A stretch of DNA of 64,000 bases from Nitrososphaeria archaeon. Lineage in GTDB: Archaea; Thermoproteota; Nitrososphaeria; JACIWG01. This document shows positions 1 through 64,000 of this stretch, piece by piece (the stretch's first letter is position 1; every line of letters begins with the position of its first letter). Below the pieces are notes generated by a model. That model did not search any database. It worked only from the letters and a program-made list of their open reading frames with translations, and was not told the origin of the DNA. A program made the position numbers and the translations under genes. The stretch is from assembly GCA_050011875.1 (NCBI GenBank), contig JBEKIG010000001.1, forward strand, positions 1 to 64,000. Reading direction: 5' to 3'.

Positions 1-1436
1 CAATTCTTTGGAGCGTAGCCACCAACCTTACAGCCCCAACTCTCCAGTAGACTTCCAGAAGACCTGTTGGAGGCAAGGATAACACCATCTTGACTTAAAC
101 GAAGTATTGGACTGGGGTTATCATCAGAGAACTTCGCTAGGCTTCTGATCTCCTCCTCCATCCTCCTCTTATCAGATAAATCTGTGACAAAAGCTAAGAC
201 GCCAGCGAAAATTCCTTTCTCATCTAAAATAGGCGAGACGGTAACATTAGTATAGATCTTTTTTCTATCCTTCCTAATGTATTCGAGTTCATAGCTTTCA
301 CTAATACCTATTTTACGCCATGCCAATTTATTTTTTGCAATTACTATACTCTTCTTGTCCATGAACTCATATATTGAGCGACCAAACATTTCCTCTATAG
401 TGTACCCTAACATTTCTGCTGCACAAGGGTTAACGAATGCTACCTTCATGTCAGTATCTATTGCCCAAATACCTTCGTGCGCATTTTCTACAAGCAGCCG
501 ATATTTTACCTCACTCTGACTTAAATCCTCCTCCATCTTCTTTTTCTCAGATACATCTCTAAAGATGCCTTGAAAAAGCAACCTATTGTTAACTAAAACG
601 GGAAAAGCAGATAGGTCGACAAATTTAACCTTTCCAGACTTGGTTATAACTTCTTGATCGGCCATCATGAATCCGCCTTTCATAACACTTCTAAATAGGC
701 CCAAATAATATTCTGCCTTTTCTGGCGAAAGAACTCTCGTTAGAGGATGGTCGACGATTTCATGTCTTTCCTTTTCTAGGAGCAACTCCGCTGCCCTATT
801 GCAATTTACGATTAATCCAGTTTGAGGATCAGTCCACATGACCGCCTCATGGAAATTCTCGATGGTGAAATTGAGCCTTTCCTCATTCTCCTTAAGAGTC
901 CGCTCTATTTTCACATCCTTTAAATGGTGGTCCACAATGTTCAGAATAGCGGAAATACTGTCTCCCAAAATCTGAACCTCTGGAATAGAACTGGGGTCGA
1001 GACCAACAGAGGAGACCAATAGTGCACCCATGACCTTTGATTGCGAAGTAAGAGGTACAACAATCGAATTGCCTAGATCTAAACTGCGCGTATCATTATA
1101 GATTTCAGGAAATATTTCTTTTAGGATGGGATATGTATCATCGTATACTGTTTCTTTTCCCATTAGAACCCTGCAAAATATATTGTTTTCCATTACTGCG
1201 AAGGTCGTCCCTTCAAGCTGTTGCTTCCGATCCTCCCATCTGCTAAGTTGAGTCGAGAATTGTTCCACCCTCAGATTGTTTGCTTCAGGAAGGTAAGAGA
1301 ATATGATTGTAGCATATCCCCTTGGCTTTGAAAAGATGTCTTTGAAGAGTTTGAAGGTTTCAGCCTTTTCCTTAATGGAAAAGATCTTTAAAAGCAATTC
1401 TTCATTTAAAAAGTCAATAGGGATCAAATTAATCAT
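1..1436 (-). CDS. GAF + multi-PAS sensor protein (probable histidine kinase), runs off the window edge
   Basis: Manual translation from ATG at 1436 (MINLIPIDFLNEELL...). PAS signatures EVKYRLLVENAHEGIWAIDTDMKVAFVNPCAAEMLGYTIEEMFG and NPSPILRLSQDG. Absent from the ORF track because there is no stop codon in the window. Confidence 0.8.
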   Translation of the reverse strand, partial: MINLIPIDFLNEELLLKIFSIKEKAETFKLFKDIFSKPRGYATIIFSYLPEANNLRVEQFSTQLSRWEDRKQQLEGTTFAVMENNIFCRVLMGKETVYDDTYPILKEIFPEIYNDTRSLDLGNSIVVPLTSQSKVMGALLVSSVGLDPSSIPEVQILGDSISAILNIVDHHLKDVKIERTLKENEERLNFTIENFHEAVMWTDPQTGLIVNCNRAAELLLEKERHEIVDHPLTRVLSPEKAEYYLGLFRSVMKGGFMMADQEVITKSGKVKFVDLSAFPVLVNNRLLFQGIFRDVSEKKKMEEDLSQSEVKYRLLVENAHEGIWAIDTDMKVAFVNPCAAEMLGYTIEEMFGRSIYEFMDKKSIVIAKNKLAWRKIGISESYELEYIRKDRKKIYTNVTVSPILDEKGIFAGVLAFVTDLSDKRRMEEEIRSLAKFSDDNPSPILRLSQDGVILASNRSSGSLLESWGCKVGGYAPKN

Positions 1437-1723
1437 ACTTACTCTTTAGAGAGCTACTTTAGTTCCATTATTAATACAACGAATATATAAAGCTTAAAAG
1501 TATCTACATCAAAAAGCATATGCAACGCTTTATGGAACCTTTCCAAGTTATTGAGAATTTTTTTCTTTAGTCAAACCGTGTTCCGATTCGAGATAGTAAT
1601 AACTAGAATTTTTCATCTAGTATTAAGACGGCTTCGTCAATAGCTTCTTGTATCAATATAAAATTGTTGGCTTTTAGAGTAGACCATAGCTTATCCTTGT
1701 TCTCATTATTACTCACAAGATTG

Positions 1724-1756
1724 AGGTATCTGCACTTAATTAAGGTCAGAAACCCC
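1724..1756. repeat. 33-bp sequence, exact reverse complement of 52663-52695
   Basis: AGGTATCTGCACTTAATTAAGGTCAGAAACCCC vs GGGGTTTCTGACCTTAATTAAGTGCAGATACCT. Confidence 0.95.
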
Positions 1757-1875
1757 CAGGCCTGCAATTATAGCGGTCTTTAAATGATGATCTAAAAAAT
1801 AGTTTATCTTACCCTAAAAGAGCGAACGAGATAGGAATCGTAGAATCTTGGCTAAGCTGTTTGTTTCTGAGGAAA

Positions 1876-2892
1876 TTATTGGAGGTTAAAGTAGAATTCT
1901 CTTGGGCACAATTCTCTGTAAGCGTCCGTCAGAGATACAATATGTCTTCTTATATCCAAACAGAGATGGCATTTAGAGATGTAGCCGTCTTTTATTTCTT
2001 TGTAGCCGAATTCTTTAACCCCGAAATCGTACAACTTCCTAAGGTTTGTAGCTAGCATACCAAGAATAGGGTACTCTTCAAAATCTATGCCATTAAATAT
2101 CGACTTTGCCCCAATTGCATCGCCTAAAGAGATGCCACCGCAGTAGCCAGCTATGTAGTTGCAATAGTTGTCTATGTGAACGTGCCAGTTACGTGTCAAG
2201 CTCTCTATACAAGATTCTTTAAAGAATTTTTCTGCCGGAAACTTCCTGTAAAGGTTAGCAAATTTGTATACGGCTCTACCCATAGGTATGAGCTCGATGT
2301 AGCTCAAGCTTTCGATGCCGACTTTTTGCAGATACTCTTCAAAAGACATTTTTTCTTCAACGCTGATTCCTTTGAACTGGGTATAGAAGTTGTCTTGGTA
2401 AACCATCATGTTCTTTCCAAAAATTTCGCTGCCAACCCTGATCGCATTTTCTGTCCTTTTAAAGGACACGTTCTCAAGTATGAATGGGTTCACGCTGATA
2501 AGAATACCTTTTAGCCCCGAGTTCTTTAATGCGAGCATCCTATCTTTTGCTGTCTCCTCGCTGACGCACCAGAAGGAGTTGGTTTCTACAAAGGTCGATG
2601 GAATGTTGAGGTCATTCGCTATTTTAACAGCTTCGAGTAGAAGGTCGAAGTTAAGAAATGGCTCTCCACCTGTAAAGTGTAAGCCATAGTTCAAGCCTAC
2701 TCTGTCGGGGCCGAATGGGCTCGGCGAAATATCGTTGGAAAAAAGTGTCAGAATCTTCTCTAAATCCTTTATTGGTATCCAATCAGCCGCCCATTTGGGC
2801 GAACACGCGTACATGCAATGTCTACATTCGCTATTGCACTTGTAAGAAAGTATTACGCCGACAGAAACAGGCCTAGGTATATAAAGTTCCAT
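1876..2892 (-). CDS. Radical SAM protein
   Basis: CxxxCxxC motif (CNSECRHC), GGEP motif, C-terminal CHLC. Confidence 0.9.
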   Translation of the reverse strand: MELYIPRPVSVGVILSYKCNSECRHCMYACSPKWAADWIPIKDLEKILTLFSNDISPSPFGPDRVGLNYGLHFTGGEPFLNFDLLLEAVKIANDLNIPSTFVETNSFWCVSEETAKDRMLALKNSGLKGILISVNPFILENVSFKRTENAIRVGSEIFGKNMMVYQDNFYTQFKGISVEEKMSFEEYLQKVGIESLSYIELIPMGRAVYKFANLYRKFPAEKFFKESCIESLTRNWHVHIDNYCNYIAGYCGGISLGDAIGAKSIFNGIDFEEYPILGMLATNLRKLYDFGVKEFGYKEIKDGYISKCHLCLDIRRHIVSLTDAYRELCPREFYFNLQ

Positions 2893-3081
2893 TTAAAGCG
2901 CCTTATGTACACCCAAACATTAAACTGACCCGATAGATACTTCCACATGCCATAATCGTTGGAGCATCCCACGCTTTTTCATTTTCTATACTTGTCTGCA
3001 ATAGTAAAAACACTATTTATATCATATATTAGCTTTATTCTATACAGATGAAAGTTAGGCCGAGCACGGAGTGCTTCGAGC

Positions 3082-3111
3082 TTACCCCATCGTTACAAGA
3101 TGATGGGGTAA
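3082..3111. other. Strong 12-bp stem-loop
   Basis: TTACCCCATCGT-TACAAG-ATGATGGGGTAA (one G-T pair), preceded by a small GAGCAC-GGA-GTGCTT hairpin. Confidence 0.7.
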
Positions 3112-3301
3112 ACTGCCAAGTAAAGATCCTCCTAAAACGGAAGAGACTTAATAATGGCTTTGACCAAAATACTAAAGATGCGATATGAAAATTAGAATAA
3201 GCCCAATCCTGAAAATTCTTTTGTTTTACAATTAACATGACATACTTCGTTAGAGACTTTTATGTGAAATATTATTCGTAAATCTTAGCTTGATTGTGAA
3301 T

Positions 3302-3730
3302 TTATTTCGAGGGCGTTATGGGCATTAAGCCGAGCTGTTGATATAAGGTGAGTGCGTTATAGTAATCGGTCTCCCGGTTGATTTTACCCCTGTAAACTTC
3401 GATTATTGATACACCTCTGACCGAAAAGCGTTTTCCGGTCGCCCGTATCGATGGATTACTGCTGCGGGCTCGAGTACCTGTCATCGTCCATTCCCAAGCC
3501 ACCCAATTGCCAGCGTTAAACAGCAACTTCGACTCGCATCGAAGGTCAGGAGTATCAAAAAACGTCCTTTTAAATAAGGCAGCTAACTCCTCCTTTCCGT
3601 GGCAGACTACACCAAGACCCAAATCCTCTAAAACACATTCATCTGTATAGAACGAGACCGCCTTATCCACATCATGTAAATTCCATACGGCATCAAAATC
3701 TTTCAGTATCTTTTCTATATCATTTACCAT
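3302..3730 (-). CDS. SnoaL-like ester cyclase / NTF2-fold protein
   Basis: WNLHDVD...YTDECVLED, WEWTMTGT...ATGKRFSVRGVSII...GKINRETDYY pattern. Confidence 0.85.
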   Translation of the reverse strand: MVNDIEKILKDFDAVWNLHDVDKAVSFYTDECVLEDLGLGVVCHGKEELAALFKRTFFDTPDLRCESKLLFNAGNWVAWEWTMTGTRARSSNPSIRATGKRFSVRGVSIIEVYRGKINRETDYYNALTLYQQLGLMPITPSK

Positions 3731-3915
3731 CTTTAGGCCTCAAATTTACGATTCCCTAAAGGTAACTAATAAAGGTAGCTTGGAAAGCTTTTCTTTTCTC
3801 CAGCATCTATCAATGCACATTACTTGAATACATATTAATTATCAAGAATTAATAATCTTTGCCTTACGATCCAGGCAAGACGTACTTTTTATCATACGGT
3901 TTAGGTATGTCTCCT

Positions 3916-4010
3916 TTGGTCATCAAGTTCTAAATATTTCAAATTCTCTTTTCCTCTTTCATGGATGCTCTAACACATGAGAGCACTTATTATTTTATCC
4001 TTATATAGCT
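3916..4010 (-). repeat. Copy 1 of a ~95-bp direct repeat (promoter plus dead gene start, or small RNA)
   Basis: Collinear with 6964-7060; 22-bp exact core TCATGGATGCTCTAACACATGA. Confidence 0.85.
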
Positions 4011-4118
4011 AATATAATTTATTACTTTTCAGCCTTATCTGGAACTAATTTTACAATCTTTACTTTGCACCCAACTCTTTTCTAATTTTTATAAAGTAGT
4101 TAAACCTTAATTATTATT

Positions 4119-4391
4119 ATGCCTGAAGGGAATATTCCTCCAAAGCTTGAAGGTTTAAAGATCACAAATTGGTACAAATACGTGGCTTATGTTGCTGGCG
4201 TTATTCTTATTCTTTCTTTCTTTTTACCTTCTCAGATAGCGACATCCAAACTTCTTAACTTTTCTGTAGTCAGCATTGGAATTGCACTATTTCCAGTGCT
4301 AGGAATCTTGGCATATGCTGGTCTATTCTACTTAATCAAAGACAAACTAAAGAGAGCACGCGCTAATTTAATTACGCATGCGTCTTCTTGA
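4119..4391 (+). CDS. Small membrane protein
   Basis: Two to three hydrophobic segments; TTTATAAA box upstream. Confidence 0.55.
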   Translation: MPEGNIPPKLEGLKITNWYKYVAYVAGVILILSFFLPSQIATSKLLNFSVVSIGIALFPVLGILAYAGLFYLIKDKLKRARANLITHASS

Positions 4392-4402
4392 TTTGTTGTT
4401 AG

Positions 4403-4696
4403 CTAGTATCGAAGTTTTTGCAATTCTTCGAAGAGCTTGGGCAGAAGCTCAAAAGAAACTATAGGCTGTATGTCCGGTTTGGCAACATCGAAGAGGGGTG
4501 CAAACCATTTCCACAAATCTTCAGCGGTTTCCGCCTCGATCAGGAAGAATACTTTTCTATCAGGCATTACTCCAGAGGCCTGAACCTTTCCTGTCTGCAT
4601 TATTTTTTGTATCGCGTCTGCAATCCTGTTTTGTACTCCAGCTATCTCAGAAAGAGAAATTGATTCCCTTAAAGTGAATGTTACATGAAATCTCAT
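4403..4696 (-). CDS. DUF3303 / muconolactone-isomerase-like small protein
   Basis: 97 aa, GKVQASG...VFFLIEAETAEDL...P pattern. Confidence 0.6.
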   Translation of the reverse strand: MRFHVTFTLRESISLSEIAGVQNRIADAIQKIMQTGKVQASGVMPDRKVFFLIEAETAEDLWKWFAPLFDVAKPDIQPIVSFELLPKLFEELQKLRY

Positions 4697-4971
4697 ACAT
4701 TTACTTCTCTTCCGTCTGTGTTATAAAAATATTTCCATCAACGCTTTAAAGAAAATAAAGTGAGTCCAGTTCTTGGGCTCCTAAGACGGGCAACGTTTTC
4801 CCTAAGCTGTCTATCGCCTTCTATGAATAAGAAGCCATAACAAGCAGAGGTATGGCAGAGGGAAACGTTCCCTGCATATAGCTTCCAAAAGCCTTCACTA
4901 CCGCTCCAACTGGAGTCATTTGACAAAAATTCTAACTGTATGGTTCCGCGAATAATATGGCACTATGCGGG

Positions 4972-5187
4972 CTAACTTGGTCCAGTCCGCAGTTGACAGT
5001 GGTGGGTATTAGGGTCAACCCTTGTGTCTAGTATGTTGAATATTGACCACTTATGACAGTTTGGGCACTCCATGTATCTTGATTTTCCGAGTCTTAGTGA
5101 AAGGATTGAGGCAGTTGGAACCCATTCATAATCGAACTCTGCTCCACATTTCTTACACTTCAGATGCGACACCTGAATCAAGCGCAT
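4972..5187 (-). CDS. Small zinc-ribbon protein
   Basis: CKKC and CPNC pairs, ASILSLRLGKSRYMECP; ATG at 5187 preferred over the track start. Confidence 0.7.
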   Translation of the reverse strand: MRLIQVSHLKCKKCGAEFDYEWVPTASILSLRLGKSRYMECPNCHKWSIFNILDTRVDPNTHHCQLRTGPS

Positions 5188-5479
5188 GAGACCGAATGGA
5201 TTGTTGGAGGTATTTATACGTATTACCAACTCGCACTGTGGACGAAAGTTAATAATATTACAGTAAAGATTTAGGTCTAAGTGTATTAATCTGTAATTAA
5301 TTATAAAACTGAGAGATTGGATTGATTTTAAATTAACTAAAAGAAAGTACTATCTATACGTTAAAGAATTTTAAGTATAGAAAAAGAAAAAGAAATTGGA
5401 ATCCAGAAATCAGACCTGTATGAGCACCAATCCCCCCTAGGCCCGCTAGTATAACGGTATTTACAGGCATCGTGCGTGC

Positions 5480-5914
5480 TCACCTCTTAGATTTTACCCT
5501 TTCCCAAATCAAGTGCGCACTCTGCATTTTACTGTAGACTAACATTGGTGCGGTGCTAAGAGTGAGTCTATCGCCTTCAAACTTGTAGAACCGTTCCTGC
5601 CGGCTTCCCACCCAGTTTGGGAAAAAACTAGCTTCCACTCTGTGAACAACTAAATCCTCTGATACTTCAAAACTTCCACAATAGCTTATGAATGTGTCTG
5701 CTGCAGCTATCTTCTCATCTGCTGTGCCACCCATCATGTCCGCAGAACCAAACTTTATTCTCCTCTTTGGAGCTAAAAAAGCAGCCATATAGCCATCAGG
5801 ATTGTATATGATGTAACCGATAGCATCTTCACCGAACGGGTAACTCACCTTATCACCAAGTTCTAGCTTATAAGATACCAGTTTCCAGGTTCCGATAAAT
5901 TTCTCAAAACTCAT
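5480..5914 (-). CDS. Lipocalin-like domain protein (Lipocalin_5 type)
   Basis: FIGTWKLVS...PFGEDAIGYIIYNPDGYM...SYCG...PNWVGSRQER; start trimmed to MSFEKF. Confidence 0.85.
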   Translation of the reverse strand: MSFEKFIGTWKLVSYKLELGDKVSYPFGEDAIGYIIYNPDGYMAAFLAPKRRIKFGSADMMGGTADEKIAAADTFISYCGSFEVSEDLVVHRVEASFFPNWVGSRQERFYKFEGDRLTLSTAPMLVYSKMQSAHLIWERVKSKR

Positions 5915-6069
5915 AGTTTTAGTTAACCAAAAGGACATATATGTGTTTTCTATATACAAATGCAGGTAATTTTGAACCCATTTAGGTATAAAGCCCATGT
6001 CATGTTATCAATATTCTGATTTCACGTTATTAAATTCCTGACAACTTATTCATTATGTGGCAGTAGATT

Positions 6070-6426
6070 CTAGTCTTCTGCTTCATTCTTCTTCATTCGG
6101 GCTTTCATCAGCTTCTTTATCAACGGAACCGGAATTTTTCTGTCCAATGGGAGGTGGACGGATGATTTAGTAGTCTCGTAACCAGCTAGTTCATTCTTGT
6201 GTTCCTCGATAACCGGAGGACGTAGGTAGAGTCCAATGTGCGCTTTCTGAAGACCGAACCAAAGCAACCGCCCTTTGTAGCTATAGTAAGGCATTCTGTA
6301 ACTGATACTTTCGTGGGCAGTCGGTGCCGCTTCCCTGATTGCTGCTCGAACCTCTCTCAGTTTAACTTGCACTTCTTTGGGGGCTGCCGATATGTATTCG
6401 TCTACATTCTTCGCTGCTTTATTCAT
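6070..6426 (-). CDS. DUF1801 (YdhG-like) protein
   Basis: VDEYI...ESISYRMPYY...HIGLY motif. Confidence 0.85.
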   Translation of the reverse strand: MNKAAKNVDEYISAAPKEVQVKLREVRAAIREAAPTAHESISYRMPYYSYKGRLLWFGLQKAHIGLYLRPPVIEEHKNELAGYETTKSSVHLPLDRKIPVPLIKKLMKARMKKNEAED

Positions 6427-6963
6427 AACCGGAGTACAGGCTTAAGATTCCTTTAACCCTTTTTGCAAAGATCCTTGCCGACGATCACTGTCACCGTCAT
6501 ACCTGTCACCTTGGATACAATGTTATAGGCGACATAGGAGAGTAATAGTTGATCATATCGCCTTAGGGTGGAGGGGTAAGAATGTCCAAGTTTGAAGAAA
6601 AATGGGTTAGAGAACAGAGGCAGTTAAGAAACTTTGACATAATTACGGATTAAGCGAAAGAAGCACAATTGGTGAAATGTCGTAAGTGGTTTATGATGTG
6701 GAACAATATCGAACTTATCGGTCAATGTGATATAAGTTCTTGCTGAAACCTAACTTACACAGGGTTTTTCGCCAAAAATTAGCACAGACAAAAAATCATT
6801 TAGTTATGTGGAATTTCTATTTTAATGATTAATAAGGACGAAGGCTATTATGATGACGACAGACAAGGATACTTAAGTTAGTTGACCCCAAGCCCTTTTC
6901 TGTGAGTTCTTTAATTACCTTATCCATTTTTCCACCTTTATTTTTTGGTCAATTTGACTAATA

Positions 6964-7060
6964 TTGGTCATTTAATTCTGAACGTCTCATTTTCTCTTTC
7001 CCTCTCTCATGGATGCTCTAACACATGAAAGCATTTTTTAACCAATCTTTATATATAGCT
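6964..7060 (-). repeat. Copy 2 of the ~95-bp direct repeat
   Basis: Matches 3916-4010 at an offset of about 3048 bp. Confidence 0.85.
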
Positions 7061-7083
7061 TAATAAACTTTACTTACATTTTT

Positions 7084-7767
7084 TCAGATTCCTTTGAACA
7101 ACCTTGCCGCAAACACTGTCGGAAGCCCTGCCTGAACAATCTTTCTCGCCGAAAGCTCACGATCGTAGTCTAATTCGAAGATTTTAACGCCCAAAGTTTC
7201 TAGGTCAAGATTACAGTATCTTGCTAAAGGGTTACCATCCCTAGGTTGCCCAACGCTACCTGGATTAAAAATGACCTTATCGAGTTTGCTATAAACGTAG
7301 GGGACGTGTAAGTGGCCTAATCCTATGACAGATTCCTCGAATTCTGTAGCATATGAAAGAAATTTGAATGGATCTGTTTCTGGATGAATATAGTCGCCGA
7401 ATATCGGATCTTCCGGCAAAGCGTGGGCAAGCATGATTTTCCTATTTTCTTTTTTGAAGCGTAATATTTTTGGAAGAGAGGAAAGAAAATCCAAGTTTTC
7501 CTTAGTAATCATCTTTCTCGTCCATTTAATAGCACTAATAGCTCTTGGATTGAAAGACGATATGTTACCTGACTCAACGGCGTAATCATGGTTACCGATA
7601 ATCGATTTAATGTTACTTGAACGAATGATGTCCACGACTTCGTTGGGGTTCGCTCCATATCCAACAAGATCACCTAAACAGTATATGGTCGAACCTTTCA
7701 CGACTTCCAGTACAGCTTCTAAAGCTTCTAAGTTGCTATGTATGTCTGCAATGAAAGTAATTTCCAA
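7084..7767 (-). CDS. Calcineurin-like metallophosphoesterase
   Basis: DIHSN, GDLVGYG, GNHD, GHLH and NPGSVGQPRD motifs. Confidence 0.9.
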   Translation of the reverse strand: MEITFIADIHSNLEALEAVLEVVKGSTIYCLGDLVGYGANPNEVVDIIRSSNIKSIIGNHDYAVESGNISSFNPRAISAIKWTRKMITKENLDFLSSLPKILRFKKENRKIMLAHALPEDPIFGDYIHPETDPFKFLSYATEFEESVIGLGHLHVPYVYSKLDKVIFNPGSVGQPRDGNPLARYCNLDLETLGVKIFELDYDRELSARKIVQAGLPTVFAARLFKGI

Positions 7768-7885
7768 TCAGCTCAACCACTTGTATATAGTTACATTTAT
7801 TTATTTGTTAAAAATATAAAAATTCAATAACGCGTTTTCTTTAACATTTGGGGTGCGGATGAATCTGCTAGAGTAGGAAACAGAA

Positions 7886-10800
7886 ATGTTAGAAGCTAGC
7901 TATCAACCTAAAGAAATGGAAGAACAGATAAGAATCTACTGGGAAAGCCATCAAATACGTAAAAGGGTCGAAAAAAGAGACGACCAAAAAAAAACTGTGG
8001 GATATGTCGAAGGACCTCCAACATTGAATGGAGAACCACATATTGGACATATCAGAGGGCGCTTCTATAAAGATCTCTGGTTTCGGTATGCAACTCTTTC
8101 TGGAAAAAATGTCATCTTTAGAGGGGGATGGGACACCCAAGGTCTGCCAGTTGAGCTGCAGGCCGCAAAAGAACTTGGGATAGCAGGGGGCAAACAGGAG
8201 ATCATAAACTTTGGAATGGAAAAGCTGATCATGAAAGCTAAGGAAATGATAAAGAAATACTATTTGTCATGGATTACTTCAGACAGACTTCTTGGAGTGA
8301 TGATGGATCATGATAAAGATTATTGGACTTACAAAGACGAGTTCATAGAGAGAGAATGGCAGATCCTGAAGGCCGCTTGGGAGGAAGGGCTAATGGGGGA
8401 AAGTTACCGCGTCGTCGGATACTGCCCAAGCTGTCAAACCGCGTTAAGCCACAGCGAGGTAAGCTCTCAATATGAAATGCTGGAGGATCATTCCCTCTAT
8501 TACAAAGCAAAGCTAGAAGGTTATGGAAAAAGGTTTATCGTTCTCTGGACCACTATGCCCTTTACACTTATAACGGATGAAATGGTTGCCGTAAATCCGA
8601 GCGCAAAATATTCTATTGTTGAAGTAAATAATGAAGAATGGATCATTGCATCGAGCAGGCTCAATAATTTAATGAAAGAGTTGGGAATAGAAGTTTTTCA
8701 CACTGAAAAGGAAATAGACGGAGGCGACCTTAAGGGGGAGAAATACTACTACCCACTGTCAGAGGAGGTCCCTAAGCAGGTTGAAATGGAAGAGAAATGT
8801 AACACTCATGTTATAATTCTAGATGATTCGGTCGATATCAGTACGGGAACAGGGCTCGTGCACATGTCACCATCTAACGGAGAAGTAGATTTCGATATAG
8901 CTAAACGAGAAGGACTTCCGACATTTAACCCATTTGACGAATCAGCAAATTTTACTTCAGAAGCTGGAAAATATTCAGGAACCTTTGTTAGGGACGCAGA
9001 CGCAATCGTAATTGAAGACCTTAGAAAGAAGGGCCTTTTAGTCTTGGACTCAAAAATTGTTCATGAGTACCCTACCTGTTGGAGGTCACATCATCGCCTT
9101 GTCTGGCTGGCTAGGAGAGAGTATTTCTATTGGGTTGATAGGATAGGTGAAAGCGCACTTGAGGCTGCAGAAAATGTGGAGTACTTCTTTGATGCCCCAA
9201 AGCACAGATTCCTGAACATAATTAAGGAAATGAAGCCATGGTGTATATCAAGAGAAAGGGTGTGGGGTAATCCACTGCCGATATGGGCGTGCAGTGTGTG
9301 CGGGGAAAAGAACGCTCTCTTTAGCAGGAGGGAAATAATTGAGAATTCCTTAGAATTACCTGATGGGAAGAACTTTGAGCTTCACAGGCCCTGGATAGAT
9401 CGAATCGTGATAAAATGTAGAAAATGTGGTGGAAAAGCGTTCAGAGAGCCCTTTGTACTCGACACTTGGCATAATTCTGGATCATCTCAGTACGCTGCCT
9501 TCACAGATCAAGAATACGAAAAATATGTTCCGGTAGAATTTCTTACAGAAGGTATTGATCAAACAAGAGGGTGGGCTTACAGCCTCCTTATACTTAGTGT
9601 CATATTCAACAAGGCGCCTAAATCGGCATACAAATCATTCCTCTTCCAGGGACACATACTTGGTCCAGATGAAACAAAGATGTCAAAAAGTCTTGGTAAC
9701 ATCATAGATGGCAACAGGACGCTAACAGAGAATTCAGTTGATGCCATAAGATTCTACCTTGCCTGGAAAATATCTCCAATATCCACACTCGTATTTAACC
9801 CCAACGAAATCTCTGGGAGACCATTTCAAGTACTAAACACCCTATACCATCTACACATATATTTCCAGCAAAATGGAACCATCGACCACTTCGACGATAA
9901 AAAATATGGTATAGATTGGGCGCTAAATAAGGGTAAGATCAACTTTTTAGATAAATGGATACTTTCGAGAACTCAAAGAGCGGTTGATAAAACGCTTAAC
10001 GCCTACAGCAAGGCGGAATATAATGAGGCAGCAAGAGTTATCGAATGTTTCATAATAGAAGAGCTTAGTCAAAAGTATATTCCTTCGATTAGAAAAGAAC
10101 TCTGGACCGATGATCCTAAATCTGAGAACAGAAGGATGACGGTGTACGCTGTTTTATCATATTGCCTAAAAACACTAGATTTACTGCTGCATCCTATTTC
10201 ACCTTTCATTACAGAAAAACTGTACATCGAATGTTTTAGAGATAGAAGGGATTCGATTCTGATGGAAAACTTTCCAACAGTAAGAAGGGAGTTAGTGAAA
10301 GAAGAAATTGAAGAGACATTTCTTTTGATAGATAGAATGATCTCTGAAACAAATGCGTTGAGGATGAAGGCAAAGCTTAAAAGAAGATGGCCTGTCGGGA
10401 AGGTTGTCTTTGTATTAGAGAAAGAAGTTAAGTTATCTCAAGAAGAAGAGGACATGCTAAAAGACGCGATAAACGCAAAACAATTAGAAGTACTTGGCAA
10501 CATTGAAAAGGCACCTATTCAGGAAAATCTTAAGCCCAACATGCAGACTTTGGGAAGGAAACTGAAGAAAGACCTACCTAAACTGTTAGAGTATTTAGAT
10601 AAAGAAGACACGGTTAAGCTATCGAACAGGTTAAAGAAGGAAAAGGAAGTGGTCATATCGTTAGGTAGAAACGAAGTTAAATTAGAAGAAAATGACTTCC
10701 AATATGTTATTGAACCTAAGAGAGGGTTTGAATTCAAGGACGCAGCGGATATAAAGATTTTCATGGAGACAGAGAGAAACGGGGCCCTGATCAAGGAAGG

Positions 10801-11050
10801 AGCGTTAAGGGATATCGCAAGAAGGATACAGGCATATAGAAAAGAGATTGGCCTCAACCCAACACAAATAGTAAAGAACGTTCAGATATGGAGCGACGAT
10901 GAGGAACTCATAGAAACGATAAAAGAAAAAGAGGACGAACTTAAGTTCTTGGTCAGATCGGAAAAGGTTTCAGTCGAAGAAGATTTTGACCCAGATTGGA
11001 AAATGGAAGAAATAGATGACAGAAAAATAGGAATACACGTAGAGTACTAG
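7886..11050 (+). CDS. ileS: Isoleucine--tRNA ligase
   Basis: HIGH, GWDTQGLPVE, WTTMPFTL, WCISRER and KMSKS motifs. Confidence 0.97.
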   Translation: MLEASYQPKEMEEQIRIYWESHQIRKRVEKRDDQKKTVGYVEGPPTLNGEPHIGHIRGRFYKDLWFRYATLSGKNVIFRGGWDTQGLPVELQAAKELGIAGGKQEIINFGMEKLIMKAKEMIKKYYLSWITSDRLLGVMMDHDKDYWTYKDEFIEREWQILKAAWEEGLMGESYRVVGYCPSCQTALSHSEVSSQYEMLEDHSLYYKAKLEGYGKRFIVLWTTMPFTLITDEMVAVNPSAKYSIVEVNNEEWIIASSRLNNLMKELGIEVFHTEKEIDGGDLKGEKYYYPLSEEVPKQVEMEEKCNTHVIILDDSVDISTGTGLVHMSPSNGEVDFDIAKREGLPTFNPFDESANFTSEAGKYSGTFVRDADAIVIEDLRKKGLLVLDSKIVHEYPTCWRSHHRLVWLARREYFYWVDRIGESALEAAENVEYFFDAPKHRFLNIIKEMKPWCISRERVWGNPLPIWACSVCGEKNALFSRREIIENSLELPDGKNFELHRPWIDRIVIKCRKCGGKAFREPFVLDTWHNSGSSQYAAFTDQEYEKYVPVEFLTEGIDQTRGWAYSLLILSVIFNKAPKSAYKSFLFQGHILGPDETKMSKSLGNIIDGNRTLTENSVDAIRFYLAWKISPISTLVFNPNEISGRPFQVLNTLYHLHIYFQQNGTIDHFDDKKYGIDWALNKGKINFLDKWILSRTQRAVDKTLNAYSKAEYNEAARVIECFIIEELSQKYIPSIRKELWTDDPKSENRRMTVYAVLSYCLKTLDLLLHPISPFITEKLYIECFRDRRDSILMENFPTVRRELVKEEIEETFLLIDRMISETNALRMKAKLKRRWPVGKVVFVLEKEVKLSQEEEDMLKDAINAKQLEVLGNIEKAPIQENLKPNMQTLGRKLKKDLPKLLEYLDKEDTVKLSNRLKKEKEVVISLGRNEVKLEENDFQYVIEPKRGFEFKDAADIKIFMETERNGALIKEGALRDIARRIQAYRKEIGLNPTQIVKNVQIWSDDEELIETIKEKEDELKFLVRSEKVSVEEDFDPDWKMEEIDDRKIGIHVEY

Positions 11051-11055
11051 TAAAT

Positions 11056-11973
11056 CTAACCATACATTCCTTGGAATTCGGTGGAACCTTCTTCTGCGAT
11101 GGGAACTTTTGAAATCACATCAACTGTGTACTCAACATCTTTCTTGCTTAAGAACCAAGAAATTGAAGACATGAGCGAAGAAGGCAAATCCTTCTCATAA
11201 ATATTGCTCCCTCTTCTTAATTCACCAAATGCTTCATTAAAGTCGCTATCTAGTTGTTTCAGACTTTTCAAACAAACTCGGCGCCATCGAGCTAAGGAAA
11301 GAGTTGAAGGTCTGTCTATGATTCTCTTAAGCATTTTTCTCTCAGAATCGTTATCCAAATTTAATTTACTGGATTTCTTTCCTATTTTCTCGCAGTAAAC
11401 TAAATAGACTAAAGAAATTTTTCTCCTTATTTCACTTATTCTGTACAGAAGGCTTACGCCAAAGAAAGGTATTTCATCCTTTCTTGAAATCTCCAGATTT
11501 GTTTCAAAGCCTAAGACAAGAGGAATAAGGAGATTTTCGGGCAGGCTTGGGTTGAATGCTGGTTCGACGGAAAAGGAGTTGATTTCAGAATAAACTGATA
11601 GCATGGTGCTTAAAATATCCGAAATTCGGGAATTCGTGTATATCATCTCCTCTGAAGAATCATCTTTAAGCTTAGAAGCCAAATATGCAGCAGCAAAACA
11701 AGCCGATTCAATCGATGACACAAGTTTCCTTCTCATCTTAATTCTCCAAGCGGTATCCTGAAACCAATACCTCCTATATCGTCTTCGGATAGATATCTGC
11801 TCTGTTAAACTCCTATCTCTGTAGATCATATCCATTATTCTATCGGCTCTATTTTTTCTGACTTTCTCCAACAATAAAGAAGATTCTTGGAAAGAAATGA
11901 CTTTTTTATAGTATAGCAACTGTATGAGAGAAGAAACTACCAACTTCTTTTCGTGCTCGTTGTGAAGAGACAT
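11056..11973 (-). CDS. Hypothetical protein
   Basis: 305-aa ORF convergent on ileS; no recognised motif. Confidence 0.6.
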   Translation of the reverse strand: MSLHNEHEKKLVVSSLIQLLYYKKVISFQESSLLLEKVRKNRADRIMDMIYRDRSLTEQISIRRRYRRYWFQDTAWRIKMRRKLVSSIESACFAAAYLASKLKDDSSEEMIYTNSRISDILSTMLSVYSEINSFSVEPAFNPSLPENLLIPLVLGFETNLEISRKDEIPFFGVSLLYRISEIRRKISLVYLVYCEKIGKKSSKLNLDNDSERKMLKRIIDRPSTLSLARWRRVCLKSLKQLDSDFNEAFGELRRGSNIYEKDLPSSLMSSISWFLSKKDVEYTVDVISKVPIAEEGSTEFQGMYG

Positions 11974-12163
11974 TTTTACAGTAAAAGAAAACCCAGACAG
12001 TCATTTAAATTAATTAGTCAAAAAATATGCTTCAATTTAGGAAAAATTTAAACCTCAATACACGGTTCAGCAGCGAAATGCACCTTTTTGAAACTTTTTT
12101 AGAATAACTTATCAAAACCTTTGGAACATAAATAAAGTCTAAACAAAGAAATCGATAAGTGGG

Positions 12164-13195
12164 CTAGATTCGATCATTATGGGAACTAAAATCTGTAATG
12201 TTAGACTGGCTTCCGGTTAAAGCTCTAGCCTCGTATCCCATGCTTCTTAGGATGCTTGCAAACTCCGATGAGAAACCGTGAACCGTATACACTCTCTCCG
12301 GATCAACTTTCTTGACTATCTTAATTAGGTCATTAAAATCACAATGATCACTTAAGGGCAAATGATAGTCTTGTCCATATAGATTTCCAAATCGCCCGTC
12401 TACAGCCCATCCCGTAAATGAAAAAGTTACAGCACCATATTTCTTTTTAAGATATGAAATCATAACGTTATTCGAAGAGTTTGATGGTGCTATCATAACC
12501 CAAGGCCTCTTCCCCAAAAGACCCTCCTTCTTTGCTTCTTGATAACTGATAAAGGATTTCAGAGGGACACCTAAACTAGAACAAATACCGTTCATCTTTT
12601 TAATTGATTCAGAAACATATATGGGAGACCAAGAAGAGAATAAGTAAGATAAAACTTGTGCTTTTCCGAGAACATATCCACAGAGGATAACAGGCATTCC
12701 TTTTGAATACATCCCTGAAATCAACTTATTAGCTTCGTCAACTACCGTTGCTGGAGAAGGAAAAGAATATCTACTACTGCCATAGGTTGTTTCTATAACT
12801 AAGGTTTTAGCCTTCGGAATCTTTGGCGCATTTAGAAAAGCTCTTGGTCTAAGAGCAATATCGCCCGTATAAAATAAATCATCTGAAATTAATATCGACT
12901 TTGAACCTACGATATGACCGGAATCAAACAGTTCTATGCCTCCAAAATCTATTGGGTCAGGAAGATTGAAACCCCTTTCCCTTGCAATGGTAACTGTTTC
13001 TTTTGACGATATTAGATTGTTCTTGATATTGCTGCAAACGTGGTCGATGTGGGCATGTGAAATAAATACGTAGTCGGCATTGGCTGGAGAACGTGGGTCG
13101 AGAGCGAAAGTCTTCGTTCTATATTCGACAACGATTCCATGATTCATGCTTACGGTTGTGTTCCCCAACAAGATGCCACCATAGGTGTTGAGCAC
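12164..13195 (-). CDS. MBL-fold (beta-CASP) exonuclease
   Basis: SHAHIDH, SGHIVGS, YTGD, IETTYG, SDHCD and VHGF motifs. Confidence 0.9.
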   Translation of the reverse strand: MLNTYGGILLGNTTVSMNHGIVVEYRTKTFALDPRSPANADYVFISHAHIDHVCSNIKNNLISSKETVTIARERGFNLPDPIDFGGIELFDSGHIVGSKSILISDDLFYTGDIALRPRAFLNAPKIPKAKTLVIETTYGSSRYSFPSPATVVDEANKLISGMYSKGMPVILCGYVLGKAQVLSYLFSSWSPIYVSESIKKMNGICSSLGVPLKSFISYQEAKKEGLLGKRPWVMIAPSNSSNNVMISYLKKKYGAVTFSFTGWAVDGRFGNLYGQDYHLPLSDHCDFNDLIKIVKKVDPERVYTVHGFSSEFASILRSMGYEARALTGSQSNITDFSSHNDRI

Positions 13196-13515
13196 TAAAG
13201 CTGTTATTGTTGATGTAATTAAATCTAAGCTTTCCTTATTTGAAGTTAGTGCACAGATTTAACATTTTGGGAATAGGAAAATAGAATAAGGAAATCCTGA
13301 TCGATGCCACCCGTCTTTTCCGTTTTAACCCAGTCAATTGAGCGTTTGAATATCAAAGAGAATAGCATGTAAATATTAATTCTCGCAAGCAGAAAGAAAT
13401 AGGGGATAAAAAGTAAAAACATCATAATATAAACCAATTAGATTTAAAACTCGTCAAATTATGATTTATTTCTGTTATAGATAAAATATAAAATAGTAGT
13501 TCTCCACATCTTAAG

Positions 13516-14739
13516 ATGCAAATGCCAGTAAAAATAGGATTAATCGGAAAGACTAATACGGGGAAGACGACTTTCTTCAATTCAGCTACGCTTCAAAGTG
13601 CTGAAGTTTCGACATATCCCTTTACTACAAAGACACCCAATATGGGCATAGCTAATGCGGTAACCTTATGTGTTCATAAGGAATTAGGCGTAAAGGATGA
13701 TCCGAAGAATTCAAGATGCGAAAACGGATGGAGATTCATTCCCGTAGAACTTGTCGACTTACCAGGTCTAATTAAAGGTGCGTGGATGGGCAAGGGGTTA
13801 GGTAACCAGTTCCTCACTGTAGCTGCACAGGCAGATACATTAATTCACATAGTCGATGCTTCAGGTTCAGTCGACTCGGAAGGCAGAATTGCGGAGCCTG
13901 GAACAGGAGATCCTGTCGCAGACATAGGTGATATTGAAGAAGAAATAGTTATGTGGTACTTAAAACTTATTTTAGCTAATCAAGATCGGATAGAAAGAGA
14001 TCTAAAAAAGGAAATCGATTTACCGACTTCAATCCAAAGTTTCATGCAGGGGATTGGAGTTACAAAAGATCATGTGACACAGGCTCTTGAAAAAACAAAC
14101 CTTGCAAAGAAAGAATATCTTAATTGGGGGGAGGAAGAGCTTAAGGATTTTGCGTGGATGCTGCGTGACATTTCAAAGCCCACCATAATACTCGCTAACA
14201 AGATGGACCTTCAAAACGCGGAAGAAAATTTTGAACGGATACGGGAGGAGTATTCGGACATGATAGTTATTCCAGCAAGCGCGGAAGCAGAGCTGACTCT
14301 AAGAAAGGCAGAGCAGAAAGGCTATATAAAATATATTCCAGGAGAGGAAAGATTTATGATACTCAATTCAAGTGGCCTGACCGATCAACAGAAATGGGCA
14401 CTGAACTTCATCAGAAAGACCGTGTTAAGTCAATATCTTCACACAGGGGTCCAGTTCGCTCTCAATGTTACAGTCTTTAAGTTGCTTAAAATGAGTACAG
14501 TGTACCCTGTTTACGATCCGAAGACTCTAAAGGACAAAGATGGAAATGTGCTTCCGGATGTGCATCTGATGCCCTATGGTAGCACGATAGCTGACCTTGC
14601 GGGGGAAGTGCATACAGCTCTTGCGAGAGGACTACTTTATGGCATAGACTGCAGAGATGGAATCCGTTTACCTGCGTCATACAAACTTAAAGATCGGGAC
14701 GTCATATCTCTAGTGTCGGCGAGCTCTAAAAAGAAATAG
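13516..14739 (+). CDS. ychF: YchF/Obg-family translation-associated ATPase/GTPase with TGS domain
   Basis: GKTNTGKTT, YPFTT, DLPGL, GKGLGNQFL and NKMD motifs. Confidence 0.9.
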   Translation: MQMPVKIGLIGKTNTGKTTFFNSATLQSAEVSTYPFTTKTPNMGIANAVTLCVHKELGVKDDPKNSRCENGWRFIPVELVDLPGLIKGAWMGKGLGNQFLTVAAQADTLIHIVDASGSVDSEGRIAEPGTGDPVADIGDIEEEIVMWYLKLILANQDRIERDLKKEIDLPTSIQSFMQGIGVTKDHVTQALEKTNLAKKEYLNWGEEELKDFAWMLRDISKPTIILANKMDLQNAEENFERIREEYSDMIVIPASAEAELTLRKAEQKGYIKYIPGEERFMILNSSGLTDQQKWALNFIRKTVLSQYLHTGVQFALNVTVFKLLKMSTVYPVYDPKTLKDKDGNVLPDVHLMPYGSTIADLAGEVHTALARGLLYGIDCRDGIRLPASYKLKDRDVISLVSASSKKK

Positions 14740-14772
14740 GTTCACGATCGTAAACTTTACCTTTAAGGACAA

Positions 14773-16236
14773 TTAGCTTCTTACTGCTCTTCTCCATCTT
14801 ATTCCTTCCTTAGTGTCCTCCACAATTAAGCCGTACTTCTCTCTTAATTCGTTTCTGATTTCGTCCGAACGCTTGAAATCCTTTTTCTGTCTAGCCTTAT
14901 TTCTTTCTTCAATAAGATCCCTTACTTCTTTGGTAAGTTCATCGCCTTCTTCGAGGAAGTCTTTTAGTTTTAATCCGAAAACGTTATCGAACCAAAGAAT
15001 AAGCTCTATAGCTTTTTTAGCATCATCTTTTGATAGCTTCTTAGCTTCCAATATTTTATTAACTGTAGTAATAAACTTGAAGGTGACGGCAAGAGCTTTT
15101 GGAATATTAATATCATCATTTACGGCTTTTAAGAAATCTTTTTTCGCTTTAGACAGTGAGGAAGAAAGACTTTTATGACGGATGGGCGCTTCAGCTTCCT
15201 TTATTGTATTAAGAAAATTGGAAATTCTTTCAATGGAAGCTTTTGCCCCGCTTAATCCGGTAAAAGTTAAGTTTAATTGGTGCCTATAATGTGAAGACAA
15301 AAAGAGATATCTGACTTCACGCCAACTGTATCCCTTATCTAGGATGTCCTCAATTGTGTAATAGTTTTTGAGGGACTTGGACATCTTATTTCCTTCAACT
15401 AATAGGAACTGGCAGTGGAACCAATAGTTTACAAATTTTTTACCTGTTGAAGCTTCACTCTGAGTGATTTCATTTGTATGATGAATGTAGATGTGATCGA
15501 CACCACCGCAATGTATGTCAAATGTATCGCCTAAGTACTTCATACTCATAGCGCTACATTCTATATGCCATCCAGGAAAACCAACCCCCCAAGGGGAATT
15601 CCATTCCATCTGCCTTTTCTTATCTTTAGGTGAAAATTTCCAGAGAGCGAAGTCGGTGATGTTCTTTTTTCCTTGAACCAGTTCCACCCTAGCACCGGCT
15701 TTCAGGTACTTGTTCAACCTTCTGAAACTCATGCCCGTGAGCTTGCCGTATCCCTTAAACTTTGAAGTGTCAAAGTATATTCCATCTCCTTCAATTTTGT
15801 ATGTATACCCTTTTTCTTCAAGCCTTCTCACCAAGGCTATCATTTCATCGATGTTGTCGGTTGCTTTGACAATTCTGTTGGGCAAGAGTATGTTAAGTGC
15901 TTCCATTTCTCTGCAAAAAATTTTCGTGAAGAAGTCTGCGATCTCCCAAGCGTTCTTGTTACTCTCCCTAGCCATCTTCTCCACCTTATCTTCTCCCGTA
16001 TCAGCCTGACTCGTCAAGTGCCCAACGTCGGTGATGTTCATTACCTGGGTCACCCTGTATCCGTCGAGTTCAAGCACCCTCCTTAGAACATCTTCGTTAA
16101 CATAGGTTTTCATGTTACCAATGTGTGGATAATCGTACACGGTAAGACCGCAGCAGTACATTTTAACTTCATTATCATATATAGGCTTGAATATCTGTTT
16201 CCTTCTACCTAAAGTGTTGAAAAGCCTTAACACCAT
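14773..16236 (-). CDS. cysS: Cysteine--tRNA ligase
   Basis: [27 protein letters not shown] and KMSKS; start trimmed to MVLRLFNTL. Confidence 0.97.
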
Positions 16237-16335
16237 TGCCTTTTCCTCGCATCTTTGATAAGACAAAAATTTAATATACGTTTTCTTTAAGAATGGCGCT
16301 ACGAAAACCATTGCTTAATTAGAGCAGTCCTATTT

Positions 16336-19300
16336 TCACAAAGACTGGTAATATTCTTGTAGAGATTTGACTTTGAGTTCCTTAACACTTGATATGCCCT
16401 TCAGCAGTTCTTCTAACACTTTTGGTACGGTCACAACTTGAATGCCCATTTCCACCGCTTTCCTCCTTATTACATATTCGTCTTCCATTACACTTTCATA
16501 TTCTTCGACATTCTTGGGTTCAGGAATATTGATTACTAGATCTATTTTTCTATTGACTAAGTAGCTTAATATATTTGGTTCCTTTTTATCACTAACCTTG
16601 TTTAGTACGTTCACTTTAAGCCCTTTATCCTTGAAATATGCTGCCGTTCCAGGTGTGCAATAAACATCACAGCCCAGCCAAAGCAGTCGCCTAATGAGGG
16701 GTTCTATCTCAGCTTTTTTCATATCGGTGCCAGCGCTCACGAAGATACTTCCCTTAGAGCTCAGAGTAGGTATCTTTAGTCCGACAGCAATGGATGCCTT
16801 AACAAGAGCCTCGTAGAAGGTGTCTCCTATACATGCTGCTTCCCCTGTCGATTTCATTTCTACACCAAGTATGGGGTCAGCACCGTCGATCTGCATAAAA
16901 GAAAACTGTGGCGCTTTGACACCTACGTATGGTACGCTCACATCGTCCATGTCTTCTATTCCCATGTTCAACAGCGCTTTTGCAGCGTAGTCCATTAGGT
17001 TTATTCCCTTGATTTTTGATACGAAGGGCATAGATCTGCTTGCCCTTAGGTTACATTCTATGACGCTAACATCATAGCCTTTAACCAGATATTGAACATT
17101 AAATGGACCAACGATCTTAAGCGCCCTAGCTATATTTCTACTGTAATCCTTGATCCTTTTTAAATGGAAGCTAGAAAGCCTCTGGGAAGGTATTACCATT
17201 GTTGCGTCCCCAGAATGTATTCCAGCTTGTTCCAAGTGTTCGATAACCGCACCAATGAGCACATTGTTGCCATCAGAAATCCCATCCACTTCAACTTCCA
17301 TTGCACCGCTGACAAATTTGCTCACGGTAACTGGGAATTCCCTCGTTACTTTCGCAGCTTTCTTGAGAAACTCCTCGAGTTGGTAGTGGTTCCAAGCCAC
17401 CTTCATGACTGCACCACCTAAAACATAAGATGGGCGAACGATAACAGGATATTCGATGTCTTCAGCAAATCTTTTTGCTTCCTGTATGGAACTAAACTTA
17501 GCCCATTTGGGTTGGTGAATATCCAAGCTATCAAGCATAGAGCTAAACTTAACTCTGTCTTCAGCTCTATCTACGTTTTCTCCTGTTGTACCTAAGATCT
17601 TGATATTCGCATCAGATAGTTTGGGAGCTAGATTGTTGGCAGTCTGTCCCCCTACGCATGTGACAACACCTATTGGATTCTCTTTTTCGTAGATGTCTGC
17701 AACTCTTTCAAATGATATCTCTTCAAAGTAAAGTTTATCGCTCATATCATAGTCTGTTGAGACAGTTTCCGGATTGCAGTTTACAACGATGGTTTCATTT
17801 ATCCCAAATTTTTTTAGAGACCAGACTAAATTCATGGTGCTCCAGTCAAATTCGACGGAACTTCCTATTCTATAGGTTCCAGCACCTAAAACTATCACCT
17901 TCTTCTTCTCATCTTTAAAGTCTATATCATCCTTATTGCCTCCATATGTTAGATAGAGGTAGTTTGTCTTAGCAGGCCACTCTGCCGCAAGAGTGTCTAC
18001 CTGCTTGACGACAGGTATAATACCAAATTCTTTTCTGAAAGACCTGACTTCCTTTTCACTTGTGTTAGTTGACTTGGCTATCTGATTATCAGAGAAACCC
18101 ATCTTCTTCGCTACTCTCACTAAATCTGCATTCCCTTCAAGCTTGCCTAAATTTTTAAACTTCTGCTCTATGTCGACTATGTTCTTTATTTTGTCAACAA
18201 ACCATCTGTCTATCCAAGTCAGCTTACATATCTTATCAACACTTATCCCAATCTTAAGTGCTTTGACGATGGTTAGAAGTATAGAGTCTGTTGGCATCGA
18301 CAAAGCATTTTCGATATCTTCAACCGATTCCCCTTCCAGTTCTGCATGGAGCCCGATGAGACCTATGTCTAGCATTCTCATCGCCTTCTGTAGCGCCTCT
18401 TCAAATGTCCTACCTATTGCCATCACTTCCCCGACAGACTTCATCTGGGTCCTTAATTTTCTATCCACATAGCCAAATTTCGATAGATCCCATCTGGGGA
18501 CTTTAATTACAACATAATCGAGTGCAGGTTCAAAGAAAGAGCTCGTAGCATTTGTCACCTTGTTCGTTATCTCTGGAAGAGAATAACCTATTGCAAGTTT
18601 TGCCGCTATATACGCGAGCGGATAGCCTGTTGCTTTAGAAGCAAGCGCTGAAGAACGCGAAAGCCTCGGATTAATCTCAATTATGTAAAACTTGTTAGAT
18701 TTCGGATCTAAAGCCAGCTGTACATTGCATTCTCCAACAATCTTGCTTGCTCTAGTTGCTTTTATACACGCTTCTCTTAAGAGATGGTACTCATCATTCG
18801 TTAAAGTTTGAGAGGGCGAAACTACGAAGTTATCACCTGTGTGCACCCTCATACCCAAGACATTTTCCATATTGCATACGGTTATTGCGTTATCGTCGTA
18901 ATCTCTTACAACTTCATATTCAACCTGTTTGTAGGGCCCAATATATTCTTCAATCAGAACTTGACCAATATAGCTGTTCGCTATACCCTTGCTCACAATT
19001 TCATCTAATTCCAGTTGATTATACGCTACGCCGCCACCACGTCCACCAAGATTGTATGCAACTCTTATGATCACTGGGTAACCGATTCTGTCAGCAATCT
19101 TTAAAGCGTCTTTGACGTTTGTAACCGCTTCACTTGCTAGAACAGGAAGATTGTTGTCTTCCATCGTCTTCCTAAATAATTGTCTGTCAGATGTTATGTT
19201 TATACTTTCTACACTCGTGCCGAAAACCCTTGTCTTATATTTCTCAAAAATGCCTCTTCTATACAGTTCGAAACCACAATTTAGAGCGGTTTGCCCACCA

Positions 19301-19569
19301 AATCCAAGAAGCACGCCATCAGGTCTCTCCTTTTCAATCACTTTTTCAACAAACTCTGGCGTAGTAGGAATAAGGTACACTCTGTCAGCCATTTTAGGAT
19401 CGGTCTGTATTGTAGCGATGTTAGAATTTACAAGAATTGTCTCAATCGACTCTTCCTTCAAGGCCTTCAAAGCCTGCGTTCCAGAATAATCAAATTCACC
19501 AGCCATAGAGATCTGGATTGGACCGGAACCTATGACCAGAACCTTCTTCACAAAATCGAATTTCGCCAT
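16336..19569 (-). CDS. carB: Carbamoyl-phosphate synthase large subunit
   Basis: GSGPIQI...EFDYSG, duplicated ATP-grasp domains, C-terminal MGS domain. Confidence 0.97.
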   Translation of the reverse strand: MAKFDFVKKVLVIGSGPIQISMAGEFDYSGTQALKALKEESIETILVNSNIATIQTDPKMADRVYLIPTTPEFVEKVIEKERPDGVLLGFGGQTALNCGFELYRRGIFEKYKTRVFGTSVESINITSDRQLFRKTMEDNNLPVLASEAVTNVKDALKIADRIGYPVIIRVAYNLGGRGGGVAYNQLELDEIVSKGIANSYIGQVLIEEYIGPYKQVEYEVVRDYDDNAITVCNMENVLGMRVHTGDNFVVSPSQTLTNDEYHLLREACIKATRASKIVGECNVQLALDPKSNKFYIIEINPRLSRSSALASKATGYPLAYIAAKLAIGYSLPEITNKVTNATSSFFEPALDYVVIKVPRWDLSKFGYVDRKLRTQMKSVGEVMAIGRTFEEALQKAMRMLDIGLIGLHAELEGESVEDIENALSMPTDSILLTIVKALKIGISVDKICKLTWIDRWFVDKIKNIVDIEQKFKNLGKLEGNADLVRVAKKMGFSDNQIAKSTNTSEKEVRSFRKEFGIIPVVKQVDTLAAEWPAKTNYLYLTYGGNKDDIDFKDEKKKVIVLGAGTYRIGSSVEFDWSTMNLVWSLKKFGINETIVVNCNPETVSTDYDMSDKLYFEEISFERVADIYEKENPIGVVTCVGGQTANNLAPKLSDANIKILGTTGENVDRAEDRVKFSSMLDSLDIHQPKWAKFSSIQEAKRFAEDIEYPVIVRPSYVLGGAVMKVAWNHYQLEEFLKKAAKVTREFPVTVSKFVSGAMEVEVDGISDGNNVLIGAVIEHLEQAGIHSGDATMVIPSQRLSSFHLKRIKDYSRNIARALKIVGPFNVQYLVKGYDVSVIECNLRASRSMPFVSKIKGINLMDYAAKALLNMGIEDMDDVSVPYVGVKAPQFSFMQIDGADPILGVEMKSTGEAACIGDTFYEALVKASIAVGLKIPTLSSKGSIFVSAGTDMKKAEIEPLIRRLLWLGCDVYCTPGTAAYFKDKGLKVNVLNKVSDKKEPNILSYLVNRKIDLVINIPEPKNVEEYESVMEDEYVIRRKAVEMGIQVVTVPKVLEELLKGISSVKELKVKSLQEYYQSL

Positions 19570-19570
19570 T

Positions 19571-20704
19571 CTACCCTGTCACCATCTTAGCGAAGATATC
19601 GAAGACGAATATCATATCATATGGGCCAGGGGAAGCTTCAGGATGGAACTGCGTTGAAATTATTGGTTTAGTTCTATGTTTGAGACCTTCGATTGTGCCA
19701 TCATCTATGTTTCTCAGCCAAGGTTCAAAGTTTGTGCCAATTAGGGAATCCTTTGCAACCGCATACCCATGGTTTTCGCTGACGATATAGCACTTTTTAC
19801 TGGAAATGTCCAAGGCTGATTTATTTTGACCCCTATGCCCGAACTTTAGTTTGTACGTGTCTGCACCCGCAGCCAACGATAAAATTTGAATTCCTAAACA
19901 AATGCCCAGGATAGGAACATTATATTTTTCAAGCAGTTCCCTCACCTCAGAAATTGAAGTGGCTAACATCTTAGGATCGCCGGGGCCATTGCACAAAACA
20001 ATTCCATCGGGATTGAAGCTCATCATTTCTTTAGCTGTACATGTATACGGTACTCTAACTACCTTAAAGCCTCTAAGGAGTAGATTTCTTAGTATATTAT
20101 ATTTTAGCCCATAATCGACTAGAACTACTGTTCTTTTTCCGGCTCCATAGATTTTCGGCGATTTTATACTAACTTCATCCACGAAGTTTATTTCGCCATA
20201 CTCTTTGCTTTTTTCGAGCATTTTGAAACCCCTTTCTGGACTTTCATCCAAGACGATTGCGCCCATCATTACACCCTTTACTCTGATCCGCTGAGTCAGG
20301 CTTCTTGTGTCTACATCGAATATCCCCGGTATCTTTTCTCTGAAAAGCCAATCATGGATGTTCTTAACCGAAGCCCAATGGGAAGGCTTTTCACAAAATT
20401 CATGAACTATTACACCTTGAACCTTTATCGAATCCGATTCAAAGAACTTAGGCAACCCAAATTCATCGACATTCTCATAGCTTGCAACACCATAGTTCCC
20501 TATTAGAGGATATGTGAACATTAATATTTGCCCTTTATATGAAGGATCAGTAAGAGATTTCGTGTAGCCAACCATACCTGTAGTAAAGACCACTTCTCCT
20601 ACAACGCTTTTATGATAACCGAATGACCTTCCTTCGTGTGTTGTGCCGTCATCGAGAACAATCCAAGCCTTTTTTCCTACGGTCGTGAACCCTCTCTCGG
20701 CTAT
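19571..20704 (-). CDS. carA: Carbamoyl-phosphate synthase small subunit; probable non-canonical (ATA) start
   Basis: TDPSY, NGPGDP, GICLG and QFHPE motifs. The conserved N-terminus KKAWIVLDDGTTHEGRSFG...GEVVF lies upstream of the track start (20593) with no in-frame ATG/GTG/TTG. The start coordinate is inferred. Confidence 0.9.
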   Translation of the reverse strand: MAERGFTTVGKKAWIVLDDGTTHEGRSFGYHKSVVGEVVFTTGMVGYTKSLTDPSYKGQILMFTYPLIGNYGVASYENVDEFGLPKFFESDSIKVQGVIVHEFCEKPSHWASVKNIHDWLFREKIPGIFDVDTRSLTQRIRVKGVMMGAIVLDESPERGFKMLEKSKEYGEINFVDEVSIKSPKIYGAGKRTVVLVDYGLKYNILRNLLLRGFKVVRVPYTCTAKEMMSFNPDGIVLCNGPGDPKMLATSISEVRELLEKYNVPILGICLGIQILSLAAGADTYKLKFGHRGQNKSALDISSKKCYIVSENHGYAVAKDSLIGTNFEPWLRNIDDGTIEGLKHRTKPIISTQFHPEASPGPYDMIFVFDIFAKMVTG

Positions 20705-20854
20705 ACTTTTACTGTTTTTAAATCTTTCTTAAATATATTATAATGTATTTAGGAAAAATGCTTTCCTAACGCGCACAACATTGTAAGACTGTCACCTATA
20801 AAGCAGCTGACTTGGGATAAGTTAAAATCCCATCGCTAAAGAGGATTAGCGGCG

Positions 20855-23119
20855 ATGAGAAGCAAAATTTCGATTGCAGGTGTTGTTCAAGGTGTCGGTT
20901 TTCGACCTTTTGTCTACAGAACAGCTGTGCGGAACCACCTTAATGGCAATATTAAGAACATGGGTGACGGCACGGTAGAAATTGAGGTCGAAGGAAAAAA
21001 AGGTGATATTGGACAATTTGTAAAGGAATTGTATTCTCTTAAACCTATTTATTCAAAAATAGAGCGATTCCAAAGACAAGATTTTGATAAAGAACTAGGA
21101 TATACAAAGTTTGTTATTCTTAAAAGTGAGCACAAAGAAAAGGAAAGCGCTTCTCTTATTCCTCCGGATCTCGGAATTTGCGAAGACTGCGCTAGGGAAC
21201 TGTTTGACCCTAAAAATAGAAGGTTTGGCTATCACTTTATTACATGCACTAATTGTGGGCCAAGATTCACAATAATTGAGAAGTATCCATATGACAAAAA
21301 GAATACTACGATGAAGGATTTCCCGTTATGCAGACTTTGTGGGAGAGAATATGAATATCCGATTGACAGAAGGTTCCATGCGGAAACAATTGCCTGCAAA
21401 ACCTGCGGACCAACACTTCTATTATATGATAAGAACAGCTACCTGCTTGACTGCGATCCTATAGTTAATGCGGCTAACGCTATAGACAATGGAAAGATTA
21501 TAGCCATAAAGGGGATTGGGGGTTTCCATATTGCACTTTCTGCTTACGATGACAACGCAATTTCACGCTTGAGACAATGGAAACACCGTGAACAAAAACC
21601 ATTCGCAATTATGGTAAAAGATATTGATACAGTAAGAAAGATTGCATATGCTGATAAAGAAGAAGAAGAGATATTGCTATCTTCTTATAAACCAATAGTT
21701 CTTCTAAAGCAAAAAAAAGAGAGCCCTATATCGAAGCTCGTCAGCCCCGGGCTGCATAATGTTGGCATAATGTTACCATACGCTGGTTTACATCTGCTCA
21801 TTTTTAACAAATCTAAGACGGATGTTTACATAATGACTAGCGGTAACCTCCCTTCTGAACCGATTGTTTCTGAAGAAAAGGAGGCTGTTAAGGAATTTTC
21901 ATCGATAGTAGACTACTTCTTGGTACATAATAGGAGAATTCTCTACAAATGTGATGATTCCGTAGTACGGAAAGTCGACGGCGATATTTATTTTTTGAGA
22001 AGATCTAGGGGATACACGCCTCAACCTCTGCTCTTAGAGGGAACCAGGGATGTCATAGGGCTTGGGGCAGAAGAGAACGTAGCCGGATGTGTTGTGTCAT
22101 CAGACAGGGCTTTCTTAACTCAATACATAGGTGATATAGAAAATCTTGAGACACTAGAATATTTTAAGTATGCACTCAACAGAATGATCAAGCTGACTTC
22201 ATGCAAGCCCAGAGCGATTGCTCATGATCTTCACCCGACATTAAATACAACTGTTTTTGCTGAAGAACTTTCGAAGGAGCTGAACATCCCCTCTTATCCT
22301 GTACAACACCATCATGCTCACATATGTTCTGTCATGGCAGAGAACAACCTAGAGCAGACGGTCGGCATAGCAATAGACGGGTACGGCTATGGTTTTGATA
22401 AGAACGCCTGGGGAGGGGAAATATTATTCTGTGACAGAGAAAAGATTGAAAGAGTTGGACACCTGGAAGAACAGCCATATATAGGGGGGGACCTTGCAGC
22501 AAAATATCCTGCTCGAATAGTTTTTGCGGTCCTTTCAAAAGTTGGATACGGCAATAAATGGGTCTCATCGAATCTAAGGAAATTTCCGTATTCCAGTGAA
22601 GAAGTGAAGATCCTTACAATGAAATTGAAATCGAAGGATTATGTTCTGACATCAAGCTTTGGCCGGATTCTGGATGCAGTGTCAACCCTGCTTGGCATAT
22701 GTGACGTTCGAACCTATGAAGGGGAACCTGCTATGAAGCTTGAAAGCGTTGCTCTAGGAGCTAAAAGAGATTTTAAGTTCGATCCTGTTATAGAAGGGGA
22801 CGTCCTTATGACGACACCACTTTTGGAGAAGGTCTTCTTGAACATCAACAGAGATCCAAACACTGAACTAGCTTATGCTACAGAAGAATATTTAGCGAAA
22901 GGAGTTGCAGAATTAGCAGTCAGAAAAGCTAAAGAATATAGTATACGAAATATTTCCATATCTGGAGGAGTAGCGTTCAATGAACATATTTCTAGAACGA
23001 TTAGAAAACATATAGAAGCAAGCAAACTTAAGCTCCACAAGAACAGATATGCGCCTCCAGGCGATGGCGGCATATCTCTAGGGCAAGGTTATGTGGTCGG
23101 AAAATGGCTTACTAAATAG
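20855..23119 (+). CDS. hypF: [NiFe]-hydrogenase maturation carbamoyltransferase HypF
   Basis: Acylphosphatase GVVQGVGFRPF, Zn fingers CTNCGPR, QHHHAH, PPGDGGISLGQ. Confidence 0.97.
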   Translation: MRSKISIAGVVQGVGFRPFVYRTAVRNHLNGNIKNMGDGTVEIEVEGKKGDIGQFVKELYSLKPIYSKIERFQRQDFDKELGYTKFVILKSEHKEKESASLIPPDLGICEDCARELFDPKNRRFGYHFITCTNCGPRFTIIEKYPYDKKNTTMKDFPLCRLCGREYEYPIDRRFHAETIACKTCGPTLLLYDKNSYLLDCDPIVNAANAIDNGKIIAIKGIGGFHIALSAYDDNAISRLRQWKHREQKPFAIMVKDIDTVRKIAYADKEEEEILLSSYKPIVLLKQKKESPISKLVSPGLHNVGIMLPYAGLHLLIFNKSKTDVYIMTSGNLPSEPIVSEEKEAVKEFSSIVDYFLVHNRRILYKCDDSVVRKVDGDIYFLRRSRGYTPQPLLLEGTRDVIGLGAEENVAGCVVSSDRAFLTQYIGDIENLETLEYFKYALNRMIKLTSCKPRAIAHDLHPTLNTTVFAEELSKELNIPSYPVQHHHAHICSVMAENNLEQTVGIAIDGYGYGFDKNAWGGEILFCDREKIERVGHLEEQPYIGGDLAAKYPARIVFAVLSKVGYGNKWVSSNLRKFPYSSEEVKILTMKLKSKDYVLTSSFGRILDAVSTLLGICDVRTYEGEPAMKLESVALGAKRDFKFDPVIEGDVLMTTPLLEKVFLNINRDPNTELAYATEEYLAKGVAELAVRKAKEYSIRNISISGGVAFNEHISRTIRKHIEASKLKLHKNRYAPPGDGGISLGQGYVVGKWLTK

Positions 23120-23238
23120 ATGTCAAAGATAAAACCGAAAGATCTTTTGCAAAACTATGACCACTAATAGGAGACTAAAATATTGAAATATTGGGAAATT
23201 TATATATAATAGAGTGATATTTATACGGATGTAGCATA

Positions 23239-23451
23239 ATGTGCCTAGCAATTCCAGGAAAGGTCGTAGAAAAGGACAGAGATCATGGAAAGATAGATTT
23301 TGGAGGAGTATTTAGAGAGGTAAATCTTTCTCTAGTTAACGCGAAGGTTGGCGATTACGTGATTGTTCACGCAGGATTCGCGATTTCAAAGATAAACAGA
23401 AGGGAAGCCGAAGAGACTTTGAAGCTTGCAAGGGAAATTTTTTCGTCTTAG
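23239..23451 (+). CDS. hypC: Hydrogenase assembly chaperone HypC
   Basis: MCLAIPGKV...VIVHAGFAI. Confidence 0.97.
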   Translation: MCLAIPGKVVEKDRDHGKIDFGGVFREVNLSLVNAKVGDYVIVHAGFAISKINRREAEETLKLAREIFSS

Positions 23452-23465
23452 GAAAATGATATAGC

Positions 23466-24563
23466 TTGGAGTGGCTCAAAGACTCTAACCTGATTAGAGG
23501 CATCGTAGATAAAATAGGAGAACATAATGTTAAACTAAATTTTATGCACGCTTGTGGCACGCATCAAGAAACTCTTGTTAAATATGGACTTGACAGCTTG
23601 TTCTCGAAAGTGGGAATAGCGGTACGATCGGGTCCCGGATGCCCAGTCTGCATCACAACCGCAAAAGAATTTGTCGAAATCATGTCTTTAGGTGAGAGGG
23701 GGAAATTGATAACGGCGTACGGAGATTGCCTAAGAGTCCCCGTGAACCAGAGGTCGTTGATGAGCCTAAGGGAGGAGGGGTACGATGTGAGAATCGTGTA
23801 CAGCATAGAAGATGCAGCGAAAATAGCGGAGGAAGAGAACAGGGATGTTATTTTTATGGCAATAGGTTTCGAAACTACCGCTCCAAGCACCGCCTCTATT
23901 TTACTTAGAGATAATCTGCCAGAGAATTTTTATGTTCTTAGCTGCCACAGGTTCTTCTTACCTGCGATGGTAAAACTTCTAGAAATGGGTGAAATAAAAC
24001 TTCAAGGATTAATAGAGCCTGGCCATGTTAGTGCAATTATCGGAACGTCGCCGTATAAATACATACGGGATAGGTTTTGTATTCCACAGGTTATTTCTGG
24101 TTTCGAACCCCTTGACATGGCTCTTTCGATATATGAGCTTGTTAGCCAATACTTAGATGACGAACCGAAAGTCGAGAATGAGTACAAAAGGGTCGTTCCT
24201 GCAGAAGGAAACGTGATAGCTATGAGAAGAATCGAGGAGGTGTTTGAAAAAGCAGATATCGAATGGCGGGGTTTTCCGACAATATCGAAGTCTTCGATGA
24301 AGATCAGGGAAAAGTACTCTGCTCACGACGCGTCCAAACAATTCGAAGATATACTTAACAAGATAAGATATGAACCTTCCAAGGTTGAAATGGATTGTAG
24401 ATGTGGTGAAGTATTACGTGGTCTTATTGAGCCAAAAGAATGCCCATTATTTAGTAGAGCATGTTCGTTAGAAAATCCGATTGGTGCATGTATGGTTTCA
24501 ATTGAAGGTTCTTGCAGAATACAGCTAGAATTTGGTCAAACTAAGGAGGATCGATCACAATAG
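23466..24563 (+). CDS. hypD: Hydrogenase formation protein HypD
   Basis: CGTH, GPGCPVC, GFETT, PGHVS and C-terminal Cys cluster. Confidence 0.97.
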   Translation: MEWLKDSNLIRGIVDKIGEHNVKLNFMHACGTHQETLVKYGLDSLFSKVGIAVRSGPGCPVCITTAKEFVEIMSLGERGKLITAYGDCLRVPVNQRSLMSLREEGYDVRIVYSIEDAAKIAEEENRDVIFMAIGFETTAPSTASILLRDNLPENFYVLSCHRFFLPAMVKLLEMGEIKLQGLIEPGHVSAIIGTSPYKYIRDRFCIPQVISGFEPLDMALSIYELVSQYLDDEPKVENEYKRVVPAEGNVIAMRRIEEVFEKADIEWRGFPTISKSSMKIREKYSAHDASKQFEDILNKIRYEPSKVEMDCRCGEVLRGLIEPKECPLFSRACSLENPIGACMVSIEGSCRIQLEFGQTKEDRSQ

Positions 24564-24572
24564 AATAATTTT

Positions 24573-24908
24573 TCAAGGATAAAGTTTTTGAAGGTTTTTT
24601 AAGAACGTTTCTAAGTCTTTTTTATTTAATCCGACCCCTAAAATGGAGCCTTTTCTTTCTATTTCTTTGCCGTCTTTGAATGCTACAATCGTGGGAACCG
24701 CTTTGATATCATAAGTCTCCCAAAACGGATTGTCGTCGTCTGTGATATCTGCCTTCGCAATGACATATTCAATGTTTCTTGTTTGCTTTTCGAAGGTGTC
24801 TGAGAATTCTGAGCAAAATGGGCAGTACGAGGCAAAGAACACCACAACAACCAATTTTCCTTCTTTAATGATATTTTCATCAAAGTTCAAAGATATTGAA
24901 TCGAACAT
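24573..24908 (-). CDS. Thioredoxin family protein
   Basis: YCPFC active site, cis-Pro AVPTIVAFKDG. Confidence 0.85.
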   Translation of the reverse strand: MFDSISLNFDENIIKEGKLVVVVFFASYCPFCSEFSDTFEKQTRNIEYVIAKADITDDDNPFWETYDIKAVPTIVAFKDGKEIERKGSILGVGLNKKDLETFLKNLQKLYP

Positions 24909-24974
24909 GGAGATGATGTTTAAGCAGCTCATTAAAATCTTTTTGCAAGATTCAATTATCCGTGTTACAATGCG

Positions 24975-26024
24975 TCAACAGATTCTTGGAATAGGGTCTC
25001 CTCTGGGTTTTTGAAGTATCCTTCTCCCGCCCACTTCTGTCTTCATCACCACTTTGTTAAATGAGCTTACCGCATTCCCTATTATCTGAGCATCCGAGCC
25101 CTCTGCAGTCTTCTGGAGTGCTTCAAGAACGGCTTCAGCCATTTCTGGAACCGTCGCTATGATAGCTTTTCCTTCATTACCTATTTCAAAGGGATCTATA
25201 CCCAAAACTTCACATGCAGATCTGACGCCCCGTCTAATGGGAATCTTCGATTCGTCAACTTCTATGCCGACTCCACTTTTTTCACACCATTCGTAGAGGG
25301 CGTTACTGACCCCTCCCCTTGTCGGATCCTTCATCGCAACTATTCCACCTATCTTCAAGATTTTTTCTGACATATGGTTTAGGGGCTGCATGTCAGATTT
25401 TACTTCTACAGTTAATCCATACTGTTGTCTCGCACTCATCACAGCAATCCCATGATCTCCAACATAGCCGGAGACGATGATTTTGTCACCCGGTCTAACT
25501 TCAGAATCAAGAAGCCACTTTGAGCGCGGTTTTCGATAATTTGTAACAATTTCAAGGTTATGATCTAAGAAAGGGCTCCTGGAACCGATAGCTGAAGTAT
25601 TTATAATCATCTGCTTCAAACCGCCATGTTCTACAACTTTGGTATCGCCTGTTGCTATCTTTACGTCCGCCTCTTTACAAGTTTTCTCCATGCTGTCTAA
25701 CACCTTCTCTAAAACGGACAGCTCCAGTCCTTCTTCCAAAACGAGACCCATTGAAAGGGCGATTGGCTTTCCCCCAACCATAGAGACATCGTTAACAGTG
25801 CCGCAGATAGAGAGCCTTCCAATATCGCCGCCGGGGAAAAACAAAGGGTACACCGTGTGTGAGTCCGTCTTAAATACGATGCCATTGACGACGGCGGCAT
25901 CATCTAAGGCTTCTAAGGGAACCTCGAAATGGCTGCCCGAGAAACGTGTGAGAATCATTCTTTTAACTAGGTCTGCAGCGACACTTCCACCTGCTCCATG
26001 AAGCATGCTAATATGCTCAGTCAT
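24975..26024 (-). CDS. hypE: Hydrogenase maturation protein HypE
   Basis: HGAGG, DSHTV, GDTKVV, DPTRGG and C-terminal PRIC. Confidence 0.97.
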   Translation of the reverse strand: MTEHISMLHGAGGSVAADLVKRMILTRFSGSHFEVPLEALDDAAVVNGIVFKTDSHTVYPLFFPGGDIGRLSICGTVNDVSMVGGKPIALSMGLVLEEGLELSVLEKVLDSMEKTCKEADVKIATGDTKVVEHGGLKQMIINTSAIGSRSPFLDHNLEIVTNYRKPRSKWLLDSEVRPGDKIIVSGYVGDHGIAVMSARQQYGLTVEVKSDMQPLNHMSEKILKIGGIVAMKDPTRGGVSNALYEWCEKSGVGIEVDESKIPIRRGVRSACEVLGIDPFEIGNEGKAIIATVPEMAEAVLEALQKTAEGSDAQIIGNAVSSFNKVVMKTEVGGRRILQKPRGDPIPRIC

Positions 26025-26269
26025 AGTCAGCCCCCCTTAATTGGTGACACACTAATAACATTTTTGCTGAACCCTATAAAATCAGCATGTTTTCATTAAA
26101 GTTTATCTTCCATATCGGGGAACAACCCTATATTGTAAACGGTATTATATTTTAAAACCAAGACATTTTTGCTTTGGCGTATTCAAAAAAGATATGCTGT
26201 TTGGAGCATAAAAGAACTTCCGTAAGGCCTGAGATAAATCAAAGCTACTTGTTCAGTACCTTTTGTATT

Positions 26270-27451
26270 CTATTGGCTTTCCAAGTACTTGGTTATAACA
26301 TCTCTGACTTTTTTCAAATCCTTTAACCAGACAAATTCATTAACACCATGATAGTGTGTGTCTTCAGCCAAAGGCCCATATGATATTGTAGGAATTCCTT
26401 TTCTGTTAGTGAATTTTCCGTCATTCGCACCGAGTTCGGCTGCGAGAGGGAGGTTTTCTCCTGTGACTGTTTCAATAGCCTTCTTAAATTCTTGTACCAG
26501 AGGCAGTCTCGGGTCGGTATAGTAGTTTCCCCCTGTCAGATCGAATTTCAAATCAATCCTGAACCGTGGATCGCCTAGGTCTGCTTTATTTAGAAAATCT
26601 TTAAGCTCGTTTTGGGCTCTAACGGAGTCTTCTTCTGGCAAAAGTCTCATATCGAATGTTGCTTCCGCCTCACCTGGAATTATATTGCTTTTCACACCCG
26701 ATTTTAGCATAGTTACAGAGAATCTGCCCCATATCTTTTCCTTTATGGACCCTGGTGGTGCATCTAGACTGGAGAGTTTATGCTCCCTAAAATCTTGAAA
26801 TTTCTGTAGTTCGACAATAAGCCTGCCCATGCCCTGCAAAGCGTTTAGACACTTGTGTGGGGAACCTGCGTGCCCTTGGATGCCTTTAACAGTTACGGTA
26901 CCATTAACTATGCCACTTGCACCTATGGAGAGGAACTCCGTTCCAGCATCGACAATTAGTGCTCCATCACCCTTTATTCCAACGTCGTCAATCAGATATC
27001 CGAGGCCCAATTCTCCGCCAACTTCTTCGTCCTGAGTTATCAATATTTTAAAATTAATCTTCGAATTCTTGCCAACCTTTCGTGCGGCGCCAAGTAAAGC
27101 TGCGATAGATCCTTTATCGTCAGCTGTCCCCCTCCCATACGCTTTATTGCTATCAACTTTCATTTTAAATGGGTCGTAGTCCCATCCTTCACCAGGAGGT
27201 ACTATGTCGTAATGAGCTATTCCTAAAAATGTCTTGGGAGCCTCAACGTTCAGGGTTGCAACAACATTTGGTCTAGCTAATTTATCTGAACTTTTTGCTT
27301 TAGAATCAAAAATTTCCACTTCCAGCCCTAACTTTTCAGCTTCATCAGCGATGATATTAGCACATTCCTTGTAACCAGATTTGGTTATAGAATCACTGTT
27401 CACCGCAACCATCTTTTTTAAAACATTCAGTTCAAGGTCAATATCTTGCAT
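26270..27451 (-). CDS. M20 family metallopeptidase/deacylase (ArgE/DapE-like)
   Basis: AHYDIVP, GRGTADDKG, DEEVGG and HGVNE motifs. Confidence 0.9.
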   Translation of the reverse strand: MQDIDLELNVLKKMVAVNSDSITKSGYKECANIIADEAEKLGLEVEIFDSKAKSSDKLARPNVVATLNVEAPKTFLGIAHYDIVPPGEGWDYDPFKMKVDSNKAYGRGTADDKGSIAALLGAARKVGKNSKINFKILITQDEEVGGELGLGYLIDDVGIKGDGALIVDAGTEFLSIGASGIVNGTVTVKGIQGHAGSPHKCLNALQGMGRLIVELQKFQDFREHKLSSLDAPPGSIKEKIWGRFSVTMLKSGVKSNIIPGEAEATFDMRLLPEEDSVRAQNELKDFLNKADLGDPRFRIDLKFDLTGGNYYTDPRLPLVQEFKKAIETVTGENLPLAAELGANDGKFTNRKGIPTISYGPLAEDTHYHGVNEFVWLKDLKKVRDVITKYLESQ

Positions 27452-27516
27452 CGCTTCTGATATTTTCTCCTTCTACTAATAAGTTTTGTTAAGTAGAGAA
27501 TGTGAACCGTCGAAGG

Positions 27517-28028
27517 TTAGGGAAAAATTTTCTCTGTCAAGAGTTGGGATATGCTTAAACAAGATTTCTTTAAGTCTTCGGTAAATTTTTTGGCTGTAAA
27601 AAGTTGGTTAATTAACTTAGTTGGGATATTTCTATGGCTTCTAGTTCTTATTCATTGGGGTTTTCTTTGAACAACTTTATCATATCTCGAATTGTCGATT
27701 CAGATTATTTTGTTCCTTTCAGTGTGTCTTCAAGTTCAACCACTCGCGTCCGAGAAACATCAAAAGGTAATTTTTGTGTTTTACTTATTATCATAATCAC
27801 AGGTTTATCATACGCGTGAGAAATCGCTAATTCATAAAAAACATTTGGGTTATAATCTGTAAGATCAACAATAATGAGCGAGTCTTCAAGGATATGACTA
27901 ATTATCTGATTTGTGATAATACCTGAAGCATTTATTTGGTCTGCTCTAATCACTTTATATTCGAACTCTTGACATAGAGGTTTTATAAGATATTCAAAGC
28001 GCAGAAAATTTAAAAGTAAGTAGCACAA
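27517..28028 (-). pseudogene. Decayed nucleoside 2-deoxyribosyltransferase-like (TIR/NDT superfamily) gene
   Basis: RADQINASGIITNQII...IVDLTDYNPNVFYELAISHAYDKPVI motif. N-terminus missing; the frame continues through in-frame stops at 27705 and about 27648. Confidence 0.7.
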
Positions 28029-28042
28029 AAAATTATATTAGT

Positions 28043-28189
28043 ATGGAATCCCAGCGTATTAAGAAAGCGACAAAGAATATGGATGTCCCAACAGACGATC
28101 AGGACACTCTTGCCGTCGTGGCACAAGTCTTCCGAGCAAATAGTCAAGGAAATAAGACTGTCACTGTGGAACTAACTGCGGATGCGTAG
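28043..28189 (+). CDS. Small hypothetical protein (48 aa), below the track cutoff
   Basis: MESQRIKKATKNMDVPTDDQDTLAVVAQVFRANSQGNKTVTVELTADA; stop lies 3 bp before the next ATG. Confidence 0.45.
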   Translation: MESQRIKKATKNMDVPTDDQDTLAVVAQVFRANSQGNKTVTVELTADA

Positions 28190-28192
28190 ATA

Positions 28193-28660
28193 ATGTCAGT
28201 GTTCATCGCTCCTCCATTAGACTTCGAACAAATCAGAGAGCAGTGGAATAAATACGAGCTAGCTGACGGAACGTTTTTGAAGGTCAAAATTGTTCTTACG
28301 AGAGTGACAAGGTCGGCTGCACAGGCAGGTGTGAACACGCCATCGCCTATCAGCGCAGACTTCCAACATATTTCCATCATTCTCACGAACGAGCGCGGTC
28401 AGCCTGACACTACAGTGCGCACTCCACAAGACATAGCGTCCCATATAGTTAGGGATAACATCCGCTTCCGAACTGTTGAACAGGATTGGAGCGAATATCT
28501 TACCGATGACAATGTGAGAATACTCATTCAACCATTAGTAATGCGGGTCGCAAAAACATCACTCTTCAACAATAAGGGTGAACCGATTTACCATGTAGAG
28601 ATACAGGCGACGGTTCAAATACAACCACCAGACACTTCCTCACCACCGCAGCAGCAATAG
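28193..28660 (+). CDS. Hypothetical protein with an internal domain duplication
   Basis: FEQIREQWNKYELADGTFLKVK vs FRTVEQDWSEYLTDDNVRILIQ. Confidence 0.75.
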   Translation: MSVFIAPPLDFEQIREQWNKYELADGTFLKVKIVLTRVTRSAAQAGVNTPSPISADFQHISIILTNERGQPDTTVRTPQDIASHIVRDNIRFRTVEQDWSEYLTDDNVRILIQPLVMRVAKTSLFNNKGEPIYHVEIQATVQIQPPDTSSPPQQQ

Positions 28661-29013
28661 AAGCTAGGAGCCGAATCTTCAAGTCGTGTCAGTCTGGTTA
28701 ACACAGAGAATCATGCGAGGTTAAGTTAACAGAACCTCCGAAAAGCATATATTTTGGGTGATATCAATTTAAAATAAATGTTACTGATAGATTGAGTAAG
28801 GTATTTTCCTGACAAGTATAAAGATGAAAAAGCGTGTGATCTTTTGGAAAGAGAATAGTTGTAAATCCTAGTGTGGTATCAAAGTCGAGTAAGAAAGCAA
28901 GTAGAAAATAATAATCCAAAATGTAAGTCATGTCCCGATTCTCACGACAAGACTATAAAATTAAACATTTTTAAACTCGGATAAAATCTATTGAGCCTTT
29001 GGAGTAAGTTGTT

Positions 29014-30360
29014 TTGGCTCCTTTGACAAAACGCATTGTTATTGTTGGCGCAGGACCTTCTGGCATATTTACTGGATTAGAACTTTCAAAGAAAAGCAAC
29101 TTCAACGTCACTATCATCGACAAAGGAAAAGATATCGAGAAAAGGATAAACGACAACGGCATCTATTACGGTTGGGGTGGCGCTGGCGCATTTAGTGACG
29201 GAAAACTGAATTATTCGGCCGAGATAGGAGGCTGGCTTGGAGACTACTTGGACGAAAAAGATCTCATAGATATCATGGGAAAGGTCGATAAAATCTTTTT
29301 GGCCTACGGGGCCACTGACAGGATTTTCGGAACAGACGAGGACAGTATATCAAAGTTATCACGCGAGGCAGCTAAAGCTGATTTGAGACTTATACCAAGC
29401 AGGGTTCGACACCTTGGAAGCGATCAGTGCCCGAAGATACTGCAGAACATAAAGAAAGATTTGGAGAAAAAAGCAGATATTATTCTGGAAAACGAGGTAG
29501 AGAGTGTCATCGTAGACAACGGAGTCGCAAGGGGAGTGATGACAAGGGGTGGAAAGAAGATACCTGCCGACTATGTTATATTAGCCCCTGGCAGAGGTGG
29601 GGCAGACTGGCTAAAAAATGAGGCGGAAAGGCTTAAGCTGTCATCCAGCAGGAATCCGGTGGATCTTGGCGTCAGAGTGGAAGTCCCGTCGCAAGTTTTA
29701 GAGCCAATGACTTCAATATTATATGAACCCAAATTAGTGTATTATTCAAAATCTTATGACGATAAAGTTAGAACGTTCTGCGTCAGCCCATACGGTTATG
29801 TAGTTGAGGAGAAAATCAATGATTTAATTACGGTCAACGGCCACAGCTATCTTGAAAAACGCTCGGAAAACACCAACTTCGCTATTTTAGTCAGCACACA
29901 GTTCACGGACCCCTTTAGGGACCCCATAGCGTACGGTAGATATATTGCAAAGCTCGCTAATCTTTTAGTCAACGGCGTTATGGTTCAAAGACTTGGAGAT
30001 CTAGATGCAGGAAGAAGATCCACATATGAGAGAATATCAAGGAGCATAGTTCAACCCACTTTAAAGATGGCCCATCCTGGAGACCTAAGCTTTGTACTTC
30101 CAGGAAGGTACCTCACAGATATTAAGGAATTTTTAAAGGCGATGGATAAATTGGCTCCAGGGGTATATTCTAATCATACCCTGATTTATGGGATAGAGGT
30201 AAAGTTCTATTCCTCTAGACTTAAGCTTACACGGAATCTCGAAACCGAGGTTAAGAACCTTTTCACAATCGGAGATGGAGCTGGAATATCGAGGGGGCTT
30301 GTGCAGTCCTCAGCTTCAGGTCTCATTGCGGCTCAGGAAATTATAAGAAGAGAATCTTGA
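29014..30360 (+). CDS. FAD-dependent oxidoreductase (COG2509-like)
   Basis: IVGAGPSG, GWGGAGAFSDGKL, GVRVE, VNGHS and GDGAG motifs. Confidence 0.9.
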   Translation: MAPLTKRIVIVGAGPSGIFTGLELSKKSNFNVTIIDKGKDIEKRINDNGIYYGWGGAGAFSDGKLNYSAEIGGWLGDYLDEKDLIDIMGKVDKIFLAYGATDRIFGTDEDSISKLSREAAKADLRLIPSRVRHLGSDQCPKILQNIKKDLEKKADIILENEVESVIVDNGVARGVMTRGGKKIPADYVILAPGRGGADWLKNEAERLKLSSSRNPVDLGVRVEVPSQVLEPMTSILYEPKLVYYSKSYDDKVRTFCVSPYGYVVEEKINDLITVNGHSYLEKRSENTNFAILVSTQFTDPFRDPIAYGRYIAKLANLLVNGVMVQRLGDLDAGRRSTYERISRSIVQPTLKMAHPGDLSFVLPGRYLTDIKEFLKAMDKLAPGVYSNHTLIYGIEVKFYSSRLKLTRNLETEVKNLFTIGDGAGISRGLVQSSASGLIAAQEIIRRES

Positions 30361-30408
30361 ATCACTCCACTTCAGATGAAATTTAAATATGAAGTAGACC
30401 AAAATAGT

Positions 30409-30846
30409 TTATTTAACTGACGAATCCATGGTGCACTCTTTTAGGATCTGAAACGCTTTCTTGGGATCAACTAAGCCAGCTACCATTTTTTCGAAAGGGC
30501 ACGTATCATCCTTTCTTCTATTCAATATTTTTGCAGTAGTCCTATCATACATCAGTGAAATCGATAAAGTACTAGCAAGCTCAAGTGCCGGAACGCTTAA
30601 CAACTTTGCATAAACTGCACCGATTTTCGCTTTAGCAGCAAGCAGTATTGCAGCCCTGCCAACAACCTTGTCCGCTAAAGCTGCACCGGCCATATTTTCC
30701 TGAATTATAGCGATAGCGTCAACAAGTGCTTTTATTCCTGAAGACTTTGATTCAGCAATAACCTTCCCATTCTTTACGATCACAAAGGAAAACCTATTCC
30801 TCAGCAAGCGGTCCCTAGCTACGGAGACGTCATTGGCAGCAGACAT
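30409..30846 (-). CDS. DUF1893 family protein
   Basis: ADKVVGRAA...ILNR...CPFE motif. Confidence 0.85.
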   Translation of the reverse strand: MSAANDVSVARDRLLRNRFSFVIVKNGKVIAESKSSGIKALVDAIAIIQENMAGAALADKVVGRAAILLAAKAKIGAVYAKLLSVPALELASTLSISLMYDRTTAKILNRRKDDTCPFEKMVAGLVDPKKAFQILKECTMDSSVK

Positions 30847-31063
30847 ATTACCTCACCATAAAGTACTCGCTAAAAGGTTTTAATACTTATTAGTTAATCT
30901 CTTGCTTTCTTTGTTTGTTAGTTGAGTTTAGTTTATTCCTAGCCTTTTCTCTAAGTTCTTTAACTATCTTCTCTATTTCTGAATCTACATCGAATGTAGC
31001 AAAAACAAATAGACTTATTGAAACTGCTGCTATGCGAATATTTTAATTAAGTTTCAAACCCAA

Positions 31064-32299
31064 TTAATTGTCAGAGACTTTCATGCTAGACTGCTTAGAG
31101 CCCCAAGAGTATAGTTTTCGATGTAAGAAGTTGTCAGTTTTTGTTAGTACAAATGCTATAAATAACATAACCACTATGTAACTTAACAGAATTATTAGGT
31201 AAGACTGAATCGGGAGGTACATGAAATTATATGGACTTCCAAATATTGGTCCGCTCCAGGAAGCGGCATAATTACTCACTAAATCAAAATATTTGTGTAT
31301 GAAAGGCAGATTGATCAGAAAAAGGGCATAGGAATTGACCCCGACAAAAACGAAAGCATTAGTAATAATCTTGAGAGACTTCACCTTGACAAGTAAATTG
31401 TATAGAGTCCAAAGAAATAACGTTAGAGAAACACCATACAGTTGTCTTCCTATAGGCCAAACTACAGCAAAGTTCGCCAAGTAGAAACCTATAAAATAGA
31501 CTGGAACAAGAAATATCATGAACTTGAAGCTGGACAATATTTTCTCGAATTTTTCAAATCGATTCGCTAACACCATTCCAAATGCGAACTCGAAAAGCCA
31601 ACATCCTGCGAAGTAACCTGCAAGCGGACTTGAATTCATAAATATGTATAGAAAGATAGTCGATAATGCTCCCGTAAGAACCAAAAACTTTACATCCTTG
31701 ACACGAATCAGAAGGCCACGCAGAAGTGGAAAGAACATGAAAAGCTGTATTACCATGGTTATGAACCACAGGGCTGGATTAAGGACCCAAGCATTCGTAC
31801 TATTATCATAGAAGCCTAGATACATCCCCAAAATCTGCATATTTGTTGCCCCCCCCAAATGCACTTCTGCGAGCTTTCCGTACACAAGTACATCAAACGC
31901 TATTACCCCTGATAGGGCTATCCAGTATAGGGGATATATTCGTGAAAACCTTCTCCCGTAGTATCTGTAAGGTTCAAATGCGACCTTATTGGTTGAATAT
32001 ATTGCAAGGAAACCAGCGATTATGACGAAGACATGAACACCTTGGTAACCCATTTCAGTCAATTTCAAAATACTCTGTGAAATGGACGATAGTGATCTAA
32101 GGTCGAATCTGAAGTAAGTGGTGAAGAGGCCTGGAAAAAATGAGAAAAGGTCGTGATCAGCAGAAGTGCCATAGACGCCTTCATAGGCATGCTGCATGAT
32201 AATTCCAATGATCGCGATGCCCTTAAGAAAATCTGGTGCTTTCATTCTATCCATGAAAGTCATGTTTGGATACAGTTTCACAGTATATATATATTTCAA
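31064..32299 (-). CDS. Acyltransferase family 3 (OafA-like) membrane protein
   Basis: DFLKGIAIIGIIMQH, GVHVFVIIAGF, RRFSRIYPLYW and WFI motifs; about 10 TM segments. Confidence 0.88.
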   Translation of the reverse strand: MKYIYTVKLYPNMTFMDRMKAPDFLKGIAIIGIIMQHAYEGVYGTSADHDLFSFFPGLFTTYFRFDLRSLSSISQSILKLTEMGYQGVHVFVIIAGFLAIYSTNKVAFEPYRYYGRRFSRIYPLYWIALSGVIAFDVLVYGKLAEVHLGGATNMQILGMYLGFYDNSTNAWVLNPALWFITMVIQLFMFFPLLRGLLIRVKDVKFLVLTGALSTIFLYIFMNSSPLAGYFAGCWLFEFAFGMVLANRFEKFEKILSSFKFMIFLVPVYFIGFYLANFAVVWPIGRQLYGVSLTLFLWTLYNLLVKVKSLKIITNAFVFVGVNSYALFLINLPFIHKYFDLVSNYAASWSGPIFGSPYNFMYLPIQSYLIILLSYIVVMLFIAFVLTKTDNFLHRKLYSWGSKQSSMKVSDN

Positions 32300-32392
32300 G
32301 AAGGTGTTGTAAAGTTATCAGTTGATTTTTCTTAACAGTTTTTCTTGAGTTCTCCATAAAGTATATTATTCACATTTGAGAAAAATAATCTA

Positions 32393-32563
32393 ATGCACAG
32401 AAAATTAAAAAGATTATTGCATAATGCAACTGGCAGATCTGAGCATATCATGGTAGTTAATTTAGACATAAGGGGATTCACTCCTTTTTGCCAAGCTCAA
32501 GATTCTCTAAATGTTGCAACATATATTAAAAAAGTATATATGAAAATACTAGATGAATACTAG
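32393..32563 (+). pseudogene. N-terminal fragment of a class III nucleotide cyclase
   Basis: MHRKLKRLLHNATGRSEHIMVVNLDIRGFTPFCQAQDSLNVATYIKKVYMKILDEY*; DIRGFT motif, truncated before the GD motif. Confidence 0.65.
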
Positions 32564-32838
32564 AAAAAAGAGTTGAAGAAAAGGAATCAAAAATCAGTTA
32601 ATGGTTAACTGATCTCTAGCCTTTTCTATCAAGGAATAGGGGTTTAAAAAAGAAGATAGTGGCTAGTTGACTGGTCTAATGATATTTCCCTATCACTATC
32701 AGCATTTTAGAAGGCTCTTAAAATCGTTTCATGTAATTAAGACTCAATAAATCATTAGTCATAATAATAAAAGTTAACTATCCTTTTATACTTATTAAAA
32801 ATAATTTAAACAATTCACCTAACGGTTTTAACACTTGT

Positions 32839-34032
32839 TCATCCGGAGCCTAAATATTTTAACAAGATCATTGCATAGATCTTAGATGCATCAATAATCT
32901 GTTGAACTGGCAGGTTTTCATTAATCGTATGAGCCATCTTTATGTTCCCACATCCCAGAATGATAGTAGGAATCCCTGCCTTAACAAAATGTGACATCTC
33001 CGTTGTCGCAGGCATCCCTTCCACTCGAGGCTCAATGTTAACGGTTTCTTTGATAGCTTTCTTCGCTATTTCTACTATCTCTTCTGATAAATCAGTCTCT
33101 GAAGCTGGTTGAGAATTATATAGTTCGAGTTTAAACCTGAATTGTGGATCATCATTAGCGATCTTTGCAAGTTCCACCTTTAACTCACCTTCAATACCCT
33201 GTGGAGATTCATCTGGCAAAAGTCTTCTATCAATAGTTATTTCACAGGAATCCGGAACAATGTTATCTTTGGCACCTCCTCTTATTACACCGACAGAAAG
33301 CGTCGGCTTACCAAGGAAAGGATGTGAGTTGCTTGAATGGGAGTAGCTTGCTGCTATTTCTTCAAGCCTGTTGATGGCTTTTGACATTTTGTAAATAGCG
33401 TTTACACCCTCATCCGGATTGCTCGAATGCGCAAGCTTCCCGTATGTTATCAGATTAAAACGCGCAAACCCCTTGTGTGCGATGTTTATCTGTAGACCAC
33501 TAGGCTCCCCTACTATTGCGGCTGAGGCGTGATACCCTTTTTCCAGTATATCTTTTGCACCAAGGCATGAATCTTCTTCATCGGAAGTTAAAGCAATAAC
33601 GATGTCGCCTGCTAGTTCGACTTTTGACCTTACAATCGCCCTGAGAGCGCTTATGAACGCAGCAATTGAGCTCTTCATGTCGGCAGATCCTCTTCCATAC
33701 AATCTACCATCTTTAATGTCGCCACTTAGGGGGTTAGTTGTCCATTTTCCGAGGTCTCCAAAGGGAACAGTATCCAAGTGTCCATTGAAGATCAAGGATC
33801 TCACATTTGAGCGAGAGTGATAGACGCCGACGACGTTCGGTCTGTTAGGTTTGAAGTCATATTCTACGGTTTCCAACCCTGCAGCTCTGAGAATATCTGC
33901 CATAAAGTCCGCAAGTTCTTTTTCTTTCCCAGGTGGATTCTCACTGTCTATGCGGATCATCATTTGAGCTAATGAAATAGGGTCTTCTTTGGCGAGTTGG
34001 TTGAAAACCTCAGATTTAGGGTCTACTAGCAT
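32839..34032 (-). CDS. M20 family deacylase (ArgE/DapE-like)
   Basis: NGHLDTVP, GRGSADMK, SDEE, GEPS and AHTINE motifs. Confidence 0.9.
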   Translation of the reverse strand: MLVDPKSEVFNQLAKEDPISLAQMMIRIDSENPPGKEKELADFMADILRAAGLETVEYDFKPNRPNVVGVYHSRSNVRSLIFNGHLDTVPFGDLGKWTTNPLSGDIKDGRLYGRGSADMKSSIAAFISALRAIVRSKVELAGDIVIALTSDEEDSCLGAKDILEKGYHASAAIVGEPSGLQINIAHKGFARFNLITYGKLAHSSNPDEGVNAIYKMSKAINRLEEIAASYSHSSNSHPFLGKPTLSVGVIRGGAKDNIVPDSCEITIDRRLLPDESPQGIEGELKVELAKIANDDPQFRFKLELYNSQPASETDLSEEIVEIAKKAIKETVNIEPRVEGMPATTEMSHFVKAGIPTIILGCGNIKMAHTINENLPVQQIIDASKIYAMILLKYLGSG

Positions 34033-34114
34033 ATTAAAATAATTGAATGAGCAATATAAAAATCTTTTAATCCAGAGGCGAAGACTAGGAAATACCTAAA
34101 ACAACTCAAGTCAA

Positions 34115-35230
34115 GTGAATGTTTTGAGAAAATCTGGCATTGCTGACCTTCCACTTCATGGAGGAAGATGCCCAAGGTGGCTATTTCCAAAAATGGTGAA
34201 ACTTTCAAAAGAAATTTCAGAAACAATCATCCTAGAGTTCGGTAAAGAAGAGTTCCTAAGAAGGATTTCAGACCCCTTTTTCTTCCAATCCTTTGGATGC
34301 GCCGTAGGATTCGACTGGCACAGTTCAGGTCTAACAACTACATTAACAGGAGCACTCAAGGAAGCAATAAGTGTAGAAGAACATGGAATTGCAGTCTGTG
34401 GAGGTAAGGGAAGAATGTCTAAAAAGACTCTGGACGAACTAGACGAGGCAGGTCAGATCTTCTCTTTTTCAAGCGATAGGATTGAGAGACTAAAGTATAC
34501 GAGCAAAATAGTCGCTAAAGTAGACAATACTGCAATACAGTCTGGTTATCAACTTTATCACCACGTTTTCTTCGTTGATGAGAAAGGCAAATGGGCCGTT
34601 GTCCAACAGGGCATGAACCCAGCAAACGGCTACGCAAGAAGATATCATTGGCTTAGTGATGAGGTCAAAAGTTTTGTTGTTGAACCTCATTCGGCGATTG
34701 TTGGAGATAATGTAGAAAAGAAAGTCCTAAATCTGACTTCTGTTAAAAGCACTGAAACACAGAAGACTATAACCGACGTTTCACGAGAGAAACCGCATAA
34801 AATACAGAACATGTTGCAAGAATTGCACGATAGATCCTGTATCACACTACTAGACTGGATAAACCCTTCAACAAAGAAGCTCGAAGCAGACCATCTTGTT
34901 ATGCCTAGGAACATTGATTGGGAAGCGGTTAGACAGCTTTATGACAAACAGCCTGAAAACTTTGAGGAAGTTCTTATGACCAATGGGGTTGGGCCGAACA
35001 CTTTAAGGGCACTTGCATTGATTTCAAACCTAATTTATGGAACTGAAATTGACTGGAAAGATCCCATTAAATATAGTTTCAGTGTGGGAGGAAAAGATGG
35101 AGTTCCCTTTCCAATAGATAGACAAGCATACAGTAATTCTACCAAATTTCTTAAGGAAGCCATAGAAAATGCGAGAATAGGGAAGGATGAACAGGTTAAA
35201 GCACTGAGAAGATTAGGGAATTTGGTTTGA
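34115..35230 (+). CDS. DUF763 domain protein
   Basis: ADLPLHGG, DWHSSGLTT, AKVDN, VVQQGMN and GGKDGVP motifs. Confidence 0.9.
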   Translation: MNVLRKSGIADLPLHGGRCPRWLFPKMVKLSKEISETIILEFGKEEFLRRISDPFFFQSFGCAVGFDWHSSGLTTTLTGALKEAISVEEHGIAVCGGKGRMSKKTLDELDEAGQIFSFSSDRIERLKYTSKIVAKVDNTAIQSGYQLYHHVFFVDEKGKWAVVQQGMNPANGYARRYHWLSDEVKSFVVEPHSAIVGDNVEKKVLNLTSVKSTETQKTITDVSREKPHKIQNMLQELHDRSCITLLDWINPSTKKLEADHLVMPRNIDWEAVRQLYDKQPENFEEVLMTNGVGPNTLRALALISNLIYGTEIDWKDPIKYSFSVGGKDGVPFPIDRQAYSNSTKFLKEAIENARIGKDEQVKALRRLGNLV

Positions 35231-35268
35231 AATAAGCTTTAATAGACGCAGGACGGCGTCAATTTACA

Positions 35269-36225
35269 ATGCCTGAAGACAGCAAATATGATGTAATCAT
35301 AGTTGGTGCGGGGGTTTCAGGACTTACAGCAGGAATTTATACGTGTCGCAAAAGCCTTAAAACGCTAATAATATCCAAAGACGTCGGAGGACAGGCTCTG
35401 ATCGCCAAGGAGATAGAAAATTATCCTGGAGTCGAGAGAACGGGGGGCGCAGATCTTGTTCAGAAAGTCTTAGCGCAGGCACAGAGCTTTGGTGCTGAAA
35501 TTATTTTGGACGAAGTTGAATCCGTACTTAAAAAAGGTGAGGGAGAATTTCATATTCAAACATCTCATGGAGAGTATTTGGCAAAAGCAGTCATTATCGC
35601 TTCAGGAAAGATTCCTAGAGATCTGAATGTGCCAGGTGAAGATAGGTTCAAAGGTATGGGGGTATCTTATTGTGCTATATGCGATGCTCCATTATACAAA
35701 AACAAGAAAGTGTTGGTTGTTGGTGATGGGAGCTATGCTTTTGACGCCGTAATTCTTCTTTCAAAATATGCTAAAGAAGTTCATTTTGTTTTAAAGAGAA
35801 AAGATTTACCGAGAGATCAAGAGGACATCAACCTTTTTGAGGAAACTAAAAACGTAACCATATATTATGACACGATTGTCAAAGAAGTGAAGGGGACTTT
35901 TAAAGTCGTTTCTGTGGTTCTAGAATCGATTGGGAAAAACGTTTTTGAACTACCCGTTGACGGAGTTTTTGTTGAATTAGGGTACGAGATCAAGGTTGAA
36001 CCGTTCAAGAATCTGGTGACATTAGACGAGAGAAAACAGGTTGTCGTAACCGGTAAGAACGAGACGTCTACGTCGGGAGTATTTGCCTCAGGAGATGTTA
36101 CAAACACACCCTTCAAACAGTTTGTAATATCAGCCTCAGAAGGGGCTAAAGCAGCTCTTTCAGCCTACGAATATGTGCAGAAGATATCTGGTAAACCTGC
36201 GGTAACAATCGACTGGCATAGTTGA
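35269..36225 (+). CDS. trxB: Thioredoxin-disulfide reductase
   Basis: IVGAGVSG, IENYPG, GVSYCAICD and GVFASGD motifs. Confidence 0.88.
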   Translation: MPEDSKYDVIIVGAGVSGLTAGIYTCRKSLKTLIISKDVGGQALIAKEIENYPGVERTGGADLVQKVLAQAQSFGAEIILDEVESVLKKGEGEFHIQTSHGEYLAKAVIIASGKIPRDLNVPGEDRFKGMGVSYCAICDAPLYKNKKVLVVGDGSYAFDAVILLSKYAKEVHFVLKRKDLPRDQEDINLFEETKNVTIYYDTIVKEVKGTFKVVSVVLESIGKNVFELPVDGVFVELGYEIKVEPFKNLVTLDERKQVVVTGKNETSTSGVFASGDVTNTPFKQFVISASEGAKAALSAYEYVQKISGKPAVTIDWHS

Positions 36226-36300
36226 ATCAATGATAAACCGCAGTTTTTAGTAAATAGTCCTAATCAAAAGATTTTTATCTATTAGTCATTAAGACGTTTT

Positions 36301-37605
36301 ATGGCTAGTCTAGAAGAATTTATTCAGAACATTTGGATCATGGATACGCATGAACACACTGTTCCGGAGCAGGAAAGGATCAGTCAACCGGCTGACCCAC
36401 TGCGGATATTTTTATCACATTATGCTTCATCAGATCTTATTTCAGCCGGACTAAGTGTCGATGACTACGGAAGATCAATCGACCTGAATATACCGCTTAT
36501 CGAGCGATGGAAAATCATTGAACCCTTTTGGCTCAAAGCACAGAATACTGCCTACTTTAATTCTCTCAAGATCGCAGCTAAGGACATTTATGGAATTGAA
36601 GAAATAAACGGAGGGACAATAGAGGAGCTTTCACGAAGAATGAAGAGTATGAACAAAAGTGGACTTTACAGGTCTATCTTAAAAGACAGAGCGAAGATCG
36701 AGCGCTCGATTTTCGATGGAATAAATGATATCATCGACGTGGACAGAGAATTTTTTTCACCAGTTGTAAGACTTGAAGACTTTATAATTATACGTAGCAG
36801 AGAAAACATCAGAAGTTTAAGTCTTACGTTAAAGACTCCTATACATTCCCTTAGAGACCTAGAAAGGGCGTTGGAACTGAAGGTCGAAAGTATTTTGGAC
36901 AAGATCGTGGGCTTCAAGATCGCCTTAGCATATAAAAGAAAGATCTACTTCGAAAAGGTTACGTTCGATGACGCAGAAAAGGTGTTTAACAAAATAATTA
37001 GTTCCAAGGACACCTATGTAAGATGCACGAGACCCGACGGAGTTAGGGTTACCTTATCAGACGAAATTTCGATAGAGGAAGGACGGTGCCTTCAAGACCA
37101 TATGGTTCACAAGATGCTCCAGCTTGCTTCCAAATATACCCTGCCGGTTCAGGTTCACACAGGTATACAGGAGGGAAATCTTAATTTGGTCAGCAACTCC
37201 AACCCGATCTACTTAGCCAACCTTTTCATGGAATATGATGACGTCAAGTTCGATATCTTCCATGGATCATACCCCTATACTAAGGAGCTTGCAACAATTG
37301 CTAAGAACTTCCCTAACGTTTACGCCGATCTGAGTTGGCTACATATAGTTTCACCAACTTCGGCGAAGGAAGTGCTGAGAGACTGGCTGGACACTATCCC
37401 ATCGAATAAGATACTGGGATTCGGTGGAGACTACAGATTTGTAGAAGGAATATATGCTCACTCGAAGATGGCTAGAGAGGACATAGCAACCGTACTAAGG
37501 GAAAAGGTGGATGAAGGAAGGTTCAGTGAAGATGAAGCAAAACTTATAGCAAGAATAATTTTAAGAGACAACGTCCTAGAAGTATTCAACAGAGTAAAAG
37601 TTTGA
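36301..37605 (+). CDS. Amidohydrolase-2 family metal-dependent hydrolase (uronate-isomerase-like)
   Basis: DTHEH, QVHTG, IFHGSYPY and GFGGD motifs. Confidence 0.85.
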   Translation: MASLEEFIQNIWIMDTHEHTVPEQERISQPADPLRIFLSHYASSDLISAGLSVDDYGRSIDLNIPLIERWKIIEPFWLKAQNTAYFNSLKIAAKDIYGIEEINGGTIEELSRRMKSMNKSGLYRSILKDRAKIERSIFDGINDIIDVDREFFSPVVRLEDFIIIRSRENIRSLSLTLKTPIHSLRDLERALELKVESILDKIVGFKIALAYKRKIYFEKVTFDDAEKVFNKIISSKDTYVRCTRPDGVRVTLSDEISIEEGRCLQDHMVHKMLQLASKYTLPVQVHTGIQEGNLNLVSNSNPIYLANLFMEYDDVKFDIFHGSYPYTKELATIAKNFPNVYADLSWLHIVSPTSAKEVLRDWLDTIPSNKILGFGGDYRFVEGIYAHSKMAREDIATVLREKVDEGRFSEDEAKLIARIILRDNVLEVFNRVKV

Positions 37606-37715
37606 TTTTTATTCAAACAGGTATACAACAAGTCTAGTAGGACTTGTACCAAAATGGATTAATGTTCTTATGGGATGATCTGGGGATATGGCGTTTTAGC
37701 GTATTCAAGTTCATA

Positions 37716-37865
37716 CTATTTATTCTCCAATTGCTCTAGTGCAGATTGAAGATTTTCGACTACTTCTCTTGCTAGTATGTCTAGGGAGGGAAGGTTTTCA
37801 GTGTCTTCTAGACTTTCGTCTTTGAGCCAAAATATGTCTAGGTTTCTTTTATCGCGTTTTATGAT
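37716..37865 (-). pseudogene. hsdM: C-terminal remnant of type I restriction-modification methyltransferase HsdM
   Basis: IIKRDKRNLDIFWLKDESLEDTENLPSLDILAREVVENLQSALEQLENK*; RDKxxLDIFWLKDxS is the typical C-terminus of EcoKI-like HsdM. Confidence 0.75.
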
Positions 37866-37895
37866 GCCCGATCAAGTCGATGAACGCAAAGAAAC

Positions 37896-38123
37896 CAAGG
37901 AAAGTCAAGGAAAGCATAAGGAAAGTAAGATATTGGAGGAATTAGAAAAGAATACTCAATGGAACGTTATTGCGCAAAGTATTTTATACAACTCTATTTT
38001 ATACAACTTATTAAATTTGCCAAGAAGGTAGGCCCTGATTATCTGCACATCGGTATCGGAGGTATCCTTCTAGCCCTACTAGACTTCCGTCAAATGCGTC
38101 AAAAGGGCCGTCAAATGCGTCAG
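37896..38123. repeat. Cluster of short direct repeats (iteron-like)
   Basis: AAGGAAAG x3, TATTTTATACAACT x2, CCGTCAAATGCGTCA x2. Confidence 0.7.
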
Positions 38124-38386
38124 ATCACATGTTACAATGCGCCAGTTTTGCCAGCGTTCAAATTATACCATATCATTTACCATATGAAACCCTTAGCATA
38201 CCAGTTATTGCTAGAGGATAATAAGTCAATCAGCATACTTCACTATCATATAGGTAGCCTAAGACATACACAGGGACTGCGGATTGTACTGGGATGTCTG
38301 GTGTTGTAGAGGGTTTAAACCGTTAATTGGTGCTCAATAGGGTACCCTAAAGACGCTACCCTTAAGAGCGCCCATGACCAACCTTA

Positions 38387-38917
38387 TTGGACTTGACGTT
38401 CGTCGTATGTCCCCTGTGCGGTAAGATGACCAGCTTAAGGGCGTTCAAACCTCAGTTATTGGACCTCGATATCTACGCTCAGGATGTAAAGGGGCTCGGT
38501 CGGGGTAGAGGGTTCAAGGTCGTCGGCAGAGGTTCGGCCCTTGATAAACCGTCGGTTACTGAGCCGATAAAAGGTAGGCTTCTTGACCTGTCCCTGATGC
38601 TGTACAGAGAGGGATTGTTATCCAAGGAGGAGCTGGTTAAAAGATTTGACTTAATCCTACCAAAGGATTATCAGGCGCTCGAAGAGGAACGTGACGTATT
38701 GCAGGCTGATCTTGAAGAGGCAGAGGAAGGATTTTCAGGCAAGCTGAACGATTTGACCGATCTTATAGCCGACGCGTTGGGGGAAGACAGAGAAGACTGG
38801 GAGGCCGAAATAGAAGGAGAAGGGAAAGATAGAGCCTACGCCACCCTCAGATATGCACTAGAAAGGTTAATAGATGAGTATCAAGCAATTAAAGCTATGC
38901 AGGAGGAGAAATCATAG
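38387..38917 (+). CDS. Hypothetical element protein (N-terminal CxxC, acidic coiled coil)
   Basis: CPLCG; higher GC than flanking DNA; abuts the next ORF. Confidence 0.7.
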   Translation: MDLTFVVCPLCGKMTSLRAFKPQLLDLDIYAQDVKGLGRGRGFKVVGRGSALDKPSVTEPIKGRLLDLSLMLYREGLLSKEELVKRFDLILPKDYQALEEERDVLQADLEEAEEGFSGKLNDLTDLIADALGEDREDWEAEIEGEGKDRAYATLRYALERLIDEYQAIKAMQEEKS

Positions 38918-39424
38918 ATGTTAGAAGAATCGAGCAAGACAGGGGATCAAGAGAAAATATCAGCATGCAGCTTAGATAGTCTTGGGAAGCTGTACGAGAA
39001 ACATCCTAAAGTTCTCTTCATCGCTACAAAGGAGGATAAAATGTACTTCGCCCAAAAGTTTGTGGATGTCGTTTCGCCTGATGGTGTCACAATCGTTCCA
39101 GTGCAGGCGGGTGGATCTTGCGAAATTATCGAAAAACTTGGGCTCGACACACCCACAGCAGTACTAGTAGAAAAGGGAAAGGTGAAGGACCGAGTTACCC
39201 TGCAGAACGACGACGTTAAAGATACGATTAGTTTAATGAAGGTTTTGTCGGAGAAGCCATCCGAGGTTAGATCATGCGAGGCCAAGCTTACCGTCGATGG
39301 CAAGGGTTGGGGGATTAAACTTGAACCAGGCTCACCGTGCGAGAGGGAAATATCCAACCTCTCCAAGCTGCCGCCCTCCGTCCAAAAGTATGTAACAAAG
39401 CACATAGAAACGGCCGATAAGTGA
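38918..39424 (+). CDS. Hypothetical protein, possibly degenerate thioredoxin-like fold
   Basis: CEIIEKLGLDTPTAVLVEKGKV resembles the Trx cis-Pro strand; no CxxC. Confidence 0.6.
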   Translation: MLEESSKTGDQEKISACSLDSLGKLYEKHPKVLFIATKEDKMYFAQKFVDVVSPDGVTIVPVQAGGSCEIIEKLGLDTPTAVLVEKGKVKDRVTLQNDDVKDTISLMKVLSEKPSEVRSCEAKLTVDGKGWGIKLEPGSPCEREISNLSKLPPSVQKYVTKHIETADK

Positions 39425-39666
39425 ACTCTTGAGCGATCGTGCTCGTAGCACGCACACGTTATTAGGAATTATGATTTCCCAGTTTATTATGGGTTTAGCC
39501 TAGAAATATTTGATTAGCAGCACCTATTCTCATAGATAAATCAGATGTGCAAGAACGTGAAAGCCTTATCGAAAAAGTCATAATTGAAATGAATATATGC
39601 AATTATTTACATGAACTGTATTTGCCTATAAAATTGAACTTTTTTTAAAGACTTAAACCTAAAGGA

Positions 39667-39691
39667 GGGTTCAAATCCCACCGGGCCCGCC
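39667..39691 (+). other. Orphan tRNA 3' half (att core; tRNA-Lys/Arg-like)
   Basis: GGG-TTCAAAT-CCCAC-CGGGCCC-G-CC gives the T-loop, acceptor 3' strand and discriminator G; no 5' half upstream; 55 bp before the integrase. Confidence 0.85.
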
Positions 39692-39746
39692 TATAATTAA
39701 GTGCGAATACTTTATTTAGCAGATATTAGATAGCAGACTTAAGAAA

Positions 39747-41060
39747 ATGCCGCACAAGGAAAATTCAAAATACGATAGTATCGTGCCTGATATTAGACGG
39801 TGGCTTGATAACATAGAGCGTGGAAGTCCCCTCACCGCCGAAGTCGCGTTCAGAAGGCTTGGAAGAGCATGCGAACTGCTGAAACTCACTCCAAAGGAAA
39901 TGGTCGCGCGCGCAAGAGAAGACCTTAAAACATTCCAAGACAGCCTTGAAGACCTAGTCAACAGACTCGAAGAAGAGAAGAAGGCACCCCAGTACATAGC
40001 CGGCATACTCAAAAACGTCCGCTCATGGCTGAGATACAATGATATTACTCTTACTCGCAAGATCAAGATTAGGAATATATCATCTACGCCGACCATAGAA
40101 GACGAGCAGGTGCCATCGCAAGAAGAGTTAGCGAGAATATTCAGAAATTCCTCAAACAGAGCAAGATTGGCGGCTGTGTTGATGGCGTTCGCGGACCTAA
40201 GACCTGAATCAATAGGGAACTATAACGGCTCTGACGGACTAAAATTGAGCGACCTACCTGAAATAAGGATTGAGAACGGACAGGTTGTTTTCGATAAGAT
40301 GCCAACTATGATAGTTGTTAGGGCGTCGTTGAGTAAGGCAAGACACAAGCACTTCACTTTCCTTTCAAGCGAAGGCTTCACCTACTTGAAGGAATATCTT
40401 GAAGAAAGGATCAGATTGGGAGAGAAACTTACTGCAACTAGCCCGCTTATCACACACGAGAGAGTCGAAGCAGCAACAAAGCCATTCATGCTCACGAGAA
40501 AGATTACAGAACTCATTCGGAAAGCAATGAGGAAGGCAGGTGTGCGCAAGAGGCCTTATGTTCTCAGAGCGTACGCTGAAACACAGCTGATTATCGCGGA
40601 GTCAAAAGCAAAGATTTCTCATCCATATCTTCAATTCATAGCCGGACACAAGGGAGACATTGAAGCAAGATACTCTACTAACAAAGGTAGACTACCGCCG
40701 AACATGATCGAGGACATAAGGGAAGCATATAGGTTATGTGAGCCGTTTCTATCTACAATAGCACAGCCGATAGAGCAGATTACGATAATCAAGGAAGCGA
40801 AGATCGAAGCGTTGAAGAGCATTGCGAAGACCATGTTTGGGATAGACCTTCTTGAGGTGAAGATAGCGAAGGAGAATGAAGAAAACAAGGAGCTGACACA
40901 GGATGAAACAATCGAGCTGTTCGAATCTGAAATGAAGAAGACGAGGGAGCAGCCTGATCCGCAGGTAATAGTTGAAGAGAAAGAGCTCGAGAACTACCTC
41001 AAAGATGGATGGCAGTTCGTCAGCGTACTGCCGAGCCGAAGAGTACTAATAAGAAAGTAG
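39747..41060 (+). CDS. Tyrosine recombinase / site-specific integrase
   Basis: Catalytic set LRPE (R), SK, YVLR (Y for H, R), GH and ARY (Y); N-terminal SAM-like domain; C-terminal extension. Confidence 0.92.
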   Translation: MPHKENSKYDSIVPDIRRWLDNIERGSPLTAEVAFRRLGRACELLKLTPKEMVARAREDLKTFQDSLEDLVNRLEEEKKAPQYIAGILKNVRSWLRYNDITLTRKIKIRNISSTPTIEDEQVPSQEELARIFRNSSNRARLAAVLMAFADLRPESIGNYNGSDGLKLSDLPEIRIENGQVVFDKMPTMIVVRASLSKARHKHFTFLSSEGFTYLKEYLEERIRLGEKLTATSPLITHERVEAATKPFMLTRKITELIRKAMRKAGVRKRPYVLRAYAETQLIIAESKAKISHPYLQFIAGHKGDIEARYSTNKGRLPPNMIEDIREAYRLCEPFLSTIAQPIEQITIIKEAKIEALKSIAKTMFGIDLLEVKIAKENEENKELTQDETIELFESEMKKTREQPDPQVIVEEKELENYLKDGWQFVSVLPSRRVLIRK

Positions 41061-41304
41061 CATGATATTTTATAGCAATCTCTTTGTGCTGAGATTTGAT
41101 ATCATGTATACTAAGATCGGTAACCTAAACCACCACCTCTAGTGCATGATAAACTTAGTCCTTCATTACTAATATAAATGATAGGAGGTAGTATCTATAA
41201 GAGGAGTAGCTGGTAAAAGCAATAGATCATCGATAACAAGCCCTTTGTAGTAGTCTTCTGAAGTTCGAGAGAAGATAAGACTGTTCAATTCAACCTATGA
41301 GACC

Positions 41305-41673
41305 TTGCAACAGCTGAAGAATTCCTTCAAACTTGGAATAGTCTCAGACTGCCAAGTAGACTACGCTATACCAGAACTCAAAATACTTGAAGTTCATGAC
41401 TTTTTCGATTCAATAATCATTTCAGGAGACTACGGCTTTCGAAAACCTGATACGAGACTTTTTAACCAATGTCTTTCAAACCTATGGGTTTCAAACAATG
41501 ACGTGATATTCGTCGGGAACGATTTCTTCAGGGACATAAACAGAGCAAAGTCTGCTGGTTTAAGAACAGTACTGTTTGGAGACCAAAAAAGACCTTTTGA
41601 TAGAACATTGCCAGAGCCAGAATTTAGAATCAATCGACTTTTCCAGCTATGGGACGTCATCCAAAGATTGTAA
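41305..41673 (+). pseudogene. HAD-family hydrolase, 5'-truncated
   Basis: GIVSD, RKPD and FVGND motifs present; the N-terminal DxDxT motif is missing. Confidence 0.75.
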
Positions 41674-41735
41674 CCATGAAAAAGGTAATCCGATAATCAA
41701 AACATCTCCAAAAAAAGTTTAGAAGAAAAAGTGTT

Positions 41736-41818
41736 TGCCAACTTGCTTGCTTAAATGTAGCTAGTGTCACGCTCTTTTTATGTGAAGATATTACTATGCT
41801 TAAGCAGTAAAGTTAGAA
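41736..41818 (+). other. attC-like imperfect palindrome
   Basis: TGCCAAC-TTGCT-TGCTTAA...TTAAGCA-GTAAA-GTTAGAA has R/L box spacing like integron attC sites. Confidence 0.4.
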
Positions 41819-41890
41819 GGGCGTTTTCAAGCGCGCGAGCGCGTGACTATTTTAAAGAAGAAACACAGAACATAGTGGGTGGTGTGGAGA

Positions 41891-42271
41891 ATGGAGTTCA
41901 TATACACTGGTATTCGTGTCAAAGACCTAGATCGTTCAGTGGAGTTTTACACGAAGACAATGGGCATGAAAGAAGTGCGCAGAGGAAAAATGGAGGCGGG
42001 GGGAATCTGGGTAGAACTGAAAAGCAAGAATTCAGATCATCCGCTTGAGTTGAACTATTATCCGCCGGGAAGCAGGTTCTATGAGATGTATGTTGAAGGC
42101 TCAGAGTTAGATCACTTAGCGTTCGCATGCGATGACGTTCGAAAAAGCTACAAGAAAGCACTCGCAGGAGGTGCCACAGCGGCCATTGAGCCTTGGGATG
42201 AAGGCGGATCTACTCTGGCTTTTGTGAGAGATCCAAGCGGCGTCTGGATCGAACTGCATAGCAGAACCTAG
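41891..42271 (+). CDS. VOC / glyoxalase family protein
   Basis: TGIRVKDLDRSVEFY, LELNYY, LDHLAF and DPSGVWIEL motifs. Confidence 0.9.
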   Translation: MEFIYTGIRVKDLDRSVEFYTKTMGMKEVRRGKMEAGGIWVELKSKNSDHPLELNYYPPGSRFYEMYVEGSELDHLAFACDDVRKSYKKALAGGATAAIEPWDEGGSTLAFVRDPSGVWIELHSRT

Positions 42272-42820
42272 CGCGCATTGTATAACATCACTGAGTTGAT
42301 ATCAGATGGTAGACAAGCAAGATTTCAAGAAAACGATAGTGCTATTTAACAAAAGTATTATATGATAGCAGGAACTCAAAATGTCTTAAACTCATTGAGT
42401 TGTTTGAATACATTCATGTCGGTCGCCCCTAATGATTCAATATTTTCTGTAGCAAGCATAAAAATCTCTTTTGTAATACACTTAGCTCGAGATCCTATTG
42501 TTAATTTTTGTGCGACTTGGGCAAGGTATGCAAAAGAGATAATCAGTGCCATAGGAAACCAAATAAGCTCGTCGTTCGTGATCTTACCATCAAAAATACA
42601 TTTCTTCCTGAATATTTAAAAGATGTCTCCTACTTTTGCCTTCTTGATTAATTCAATTCTCGAGCATCCTCCACAAAAAAGCAATTATCTTTAATTTGAC
42701 TGAATATAATGATTCAAAATGCCAGCCAGTAATCAATATTTCTGCCTTTTTATAACATAATGCTCTTTAAAGTGTTTAAAGTTTATAATTAGAGTACTTT
42801 TTTAGATGAGGGCTGATGGA

Positions 42821-42880
42821 AGGATTCAAAGCGTGACAGGCTTCAACAACAGTCTGAAGGTCGATTGGATCCCAAATGAA
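42821..42880 (+). pseudogene. Internal fragment homologous to ORF 51119-51490
   Basis: RIQSVTGFNNSLKVDWIPN vs RLQSLTGLNGNLKVNWIPD. Confidence 0.7.
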
Positions 42881-43002
42881 TTGCATTACGTTGAACATTT
42901 GCATGCATTTATCTATTTATATCTTGCTACTATTGGCTTAGCTATTACTGTTTATTGTGGTACTGCCTTTTTCTGCGTCTGGTGCTTCTTTCTTCTAGCT
43001 GT

Positions 43003-43746
43003 TTATGCGTAACCTTCTGTTATGGAAGCATTTTTTTCTCTTCTAATTAGCCTGCTTGACAAAATCAACAATACAATTGACAGCGCACCAACTACGCCAG
43101 CAATAAGCAGCTCAATTAAGACACCGATAAAAAACGGTAAAATATAAGCAAGTAGGAAAGTGTGAAAGACAATCCACGAGCCAAGCATTAAAGCAAGAGG
43201 ACTATTGGCACCTACTCTCTGCTTTTGTAACGAGCTGAAAGCAACCATAGCAACTGTAACAAAAGAGACGACTGAGAAACCTAACGCGGCAGTGACAGCT
43301 AACACCACTAAACCTAAAATGATGGTAACTTGTGTTCCTATAACCACACTTATTACGACATTGACTGTAAATTCGGCAATGAAAATAGTAAGCGCCAAGA
43401 AGAGCGCGGCTTTTAAGTAACGCTTAAAGATGTCGCCTTGATTCCACCCAAGCGAAAGCAAGTACTCTAAAACACCGTTATTTTTGTCATAAACATACAG
43501 CAGAATAACAGGCATTGCGAAAAGAAGAATTCCCAGAACCAAAGGCGTAACAGAAGCAAGCGCGACCCTGCCATTTACAAGGACATTTATAGTTAAAACG
43601 TTGCCGAAATTTAATACCAAGATCCCAATGGAAGCAAGAACAATCCCCATTACATATTGTATTTTGTTTAAACTGAGGCTTCGCTTAGCAAAAGTTAATG
43701 CACTATTTGGCAATTTGCTGTGACTCCTTTTGAGTTTTTTCCACAT
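43003..43746 (-). CDS. ABC-2 type permease
   Basis: Six TM segments, YDKNNGVLEYLLSLG loop; overlaps the ATPase gene; start inferred at MWKKL. Confidence 0.8.
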   Translation of the reverse strand: MWKKLKRSHSKLPNSALTFAKRSLSLNKIQYVMGIVLASIGILVLNFGNVLTINVLVNGRVALASVTPLVLGILLFAMPVILLYVYDKNNGVLEYLLSLGWNQGDIFKRYLKAALFLALTIFIAEFTVNVVISVVIGTQVTIILGLVVLAVTAALGFSVVSFVTVAMVAFSSLQKQRVGANSPLALMLGSWIVFHTFLLAYILPFFIGVLIELLIAGVVGALSIVLLILSSRLIRREKNASITEGYA

Positions 43747-44599
43747 TTCTTTTGGGTATCTCGAAAAGTTCTTGCAACGGATTATCAAGCTGACGCATTT
43801 CAGTGACCAAAACACCATTTTCAACCAATTTTCTTAAAGCAAGCCCTGCTTCCTCAGGGCTAGACACATTCAAAACAAAGTAATCGCCCTCACCACGTCG
43901 GGCATCTATAATCTTAGATATGTCCGTTGAGGCTTTAATGCCTACTCGGTACTGTTTCGGTTTAATGTTTGAGATTTTATCAAACAATGTTACCGAACCA
44001 TTCTTGATCAGAATCAGGTAAGTTCCAATGTCAGTTGCTTCATAGAGGTTATGTGAAGAGTACAAAATCATTTTGTTCTTACTTAATTTTAGGATAATAT
44101 CTCGAATTTCCTTTGAAATTGACGGGTCTAAATTCGCAGTGGGTTCGTCCAACAAATACAAATCTCTCTCGAAAAGAAACACTTTTGCAATGGCAGCTCT
44201 CTTTTTTTGTCCTTGCGAAAGGTCAGAGAACCTTTTATTTTTCAGTTGACCAAGGTCCAGCAGATCAATCACTTCGTCTGGATCTCCGCCTTCTATATCA
44301 GAGTAAAACTTAAGCGCGTTATACACAGTCATCTCTTCAGGCATTGCATTGTACTGTGAGAGATAGCTTATTTTTGTTCTCGCCTTGCCTGATGTGGTTA
44401 TGTTTTGGTCGTCGAAAAGAATCTTGCCGCTAAATGGCTCTAGTATGCCAGCGATTGTTCTAAACAATGTTGTCTTGCCTGCGCCGTTTGGTCCTAAAAC
44501 AACGTATATTGACGGCTCTTTCAGTTTAAAGCTGATATCGTGCAAAACGGCTTGCCCATTGTAACCAGAAGTTACGTTATTCAATTCCAAAACATGCAC
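43703..44599 (-). CDS. ABC transporter ATP-binding protein
   Basis: GPNGAGKTT, LSQGQ, LLDEP and SSH motifs. Confidence 0.93.
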   Translation of the reverse strand: MHVLELNNVTSGYNGQAVLHDISFKLKEPSIYVVLGPNGAGKTTLFRTIAGILEPFSGKILFDDQNITTSGKARTKISYLSQYNAMPEEMTVYNALKFYSDIEGGDPDEVIDLLDLGQLKNKRFSDLSQGQKKRAAIAKVFLFERDLYLLDEPTANLDPSISKEIRDIILKLSKNKMILYSSHNLYEATDIGTYLILIKNGSVTLFDKISNIKPKQYRVGIKASTDISKIIDARRGEGDYFVLNVSSPEEAGLALRKLVENGVLVTEMRQLDNPLQELFEIPKRNVEKTQKESQQIAK

Positions 44600-44666
44600 T
44601 TCTAATTCACCTCATTTATTCAGGGATAATTTTAAAAATCTCCTCCTTTGGAACACTCATCAAACA

Positions 44667-44804
44667 TTAAACTTGTAGACAAACCGTGCGCCCTATGAGG
44701 GAGATAACAACGATTGCAAGAGTGGCTAGTAGAGCAAGCACCTTACGACCATAACGAGGATCAAACTTGTCTGAAGCTCTAGCTGAAGTTGAAATTTGTT
44801 CCAT
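44667..44804 (-). pseudogene. N-terminal stub of an MFS transporter
   Basis: MEQ...FDPRYGRKVLALLATLAIVVI (one TM segment) then abrupt end; divergent from the HTH-10 regulator. Confidence 0.5.
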
Positions 44805-44917
44805 GCTTTTTTTCACTCCACGTAATTCCATGATGCAAAGCCACCGGATTAAGGTTATAGCGAGCATATTCGCCTTTTTACACAAACTTATTTATTGTAC
44901 CAAATCAATTTCTATTT

Positions 44918-45643
44918 ATGCGCAGGATCGTTTTAGAGTGGTCAATAAAAGACCTAGAAAACCTAAAGGGCGTTGACAAATCTGGGGTAGAATTTTCGAA
45001 TCAGGAAATAAAGTCACTTGGGATACAGCGGGGTTTAAAGATGCTTGAGATGCTACAAAAGACAAAGTCGTTTGAGGTGCTGCACATTCTCAGAACTGAT
45101 CAAGACGAATTCGCATACATATTCAAGGTAGAAACCAAAGACCCTTCTTTCAACATTAAAGACCTATTATTAGAGTTGGTTCATGGCACCGAGGTCAAAC
45201 TGCAGCTTCTACAGCAGGAAAAGGAAGGAACTCGTACCTACTTCATCAAGGGAAAGCTTCCCCATCCAAGTCCTGAAACAAACAGCAAAAGAATTAATAT
45301 GTATCCACTCTTGCCATTTAGTTTCAGAGATGGAAAAGTTAGGGTTGCTTTGCTTGGAGATAATAACCAAGTGGAAGAGTTCCTTGAATTTGTCGAAAAA
45401 GCAGGGACTTTTAGGGTGGTTTCGCTTATGGATGCGAAGTTTTTGCCTAGTTCACCAGTTAACCGCTTAACTGGAAAACAACGAGATGCCATTATCTTAG
45501 CATTCAAACTTGGGTACTTCGATACGCCTCGGAAGATAAGTTCAGAGCAGCTTGCAACGAAGCTGGGTCTTGCTAGTTCCACTTTGGCAATACATCTAAG
45601 GAGAGCCGAACGCCGCTTACTCGCTGAGATGTTAAACGAATAA
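44918..45643 (+). CDS. HTH-10 (bacterio-opsin-activator-type) transcriptional regulator
   Basis: LTGKQRDAIILAFKLGYFDTPRK...LA...ST...HLRRAE. Confidence 0.9.
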   Translation: MRRIVLEWSIKDLENLKGVDKSGVEFSNQEIKSLGIQRGLKMLEMLQKTKSFEVLHILRTDQDEFAYIFKVETKDPSFNIKDLLLELVHGTEVKLQLLQQEKEGTRTYFIKGKLPHPSPETNSKRINMYPLLPFSFRDGKVRVALLGDNNQVEEFLEFVEKAGTFRVVSLMDAKFLPSSPVNRLTGKQRDAIILAFKLGYFDTPRKISSEQLATKLGLASSTLAIHLRRAERRLLAEMLNE

Positions 45644-45834
45644 CACCTAGCTAGCCACCTGACCAATCAAAGGGATTTCTCGCATTTTCTATATCTACTT
45701 TTATATAGATCTGACAGGATCCAGTATTCGAAATTATACCTCTTTTTCCATAAGTAATAATCTTTGATCTCATTTAATAACGCTACAAGTTAGTAATCAT
45801 AAGAATTTTATACGACGATGTTTCCTATTCTTTT

Positions 45835-48800
45835 GTGCTCCAGACCCGTTTACCCGTTATCCAAGTATCATCTGAAAAGAAAGAAAATCTTGACAAGAAA
45901 TTGGATGAAATTTATCAGAACATAAAGAACAGATTCAAGGTTTTTGGAACATTCCAAGACGTGTTAACCAATTCAGCAAACTATTCTTCATCTAATTTAA
46001 AGGATGAACAGGCTCCAGAAGAATTCACAAAAAGAACTATCATAGAACCGTTAATCGATTTACTAGGTTTTGAGATAGTCCCTGAAACAGTCTTACCCTC
46101 ACCCGGTGGAAGAAAAGAACCAGATTACATAATCAGGCCTAAAAACCAACAAAGCCCTGTCTTCTATATGGAGGCCGAACCACTGAATACAGATCTTCAT
46201 AGTAAAGGAAAAGGCGTCTGGCAAGTAAACGACTGGTTACTATCAAGGGCTTCAAAAACTGATTACGGTATAGCCACTGATGGATTCACATGGATATTGC
46301 TCAAATTTGACATCGTTTCAGCTCAAAGTAAGGAAGTCTTAAAGGTGAATTTAAGTACTATTTTAATTAGAAAGCTGAATCCAACCGCATTTATTAGTGA
46401 TGATGACATAGAAAGAGCGAAGTCAGACTTTTTGACTTTTGATTGTGAATACATTTCCCATTTCCTTGAAGGTTATTTAGAAATTATCGAGAAAGAAAAG
46501 GAAGAGATATCGAAAAGATTTTACAGCGACTACGTGAGATATGTCTTTGGATACGACGAAGCTGGAAACGCCATTAAGGGCGTAAGCTTGTTTAACAAAG
46601 TTGTACCTCCATCTGCAACTAATGACAATGATATGAAGTTGTTTTCTGTTATATTCATGAACAGGATAATGTTCATCAGATTTCTTGAAGAAAAAAGAAT
46701 AGTGCCAAAGGACCTTTTGAAGAATTTGATGGACAGGTATAAGTCATCTGGAACTCCAAGCACTTTTTATGATACGTATCTGAAGCCTCTTTTCTATGAT
46801 GTCTTTAACAAGGGCAAAGAAAGTAGGCCCTCTGCGGTGAAAAGCAACCCATTTTATGCCCAGATTCCCTATTTAAATGGTGGCCTGTTCAGAGAGGTAG
46901 TCGGGAACGAAGGGAACTATACCATAGAAAATGAGGGCGTACAGCTTGTTATAGAAAATCTTCTGGAAAAATATAGCTTCGGCCTAGATTCTGGAATAAA
47001 TCCAGACATATTGGGTTATATCTTCGAAAAGACAATCAACTTCATTTCAGGGACAGGAACTAACCAACAGAAGATGGAGGGAGCTTACTACACCCCTGAT
47101 GACGTAGTAGAATTCATAATAGATCAAACATTGACTCCAATCATTTTTAACAAGATGATCGAAGGCTTGAAAAAAGCTGGGTGGAATGATGTAGATCTGA
47201 AGGGTTACAATTCAATAGAGGATATTATGGATCCACAGAATATTCCGAAGAATCCGATTCATATTAAGAAGATGATTGAGTCGCTTGAGACGATTAAAGT
47301 ACTGGATCCCGCTTGTGGTTCAGGCCACTTTCTAACTGCTATGCTTTCACAGATCCTCCGGGTCAAAGAAGATTTACTGATTACTATTAAAGAGAATATT
47401 GAAAGATATAAATTAAAAAGAGACATTATTTCGCAAAACCTGTTCGGAGTCGACATCGACAAAAACGCTGTTGAAATAGCTCGGTTGAGGCTATGGCTTT
47501 CGATAATAGAGGAAGTTGAAGACCCTCAACATGTTGACACCCTCCCCAACATTGATTTCAATATCTTCGTAGGAAATAGTCTGATTGGCTGGTTTGATGA
47601 AAATCTTTTGATGCATCCTTTAGTTGGTTTATTGGACGATCCTGACGTGCAAAGTACACTTCATAGCCTTGGTGCGTCCTATGGGACCAAAATAGATGAA
47701 GTTGAGGAACGCCTTCGAAAAAATCGCTTGGATGACACAATTGAGGCCTATAGAACACTTTCAGAGATATACGCTTCAGAATCAGGAGAACGAGCTGTAA
47801 AGATAAGAGAAATATTGGAAAATATCAGGAATAAATTATATGAAGTAATAAATCGTTCCTATCTTGATTTTATTAATCGAAAAGGTAATCTAAATAAAAA
47901 GATATTCTATGAGTTAGGGAAGAACATTTCTAATAGAATGCCTTTTCACTGGAGAATTGATTTCGAACATATAATTAAAGAGGGAGGCTTTGATACAATT
48001 GTTGGAAATCCGCCATATATAGAAGATAGAAATTACAACATGATCGATCTTGAAATTATAAAGTGTATGAGAAAGGGGAAGAAAAAAGTCGTAGAACCCC
48101 TTTTCTTTTATTCAATAAGTTGTGGAAATACGTATGCCTACTTTATCGAAAGATCGATTGAACTGTTAAAACAAAATGGTAAATTTGGATTCATAGTTCC
48201 TATTGCCCTCGTATCCACTGATAGAATGGATGATGTAAGAGAAATTATTTATAAAAATTCATCTGAAGTTAAATACTACAATTTCGATGACCGCCCGGGC
48301 AAAATATTCAGTGGAATAGAAGATTGTAGGTCAACGATCGTAATAACGAAAAAAGGAACTGGAGTAGATAAAATAACTACGAGTAAATACCACAGATGGT
48401 ACACAAGAGATAGACCAAAAGTATTCAAAAATCTCCAAACAAGCGATTGGTATATCGTGGATCCCAAAGGAATCGTACCAAAAATAGGCACCAACATTGA
48501 GAAGGCTATACTGAACAAACTCGATCAGAAATCAAAGGGTAAAACAGTGGAGAACTTTGTAGAAGATATCGGTGTCAAAATATGGTATCATAATGCACCA
48601 CGATATTGGATTCACGCTCATCCAGAGAATTACTTACCATCTGTCGAATATTATGAAAACTATGAAACAAATACTGACACTGGCGAGGTTGTACTAAATA
48701 ACCTAAAGGAAAAGCAAATATCATCACATTACAAGCCTTTGATCTTTGCGAAGGAAAGTTTTGATGGCATCCTTGGTCTACTTAACAGTTCTTTGTTCTA

Positions 48801-49137
48801 CTGGTGGTTCATTGTCTGGTCTGACGGAAGGGACCTCTTGGCAGATCATATACACAGTTTTCCGATAGATATAAAGAACTTCCCTGACAATTTTAAAGAA
48901 AAACTCAAACTATTGGTAAATGGTTTGATGGAAAATTATGATAAAACATCTAACATCAAAATAAACGTGAGATCTGGTGGATATGCTATAAAGATAAAGG
49001 AGATAATTCCATCCAAGTCAAAGAATATCATCGATCAGATTGATGAAATATTTGCAGATTACTTTGGATTCACAGAAGATGAAAGAAAATTCATCAGGGA
49101 ATTCGACATAGAATTCAGAATAAAAAGTGAGTCATAA
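45835..49137 (+). CDS. Type IIG restriction-modification fusion enzyme (Eco57I-like, N6-adenine methyltransferase)
   Basis: N-terminal PDY...EAE nuclease-like domain, YLNGGLF, GAYYTP, DPACGSG (motif I), GNPPY (motif IV), C-terminal LLNSSL target-recognition region. Confidence 0.9.
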   Translation: MLQTRLPVIQVSSEKKENLDKKLDEIYQNIKNRFKVFGTFQDVLTNSANYSSSNLKDEQAPEEFTKRTIIEPLIDLLGFEIVPETVLPSPGGRKEPDYIIRPKNQQSPVFYMEAEPLNTDLHSKGKGVWQVNDWLLSRASKTDYGIATDGFTWILLKFDIVSAQSKEVLKVNLSTILIRKLNPTAFISDDDIERAKSDFLTFDCEYISHFLEGYLEIIEKEKEEISKRFYSDYVRYVFGYDEAGNAIKGVSLFNKVVPPSATNDNDMKLFSVIFMNRIMFIRFLEEKRIVPKDLLKNLMDRYKSSGTPSTFYDTYLKPLFYDVFNKGKESRPSAVKSNPFYAQIPYLNGGLFREVVGNEGNYTIENEGVQLVIENLLEKYSFGLDSGINPDILGYIFEKTINFISGTGTNQQKMEGAYYTPDDVVEFIIDQTLTPIIFNKMIEGLKKAGWNDVDLKGYNSIEDIMDPQNIPKNPIHIKKMIESLETIKVLDPACGSGHFLTAMLSQILRVKEDLLITIKENIERYKLKRDIISQNLFGVDIDKNAVEIARLRLWLSIIEEVEDPQHVDTLPNIDFNIFVGNSLIGWFDENLLMHPLVGLLDDPDVQSTLHSLGASYGTKIDEVEERLRKNRLDDTIEAYRTLSEIYASESGERAVKIREILENIRNKLYEVINRSYLDFINRKGNLNKKIFYELGKNISNRMPFHWRIDFEHIIKEGGFDTIVGNPPYIEDRNYNMIDLEIIKCMRKGKKKVVEPLFFYSISCGNTYAYFIERSIELLKQNGKFGFIVPIALVSTDRMDDVREIIYKNSSEVKYYNFDDRPGKIFSGIEDCRSTIVITKKGTGVDKITTSKYHRWYTRDRPKVFKNLQTSDWYIVDPKGIVPKIGTNIEKAILNKLDQKSKGKTVENFVEDIGVKIWYHNAPRYWIHAHPENYLPSVEYYENYETNTDTGEVVLNNLKEKQISSHYKPLIFAKESFDGILGLLNSSLFYWWFIVWSDGRDLLADHIHSFPIDIKNFPDNFKEKLKLLVNGLMENYDKTSNIKINVRSGGYAIKIKEIIPSKSKNIIDQIDEIFADYFGFTEDERKFIREFDIEFRIKSES

Positions 49138-49347
49138 TTTTGCACTAATACGCCACTTTGCTACTCTTTTCTTGTAGACGTCAATCGTTTTGATACTTTC
49201 CCCGCTTTCCTTTCTAAAGCTAGATTATGTCAGATACAATATGGATCTACCAGTTGATAGACAGGCTGTGGAAAGTGCTTGACTTGTCCGGGGCAATACT
49301 TATTATACTAAATTTGCGTCATAAATTTAGCGGTAAAAACAAAGAAT

Positions 49348-49791
49348 TTGATTTACTGCTTTCTTCCATTAATTTCAGCAATGATATCTAATGTGATATT
49401 CTTGCTCCTCGCAAAGGCAGGAATGCGGTCAATGGGAGCTTCGGGTATAGACTATGGAATATTGGGGATAATTCTTGCAAACGTGTTAATGAATAGCACT
49501 TCTGGTGTAGAGTTTTATTTTCGAAAAATGTGCCGTGCTATTGTAGACAAATACAAACTACGTTTAACCATAATGAATTTAATTTATATTTTGAGCATCG
49601 CATTGTACTTAACTCTTCTCATTGCGATAGTGGGTTCCATCATTTCTCAACCATCAGATTTTCTAAACCTAAAACAAGGTGTAAACCCGATTGCGCACGC
49701 ATTCAGTTTTATGATCTCGTTTGCTGTATACCTTTTTATTGGTTTCAAGTATAGTAAGAGCCAAGTGATTAAGACATCTTTTTCGGCCTAA
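49348..49791 (+). pseudogene. Rhomboid-family intramembrane protease, probably 5'-truncated
   Basis: GASG catalytic Ser motif and AH catalytic His; N-terminal TM segments missing. Confidence 0.65.
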
Positions 49792-50086
49792 TGATGACTA
49801 TCCTATTGCCTCAAAAATCTGTCCATTGTTAAGAACCGCTATTATCTGCACAATACCAACAGGGTAAACGGTTTAGGGTGAGCCTTACCCTAAAAATAGA
49901 AAAGCAAGCCGGACATGAAAGCAAATATGCCTCTAAAGCGTCAAAAAAGGCGATTTTTATAGCTCTAAAATCGTCAACATGAGAGGGGGCTTGTCATTTT
50001 CTAAGGAATTTTGGGGGGGAACCGTGCGTGTATAATTAATTATAATATAAACCATTAAAATAATAGAATATTAGATTTTGCTCGAA

Positions 50087-50280
50087 CGGTGTCCCATTAT
50101 GTAATAATGGGACACCGACTGATGCAACATTATAGAATTATGTTGCATCGCTTTAAATAATAGAGCAAACATTCGTCATTTACCGAATATGTATTTATCG
50201 GTAATCAGTTAAATATGAGACAGAGGCTGACAAAAAAGGTAGCAAGCGCGAGTTGCCTATTATAAATTTATAGGTAACTC
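50087..50280. repeat. Array of four hairpins/palindromes with unrelated stems and a conserved 13-nt AT core
   Basis: Units at 50087-50117, 50121-50149, 50180-50204 and 50250-50280; ATGAGACAGAGGCT follows units 3 and 4. Confidence 0.85.
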
Positions 50281-50939
50281 ATTAAAGATGAGACAGAGGC
50301 TAAACAATAACGATAGAAAAATTGGACTTAATCCTTCCATATGTTATTTACCCAAGGAGATATAACTGACAAACGTAAGTCGTAAGGAATAATGTTCTTA
50401 TACGTAGCTACCTAGCGTTTGGCGTAATAATCGCTACTGCTCTGAACGACTCCTTGGCTCACACGACGTATCTGGAAGCACCGATATTAAAACAATGAAA
50501 GCATTTTATAATGCATCAAAAAGCGATGCAAAACCCTAATTGGCCTAACTGCGGAATAAGCATCAAAGTAATATTGTTAATGCCATGGCAGAAGACGGTA
50601 ATGAAAGGATTATTGCCAAAGTTTGATAAATAAACCTATCAAGATATGTCAAACCATGGAGAAAAGTTAGGTTTTAGACAGATATCCTCTGGTTATACAT
50701 GCAAAAAGTTATATAATAAAATGGGTAAGTTTTATAAACCCACCCACCCCCTTATAAACCAACCCCACCCGCCTGAGACCCGCCGTCCACGAGCAAGTTG
50801 GCCTAAAGGTGTGATCTACAATATGAGAAAGGAAAGAGAGCTGTTGGATTTAGTTGGGGATGGTTATGAGTAGAACCGTTGATATAACAGTGATTAAAGA
50901 TTTTGCGATACAACAGGTTTTCTACGGAGATGTTAGCAA

Positions 50940-51122
50940 ATGAAGCACTACCTAATACGCGTGATAAAATATTGTTGGAACCCACTTACAAAAAGCGTGC
51001 AGCAAAAGCCCGTAGCCAGCAAAAGCATTTCCATGCCCAAAGACCTAGATGCTAACACCATAAAAAATGTTCTGAACCTATTGACAAAGGAACTTTCCAC
51101 GCAAAAAGTTGATGAACAATGA
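50940..51122 (+). CDS. Small hypothetical protein
   Basis: 60 aa; ATGA overlap with the downstream ORF. Confidence 0.4.
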   Translation: MKHYLIRVIKYCWNPLTKSVQQKPVASKSISMPKDLDANTIKNVLNLLTKELSTQKVDEQ

Positions 51123-51490
51123 TAAAGTCCAAGGATCTCTCTAAGGCCCACAAGACAGGAGAGGAAGAGCAGGACGTTCAAATTGAGCTCGAAAGGGAGC
51201 TGAGCAGACTTCAGAGCTTAACGGGCCTAAACGGTAATCTAAAGGTCAATTGGATCCCGGATGGAAGCAGAGAGGTTCACGGTGAAGTCATAAGCGACGT
51301 AATCCACGTCTACGATGAAGACTTGGAGGAAGCGATTCGAACCCTAAAACACGAGTTCGTAGACTACTGTATAACAAGGGAAGTTGTCACACCTCTTGTC
51401 GACCTCGTGAACGCCTTGATAAAGAGCAGGGAAGCTGAAGTCTACAGGAGAAAGGAGAAGTTGGTAGAACTCTTTTCAAGCCTTATATAA
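51119..51490 (+). CDS. Element-associated hypothetical protein with a zincin-like HExxD motif
   Basis: GEV...IHVYD...TLKHEFVDY; synonymously diverged fragments elsewhere in the window support coding status. Confidence 0.8.
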   Translation: MIKSKDLSKAHKTGEEEQDVQIELERELSRLQSLTGLNGNLKVNWIPDGSREVHGEVISDVIHVYDEDLEEAIRTLKHEFVDYCITREVVTPLVDLVNALIKSREAEVYRRKEKLVELFSSLI

Positions 51491-51687
51491 ACCGTACTTC
51501 TCATAGAGACTATAAGAAAGCTGAATGATTACATATTAGATAAATCATGAATAATACTAAGAGTCATTATTAGAAAGAAGTCTTAATCACGTGTTCTTAC
51601 CATACCTTTGACATGTTCGGTTCTTTTGCCTCTCAAAGCTAGGTTAAAAGTTTAAATCATTTTCTTTTAATTTATTACTGTCAAATT

Positions 51688-52332
51688 ATGCGCATGGAAG
51701 TAAGGTTAGAGGTTGACGAAAATTTTCAGGAATTTGCCAGAAAAATTGGTAAATCACCTAAAGAGGTTCTCCAGCAACTGTCTGAGACCATCTGGCTTGC
51801 ACGTCTTCCTTTGACAGAGAGGCTTAAGAACGGTGTGGATCTTCGAGCCTCTTTGCTTGAGACATACGATTTAGCAGAACTGGGATGGCGAATAGACGAC
51901 TATATAAGAAAAGCACTTGAATTGAAGGTTGATGAATTTGTTCTAGACGACAGCGAAGTTAATCTTGAAGACCAGCACTATTTTCTTGCTTATTCTGCTA
52001 ATTCGAACTCCAATGGGAAAGTATCGTCGGTATACGTTATATTAGATAAAGGATCAGCAGAACTGATTTGTGACGGATGCGTTGAGGAAAAACAATTGCT
52101 ATCCAAAATAAAAGCAGTTACGGAAGATCTTGATGAACACTATGACACTTTTGGAAAACTGGACGGATTTAGTGAACTGATGGATAGTGACCACGAATTC
52201 AATTTTGAAGAAGAGGATGAGCCACCGTATAATTATTCGCTCACAGTAAATGCAGACGAACTAGGATACCTACCAACCGTATCCCAAATCTCAAAATTGT
52301 TCAGCAAGATAGAAGAGATAGCGTCAACGTAG
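51688..52332 (+). CDS. Acidic hypothetical protein, possible N-terminal ribbon-helix-helix
   Basis: 214-aa ORF with TTTAAA box upstream; MEVRLEVDE...FARKIGKSPKEVL. Confidence 0.65.
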   Translation: MRMEVRLEVDENFQEFARKIGKSPKEVLQQLSETIWLARLPLTERLKNGVDLRASLLETYDLAELGWRIDDYIRKALELKVDEFVLDDSEVNLEDQHYFLAYSANSNSNGKVSSVYVILDKGSAELICDGCVEEKQLLSKIKAVTEDLDEHYDTFGKLDGFSELMDSDHEFNFEEEDEPPYNYSLTVNADELGYLPTVSQISKLFSKIEEIAST

Positions 52333-52662
52333 AAGGTATAGACCTCATTTGTTTCCTCCTTTAATTTCAACTGAATTTCAGGTGAACAATACACGAACCA
52401 TTGGTTCTATCAATCACGTCCATGGTCATCACCACATCTCGACCCCAGTAATTCTTATTTCCTATCCTTGAGTACAAAAGATAGCTTTCCATAATGGTTA
52501 TTTCGCGGTATTCTGTTTTACAAAAAGGTTTTAAAATATCAGACTATTTTTTTTCCACTTCCACTTTTGTCGATTTCAAAATGGATAATCAAGAATAAAT
52601 CTGATGTGTGAAGTGGGATTTCAATACTAATCTACTGGTAAATTATTAGATTCAAGTTCGGT

Positions 52663-52695
52663 GGGGTTTCTGACCTTAATTAAGTGCAGATACCT
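52663..52695. repeat. 33-bp sequence, exact reverse complement of 1724-1756
   Basis: GGGGTTTCTGACCTTAATTAAGTGCAGATACCT. Confidence 0.95.
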
Positions 52696-53094
52696 AATGA
52701 AATTTATGTTTAACCGTTATATTATAATTAGGTTTTGTTGAAATTTTTGATTTAATTATAATAACAGTCAACTGTAGGTTTGCTACCTTAAAATCATAAT
52801 CTTAACAGTTTAAGCAATTTTATGGGGGTCTATCTTGAAAAAGTTAACCATGACATTTTTAATTATTTAGTCTCTTAATTTAGTGGTTTGAAGGTGTATA
52901 TAATTAATGGCATTCTGTCTCCTATTCTGGAAAATTGTAGCCAGAGTCGGATGGAATGAATCAATAATAAATTCAACTTTACGTTTTTCTGAATGCGTCG
53001 TTAATATAAGATGTACAGTTACACTTCGATAATTTTTATGTTTAGAATCTTAAAAGCCTGCCTTAAACATTCTGAGTAGTCATAAATTGAAAAG

Positions 53095-54066
53095 CTATGG
53101 TAGAATTAATGTCTTTATGGACGTTTGATCAACTATTTCATTCTCAAAAGCTTCCTTTATTTCCTCAAGCTTGTACTTACGATTTAGTAGCGGCCTAACG
53201 TCGAATATGCCTCGTTTTATTAGCCTGAATGCATCTCTGATACCAACAACCATCTCTTCTTTTGTTCGGTGCATAAGACATGTGTGAACTATATTAAGCG
53301 CATCTTCGTGCCATCTGTACATGTTGACGGTAAACGGTTTCATATAGTGACTATAAATAGCAATGGTTCCGTTGCGCCTGACGATATTTGATGCGATATT
53401 TAACCCTTCTCCCGAACCTGAAGCTTCGACAACGACGTCCACACCTCGGCCATCAGAGATGGCCTTTATATCTTCTACATGGTTCTCTTTCTTTGGGTTC
53501 ACGATTGTGTTTGCACCTAATCGTTTTGCAAGGTTAAGTTTTTCGTCAACAATATCAATAACAACCACCTTTTCTGCACCCCCTTTTCTAGCACCTTGTG
53601 CCAGAATTTGGCCTGCAAAACCTGCACCGATTACAGCAACGATATCGCCTACTTGTATGCTCTTACTAACAAGCTGGCTAGCAAAAACGGCACACGTCAA
53701 AGGTTCACCTAAGCAGGCTATGTCCATGTCAACGCCTTCAGGAGCAGGCAGGCAGCCGTACGGCATATCAAACAAGACGTAGTCGGCGTAAGTACCTTTC
53801 CCAAATGACATCACTTTATCTCCAACCGAAAAACCGTTAACCTTGGATCCTACTTCAACCACTGTTCCACCGCCTTCATGACCCCAGGGAAAGATTGGCA
53901 GCTTAACTTCACTAGAAATGTCTCCTCTGAAGGCTATCTTGTCTGTGCCACAGATCGAAGCTTGAAAAGTTTTTACGAGAACCTGGTTAGGACCGGGTGT
54001 GAGGTCAAGATCTTTCAGATAAACTTTGCCAGGGCCTTCAAAATAGGCAGCGCGACTCTTTACCAT
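53095..54066 (-). CDS. Zinc-dependent MDR dehydrogenase (sugar/polyol dehydrogenase-like)
   Basis: ICGTD, GHEGGG, EPL and GAGFAG motifs; lacks the structural-Zn four-Cys lobe. Confidence 0.9.
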   Translation of the reverse strand: MVKSRAAYFEGPGKVYLKDLDLTPGPNQVLVKTFQASICGTDKIAFRGDISSEVKLPIFPWGHEGGGTVVEVGSKVNGFSVGDKVMSFGKGTYADYVLFDMPYGCLPAPEGVDMDIACLGEPLTCAVFASQLVSKSIQVGDIVAVIGAGFAGQILAQGARKGGAEKVVVIDIVDEKLNLAKRLGANTIVNPKKENHVEDIKAISDGRGVDVVVEASGSGEGLNIASNIVRRNGTIAIYSHYMKPFTVNMYRWHEDALNIVHTCLMHRTKEEMVVGIRDAFRLIKRGIFDVRPLLNRKYKLEEIKEAFENEIVDQTSIKTLILP

Positions 54067-54327
54067 ATCTTACATCTTAATTAGCTATTTATTTAATCAT
54101 TAACCTTTAAACGGCTAGACAACTTTTAGAGGGTAATGACTGAGGTTATTTTTGTTCATACAAATAGCATGAGGTTCAAATTTACTTCATTCAGTGCAAC
54201 TCTTACGCAATCACTTTAAGGCAAATGATAAACTGTGCACTTCCCATAATCCATAATACGAAATATTATACGATATATCAGCATGAAAATTTCTCTAAAT
54301 CTTGATATTACATTAGTTTACTCTATT

Positions 54328-55326
54328 TTATGTGAAGTAGGGTCCTAATGCTGGCGCTATTTGGTCGATTCTTTTAAGATTTTCCTCATTCAGCTTAAGT
54401 TCGGTTGCGGCTAGATTTTCCTCAAGCTGCTTCACATTACTGGCGGCTATAATGGGTGAGGTTATTGCGGGGTTAGCTAGCATCCAGGCTAGAGCTATTT
54501 GCACCATTGGTTTACCAGCTCCTTTAGAGAAAGTCTCTAAACCTTTGATTACATTCAGGTTCTTAGGGTCCTCCCAGTGAAATCCATGTCTCGGAAAGAA
54601 GTCTGGTTTGATGGCGCCTCTGCTGCCTTCTGGAGGTGGACTACCGGCCCTGTACTTACCACTTAGAGATCCTCCGGCCAGAGGGCTGTATGGTACAATT
54701 CCGATCCCTTGGTCTACGCAGAAAGGTATAATTTCGCGTTCGATCTCTCTTTGGAGAAGGTTGTACCTGGGTTGGCTGACAACGAATCGCTCAAAGCCAT
54801 TTACATCGCTTGTCCAGAGAGCTTTACAGTGAAGCCAGGCTGGAAAGTTCGAGCATCCAATGTAAAGAACCTTACCCCATCTGACCAGATCAGTGAGTGC
54901 GCCGAGCGTCTCCTCTAAAGGCACAGGCTCGCCGACGATTCCCTTCATCATATCTATGTTGCTTGGTCTATGAAGGTACAGAATATCTATGTAGTCGGTG
55001 TCGAGTCTCCTCAGGCTTTCTTGGACTTGGTATATTATATGTTTTCGGCTTAATCCTTCATCGTTAGGTCCAAGTCCCATTCCATGACGAACCTTCGTAG
55101 CCAGTATGATGCTTTCCCTCATACCCTTGATAGCTCTTCCTGCAATTTCTTCAGACCTGCCATTGGCGTAAACATTAGCTGTATCTAGAAAATTTACACC
55201 TAAATCGACAGCCCTTCGAATAATCCTGGCAGATGTAGGTTCATCAACTTCGTCTCCAAAACCCATGGTACCCAGACATATTTCAGAGACATTCACTCCA
55301 CATTTACCAAGACGCCTGTATTTCAT
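54328..55326 (-). CDS. Aldo/keto reductase
   Basis: LGTMGFG, DTANVY, LATK, SLRRLDTDYID and YSPLAGG motifs. Confidence 0.95.
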   Translation of the reverse strand: MKYRRLGKCGVNVSEICLGTMGFGDEVDEPTSARIIRRAVDLGVNFLDTANVYANGRSEEIAGRAIKGMRESIILATKVRHGMGLGPNDEGLSRKHIIYQVQESLRRLDTDYIDILYLHRPSNIDMMKGIVGEPVPLEETLGALTDLVRWGKVLYIGCSNFPAWLHCKALWTSDVNGFERFVVSQPRYNLLQREIEREIIPFCVDQGIGIVPYSPLAGGSLSGKYRAGSPPPEGSRGAIKPDFFPRHGFHWEDPKNLNVIKGLETFSKGAGKPMVQIALAWMLANPAITSPIIAASNVKQLEENLAATELKLNEENLKRIDQIAPALGPYFT

Positions 55327-55475
55327 GTCTATAAAAGTAGAAAAAACCAATATTTAAATTTTAATACAATTTTAACACAAATCTTCTTTTGTCCGAAATT
55401 ATCATAAATTAGTTAATTTTATGTTTTTGAACTATCATAAATTTGCTAATAATAGTATATATTGTCTATATTGAT

Positions 55476-55583
55476 AAAGTTTATATTATGTTGTTATTTG
55501 GACTGTTTTGGCCAAAATTCTCCATCAATTGGTTCTTGAGCCATCAAAGGGGGCTCAACTTATGAGCCCTCAACATTTTGGCC
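55476..55583 (-). repeat. Copy 1 of a ~108-bp inverted repeat containing TTTTGGCCAAAA palindromes
   Basis: Reverse complement of 56829-56935, with exact blocks of 36 and 21 bp. Confidence 0.9.
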
Positions 55584-55675
55584 AAGTATAGTGACAAAAT
55601 TATTAACGTCCCAATGTTTTTCAATATTGATGAAAAGAGTTAAATGTATGCCATGATATTGCCCGAAAGAGAATA

Positions 55676-56446
55676 ATGCCCAAAGGTATCAGGGTTCTCG
55701 TAACAGGCGCCAGTGGCCGTATAGGCATACCGTTCCGTGAAGCTTACAGTAACTACTACTCTCTAAGGCTGATGTCCCATAAAAAAACCTTGGAAGCTCT
55801 ACCGGGAGAAGAAGTCATATCCGCAGATATTGCAGATCTAAATTCTGTTACAGAGGCTATGAATGGTGTTGAGGCCGTCGTCCATCTAGCTGCTGACTCA
55901 AAAAGTAATGCACCTTGGGACTTCATCCTTAATCTCAACATCATCGGAACATACAATGTCTTCGAAGCCGCCCGAAAGGTTGGAGTTAAGAAGGTAGTGT
56001 ACGCTAGCTCAAACCATGCCTGCGGTTTATCTGTAAAAGAACTTGACCTAGTTGGGCCAGACGCTCCCATAAGGCCTGACAGCCTTTATGGTGTCAGCAA
56101 AGTCTTTGGTGAAGCACTCGGAAGATATTATTCAGATAACTTCAATCTATCGGTCATCTGTCTGAGAATCGGTTACTGCCTAGGTCCTGGACGGGAGGAT
56201 CCAAGCAGTTACATAAAACCACTTTTCTTGGGAAAACGCCTTATCTATACTAAGGAAAAGCTTTTCGCGATGTGGATCAGTAATCGCGATATGGCACAGC
56301 TGATTCACAAGAGTTTAGAGTCGGATCTAAAGTTTGGCATCTTTTACGGAATTTCTGATAACGTTCACAAAATCTTCGACATATCTGAGACTATTGAGAA
56401 GCTAGGATATAGACCACAAGATAGGGTAGAATATTATCTTAAGTAG
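55676..56446 (+). CDS. NAD-dependent SDR/epimerase, uronate-dehydrogenase-like
   Basis: TGASGRIG, VHLAA, ASSNHA, RPDSLYGVSKVFGE and LRIG motifs. Confidence 0.85.
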   Translation: MPKGIRVLVTGASGRIGIPFREAYSNYYSLRLMSHKKTLEALPGEEVISADIADLNSVTEAMNGVEAVVHLAADSKSNAPWDFILNLNIIGTYNVFEAARKVGVKKVVYASSNHACGLSVKELDLVGPDAPIRPDSLYGVSKVFGEALGRYYSDNFNLSVICLRIGYCLGPGREDPSSYIKPLFLGKRLIYTKEKLFAMWISNRDMAQLIHKSLESDLKFGIFYGISDNVHKIFDISETIEKLGYRPQDRVEYYLK

Positions 56447-56598
56447 TATGCCATAGAATTTGCATGTTGCATCAACTTTTTTTCCTTTTCCATTAAGAAC
56501 CTTCAACCATATTATACCATATTATGATTTTTTTGCACCGCTACAATCATCAGGTTTTCTAATAAAGAACTCTTAAGATATGTTATCTATTAATAAGT

Positions 56599-56669
56599 TC
56601 TATAGGAGAAAGGAGAAACTGGTAGACCTCTTTTCAAGCCTAATATAAACCGCAATTCTCATAGGGACT
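56599..56669 (+). repeat. Diverged copy of the 3' end and downstream site of ORF 51119-51490
   Basis: YRRKEKLVDLFSSLI* followed by ACCGCAATTCTCATAGGGACT, vs 51441-51511. Confidence 0.9.
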
Positions 56670-56828
56670 CTCCCATGATATGTTCAACTTTGCTATTCTT
56701 GAGGGGAAGGCACCGCTAGAAAATAAAACCTAAATGTTCCATATTCAATAGCATAGAAAAAGTATTGAATATAATTTTTTTATTTTGCATTAACTTTAAT
56801 AATCTGAAAAAAGTAACGAAATTTTTTA

Positions 56829-56935
56829 GGCCAAAATGTTGAGGGCTCAAAAACTAAGCCCCCATTCATCCGTCAAGAACCAATTGATGGAGAATTTTGG
56901 CCAAAACACCCAAATAATTAAATAATATAAGCTTT
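56829..56935 (+). repeat. Copy 2 of the ~108-bp inverted repeat, directly upstream of the aldolase
   Basis: See 55476-55583. Confidence 0.9.
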
Positions 56936-56950
56936 TCTAGTTAAGAGAGT

Positions 56951-57970
56951 ATGTTGAAGTCGATGAGACATAAGGTTGTTTCAAGTATTCTAGAGATCGG
57001 TCTAATCCCAACATTTTATGAAGAAGACTTGGAGACCGCCAAAAAAATTGTTGGGGCATGTGCTGAAGGCGGAGCTAAAGTGGTTGAGTTCACAAACCGC
57101 GGTGCACTAGCATATCAAGTCTTCAGCGAGCTCGTAAGATGGAGGGATAGAGAGTTTCCGGACGTTGTCATAGGAGCTGGCACAATAGTAGAGCCATCAG
57201 CAGCCTCACTCTATATTAATTGTGGAGCAAACTTTATCGTCGGACCAGTATTTAACCTAGATGTGGCAAAGACATGTAATAGATACAATATTTTATGTAT
57301 TTCAGGATGTAGTACTCCATCAGAAATATCCATGGCAGAAGAGATGGGCGCAGACATAATCAAAATATTTCCAGCAGACGTACTAGGACCGCAATTTATA
57401 AAAGACTTGCTCGGTCCATTTCCATGGTTAAAACTTATGCCCTCAGGAGGCGTAGAAGCTACAAAAGAAGGCATTTCAAGTTGGATAGGAGCGGGCGCGG
57501 CAGCAATAAACATGGGCTCAAACCTCATACAAAAAGACCTAGTAAAGTCGGGCAACCTTGAAGCCATAAAAAGGAAGGTGGAAGATTGCATACAATGGAT
57601 AAGGGAGGTAAAAGGCACATCTATATTCTTAGGCGTTGAACACATAGCAATATATCCAACAGAAACCGTGAACGCTACACAAATAGCCGACTTTTACACT
57701 GAAACCTTTGGCTTCGCAAAAGAAGAAGGGCCATCGTCGATAATGCTAACAGGGACAAGTATTGGAAAAATAGAAGTCATGAAAGCATATGAAAAGGAAA
57801 CACGAACACACATAGCAATAAACGTATCAAATTTTGAAGCCGCATACAACTACCTAAAAGAAAAGGACATAGAACTCGAACAGCCAATCATAAAACCGGA
57901 CTTCAAAGTAGCGTACCTTAAAAAGACAGATCCTGCAGGAAATAAAGTGCACCTAATTTTTCGACCCTAA
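56951..57970 (+). CDS. eda: KDPG/KHG aldolase fused to a C-terminal VOC (glyoxalase-like) domain
   Basis: EFTNR, GAGT, IKIFPA and MPSGGV motifs, then GVEHIAI...FYTETFGF...HIAINV...DPAGNKVHL. Confidence 0.88.
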   Translation: MLKSMRHKVVSSILEIGLIPTFYEEDLETAKKIVGACAEGGAKVVEFTNRGALAYQVFSELVRWRDREFPDVVIGAGTIVEPSAASLYINCGANFIVGPVFNLDVAKTCNRYNILCISGCSTPSEISMAEEMGADIIKIFPADVLGPQFIKDLLGPFPWLKLMPSGGVEATKEGISSWIGAGAAAINMGSNLIQKDLVKSGNLEAIKRKVEDCIQWIREVKGTSIFLGVEHIAIYPTETVNATQIADFYTETFGFAKEEGPSSIMLTGTSIGKIEVMKAYEKETRTHIAINVSNFEAAYNYLKEKDIELEQPIIKPDFKVAYLKKTDPAGNKVHLIFRP

Positions 57971-57987
57971 CCCTATTCTTAATATCT

Positions 57988-58092
57988 CTATCTGAGCAAT
58001 ATTGCTTTCCCTTTCGACTGAATGAACGTCTCAAGGTCTTTCCGTGTTGGCTGGGCTTTTATGTCTCCTCTGACTGTCGCGATTAATGCGCC
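57988..58092 (-). pseudogene. C-terminal remnant of a second PfkB sugar kinase
   Basis: GALIATVRGDIKAQPTRKDLETFIQSKGKAILLR* vs GALATTVRGDVEGIPT in the intact neighbour. Confidence 0.75.
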
Positions 58093-58151
58093 TTGATCTC
58101 TTTTCTAGTTTAATATAGCCTACTTTTCTCATAAGGGCTCTTGAAAAGCTG
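58093..58151 (+). repeat. Third copy of the ORF-51119 3' end and downstream site
   Basis: DLFSSLI* followed by TTTTCTCATAA-GGGCTC-TTGAAAAGCTG. Confidence 0.75.
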
Positions 58152-58166
58152 TAGATTATTGATAAG

Positions 58167-58270
58167 AAGAGTTAAATGTATGCCATGGTATCGTTGTGAT
58201 ATATTATCTGAAGTAGTGCGCCATAAGATTTGCATGTTACATCAACTTTGTTTCCTTTTCAATTAAGAAC
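58167..58270 (+). repeat. 'Empty' copy of the SDR locus: promoter joined to the 3' end
   Basis: AAGAGTTAAATGTATGCCATG matches about 55635-55655; ATATTATCT...TTAAGAAC matches 56431-56500. Confidence 0.85.
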
Positions 58271-58347
58271 AAAGACAAACAAATATTAAAAAAAATACTT
58301 CCTAAGGTATGTAAGCTATTTATAATTATGAAGTTGTTAAAAGATAA

Positions 58348-59301
58348 TTATCTATAGAATTCTTCCCTTCCATCAAGTATTTTTCGAACAAGATCATATG
58401 TTGGGATGCCCTCAACATCTCCTCTAACAGTTGTAGCTAAAGCGCCACATATGTTTCCTATTTTTAATGCATTCTCTAAATCTCCATCTTTTAGGTAAGT
58501 CGATATAAATCCTGCAGCAAACGAGTCGCCAGCACCGATTGGATCAACAACTTCAACCCTTAATGGCTCTACAGAGTACTTCTTCCCTTCTTTAGTTACA
58601 CAGAAGGCACCTTTGTCGCCAAGTTTTACAACAACCATTTGAGGCCCCTTCCTACATACACTCTGTGCTTGATCAATATCATTTACTTCCAGAACATACT
58701 TCATGTCAGATGGACTGGTTATTAGTATGTCAACGTGCTCTAGTATTTTTCTGTATACATCTTTAGCTTCGTTTATATTAGTCCAGAGTTTTAGTCTTAG
58801 ATTCGTATCAAAAGAGACAATCATATCTAAATTCTTGGCTATCCGGATCGCATGTAAAGTCGTTTCCCTGCATGATGAACTTAATGCCGGTGTGATACCA
58901 GTCATATGTAGAAGTTTTGCGGATTTTAGGTAGTCTGGGTTCACATCTTCTGGGCTTAATTTACTTGCTGCAGATCCTTTCCTGTAGTAAAAAACAGCGC
59001 TCTTTCTAGGAAGAGGATAACCTCTTTGAATGAAATAAATACCTGTAGGGGATAATGGGTCAACCGAAACCTTAGATGTATCAACACCCTCTCCTCTAAT
59101 AAAATTTAAAATCTCAATTCCGAATTCGTCATCACCAACCCTACTAATCCAGCCTGCTTTCAATTGCATCCTAACAATACCTATGGCAAAATTTGATTCA
59201 GAACCTGCAACATGCTTCTCGAAACTTGAGACGTATCTCAGTGGACCTGTCTGATTCGCATTAAGCTGAATCATTGTTTCACCGATTGTAACAACATCCA
59301 T
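58348..59301 (-). CDS. kdgK: PfkB-family sugar kinase (2-keto-3-deoxygluconate kinase-like)
   Basis: GETM, AGSESN, FDTNLR and DPIGAGDSF motifs; next to eda. Confidence 0.85.
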   Translation of the reverse strand: MDVVTIGETMIQLNANQTGPLRYVSSFEKHVAGSESNFAIGIVRMQLKAGWISRVGDDEFGIEILNFIRGEGVDTSKVSVDPLSPTGIYFIQRGYPLPRKSAVFYYRKGSAASKLSPEDVNPDYLKSAKLLHMTGITPALSSSCRETTLHAIRIAKNLDMIVSFDTNLRLKLWTNINEAKDVYRKILEHVDILITSPSDMKYVLEVNDIDQAQSVCRKGPQMVVVKLGDKGAFCVTKEGKKYSVEPLRVEVVDPIGAGDSFAAGFISTYLKDGDLENALKIGNICGALATTVRGDVEGIPTYDLVRKILDGREEFYR

Positions 59302-59670
59302 CTTAAACAGCTCCCCTCTTTTAGACATTAAAAGCATATAAATTTTTGCAACACTTGAGTCTAAATATTAAAAGCATGTAGTAAAAATGGAGGACTTTTA
59401 ACCTTCACAATCTGATAGCTTACGCAAAAAGTTTAAATATAATTGAGCTATAAAAATTTTATGAAAGGAATAACGATATATCTTGAGCCTTCTGACATTA
59501 GACAATCATCTGGAACGAAACTGATTATTGGCAATTGTCTAGAAAAATATAAGAATTGTGGAATTTATCTCCCTGAATGTCCTCCCAAAACTAATCAAAG
59601 TAGAGCAACTATTAAACAAGTTGCATGTGAAGGGGTTTAGCGTTTTTTGAAAACTAAAGGTTAACGTGGT

Positions 59671-60744
59671 ATGATGAAAAGAATATTTGTTTGCATCGGA
59701 ACGTACACGTCCGAGGGAGGTAAAGGAATATACGTATACAATATGGATTCTGATTCGGCCGGCCTTAAGCCCTTGGGAAAACCAACCATAATCGACAATC
59801 CTTCATTCTTGGCAATTGACACTAAACACCAGTACCTTTATGCAGTGAGTGAGATTCAATCATTTGAAGGCGAAAAGTCAGGCGCAATTAGTGCGTTCTC
59901 TATAGATCCAGAGACAGGTGAATTGACTTTCTTAAACATTAAATCTTCTAAAGGCGCTTCTCCATGCTACGTAACTGTGGATAAAAACGGTAAGTATGTT
60001 CTTGTGGCAAACTACTTAGGTGGTAGCGTTTCCGTGCTACCCTTATTGGATAATGGAAGACTTGGAGATGTAATAGACTTTGTTCAGCATAAAGGATCCA
60101 GTGTTAATCCCAAACGCCAAGAAGGACCTCATGCTCATTCAGTTATACTCGATACTTCAAATCGGCATGTTTTCGTTCCTGATCTTGGACTTGATAAGAT
60201 AATGATCTATAAATTCGATTCTGAACGTGGGAAGTTGACGCCCAACGATCAGCCTTGGGTGAAAACGAAACCCGGTGCAGGTCCACGTATCTTTACTTTT
60301 CATCCTAATGGAAAGTTTGCTTACGTAATAAATGAAATTGACTCATCCATAGTTGCGTTTACTTACGATATGTGCAATGGTATGCTTGAAGAGATACAGA
60401 CAGTTTCTACTTTACCGAAAGGATTTAAAGGTGTAAATTACGCAGCCCATATCCAAGTCGCCCCTTCTGGTAAGTTTCTTTATGGCTCAAATCGTGGGCA
60501 TGATAGTATTGTGATCTATGAAATTGATGAAGATACGGGTAGGCTCAGTTGCATAGGTTATGAATCTGCACAGGGAAGAAACCCACGTAACTTTACTATA
60601 CACCCCCTCGGTAATTTCATGTTAGTAGCTAATCTGGAAACTGATAATATTGCAGTCTTTCGAATAGATCAACAAACAGGAGTGCTCGAGCCCACCGAGC
60701 TTATTACAAAAGTTCCGGCACCTACTTGTGTAAAAATCCTGTAA
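59671..60744 (+). CDS. pgl: Lactonase, 7-bladed beta-propeller (6-phosphogluconolactonase type)
   Basis: GTYT, NPSFLA, ANYLGG, RQEGPHAH, DLGLD, GAGPR and SNRGHD motifs. Confidence 0.9.
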   Translation: MMKRIFVCIGTYTSEGGKGIYVYNMDSDSAGLKPLGKPTIIDNPSFLAIDTKHQYLYAVSEIQSFEGEKSGAISAFSIDPETGELTFLNIKSSKGASPCYVTVDKNGKYVLVANYLGGSVSVLPLLDNGRLGDVIDFVQHKGSSVNPKRQEGPHAHSVILDTSNRHVFVPDLGLDKIMIYKFDSERGKLTPNDQPWVKTKPGAGPRIFTFHPNGKFAYVINEIDSSIVAFTYDMCNGMLEEIQTVSTLPKGFKGVNYAAHIQVAPSGKFLYGSNRGHDSIVIYEIDEDTGRLSCIGYESAQGRNPRNFTIHPLGNFMLVANLETDNIAVFRIDQQTGVLEPTELITKVPAPTCVKIL

Positions 60745-60784
60745 CTGATATTATTTTTATTTCAGTCTTTCTATTGGGCAATTA

Positions 60785-61591
60785 TTATGTTACAACCTTT
60801 GGAAATATTCTCCAAACTAATTCGAAGAAGAAATTAATTCCATTAGCTATGTTTGGATCATTTATCAGTAAACTATTGTCTTTTTCAACATTTAGATTTG
60901 TTGAATCGTCCTCTGTAGAGGATATTAACATATACTTACCGTCGAATATATTTATTCGAAATCCCTTTGGGATTTCTATATTCTGTATTTCTCCTAATCC
61001 TTCGAAAGCTTTGATAATTTCAGAATCTTTTTTTTCATCAAATTTAGAAATCCATCTAATTCTGACACCTCTCTTTACAGCGTTTTTGTAGGCTATTTCT
61101 AATTTTGAGTTTAAAGTCCTTATTAGGCCATTTTTTGTAGTCATAATATTTATTTCAGTTTTAGCATTAGTCGATAATCTCTCGAGCGTTTTAAGAGCCA
61201 GTTCTCTACCCTGAATTACATTGAACCGTGGAGCTTGGGGCATAGGTTGGGATTTTGGTATTTTCTCAAGTTCAGATAAAATGATTGTCTTTTCTTCTAC
61301 GCATTTTTCAACCTTTTCTATCATGTTTTTTATTAAACCGTCCAAGGCCACCGACATTGGGATAGATACAAATAGAGCAGGCTTTTGGAGCGTAGCCTCT
61401 ATCAATCCTAAAGATTGTAATTTTTTGAGAATCCTATAGGTCCGAGCTCTATCAATATTAGTTAGATTACTTAACTCACTAGCCTTTAGAGGCTTATTAG
61501 AGGCTAAACAAACAAGTAATTTACATTCCTCTCCATCTAGCCCAAAAAATTTTAATTTTTCTGTTAGCTCCTGCATTCTTACTTTAGCCAA
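60785..61591 (-). CDS. TrmB-family sugar-sensing transcriptional regulator
   Basis: N-terminal wHTH (ASELS...RARTYRILKKLQSLGLI) and PLD-like effector domain (AVKRGVRIR, IFDGK). Confidence 0.9.
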   Translation of the reverse strand: MAKVRMQELTEKLKFFGLDGEECKLLVCLASNKPLKASELSNLTNIDRARTYRILKKLQSLGLIEATLQKPALFVSIPMSVALDGLIKNMIEKVEKCVEEKTIILSELEKIPKSQPMPQAPRFNVIQGRELALKTLERLSTNAKTEINIMTTKNGLIRTLNSKLEIAYKNAVKRGVRIRWISKFDEKKDSEIIKAFEGLGEIQNIEIPKGFRINIFDGKYMLISSTEDDSTNLNVEKDNSLLINDPNIANGINFFFELVWRIFPKVVT

Positions 61592-61661
61592 TTTTATGGG
61601 AAATATTTAAGAGTTGCTTTGTAGAAAACTTTAATAATAATATAAATTTTATTTAACCCCA

Positions 61662-61677
61662 GTCTATAGTCATAGAC
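61662..61677. promoter_or_regulatory. Candidate TrmB operator
   Basis: GTCTAT-AGTC-ATAGAC palindrome in the divergent trmB / binding-protein intergenic region. Confidence 0.4.
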
Positions 61678-61822
61678 ATTAAAATTTAACAAACCTCATT
61701 ATAAAAAAATAAAAAATTGCCAACCTTATAAATAAAGCTTATTTTTATTATAAAAAGAAAAGGATATATAAATACATTTGTTTGTTCAATTTGGAAACAC
61801 ATAGACTTATAAAACAATTTAT

Positions 61823-63433
61823 ATGTTGCACAAAAGCATGTCACAAACGGAACAAAATATTCCGCAAAAACCTAATCGAAGGAAATTTCTTACATACGCG
61901 GGTGCTGCCGCAGCTGTGATTATCGTAGGTGGTGTAGCATATTACATTGGCACTTCTAATCGACAAACTTCTACAACAACTGCGACGTCTACTCTTGCTC
62001 CAACAACTGTAACGTCTACGTCTACTCTTGCTCCAACAACTGTAACGTCTACGTCTACTCTTGCTCCAACAACTGTAACGTCTACGTCTACTCTTGCTCC
62101 AACAACTGTTACAACAACTACGACGTCTACTACTACTAAACTTGCTGCTCCAATAGATTTCTGGTCGCCACCTTGGGGTGACCCAACGTTACAGAAAAAT
62201 CTTATAAATGGATATGTTGCTGGCTATAACCAGCAAACAGGGAATGCAGCAACATGGGAATATCTAGACTGGACGACAACATTTAATAGAGAGGCCTTGA
62301 TTTTTGAAGGCGGAGCCGCTCCAGATGTTGCCATCGGTTGTTTTACTTCTACTTATGCCCCACGAAGTACAGCCACACTTGGACTGATGCCGTTAGACGA
62401 CTATGTGAATACCCTGTTAAACCAAAACGATTACGCCATTGATCTAACGACGGCTGACCCAGGATTAGACTATTACTTTCCGGACTCCATAGCCCCAGGC
62501 GGTCACAATTGGTGGGCTGTACCATGGTTTGCAGAGACATGTGCATCAACATATCGAAAGGACATATTTGAACAAAATAATATTACTCCTCCCACGACCC
62601 TTGACGAGCAAGTAGAAATTGGTAAAAAATTGACTAACCCATCTGGCGGTGTCTACGCGATGGGTATGGGATGGGGTGACCCAGTAAGTGTGTGTAACAA
62701 CTGGTCTTATACATTCCTCGCAATGGGTGGTGGAGATGGAAAAGGAGGACCTTATCTGGAACCTGATGCAAATGGAATATATTGGAATAGCACAAAAATG
62801 GCCATAAACAACGATGCTGCAAAAGCATCTCTACAGTACTGGTATGATATGGTTTGGACGTACAATATAGTCTCTCCGGAGGTAACAAGCCCTACATACA
62901 ACGCTGAATCCGACTTTATGGCAGGAAAAGCTCTATGGTTTACTGCCCCAGCATGGGTTGGTGCCGATATCAACTCAAGTGCTCCTCAGCTGAAGGGTAA
63001 ATTCGATGCATTCATGCTTGTTAAGGATGCCACAACAGGCCTTCGTGGCGCTTCAATCGTCTACTGTCCATATTATATCTACGCCACTACAAAGTATCCT
63101 GATGCATGTGTCGATTTCATCAACTACCTTAACGATCCGGCCCGTGAACTCACAATAGATTTGCAGTACAGATTAGAACCTCTTAAGAAGTCAGCAATCA
63201 CAGATCCGACATTCTTAGCAGACACATATATGAAAGTCTTTGTTGACCAGATTAATACAGGGGAAGTACATGCAATACCTCCAGGGAACCCACACTCACA
63301 AGCACTTGTCGCAAGTAGCACAGGGCCAATCTACAACATGGTCATGAGTGTTCTATCAAAAACGGCCACAATTCCTGAGGCAATCGCAACCTGCGAAACA
63401 GCAGGCAACGCAATTTTAGCACAACCTGTGTAA
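61823..63433 (+). CDS. Sugar ABC transporter substrate-binding protein with Tat-like signal and Thr-rich linker
   Basis: NRRKFL plus TM segment, Thr repeats, YRKDIF...PTTLDE family-1 SBP motif. Confidence 0.9.
   Translation: MLHKSMSQTEQNIPQKPNRRKFLTYAGAAAAVIIVGGVAYYIGTSNRQTSTTTATSTLAPTTVTSTSTLAPTTVTSTSTLAPTTVTSTSTLAPTTVTTTTTSTTTKLAAPIDFWSPPWGDPTLQKNLINGYVAGYNQQTGNAATWEYLDWTTTFNREALIFEGGAAPDVAIGCFTSTYAPRSTATLGLMPLDDYVNTLLNQNDYAIDLTTADPGLDYYFPDSIAPGGHNWWAVPWFAETCASTYRKDIFEQNNITPPTTLDEQVEIGKKLTNPSGGVYAMGMGWGDPVSVCNNWSYTFLAMGGGDGKGGPYLEPDANGIYWNSTKMAINNDAAKASLQYWYDMVWTYNIVSPEVTSPTYNAESDFMAGKALWFTAPAWVGADINSSAPQLKGKFDAFMLVKDATTGLRGASIVYCPYYIYATTKYPDACVDFINYLNDPARELTIDLQYRLEPLKKSAITDPTFLADTYMKVFVDQINTGEVHAIPPGNPHSQALVASSTGPIYNMVMSVLSKTATIPEAIATCETAGNAILAQPV
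61985..62109 (+). repeat. 33-bp coding tandem repeat (about 3.8 copies, TSTLAPTTVTS)
   Basis: ACGTCTACTCTTGCTCCAACAACTGTAACGTCT repeated identically. Confidence 0.95.
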
Positions 63434-63439
63434 TAAATA

Positions 63440-63470
63440 AGAGGGAACTCCCTCTATCTTTATTTTTTTA
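63440..63470 (+). terminator. Stem-loop plus T-rich tract between the binding-protein and permease genes
   Basis: AGAGGG-AACT-CCCTCT followed by TTTATTTTTT. Confidence 0.5.
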
Positions 63471-63484
63471 TAATAATGATATAT

Positions 63485-64000
63485 ATGGCGACCAAGAAAA
63501 GTTGGTTTCCCTACGCAATGATTTCTGTCGCAGTAATAGTTAGCATGGTTATGAACGTTTATCCTTTGTTACTCGCTATATTTATGAGCTTTCAGAACTT
63601 TGTCGGCAGTTCGAATCATTTCGTAGGATTGTATAATTATATCAGTGTTCTTACAGATCCGACTTTTTGGTTCGTTTTCGAAGTGACAATAGTATGGACA
63701 ATATTAGTTGTATCATTCTCTGGTCTTTTGGGACTTGGTACCGCTTTACTTTTAAATGAAGAATACAGATTTAGGGGTATAGTAAGGAGCATTATCATAA
63801 TACCCTGGGTTGCGCCACCTGTTGTAATCGCATATATTTGGGTCTGGATATATTCTGCTGGATTCAGCCCAATTAGCGATTTCCTTGAGAGAGTACATTT
63901 AATAAGTGGGCCAATATATTGGCTTAGTGACCTATCTATTAAAGTAGGTCCCCTCTCGTTTCCTCTTCTCTCACTTGTTCTAGTAGGAGTTTGGGCTGGG
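63485..64000 (+). CDS. Sugar ABC transporter permease (partial, runs off the edge)
   Basis: YPLLLAIFMSF, FVGLYNY...DPTFW and LLLN...RSIIIIPWVAPPVV (MalF-like). Confidence 0.9.
   Translation, partial: MATKKSWFPYAMISVAVIVSMVMNVYPLLLAIFMSFQNFVGSSNHFVGLYNYISVLTDPTFWFVFEVTIVWTILVVSFSGLLGLGTALLLNEEYRFRGIVRSIIIIPWVAPPVVIAYIWVWIYSAGFSPISDFLERVHLISGPIYWLSDLSIKVGPLSFPLLSLVLVGVWAG

Follow-up and report, generated by a model that had tools for sequence, protein, structure and literature searches.

What are four different hairpins that share one AT-only centre doing side by side in the non-coding DNA of a peat archaeon of Nitrososphaeria type? The question is raised by the window analysed here, a 64-kb stretch (C1:1–64000) of a genome of 2,643,350 bases, 119 contigs and 40.8% G+C. 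On the plus strand, positions 50087–50280 hold four palindromes, which we call U1 to U4, all on a common 13-nt centre and within a 1.3-kb non-coding stretch. A previous sequence-only reading had reported four palindromes within 200 bp, and we found all of them at the places it gave; it had compared them to dif/Xer and integron recombination sites in an integrase island.

Anatomy of the array

The first hairpin, U1 (50087–50117), has nine outer pairs round ATTATGTAATAAT, and a repeat search gave it 14-nt arms that are 100% complementary across a 3-nt loop. U2 (50121–50149, or 50120–50150 with a terminal T·G) has eight Watson–Crick pairs and the T·G round ATTATAGAATTAT, with 13-nt arms that are 92% complementary in the same search. 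Six outer pairs surround AATATGTATTTAT in U3 (50180–50204), and nine, including one G·T wobble, surround ATTATAAATTTAT in U4 (50250–50280). Consecutive units are separated by 2, 29 and 45 nt, with no genes in the gaps. The core pattern common to all four is AWTATRDAWTWAT, and the symmetry axis of each unit is a single base (centres GTA, AGA, GTA and AAA). Conservation of the 13-nt core, as claimed in the sequence-only reading, was borne out, whereas its conservation as a palindrome was not: U1 alone pairs through the core, and the halves of U2–U4 are nearer to a direct repeat.

To the right of the hairpins, on the plus strand, we found tails at nearly constant distances. TTAAATAATAGAG (50153–50165) starts 18 nt from the centre of U2, and TTAAAT and TTAAAG, each followed by ATGAGACAGAGGCT (whole tails 50209–50228 and 50282–50301), start 17 nt from the centres of U3 and U4. 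The presence of ATGAGACAGAGGCT after units 3 and 4 had been noted before and is correct; the two copies begin at 50215 and 50288, each 16 nt past the core. Genome-wide this motif has no other exact copy, and one further place appears if one mismatch is allowed. U1 has no tail, and a mirror-image tail is absent to the left of every unit. The wobbles (G·T in U4, T·G in U2) pair on the plus strand only, which is the direction of the tails. A fifth palindrome beyond the four first reported, U0 (50031–50044), was read from the sequence as a perfect, TATA-like, AT-only palindrome of 14 nt. Its own tail, TTAAA then AATAGAA (50055–50068, plus strand), starts 17.5 nt from its centre and agrees with the tail of U2 in 12 of 13 letters. 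Two ATGAGAC motifs open mini-ORFs of 16 and 25 codons; since these have only their first five residues in common, we rejected them as genes. The 64-kb window contains no tRNA or tmRNA.

Several of these elements are copies of one another. The U3 and U4 modules with their flanks form a tandem duplication of about 73 nt (50180–50245 against 50253–50319, 78% identical over 68 nt), between which the stem changed by one compensatory pair (CCG/CGG to CCT/AGG) and by one A–T to G·T. U1 and U3, which lie 90 nt apart, show 74% identity in their core regions, and the 13-mer before U1 returns 97 nt further on, after U2, in 12 of its 13 letters. The arms are self-complementary within each unit, as had been proposed, but they are not all unrelated between units, given the U3/U4 duplication and the resemblance of U1 to U3. 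To judge by these repeats, the array has grown by local duplication.

U0 also closes a non-coding repeat of about 170 nt (49870–50047, plus strand), whose second copy lies at C1:171180–171347. BLAST aligned the last ~108 nt of both copies (49940–50047 and C1:171240–171347) at 82% identity, and a MAFFT alignment carried the likeness back to about 49870; it stops just past U0, which is kept in both copies. As RNA, the repeat has no significant structure (z −1.08). Type I restriction genes and zinc-ribbon ORFs accompany its second copy, which is part of another island. Each copy is followed by 570–870 nt without a convincing gene, and about 75 nt past the second copy there is a 9-pair hairpin with an AT-rich apex. 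When we searched metagenomes with a 23-mer of the repeat, two contigs were found, both 100% identical to this genome.

Departure from chance and search for relatives

To see how far the array departs from chance, we used a genome-wide pattern search, as the sequence-only reading had suggested. The core pattern has 28 matches on both strands, and a flanking stem of at least six pairs occurs only in U1–U4 (6, 9, 9 and 9 pairs), the remaining 24 having stems of at most five pairs. Six simulated genomes (third-order Markov chain) gave 8–25 core matches each, none with a stem of at least six pairs. As the core pattern was written from U1–U4 themselves, the stems are the independent part of this test. 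With one core mismatch the search for stemmed cores returned four scattered extra matches, and with two mismatches 38 matches in total. A generic count found 675 hairpins of at least eight Watson–Crick pairs in the genome; six places have three of them within 250 nt, and the array is one of these.

Folding and covariation analyses pointed in the same direction. The plus strand of 50070–50320 folds at −78.7 kcal/mol, against −43.5 ± 4.3 kcal/mol in 200 shuffles (z −8.25), and the minus strand reaches z −6.4. Across the four aligned units, 91.7% of stem cells are paired, compared with 25–39% when the partner column is slid. Eight of the nine outer pairs differ on both sides between units, one of the nine columns is invariant, and none of 500 shuffles matches this. 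The earlier description of a kept structure with variable arm sequence is therefore accurate. As documented in PMC7202029, template-switching at quasipalindromes can give such compensatory-looking DNA changes without selection.

We then looked for relatives with a covariance model built from U1–U4 (31 positions, nine pairs), which is bound to this particular core, so that arrays with other centres are outside its reach. At E values up to 10, it recovered from its own genome the four units (41.9, 38.8, 34.5 and 39.4 bits for U1 to U4) and their reverse strands, and nothing more. The same-genus genome gave no match below E 0.014, and the best match in 60 relatives had E 0.28. Among 150 genomes of the class, a set that overlaps with the 60 relatives, ten had one match each (E 0.014–0.44) and none a cluster; the top match among them is an isolated TATA-like palindrome flanked by divergent genes. 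The core followed by N16 and the tail had no match in viral contigs. Rfam 15 had none in the window at gathering scores; at E up to 5 it gave three sub-threshold matches in 49700–51200, with 16–18 bits against cut-offs of 34–100. No CRISPR array turned up in a k-mer scan of the genome, and we therefore dropped the idea of a CRISPR-repeat mimic.

Unit loss or shuffling, which the sequence-only reading had envisaged, was not seen either: contigs of three peat metagenome runs, two of them possibly the source of the genome, contain no array variants, and those covering 48976–52692, 49107–51198 and 49820–50182 have no differing letters. All three runs that contain the stretch are metagenome DNA, with no RNA run among them. 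The last of these contigs ends at 50182, at a depth of 3.6. A joint from 49082 to 52665, considered as a 3.6-kb deletion variant, was rejected, as it is explained by a paralogous patch (C11:117355–117779). Taken together, the array is real, statistically solid and structurally constrained, but a singleton: it is one locus in one uncultured genome, with no homologue in about 200 related genomes.

The island and its recombinase

The surroundings of the array include ORF 39747 (39747–41060, plus strand), which the sequence-only reading had called an integrase and which lies 9 kb from the array. An AlphaFold2 model built on 14 homologues (pLDDT 73.5) agrees with this call. Foldseek matched it to XerA (5hxy, E 2.5e-7), IntI (2a3v), Cre and lambda Int with probability 1.00, so that by predicted fold ORF 39747 is a tyrosine recombinase. 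R152, K197, Y271, R274, H301 and Y309 are invariant in the 14 homologues, and from the spacing usual in the family we take them to be its catalytic set. Sequence searches of Pfam, NCBIfam, PHROGs and PDB gave no match; a PDB profile search with the integrase alignment returned summed TALE-repeat matches with no single significant stretch, which we took as spurious. The family has 285 relatives in one-per-species genomes, in MAGs of Nitrososphaeria, Bathyarchaeia, Thermoplasmata and Hadesarchaea. The closest, from a Nitrososphaeria archaeon, is 89% identical, and four further family matches occur in the same genome as the array.

Downstream of the array lies a conserved mobile-element pair, ORF 50940 (60 aa) and ORF 51119 (123 aa), which together span 50940–51490 on the plus strand. 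Of 301 genomes of the class, 32 have a homologue of ORF 51119. At 16 of 20 other places, this homologue stands tail-to-tail with an integrase homologue, about 15–75 nt apart, a count that leaves out one more place, in an unpublished genome, with the same arrangement. In the window, ORF 39747 and ORF 51119 share a strand and are parted by a segment of 10 kb that includes the array; in the same-genus genome the two homologues are convergent and 5.7 kb apart. Synteny with that genome runs up to 39536 and then breaks into scattered pieces, in line with the integrase island proposed in the sequence-only reading, and from its sequence we regard the region as a mosaic island. Besides the 170-nt repeat and the array, the segment between the two ORFs contains a truncated HAD hydrolase, a glyoxalase, an ABC transporter, an HTH_10 regulator, an intact type IIG restriction-methylase and a rhomboid fragment. 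A gene-end remnant of 66 nt (50411–50476, minus strand) corresponds to the last ~20 codons of a gene like C4:52342–53406, with an 81% nucleotide match to C4:53340–53407. It also matches the same-genus genome, and tblastn found eight identical residues, where the likeness ends. Finally, 51441–51511 (the end of ORF 51119 plus 20 nt) recurs at 56599–56669 with 89% identity. This att-like direct repeat resembles those left behind by integrases and looks nothing like the hairpins.

A tie between the array and the integrase family, whose absence the sequence-only reading had listed among the signs against its proposal, was not found at any of the loci searched, where no match fell below E 1.5. The covariance model gave four matches (E 1.5–6.3) round homologues of ORF 51119 and the integrase (36 loci, 380,670 bases) and one (E 1.8) round 80 further integrase homologues with 10-kb flanks (1,087,696 bases). 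A simpler scan of the first 20 loci showed no array, and the upstream regions of four gene pairs paralogous or orthologous to ORF 50940/51119 have none. A generic scan of 117 loci (1,463,839 bases) for clusters of at least three hairpins found three, one of them adjoining an integrase; we rejected that cluster, as it lies inside a 302-aa transposase-like ORF.

Proposed promoter modules and competing readings

Our preferred reading, which is tentative and to which we give somewhat less than an even chance, draws on an analogy with phage cassettes: the array may be a set of strain-specific, tandemly duplicated and diverged promoter/stem-loop modules of the mosaic mobile island. It is, most simply, a locally duplicated regulatory module of a scrambled island. 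The sequence shows the palindromes, their uniqueness, the covarying arms, the history of duplication and the fixed distances between motifs; promoter activity, its strand and any effect of the hairpins are inferred. PMC5316973 describes an archaeal promoter as a TATA box centred at about −27, with an A/T-rich proximal element following at about −10 and transcription starting at a purine. A TATA-like centre near −27 would then place the A/T-rich element at about −10 and the purine start about 26 nt from the centre. This register (TATA-like centre, TTAAA at about +17, purine at about +26) is found in four of the five units: in U0, U2, U3 and U4, TTAAA starts 17–18 nt past the centre, with AT(A)GAG after it. 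The genome itself makes use of such a geometry, as TATA-like hexamers upstream of the start codon (ATG) of 1,795 long ORFs have one peak at −31 to −29, a sign of leaderless mRNAs, and a second at −41 to −36. U4 has TTATAA and TATAAA 28 and 27 nt before the ATG at 50288. On sequence grounds, U0, at the end of its two-copy 170-nt segment, would look like part of a duplicated promoter region that drives different downstream DNA.

Each module would thus consist of an AT-rich, TATA-like centre with TTAAA 17–18 nt further on and a start at AT(A)GAG about 5 nt beyond, and all modules would be directed to the right, to ORFs 50940, 51119 and 51688. As complementary arms flank the TATA-like centre, the transcript of an upstream module may fold into a hairpin at the next module; alternatively, a cruciform may be extruded by negative supercoiling. 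The hairpin or cruciform could attenuate, insulate or stabilise the upstream transcript, while the same DNA would start the next one.

Several observations count against this promoter reading. An A-rich BRE precedes none of the centres, and the tRNA genes of this genome do have one before their TTTAWATA-type boxes at about −38 to −30 (AAAA-N2-TTTAWATA). A canonical TATA hexamer is present only in U0 and U4, two of the five units, and U1–U3 have a G near the centre; U1, in addition, lacks the tail. The tail motif in its loose form has 100 genome matches, so that what sets the tails apart is only their position relative to the palindromes, and the duplication of the modules accounts for part of this register. 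In addition, complementary arms are not needed for promoter function, and archaeal termination is known to depend on U-tracts and not on hairpins.

Part of the same evidence would suit a structured non-coding RNA on the plus strand, a possible although rather unlikely alternative in which the small-RNA array proposed by the sequence-only reading lives on. Such an RNA would start near 50065–50076 from U0 and carry four hairpins, whose AU-rich apices would form a binding platform for a protein or RNA; tandem iron-responsive elements and the CsrB/RsmZ sponges follow the same principle of a multi-copy binding platform. The plus-strand fold, the covarying stems and the wobbles that suit the plus strand alone are consistent with this, as are the stretches without a convincing gene after both 170-nt copies and the hairpin with an AT-rich apex that follows the second one. 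The apex sequence is kept though unpaired in U2–U4, which points to sequence-specific reading of an unpaired loop; in U1, however, the supposed loop is fully paired. Neither an Rfam family nor a homologue in about 200 related genomes was found, there is no candidate binding protein, the tails in promoter register are left unexplained, and palindromes fold on paper equally well whether transcribed or not. Terminators on the minus strand are a minor possibility within this alternative: a T6 lies 12 nt past U4 on that strand, but there the wobbles become A·C mismatches and the covariance model scores lower.

It is also conceivable, if again rather improbable, that the array has no present function and that its palindromes are by-products of repeated local duplication in decaying mobile DNA, kept or perfected by template-switching. 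The singleton status of the array, with no counterpart in the same-genus genome or in any other genome searched, fits this, and so does the debris around it (the 66-nt gene-end remnant, the rhomboid fragment, duplicated restriction-gene ends and the att-like repeats). Template-switch mutation at quasipalindromes is documented as well (PMC7202029). Against this stands the need for a common cause behind four or five different palindromes on one similar 13-nt centre with a fixed downstream motif, together with the 24 stemless core copies elsewhere and the rarity of palindrome clusters, of which the genome has six at the threshold used.

A less probable suggestion is that the hairpins are sites of a new kind, acting on single-stranded or extruded nucleic acid, in which a stem of any sequence presents a conserved AWTAT-N3-WTWAT apex to a protein of the mobile element. 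Candidates for such a protein would be, for example, an enzyme for nicking or recombination or a regulator that binds RNA, and the tandem units would be a bank or sponge of sites, much in the spirit of the sequence-only reading.

Recombination or nicking sites in the narrower sense, used by the recombinase of the island or by a host Xer on folded single-stranded DNA or cruciforms and possibly representing emptied cassette sites, seem improbable to a greater degree. A tyrosine recombinase does lie 9 kb away, the array occupies the 10-kb segment that parts two genes adjacent in 16 of 20 other places, each unit is broadly shaped like a core site (PMC8371274), and the inner stem of U2 has AAC...GTT, like an integron R box. 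However, the covariance model found nothing near 116 integrase/ORF-51119 loci, and the pattern of variation is the reverse of the expected one: the arms, which a recombinase reads, vary, whereas conservation is seen at the centre, where only partner sites would need to match. The single-base axis, the lack of bulges, units of 25–31 nt with no genes between them, att-like repeats in the island that are unrelated to the hairpins, and contigs of three runs (two possibly the source) that show no variants in unit number all weigh on the same side.

The least probable of all, and the surviving form of the element origin raised in the sequence-only reading, is a replication origin, or the remnant of one, from an integrated plasmid or virus, for which the AT-rich stretch at 50030–50080 would be the place of unwinding, with several extrudable palindromes on one side, the runs GGGGGGG and GAGGGGG (49990–50020) on the other, and a similar G-run and TATA-like palindromes near the second 170-nt copy, but the scanned ORFs of either island include no Orc1/Cdc6, MCM, primase-polymerase or Rep, no repeated initiator-binding box is evident, and nothing comparable lies near the integrase family elsewhere. 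The related idea that the 170-nt repeat is an origin beside Orc1/Cdc6 was rejected, as that gene was not found among the scanned ORFs of the island with the second copy.

Comparison with known systems

The integron attC site offers one comparison. Its outer R''/R' boxes (consensus RYYYAAC ... GTTRRRY) are kept while the middle varies, its stem has bulged bases, it measures 57–141 nt, and it ends gene cassettes handled by an IntI/attI platform. The array resembles attC in that structure is kept while sequence varies; both could be read as folded single strands, and arrays occur. It differs in that the units keep their centre, their stems are perfect and without bulges, they measure 25–31 nt, and there are no cassettes. 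Only U2 has near-matches to the attC boxes, ATGCAAC and GTTGCAT, each with one mismatch and placed innermost in its stem; AAC...GTT is absent from U1, U3 and U4.

The dif site, including the archaeal XerA/dif system, is described by Cortez et al (2010; PMC2958812) as two 11-bp arms with a 6-bp spacer, present in single copy and conserved among relatives. The array shares with it the AT-rich inner part of a short inverted repeat and a tyrosine recombinase in the island. Unlike dif, it has variable arms, a centre of odd length, four tandem units and no relative. A single-base symmetry axis allows only odd spacers, which makes a 6-bp dif spacer impossible; the arms are not conserved, eight of nine outer pairs changing on both sides; and instead of a single conserved copy there are four units in 200 bp, with none in relatives at E <0.014. 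The general shape of a tyrosine-recombinase core site, inverted arms round a short centre as outlined in PMC8371274, does fit the units, but the arms, which such enzymes read, vary. The identification as dif/Xer-like or integron-like recombination sites thus fails on the features that define dif and attC. The array is a relative of neither, nor is it tied to the integrase family in the sets searched, and this worked negative is its main present value.

With the archaeal promoter as described in PMC5316973, the array has in common a single orientation and an AT-rich centre that is followed by TTAAA at about 17 nt and by a purine at about 26 nt; it differs from it in lacking an A-rich BRE, in the three of five centres that have no canonical TATA, and in its GC-containing complementary arms.

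The nearest counterparts that we can offer for the preferred promoter reading are the PeSL (promoter-early stem-loop) cassettes of T4-type phages. According to Arbiol et al (2010; PMC2839356), these are stem-loops between or over promoter boxes that terminate upstream transcription. They are concentrated in hyperplastic regions, and by recombining with one another they remove the genes that they flank. Repeated deletions of the PeSL type could leave gene-less tandem modules such as the array. The common ground would be a composite non-coding module with a variable-sequence stem-loop that overlaps promoter elements or lies between them, concentrated where a mobile genome is most plastic. PeSLs, for their part, are built with bacterial sigma-70 boxes and flank ORFans; a genome has dozens of them, different phages have them in common, and their promoter and terminator activities have been measured. 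The array has a putative promoter of archaeal type with a TATA-like box in the loop, and is one locus in one genome; many copies that flank variable small genes and are shared among genomes, as for PeSLs, were not found, the array having no second copy in this genome and none in the relatives searched. Should the modules prove active, archaea would have their own equivalent of the phage promoter/stem-loop cassettes, in which the hairpin loop bears the TATA box. One compact element could then close a transcript and open the following one, and genes in archaeal islands might be shuffled by way of such elements.

An att-like repeat and the mobile-element gene pair

The mobile-element gene pair downstream of the hairpin array consists of ORF 50940 (window 50940-51122, 60 aa) and, downstream of it, ORF 51119. 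We read the start of ORF 50940 as a short strand and then a helix, resembling ribbon-helix-helix regulators; the ORF had no match in any library searched. Paralogues of ORF 50940 are present on contig C16 (C16:77014-77181), where the copy adjoins another integrase, and on contig C20. In a same-genus genome (G001), a copy of the pair directly adjoins the end of a CRISPR array (G001:C19, locus L033, ~6630-6800), whose repeat is 35 nt long.

The last 50 nt of ORF 51119, together with a further 20 nt, make up one copy of a 71-nt direct repeat (window 51441-51511 and 56599-56669, 89% identical). This repeat is att-like, and related copies of it are carried by the same-genus genome. ORF 51688 and three oxidoreductase or epimerase genes lie between the two copies, and the bracketed segment contains no integrase. 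Homologues of the integrase and ORF 51119 are adjacent tail to tail in 16 of 20 other places (loci L014-L034). In the window, the integrase (39747-41060) and ORF 51119 (51119-51490) are co-oriented and 10 kb apart, a layout that fits an inversion, or an insertion of cargo, at precisely the point where their 3' ends would meet. An inverted att copy was looked for at the 3' end of the integrase (41060), and none was found there.

Repeats and rearranged copies

A non-coding repeat of ~170 nt, which ends in the palindrome TATAATTAATTATA, is present at window 49870-50047 and at C1:171180-171347 of the same contig. Both copies are set in restriction-modification islands, and no clear gene is present in the several hundred bases that come after each. 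About 75 nt past the second copy is a hairpin of 9 pairs whose apex is AT-rich.

The epimerase gene is flanked by an inverted repeat of ~108 nt (window 55476-55583 and 56829-56935, 86% identical). Since one arm is 99% identical to a sequence in the same-genus genome, this may be a small mobile repeat.

On contig C11, a patchwork (C11:117318-117779) combines three pieces in the space of 460 nt. One comes from a copy of the type IIG restriction gene and comprises its last ~85 codons; another is copied from window 52665-52722, and the third from window 51500-51527 in inverted orientation. An apparent deletion joint in the read placement was false and had its source in this patchwork.

Other palindromes and G-run elements

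Inside the doubtful 75-codon ORF 50646 are two tandem 19-nt units of TTATAAAC and then a C-run (window 50732-50770); the opposite strand reads as a G-run plus TATA. These units resemble the arrangement at 50010-50044 (G-run plus TATA-like). Quasi-palindromes of a G-run plus TATATATA also occur, with a 30-nt tandem repeat, in a 280-nt non-coding element whose two inverted copies (C1:171680-171958 and C4:57181-57459) are 80% identical. A tRNA-Arg lies near the copy on C4.

The densest other palindrome cluster of the genome is at C6:5534-5906, with seven palindromes, five of them inside one 250-nt span. Most have TTTATAG/CTATAAA arms and two a CCCC centre. The cluster may represent an origin, or else a regulatory region of complex build.
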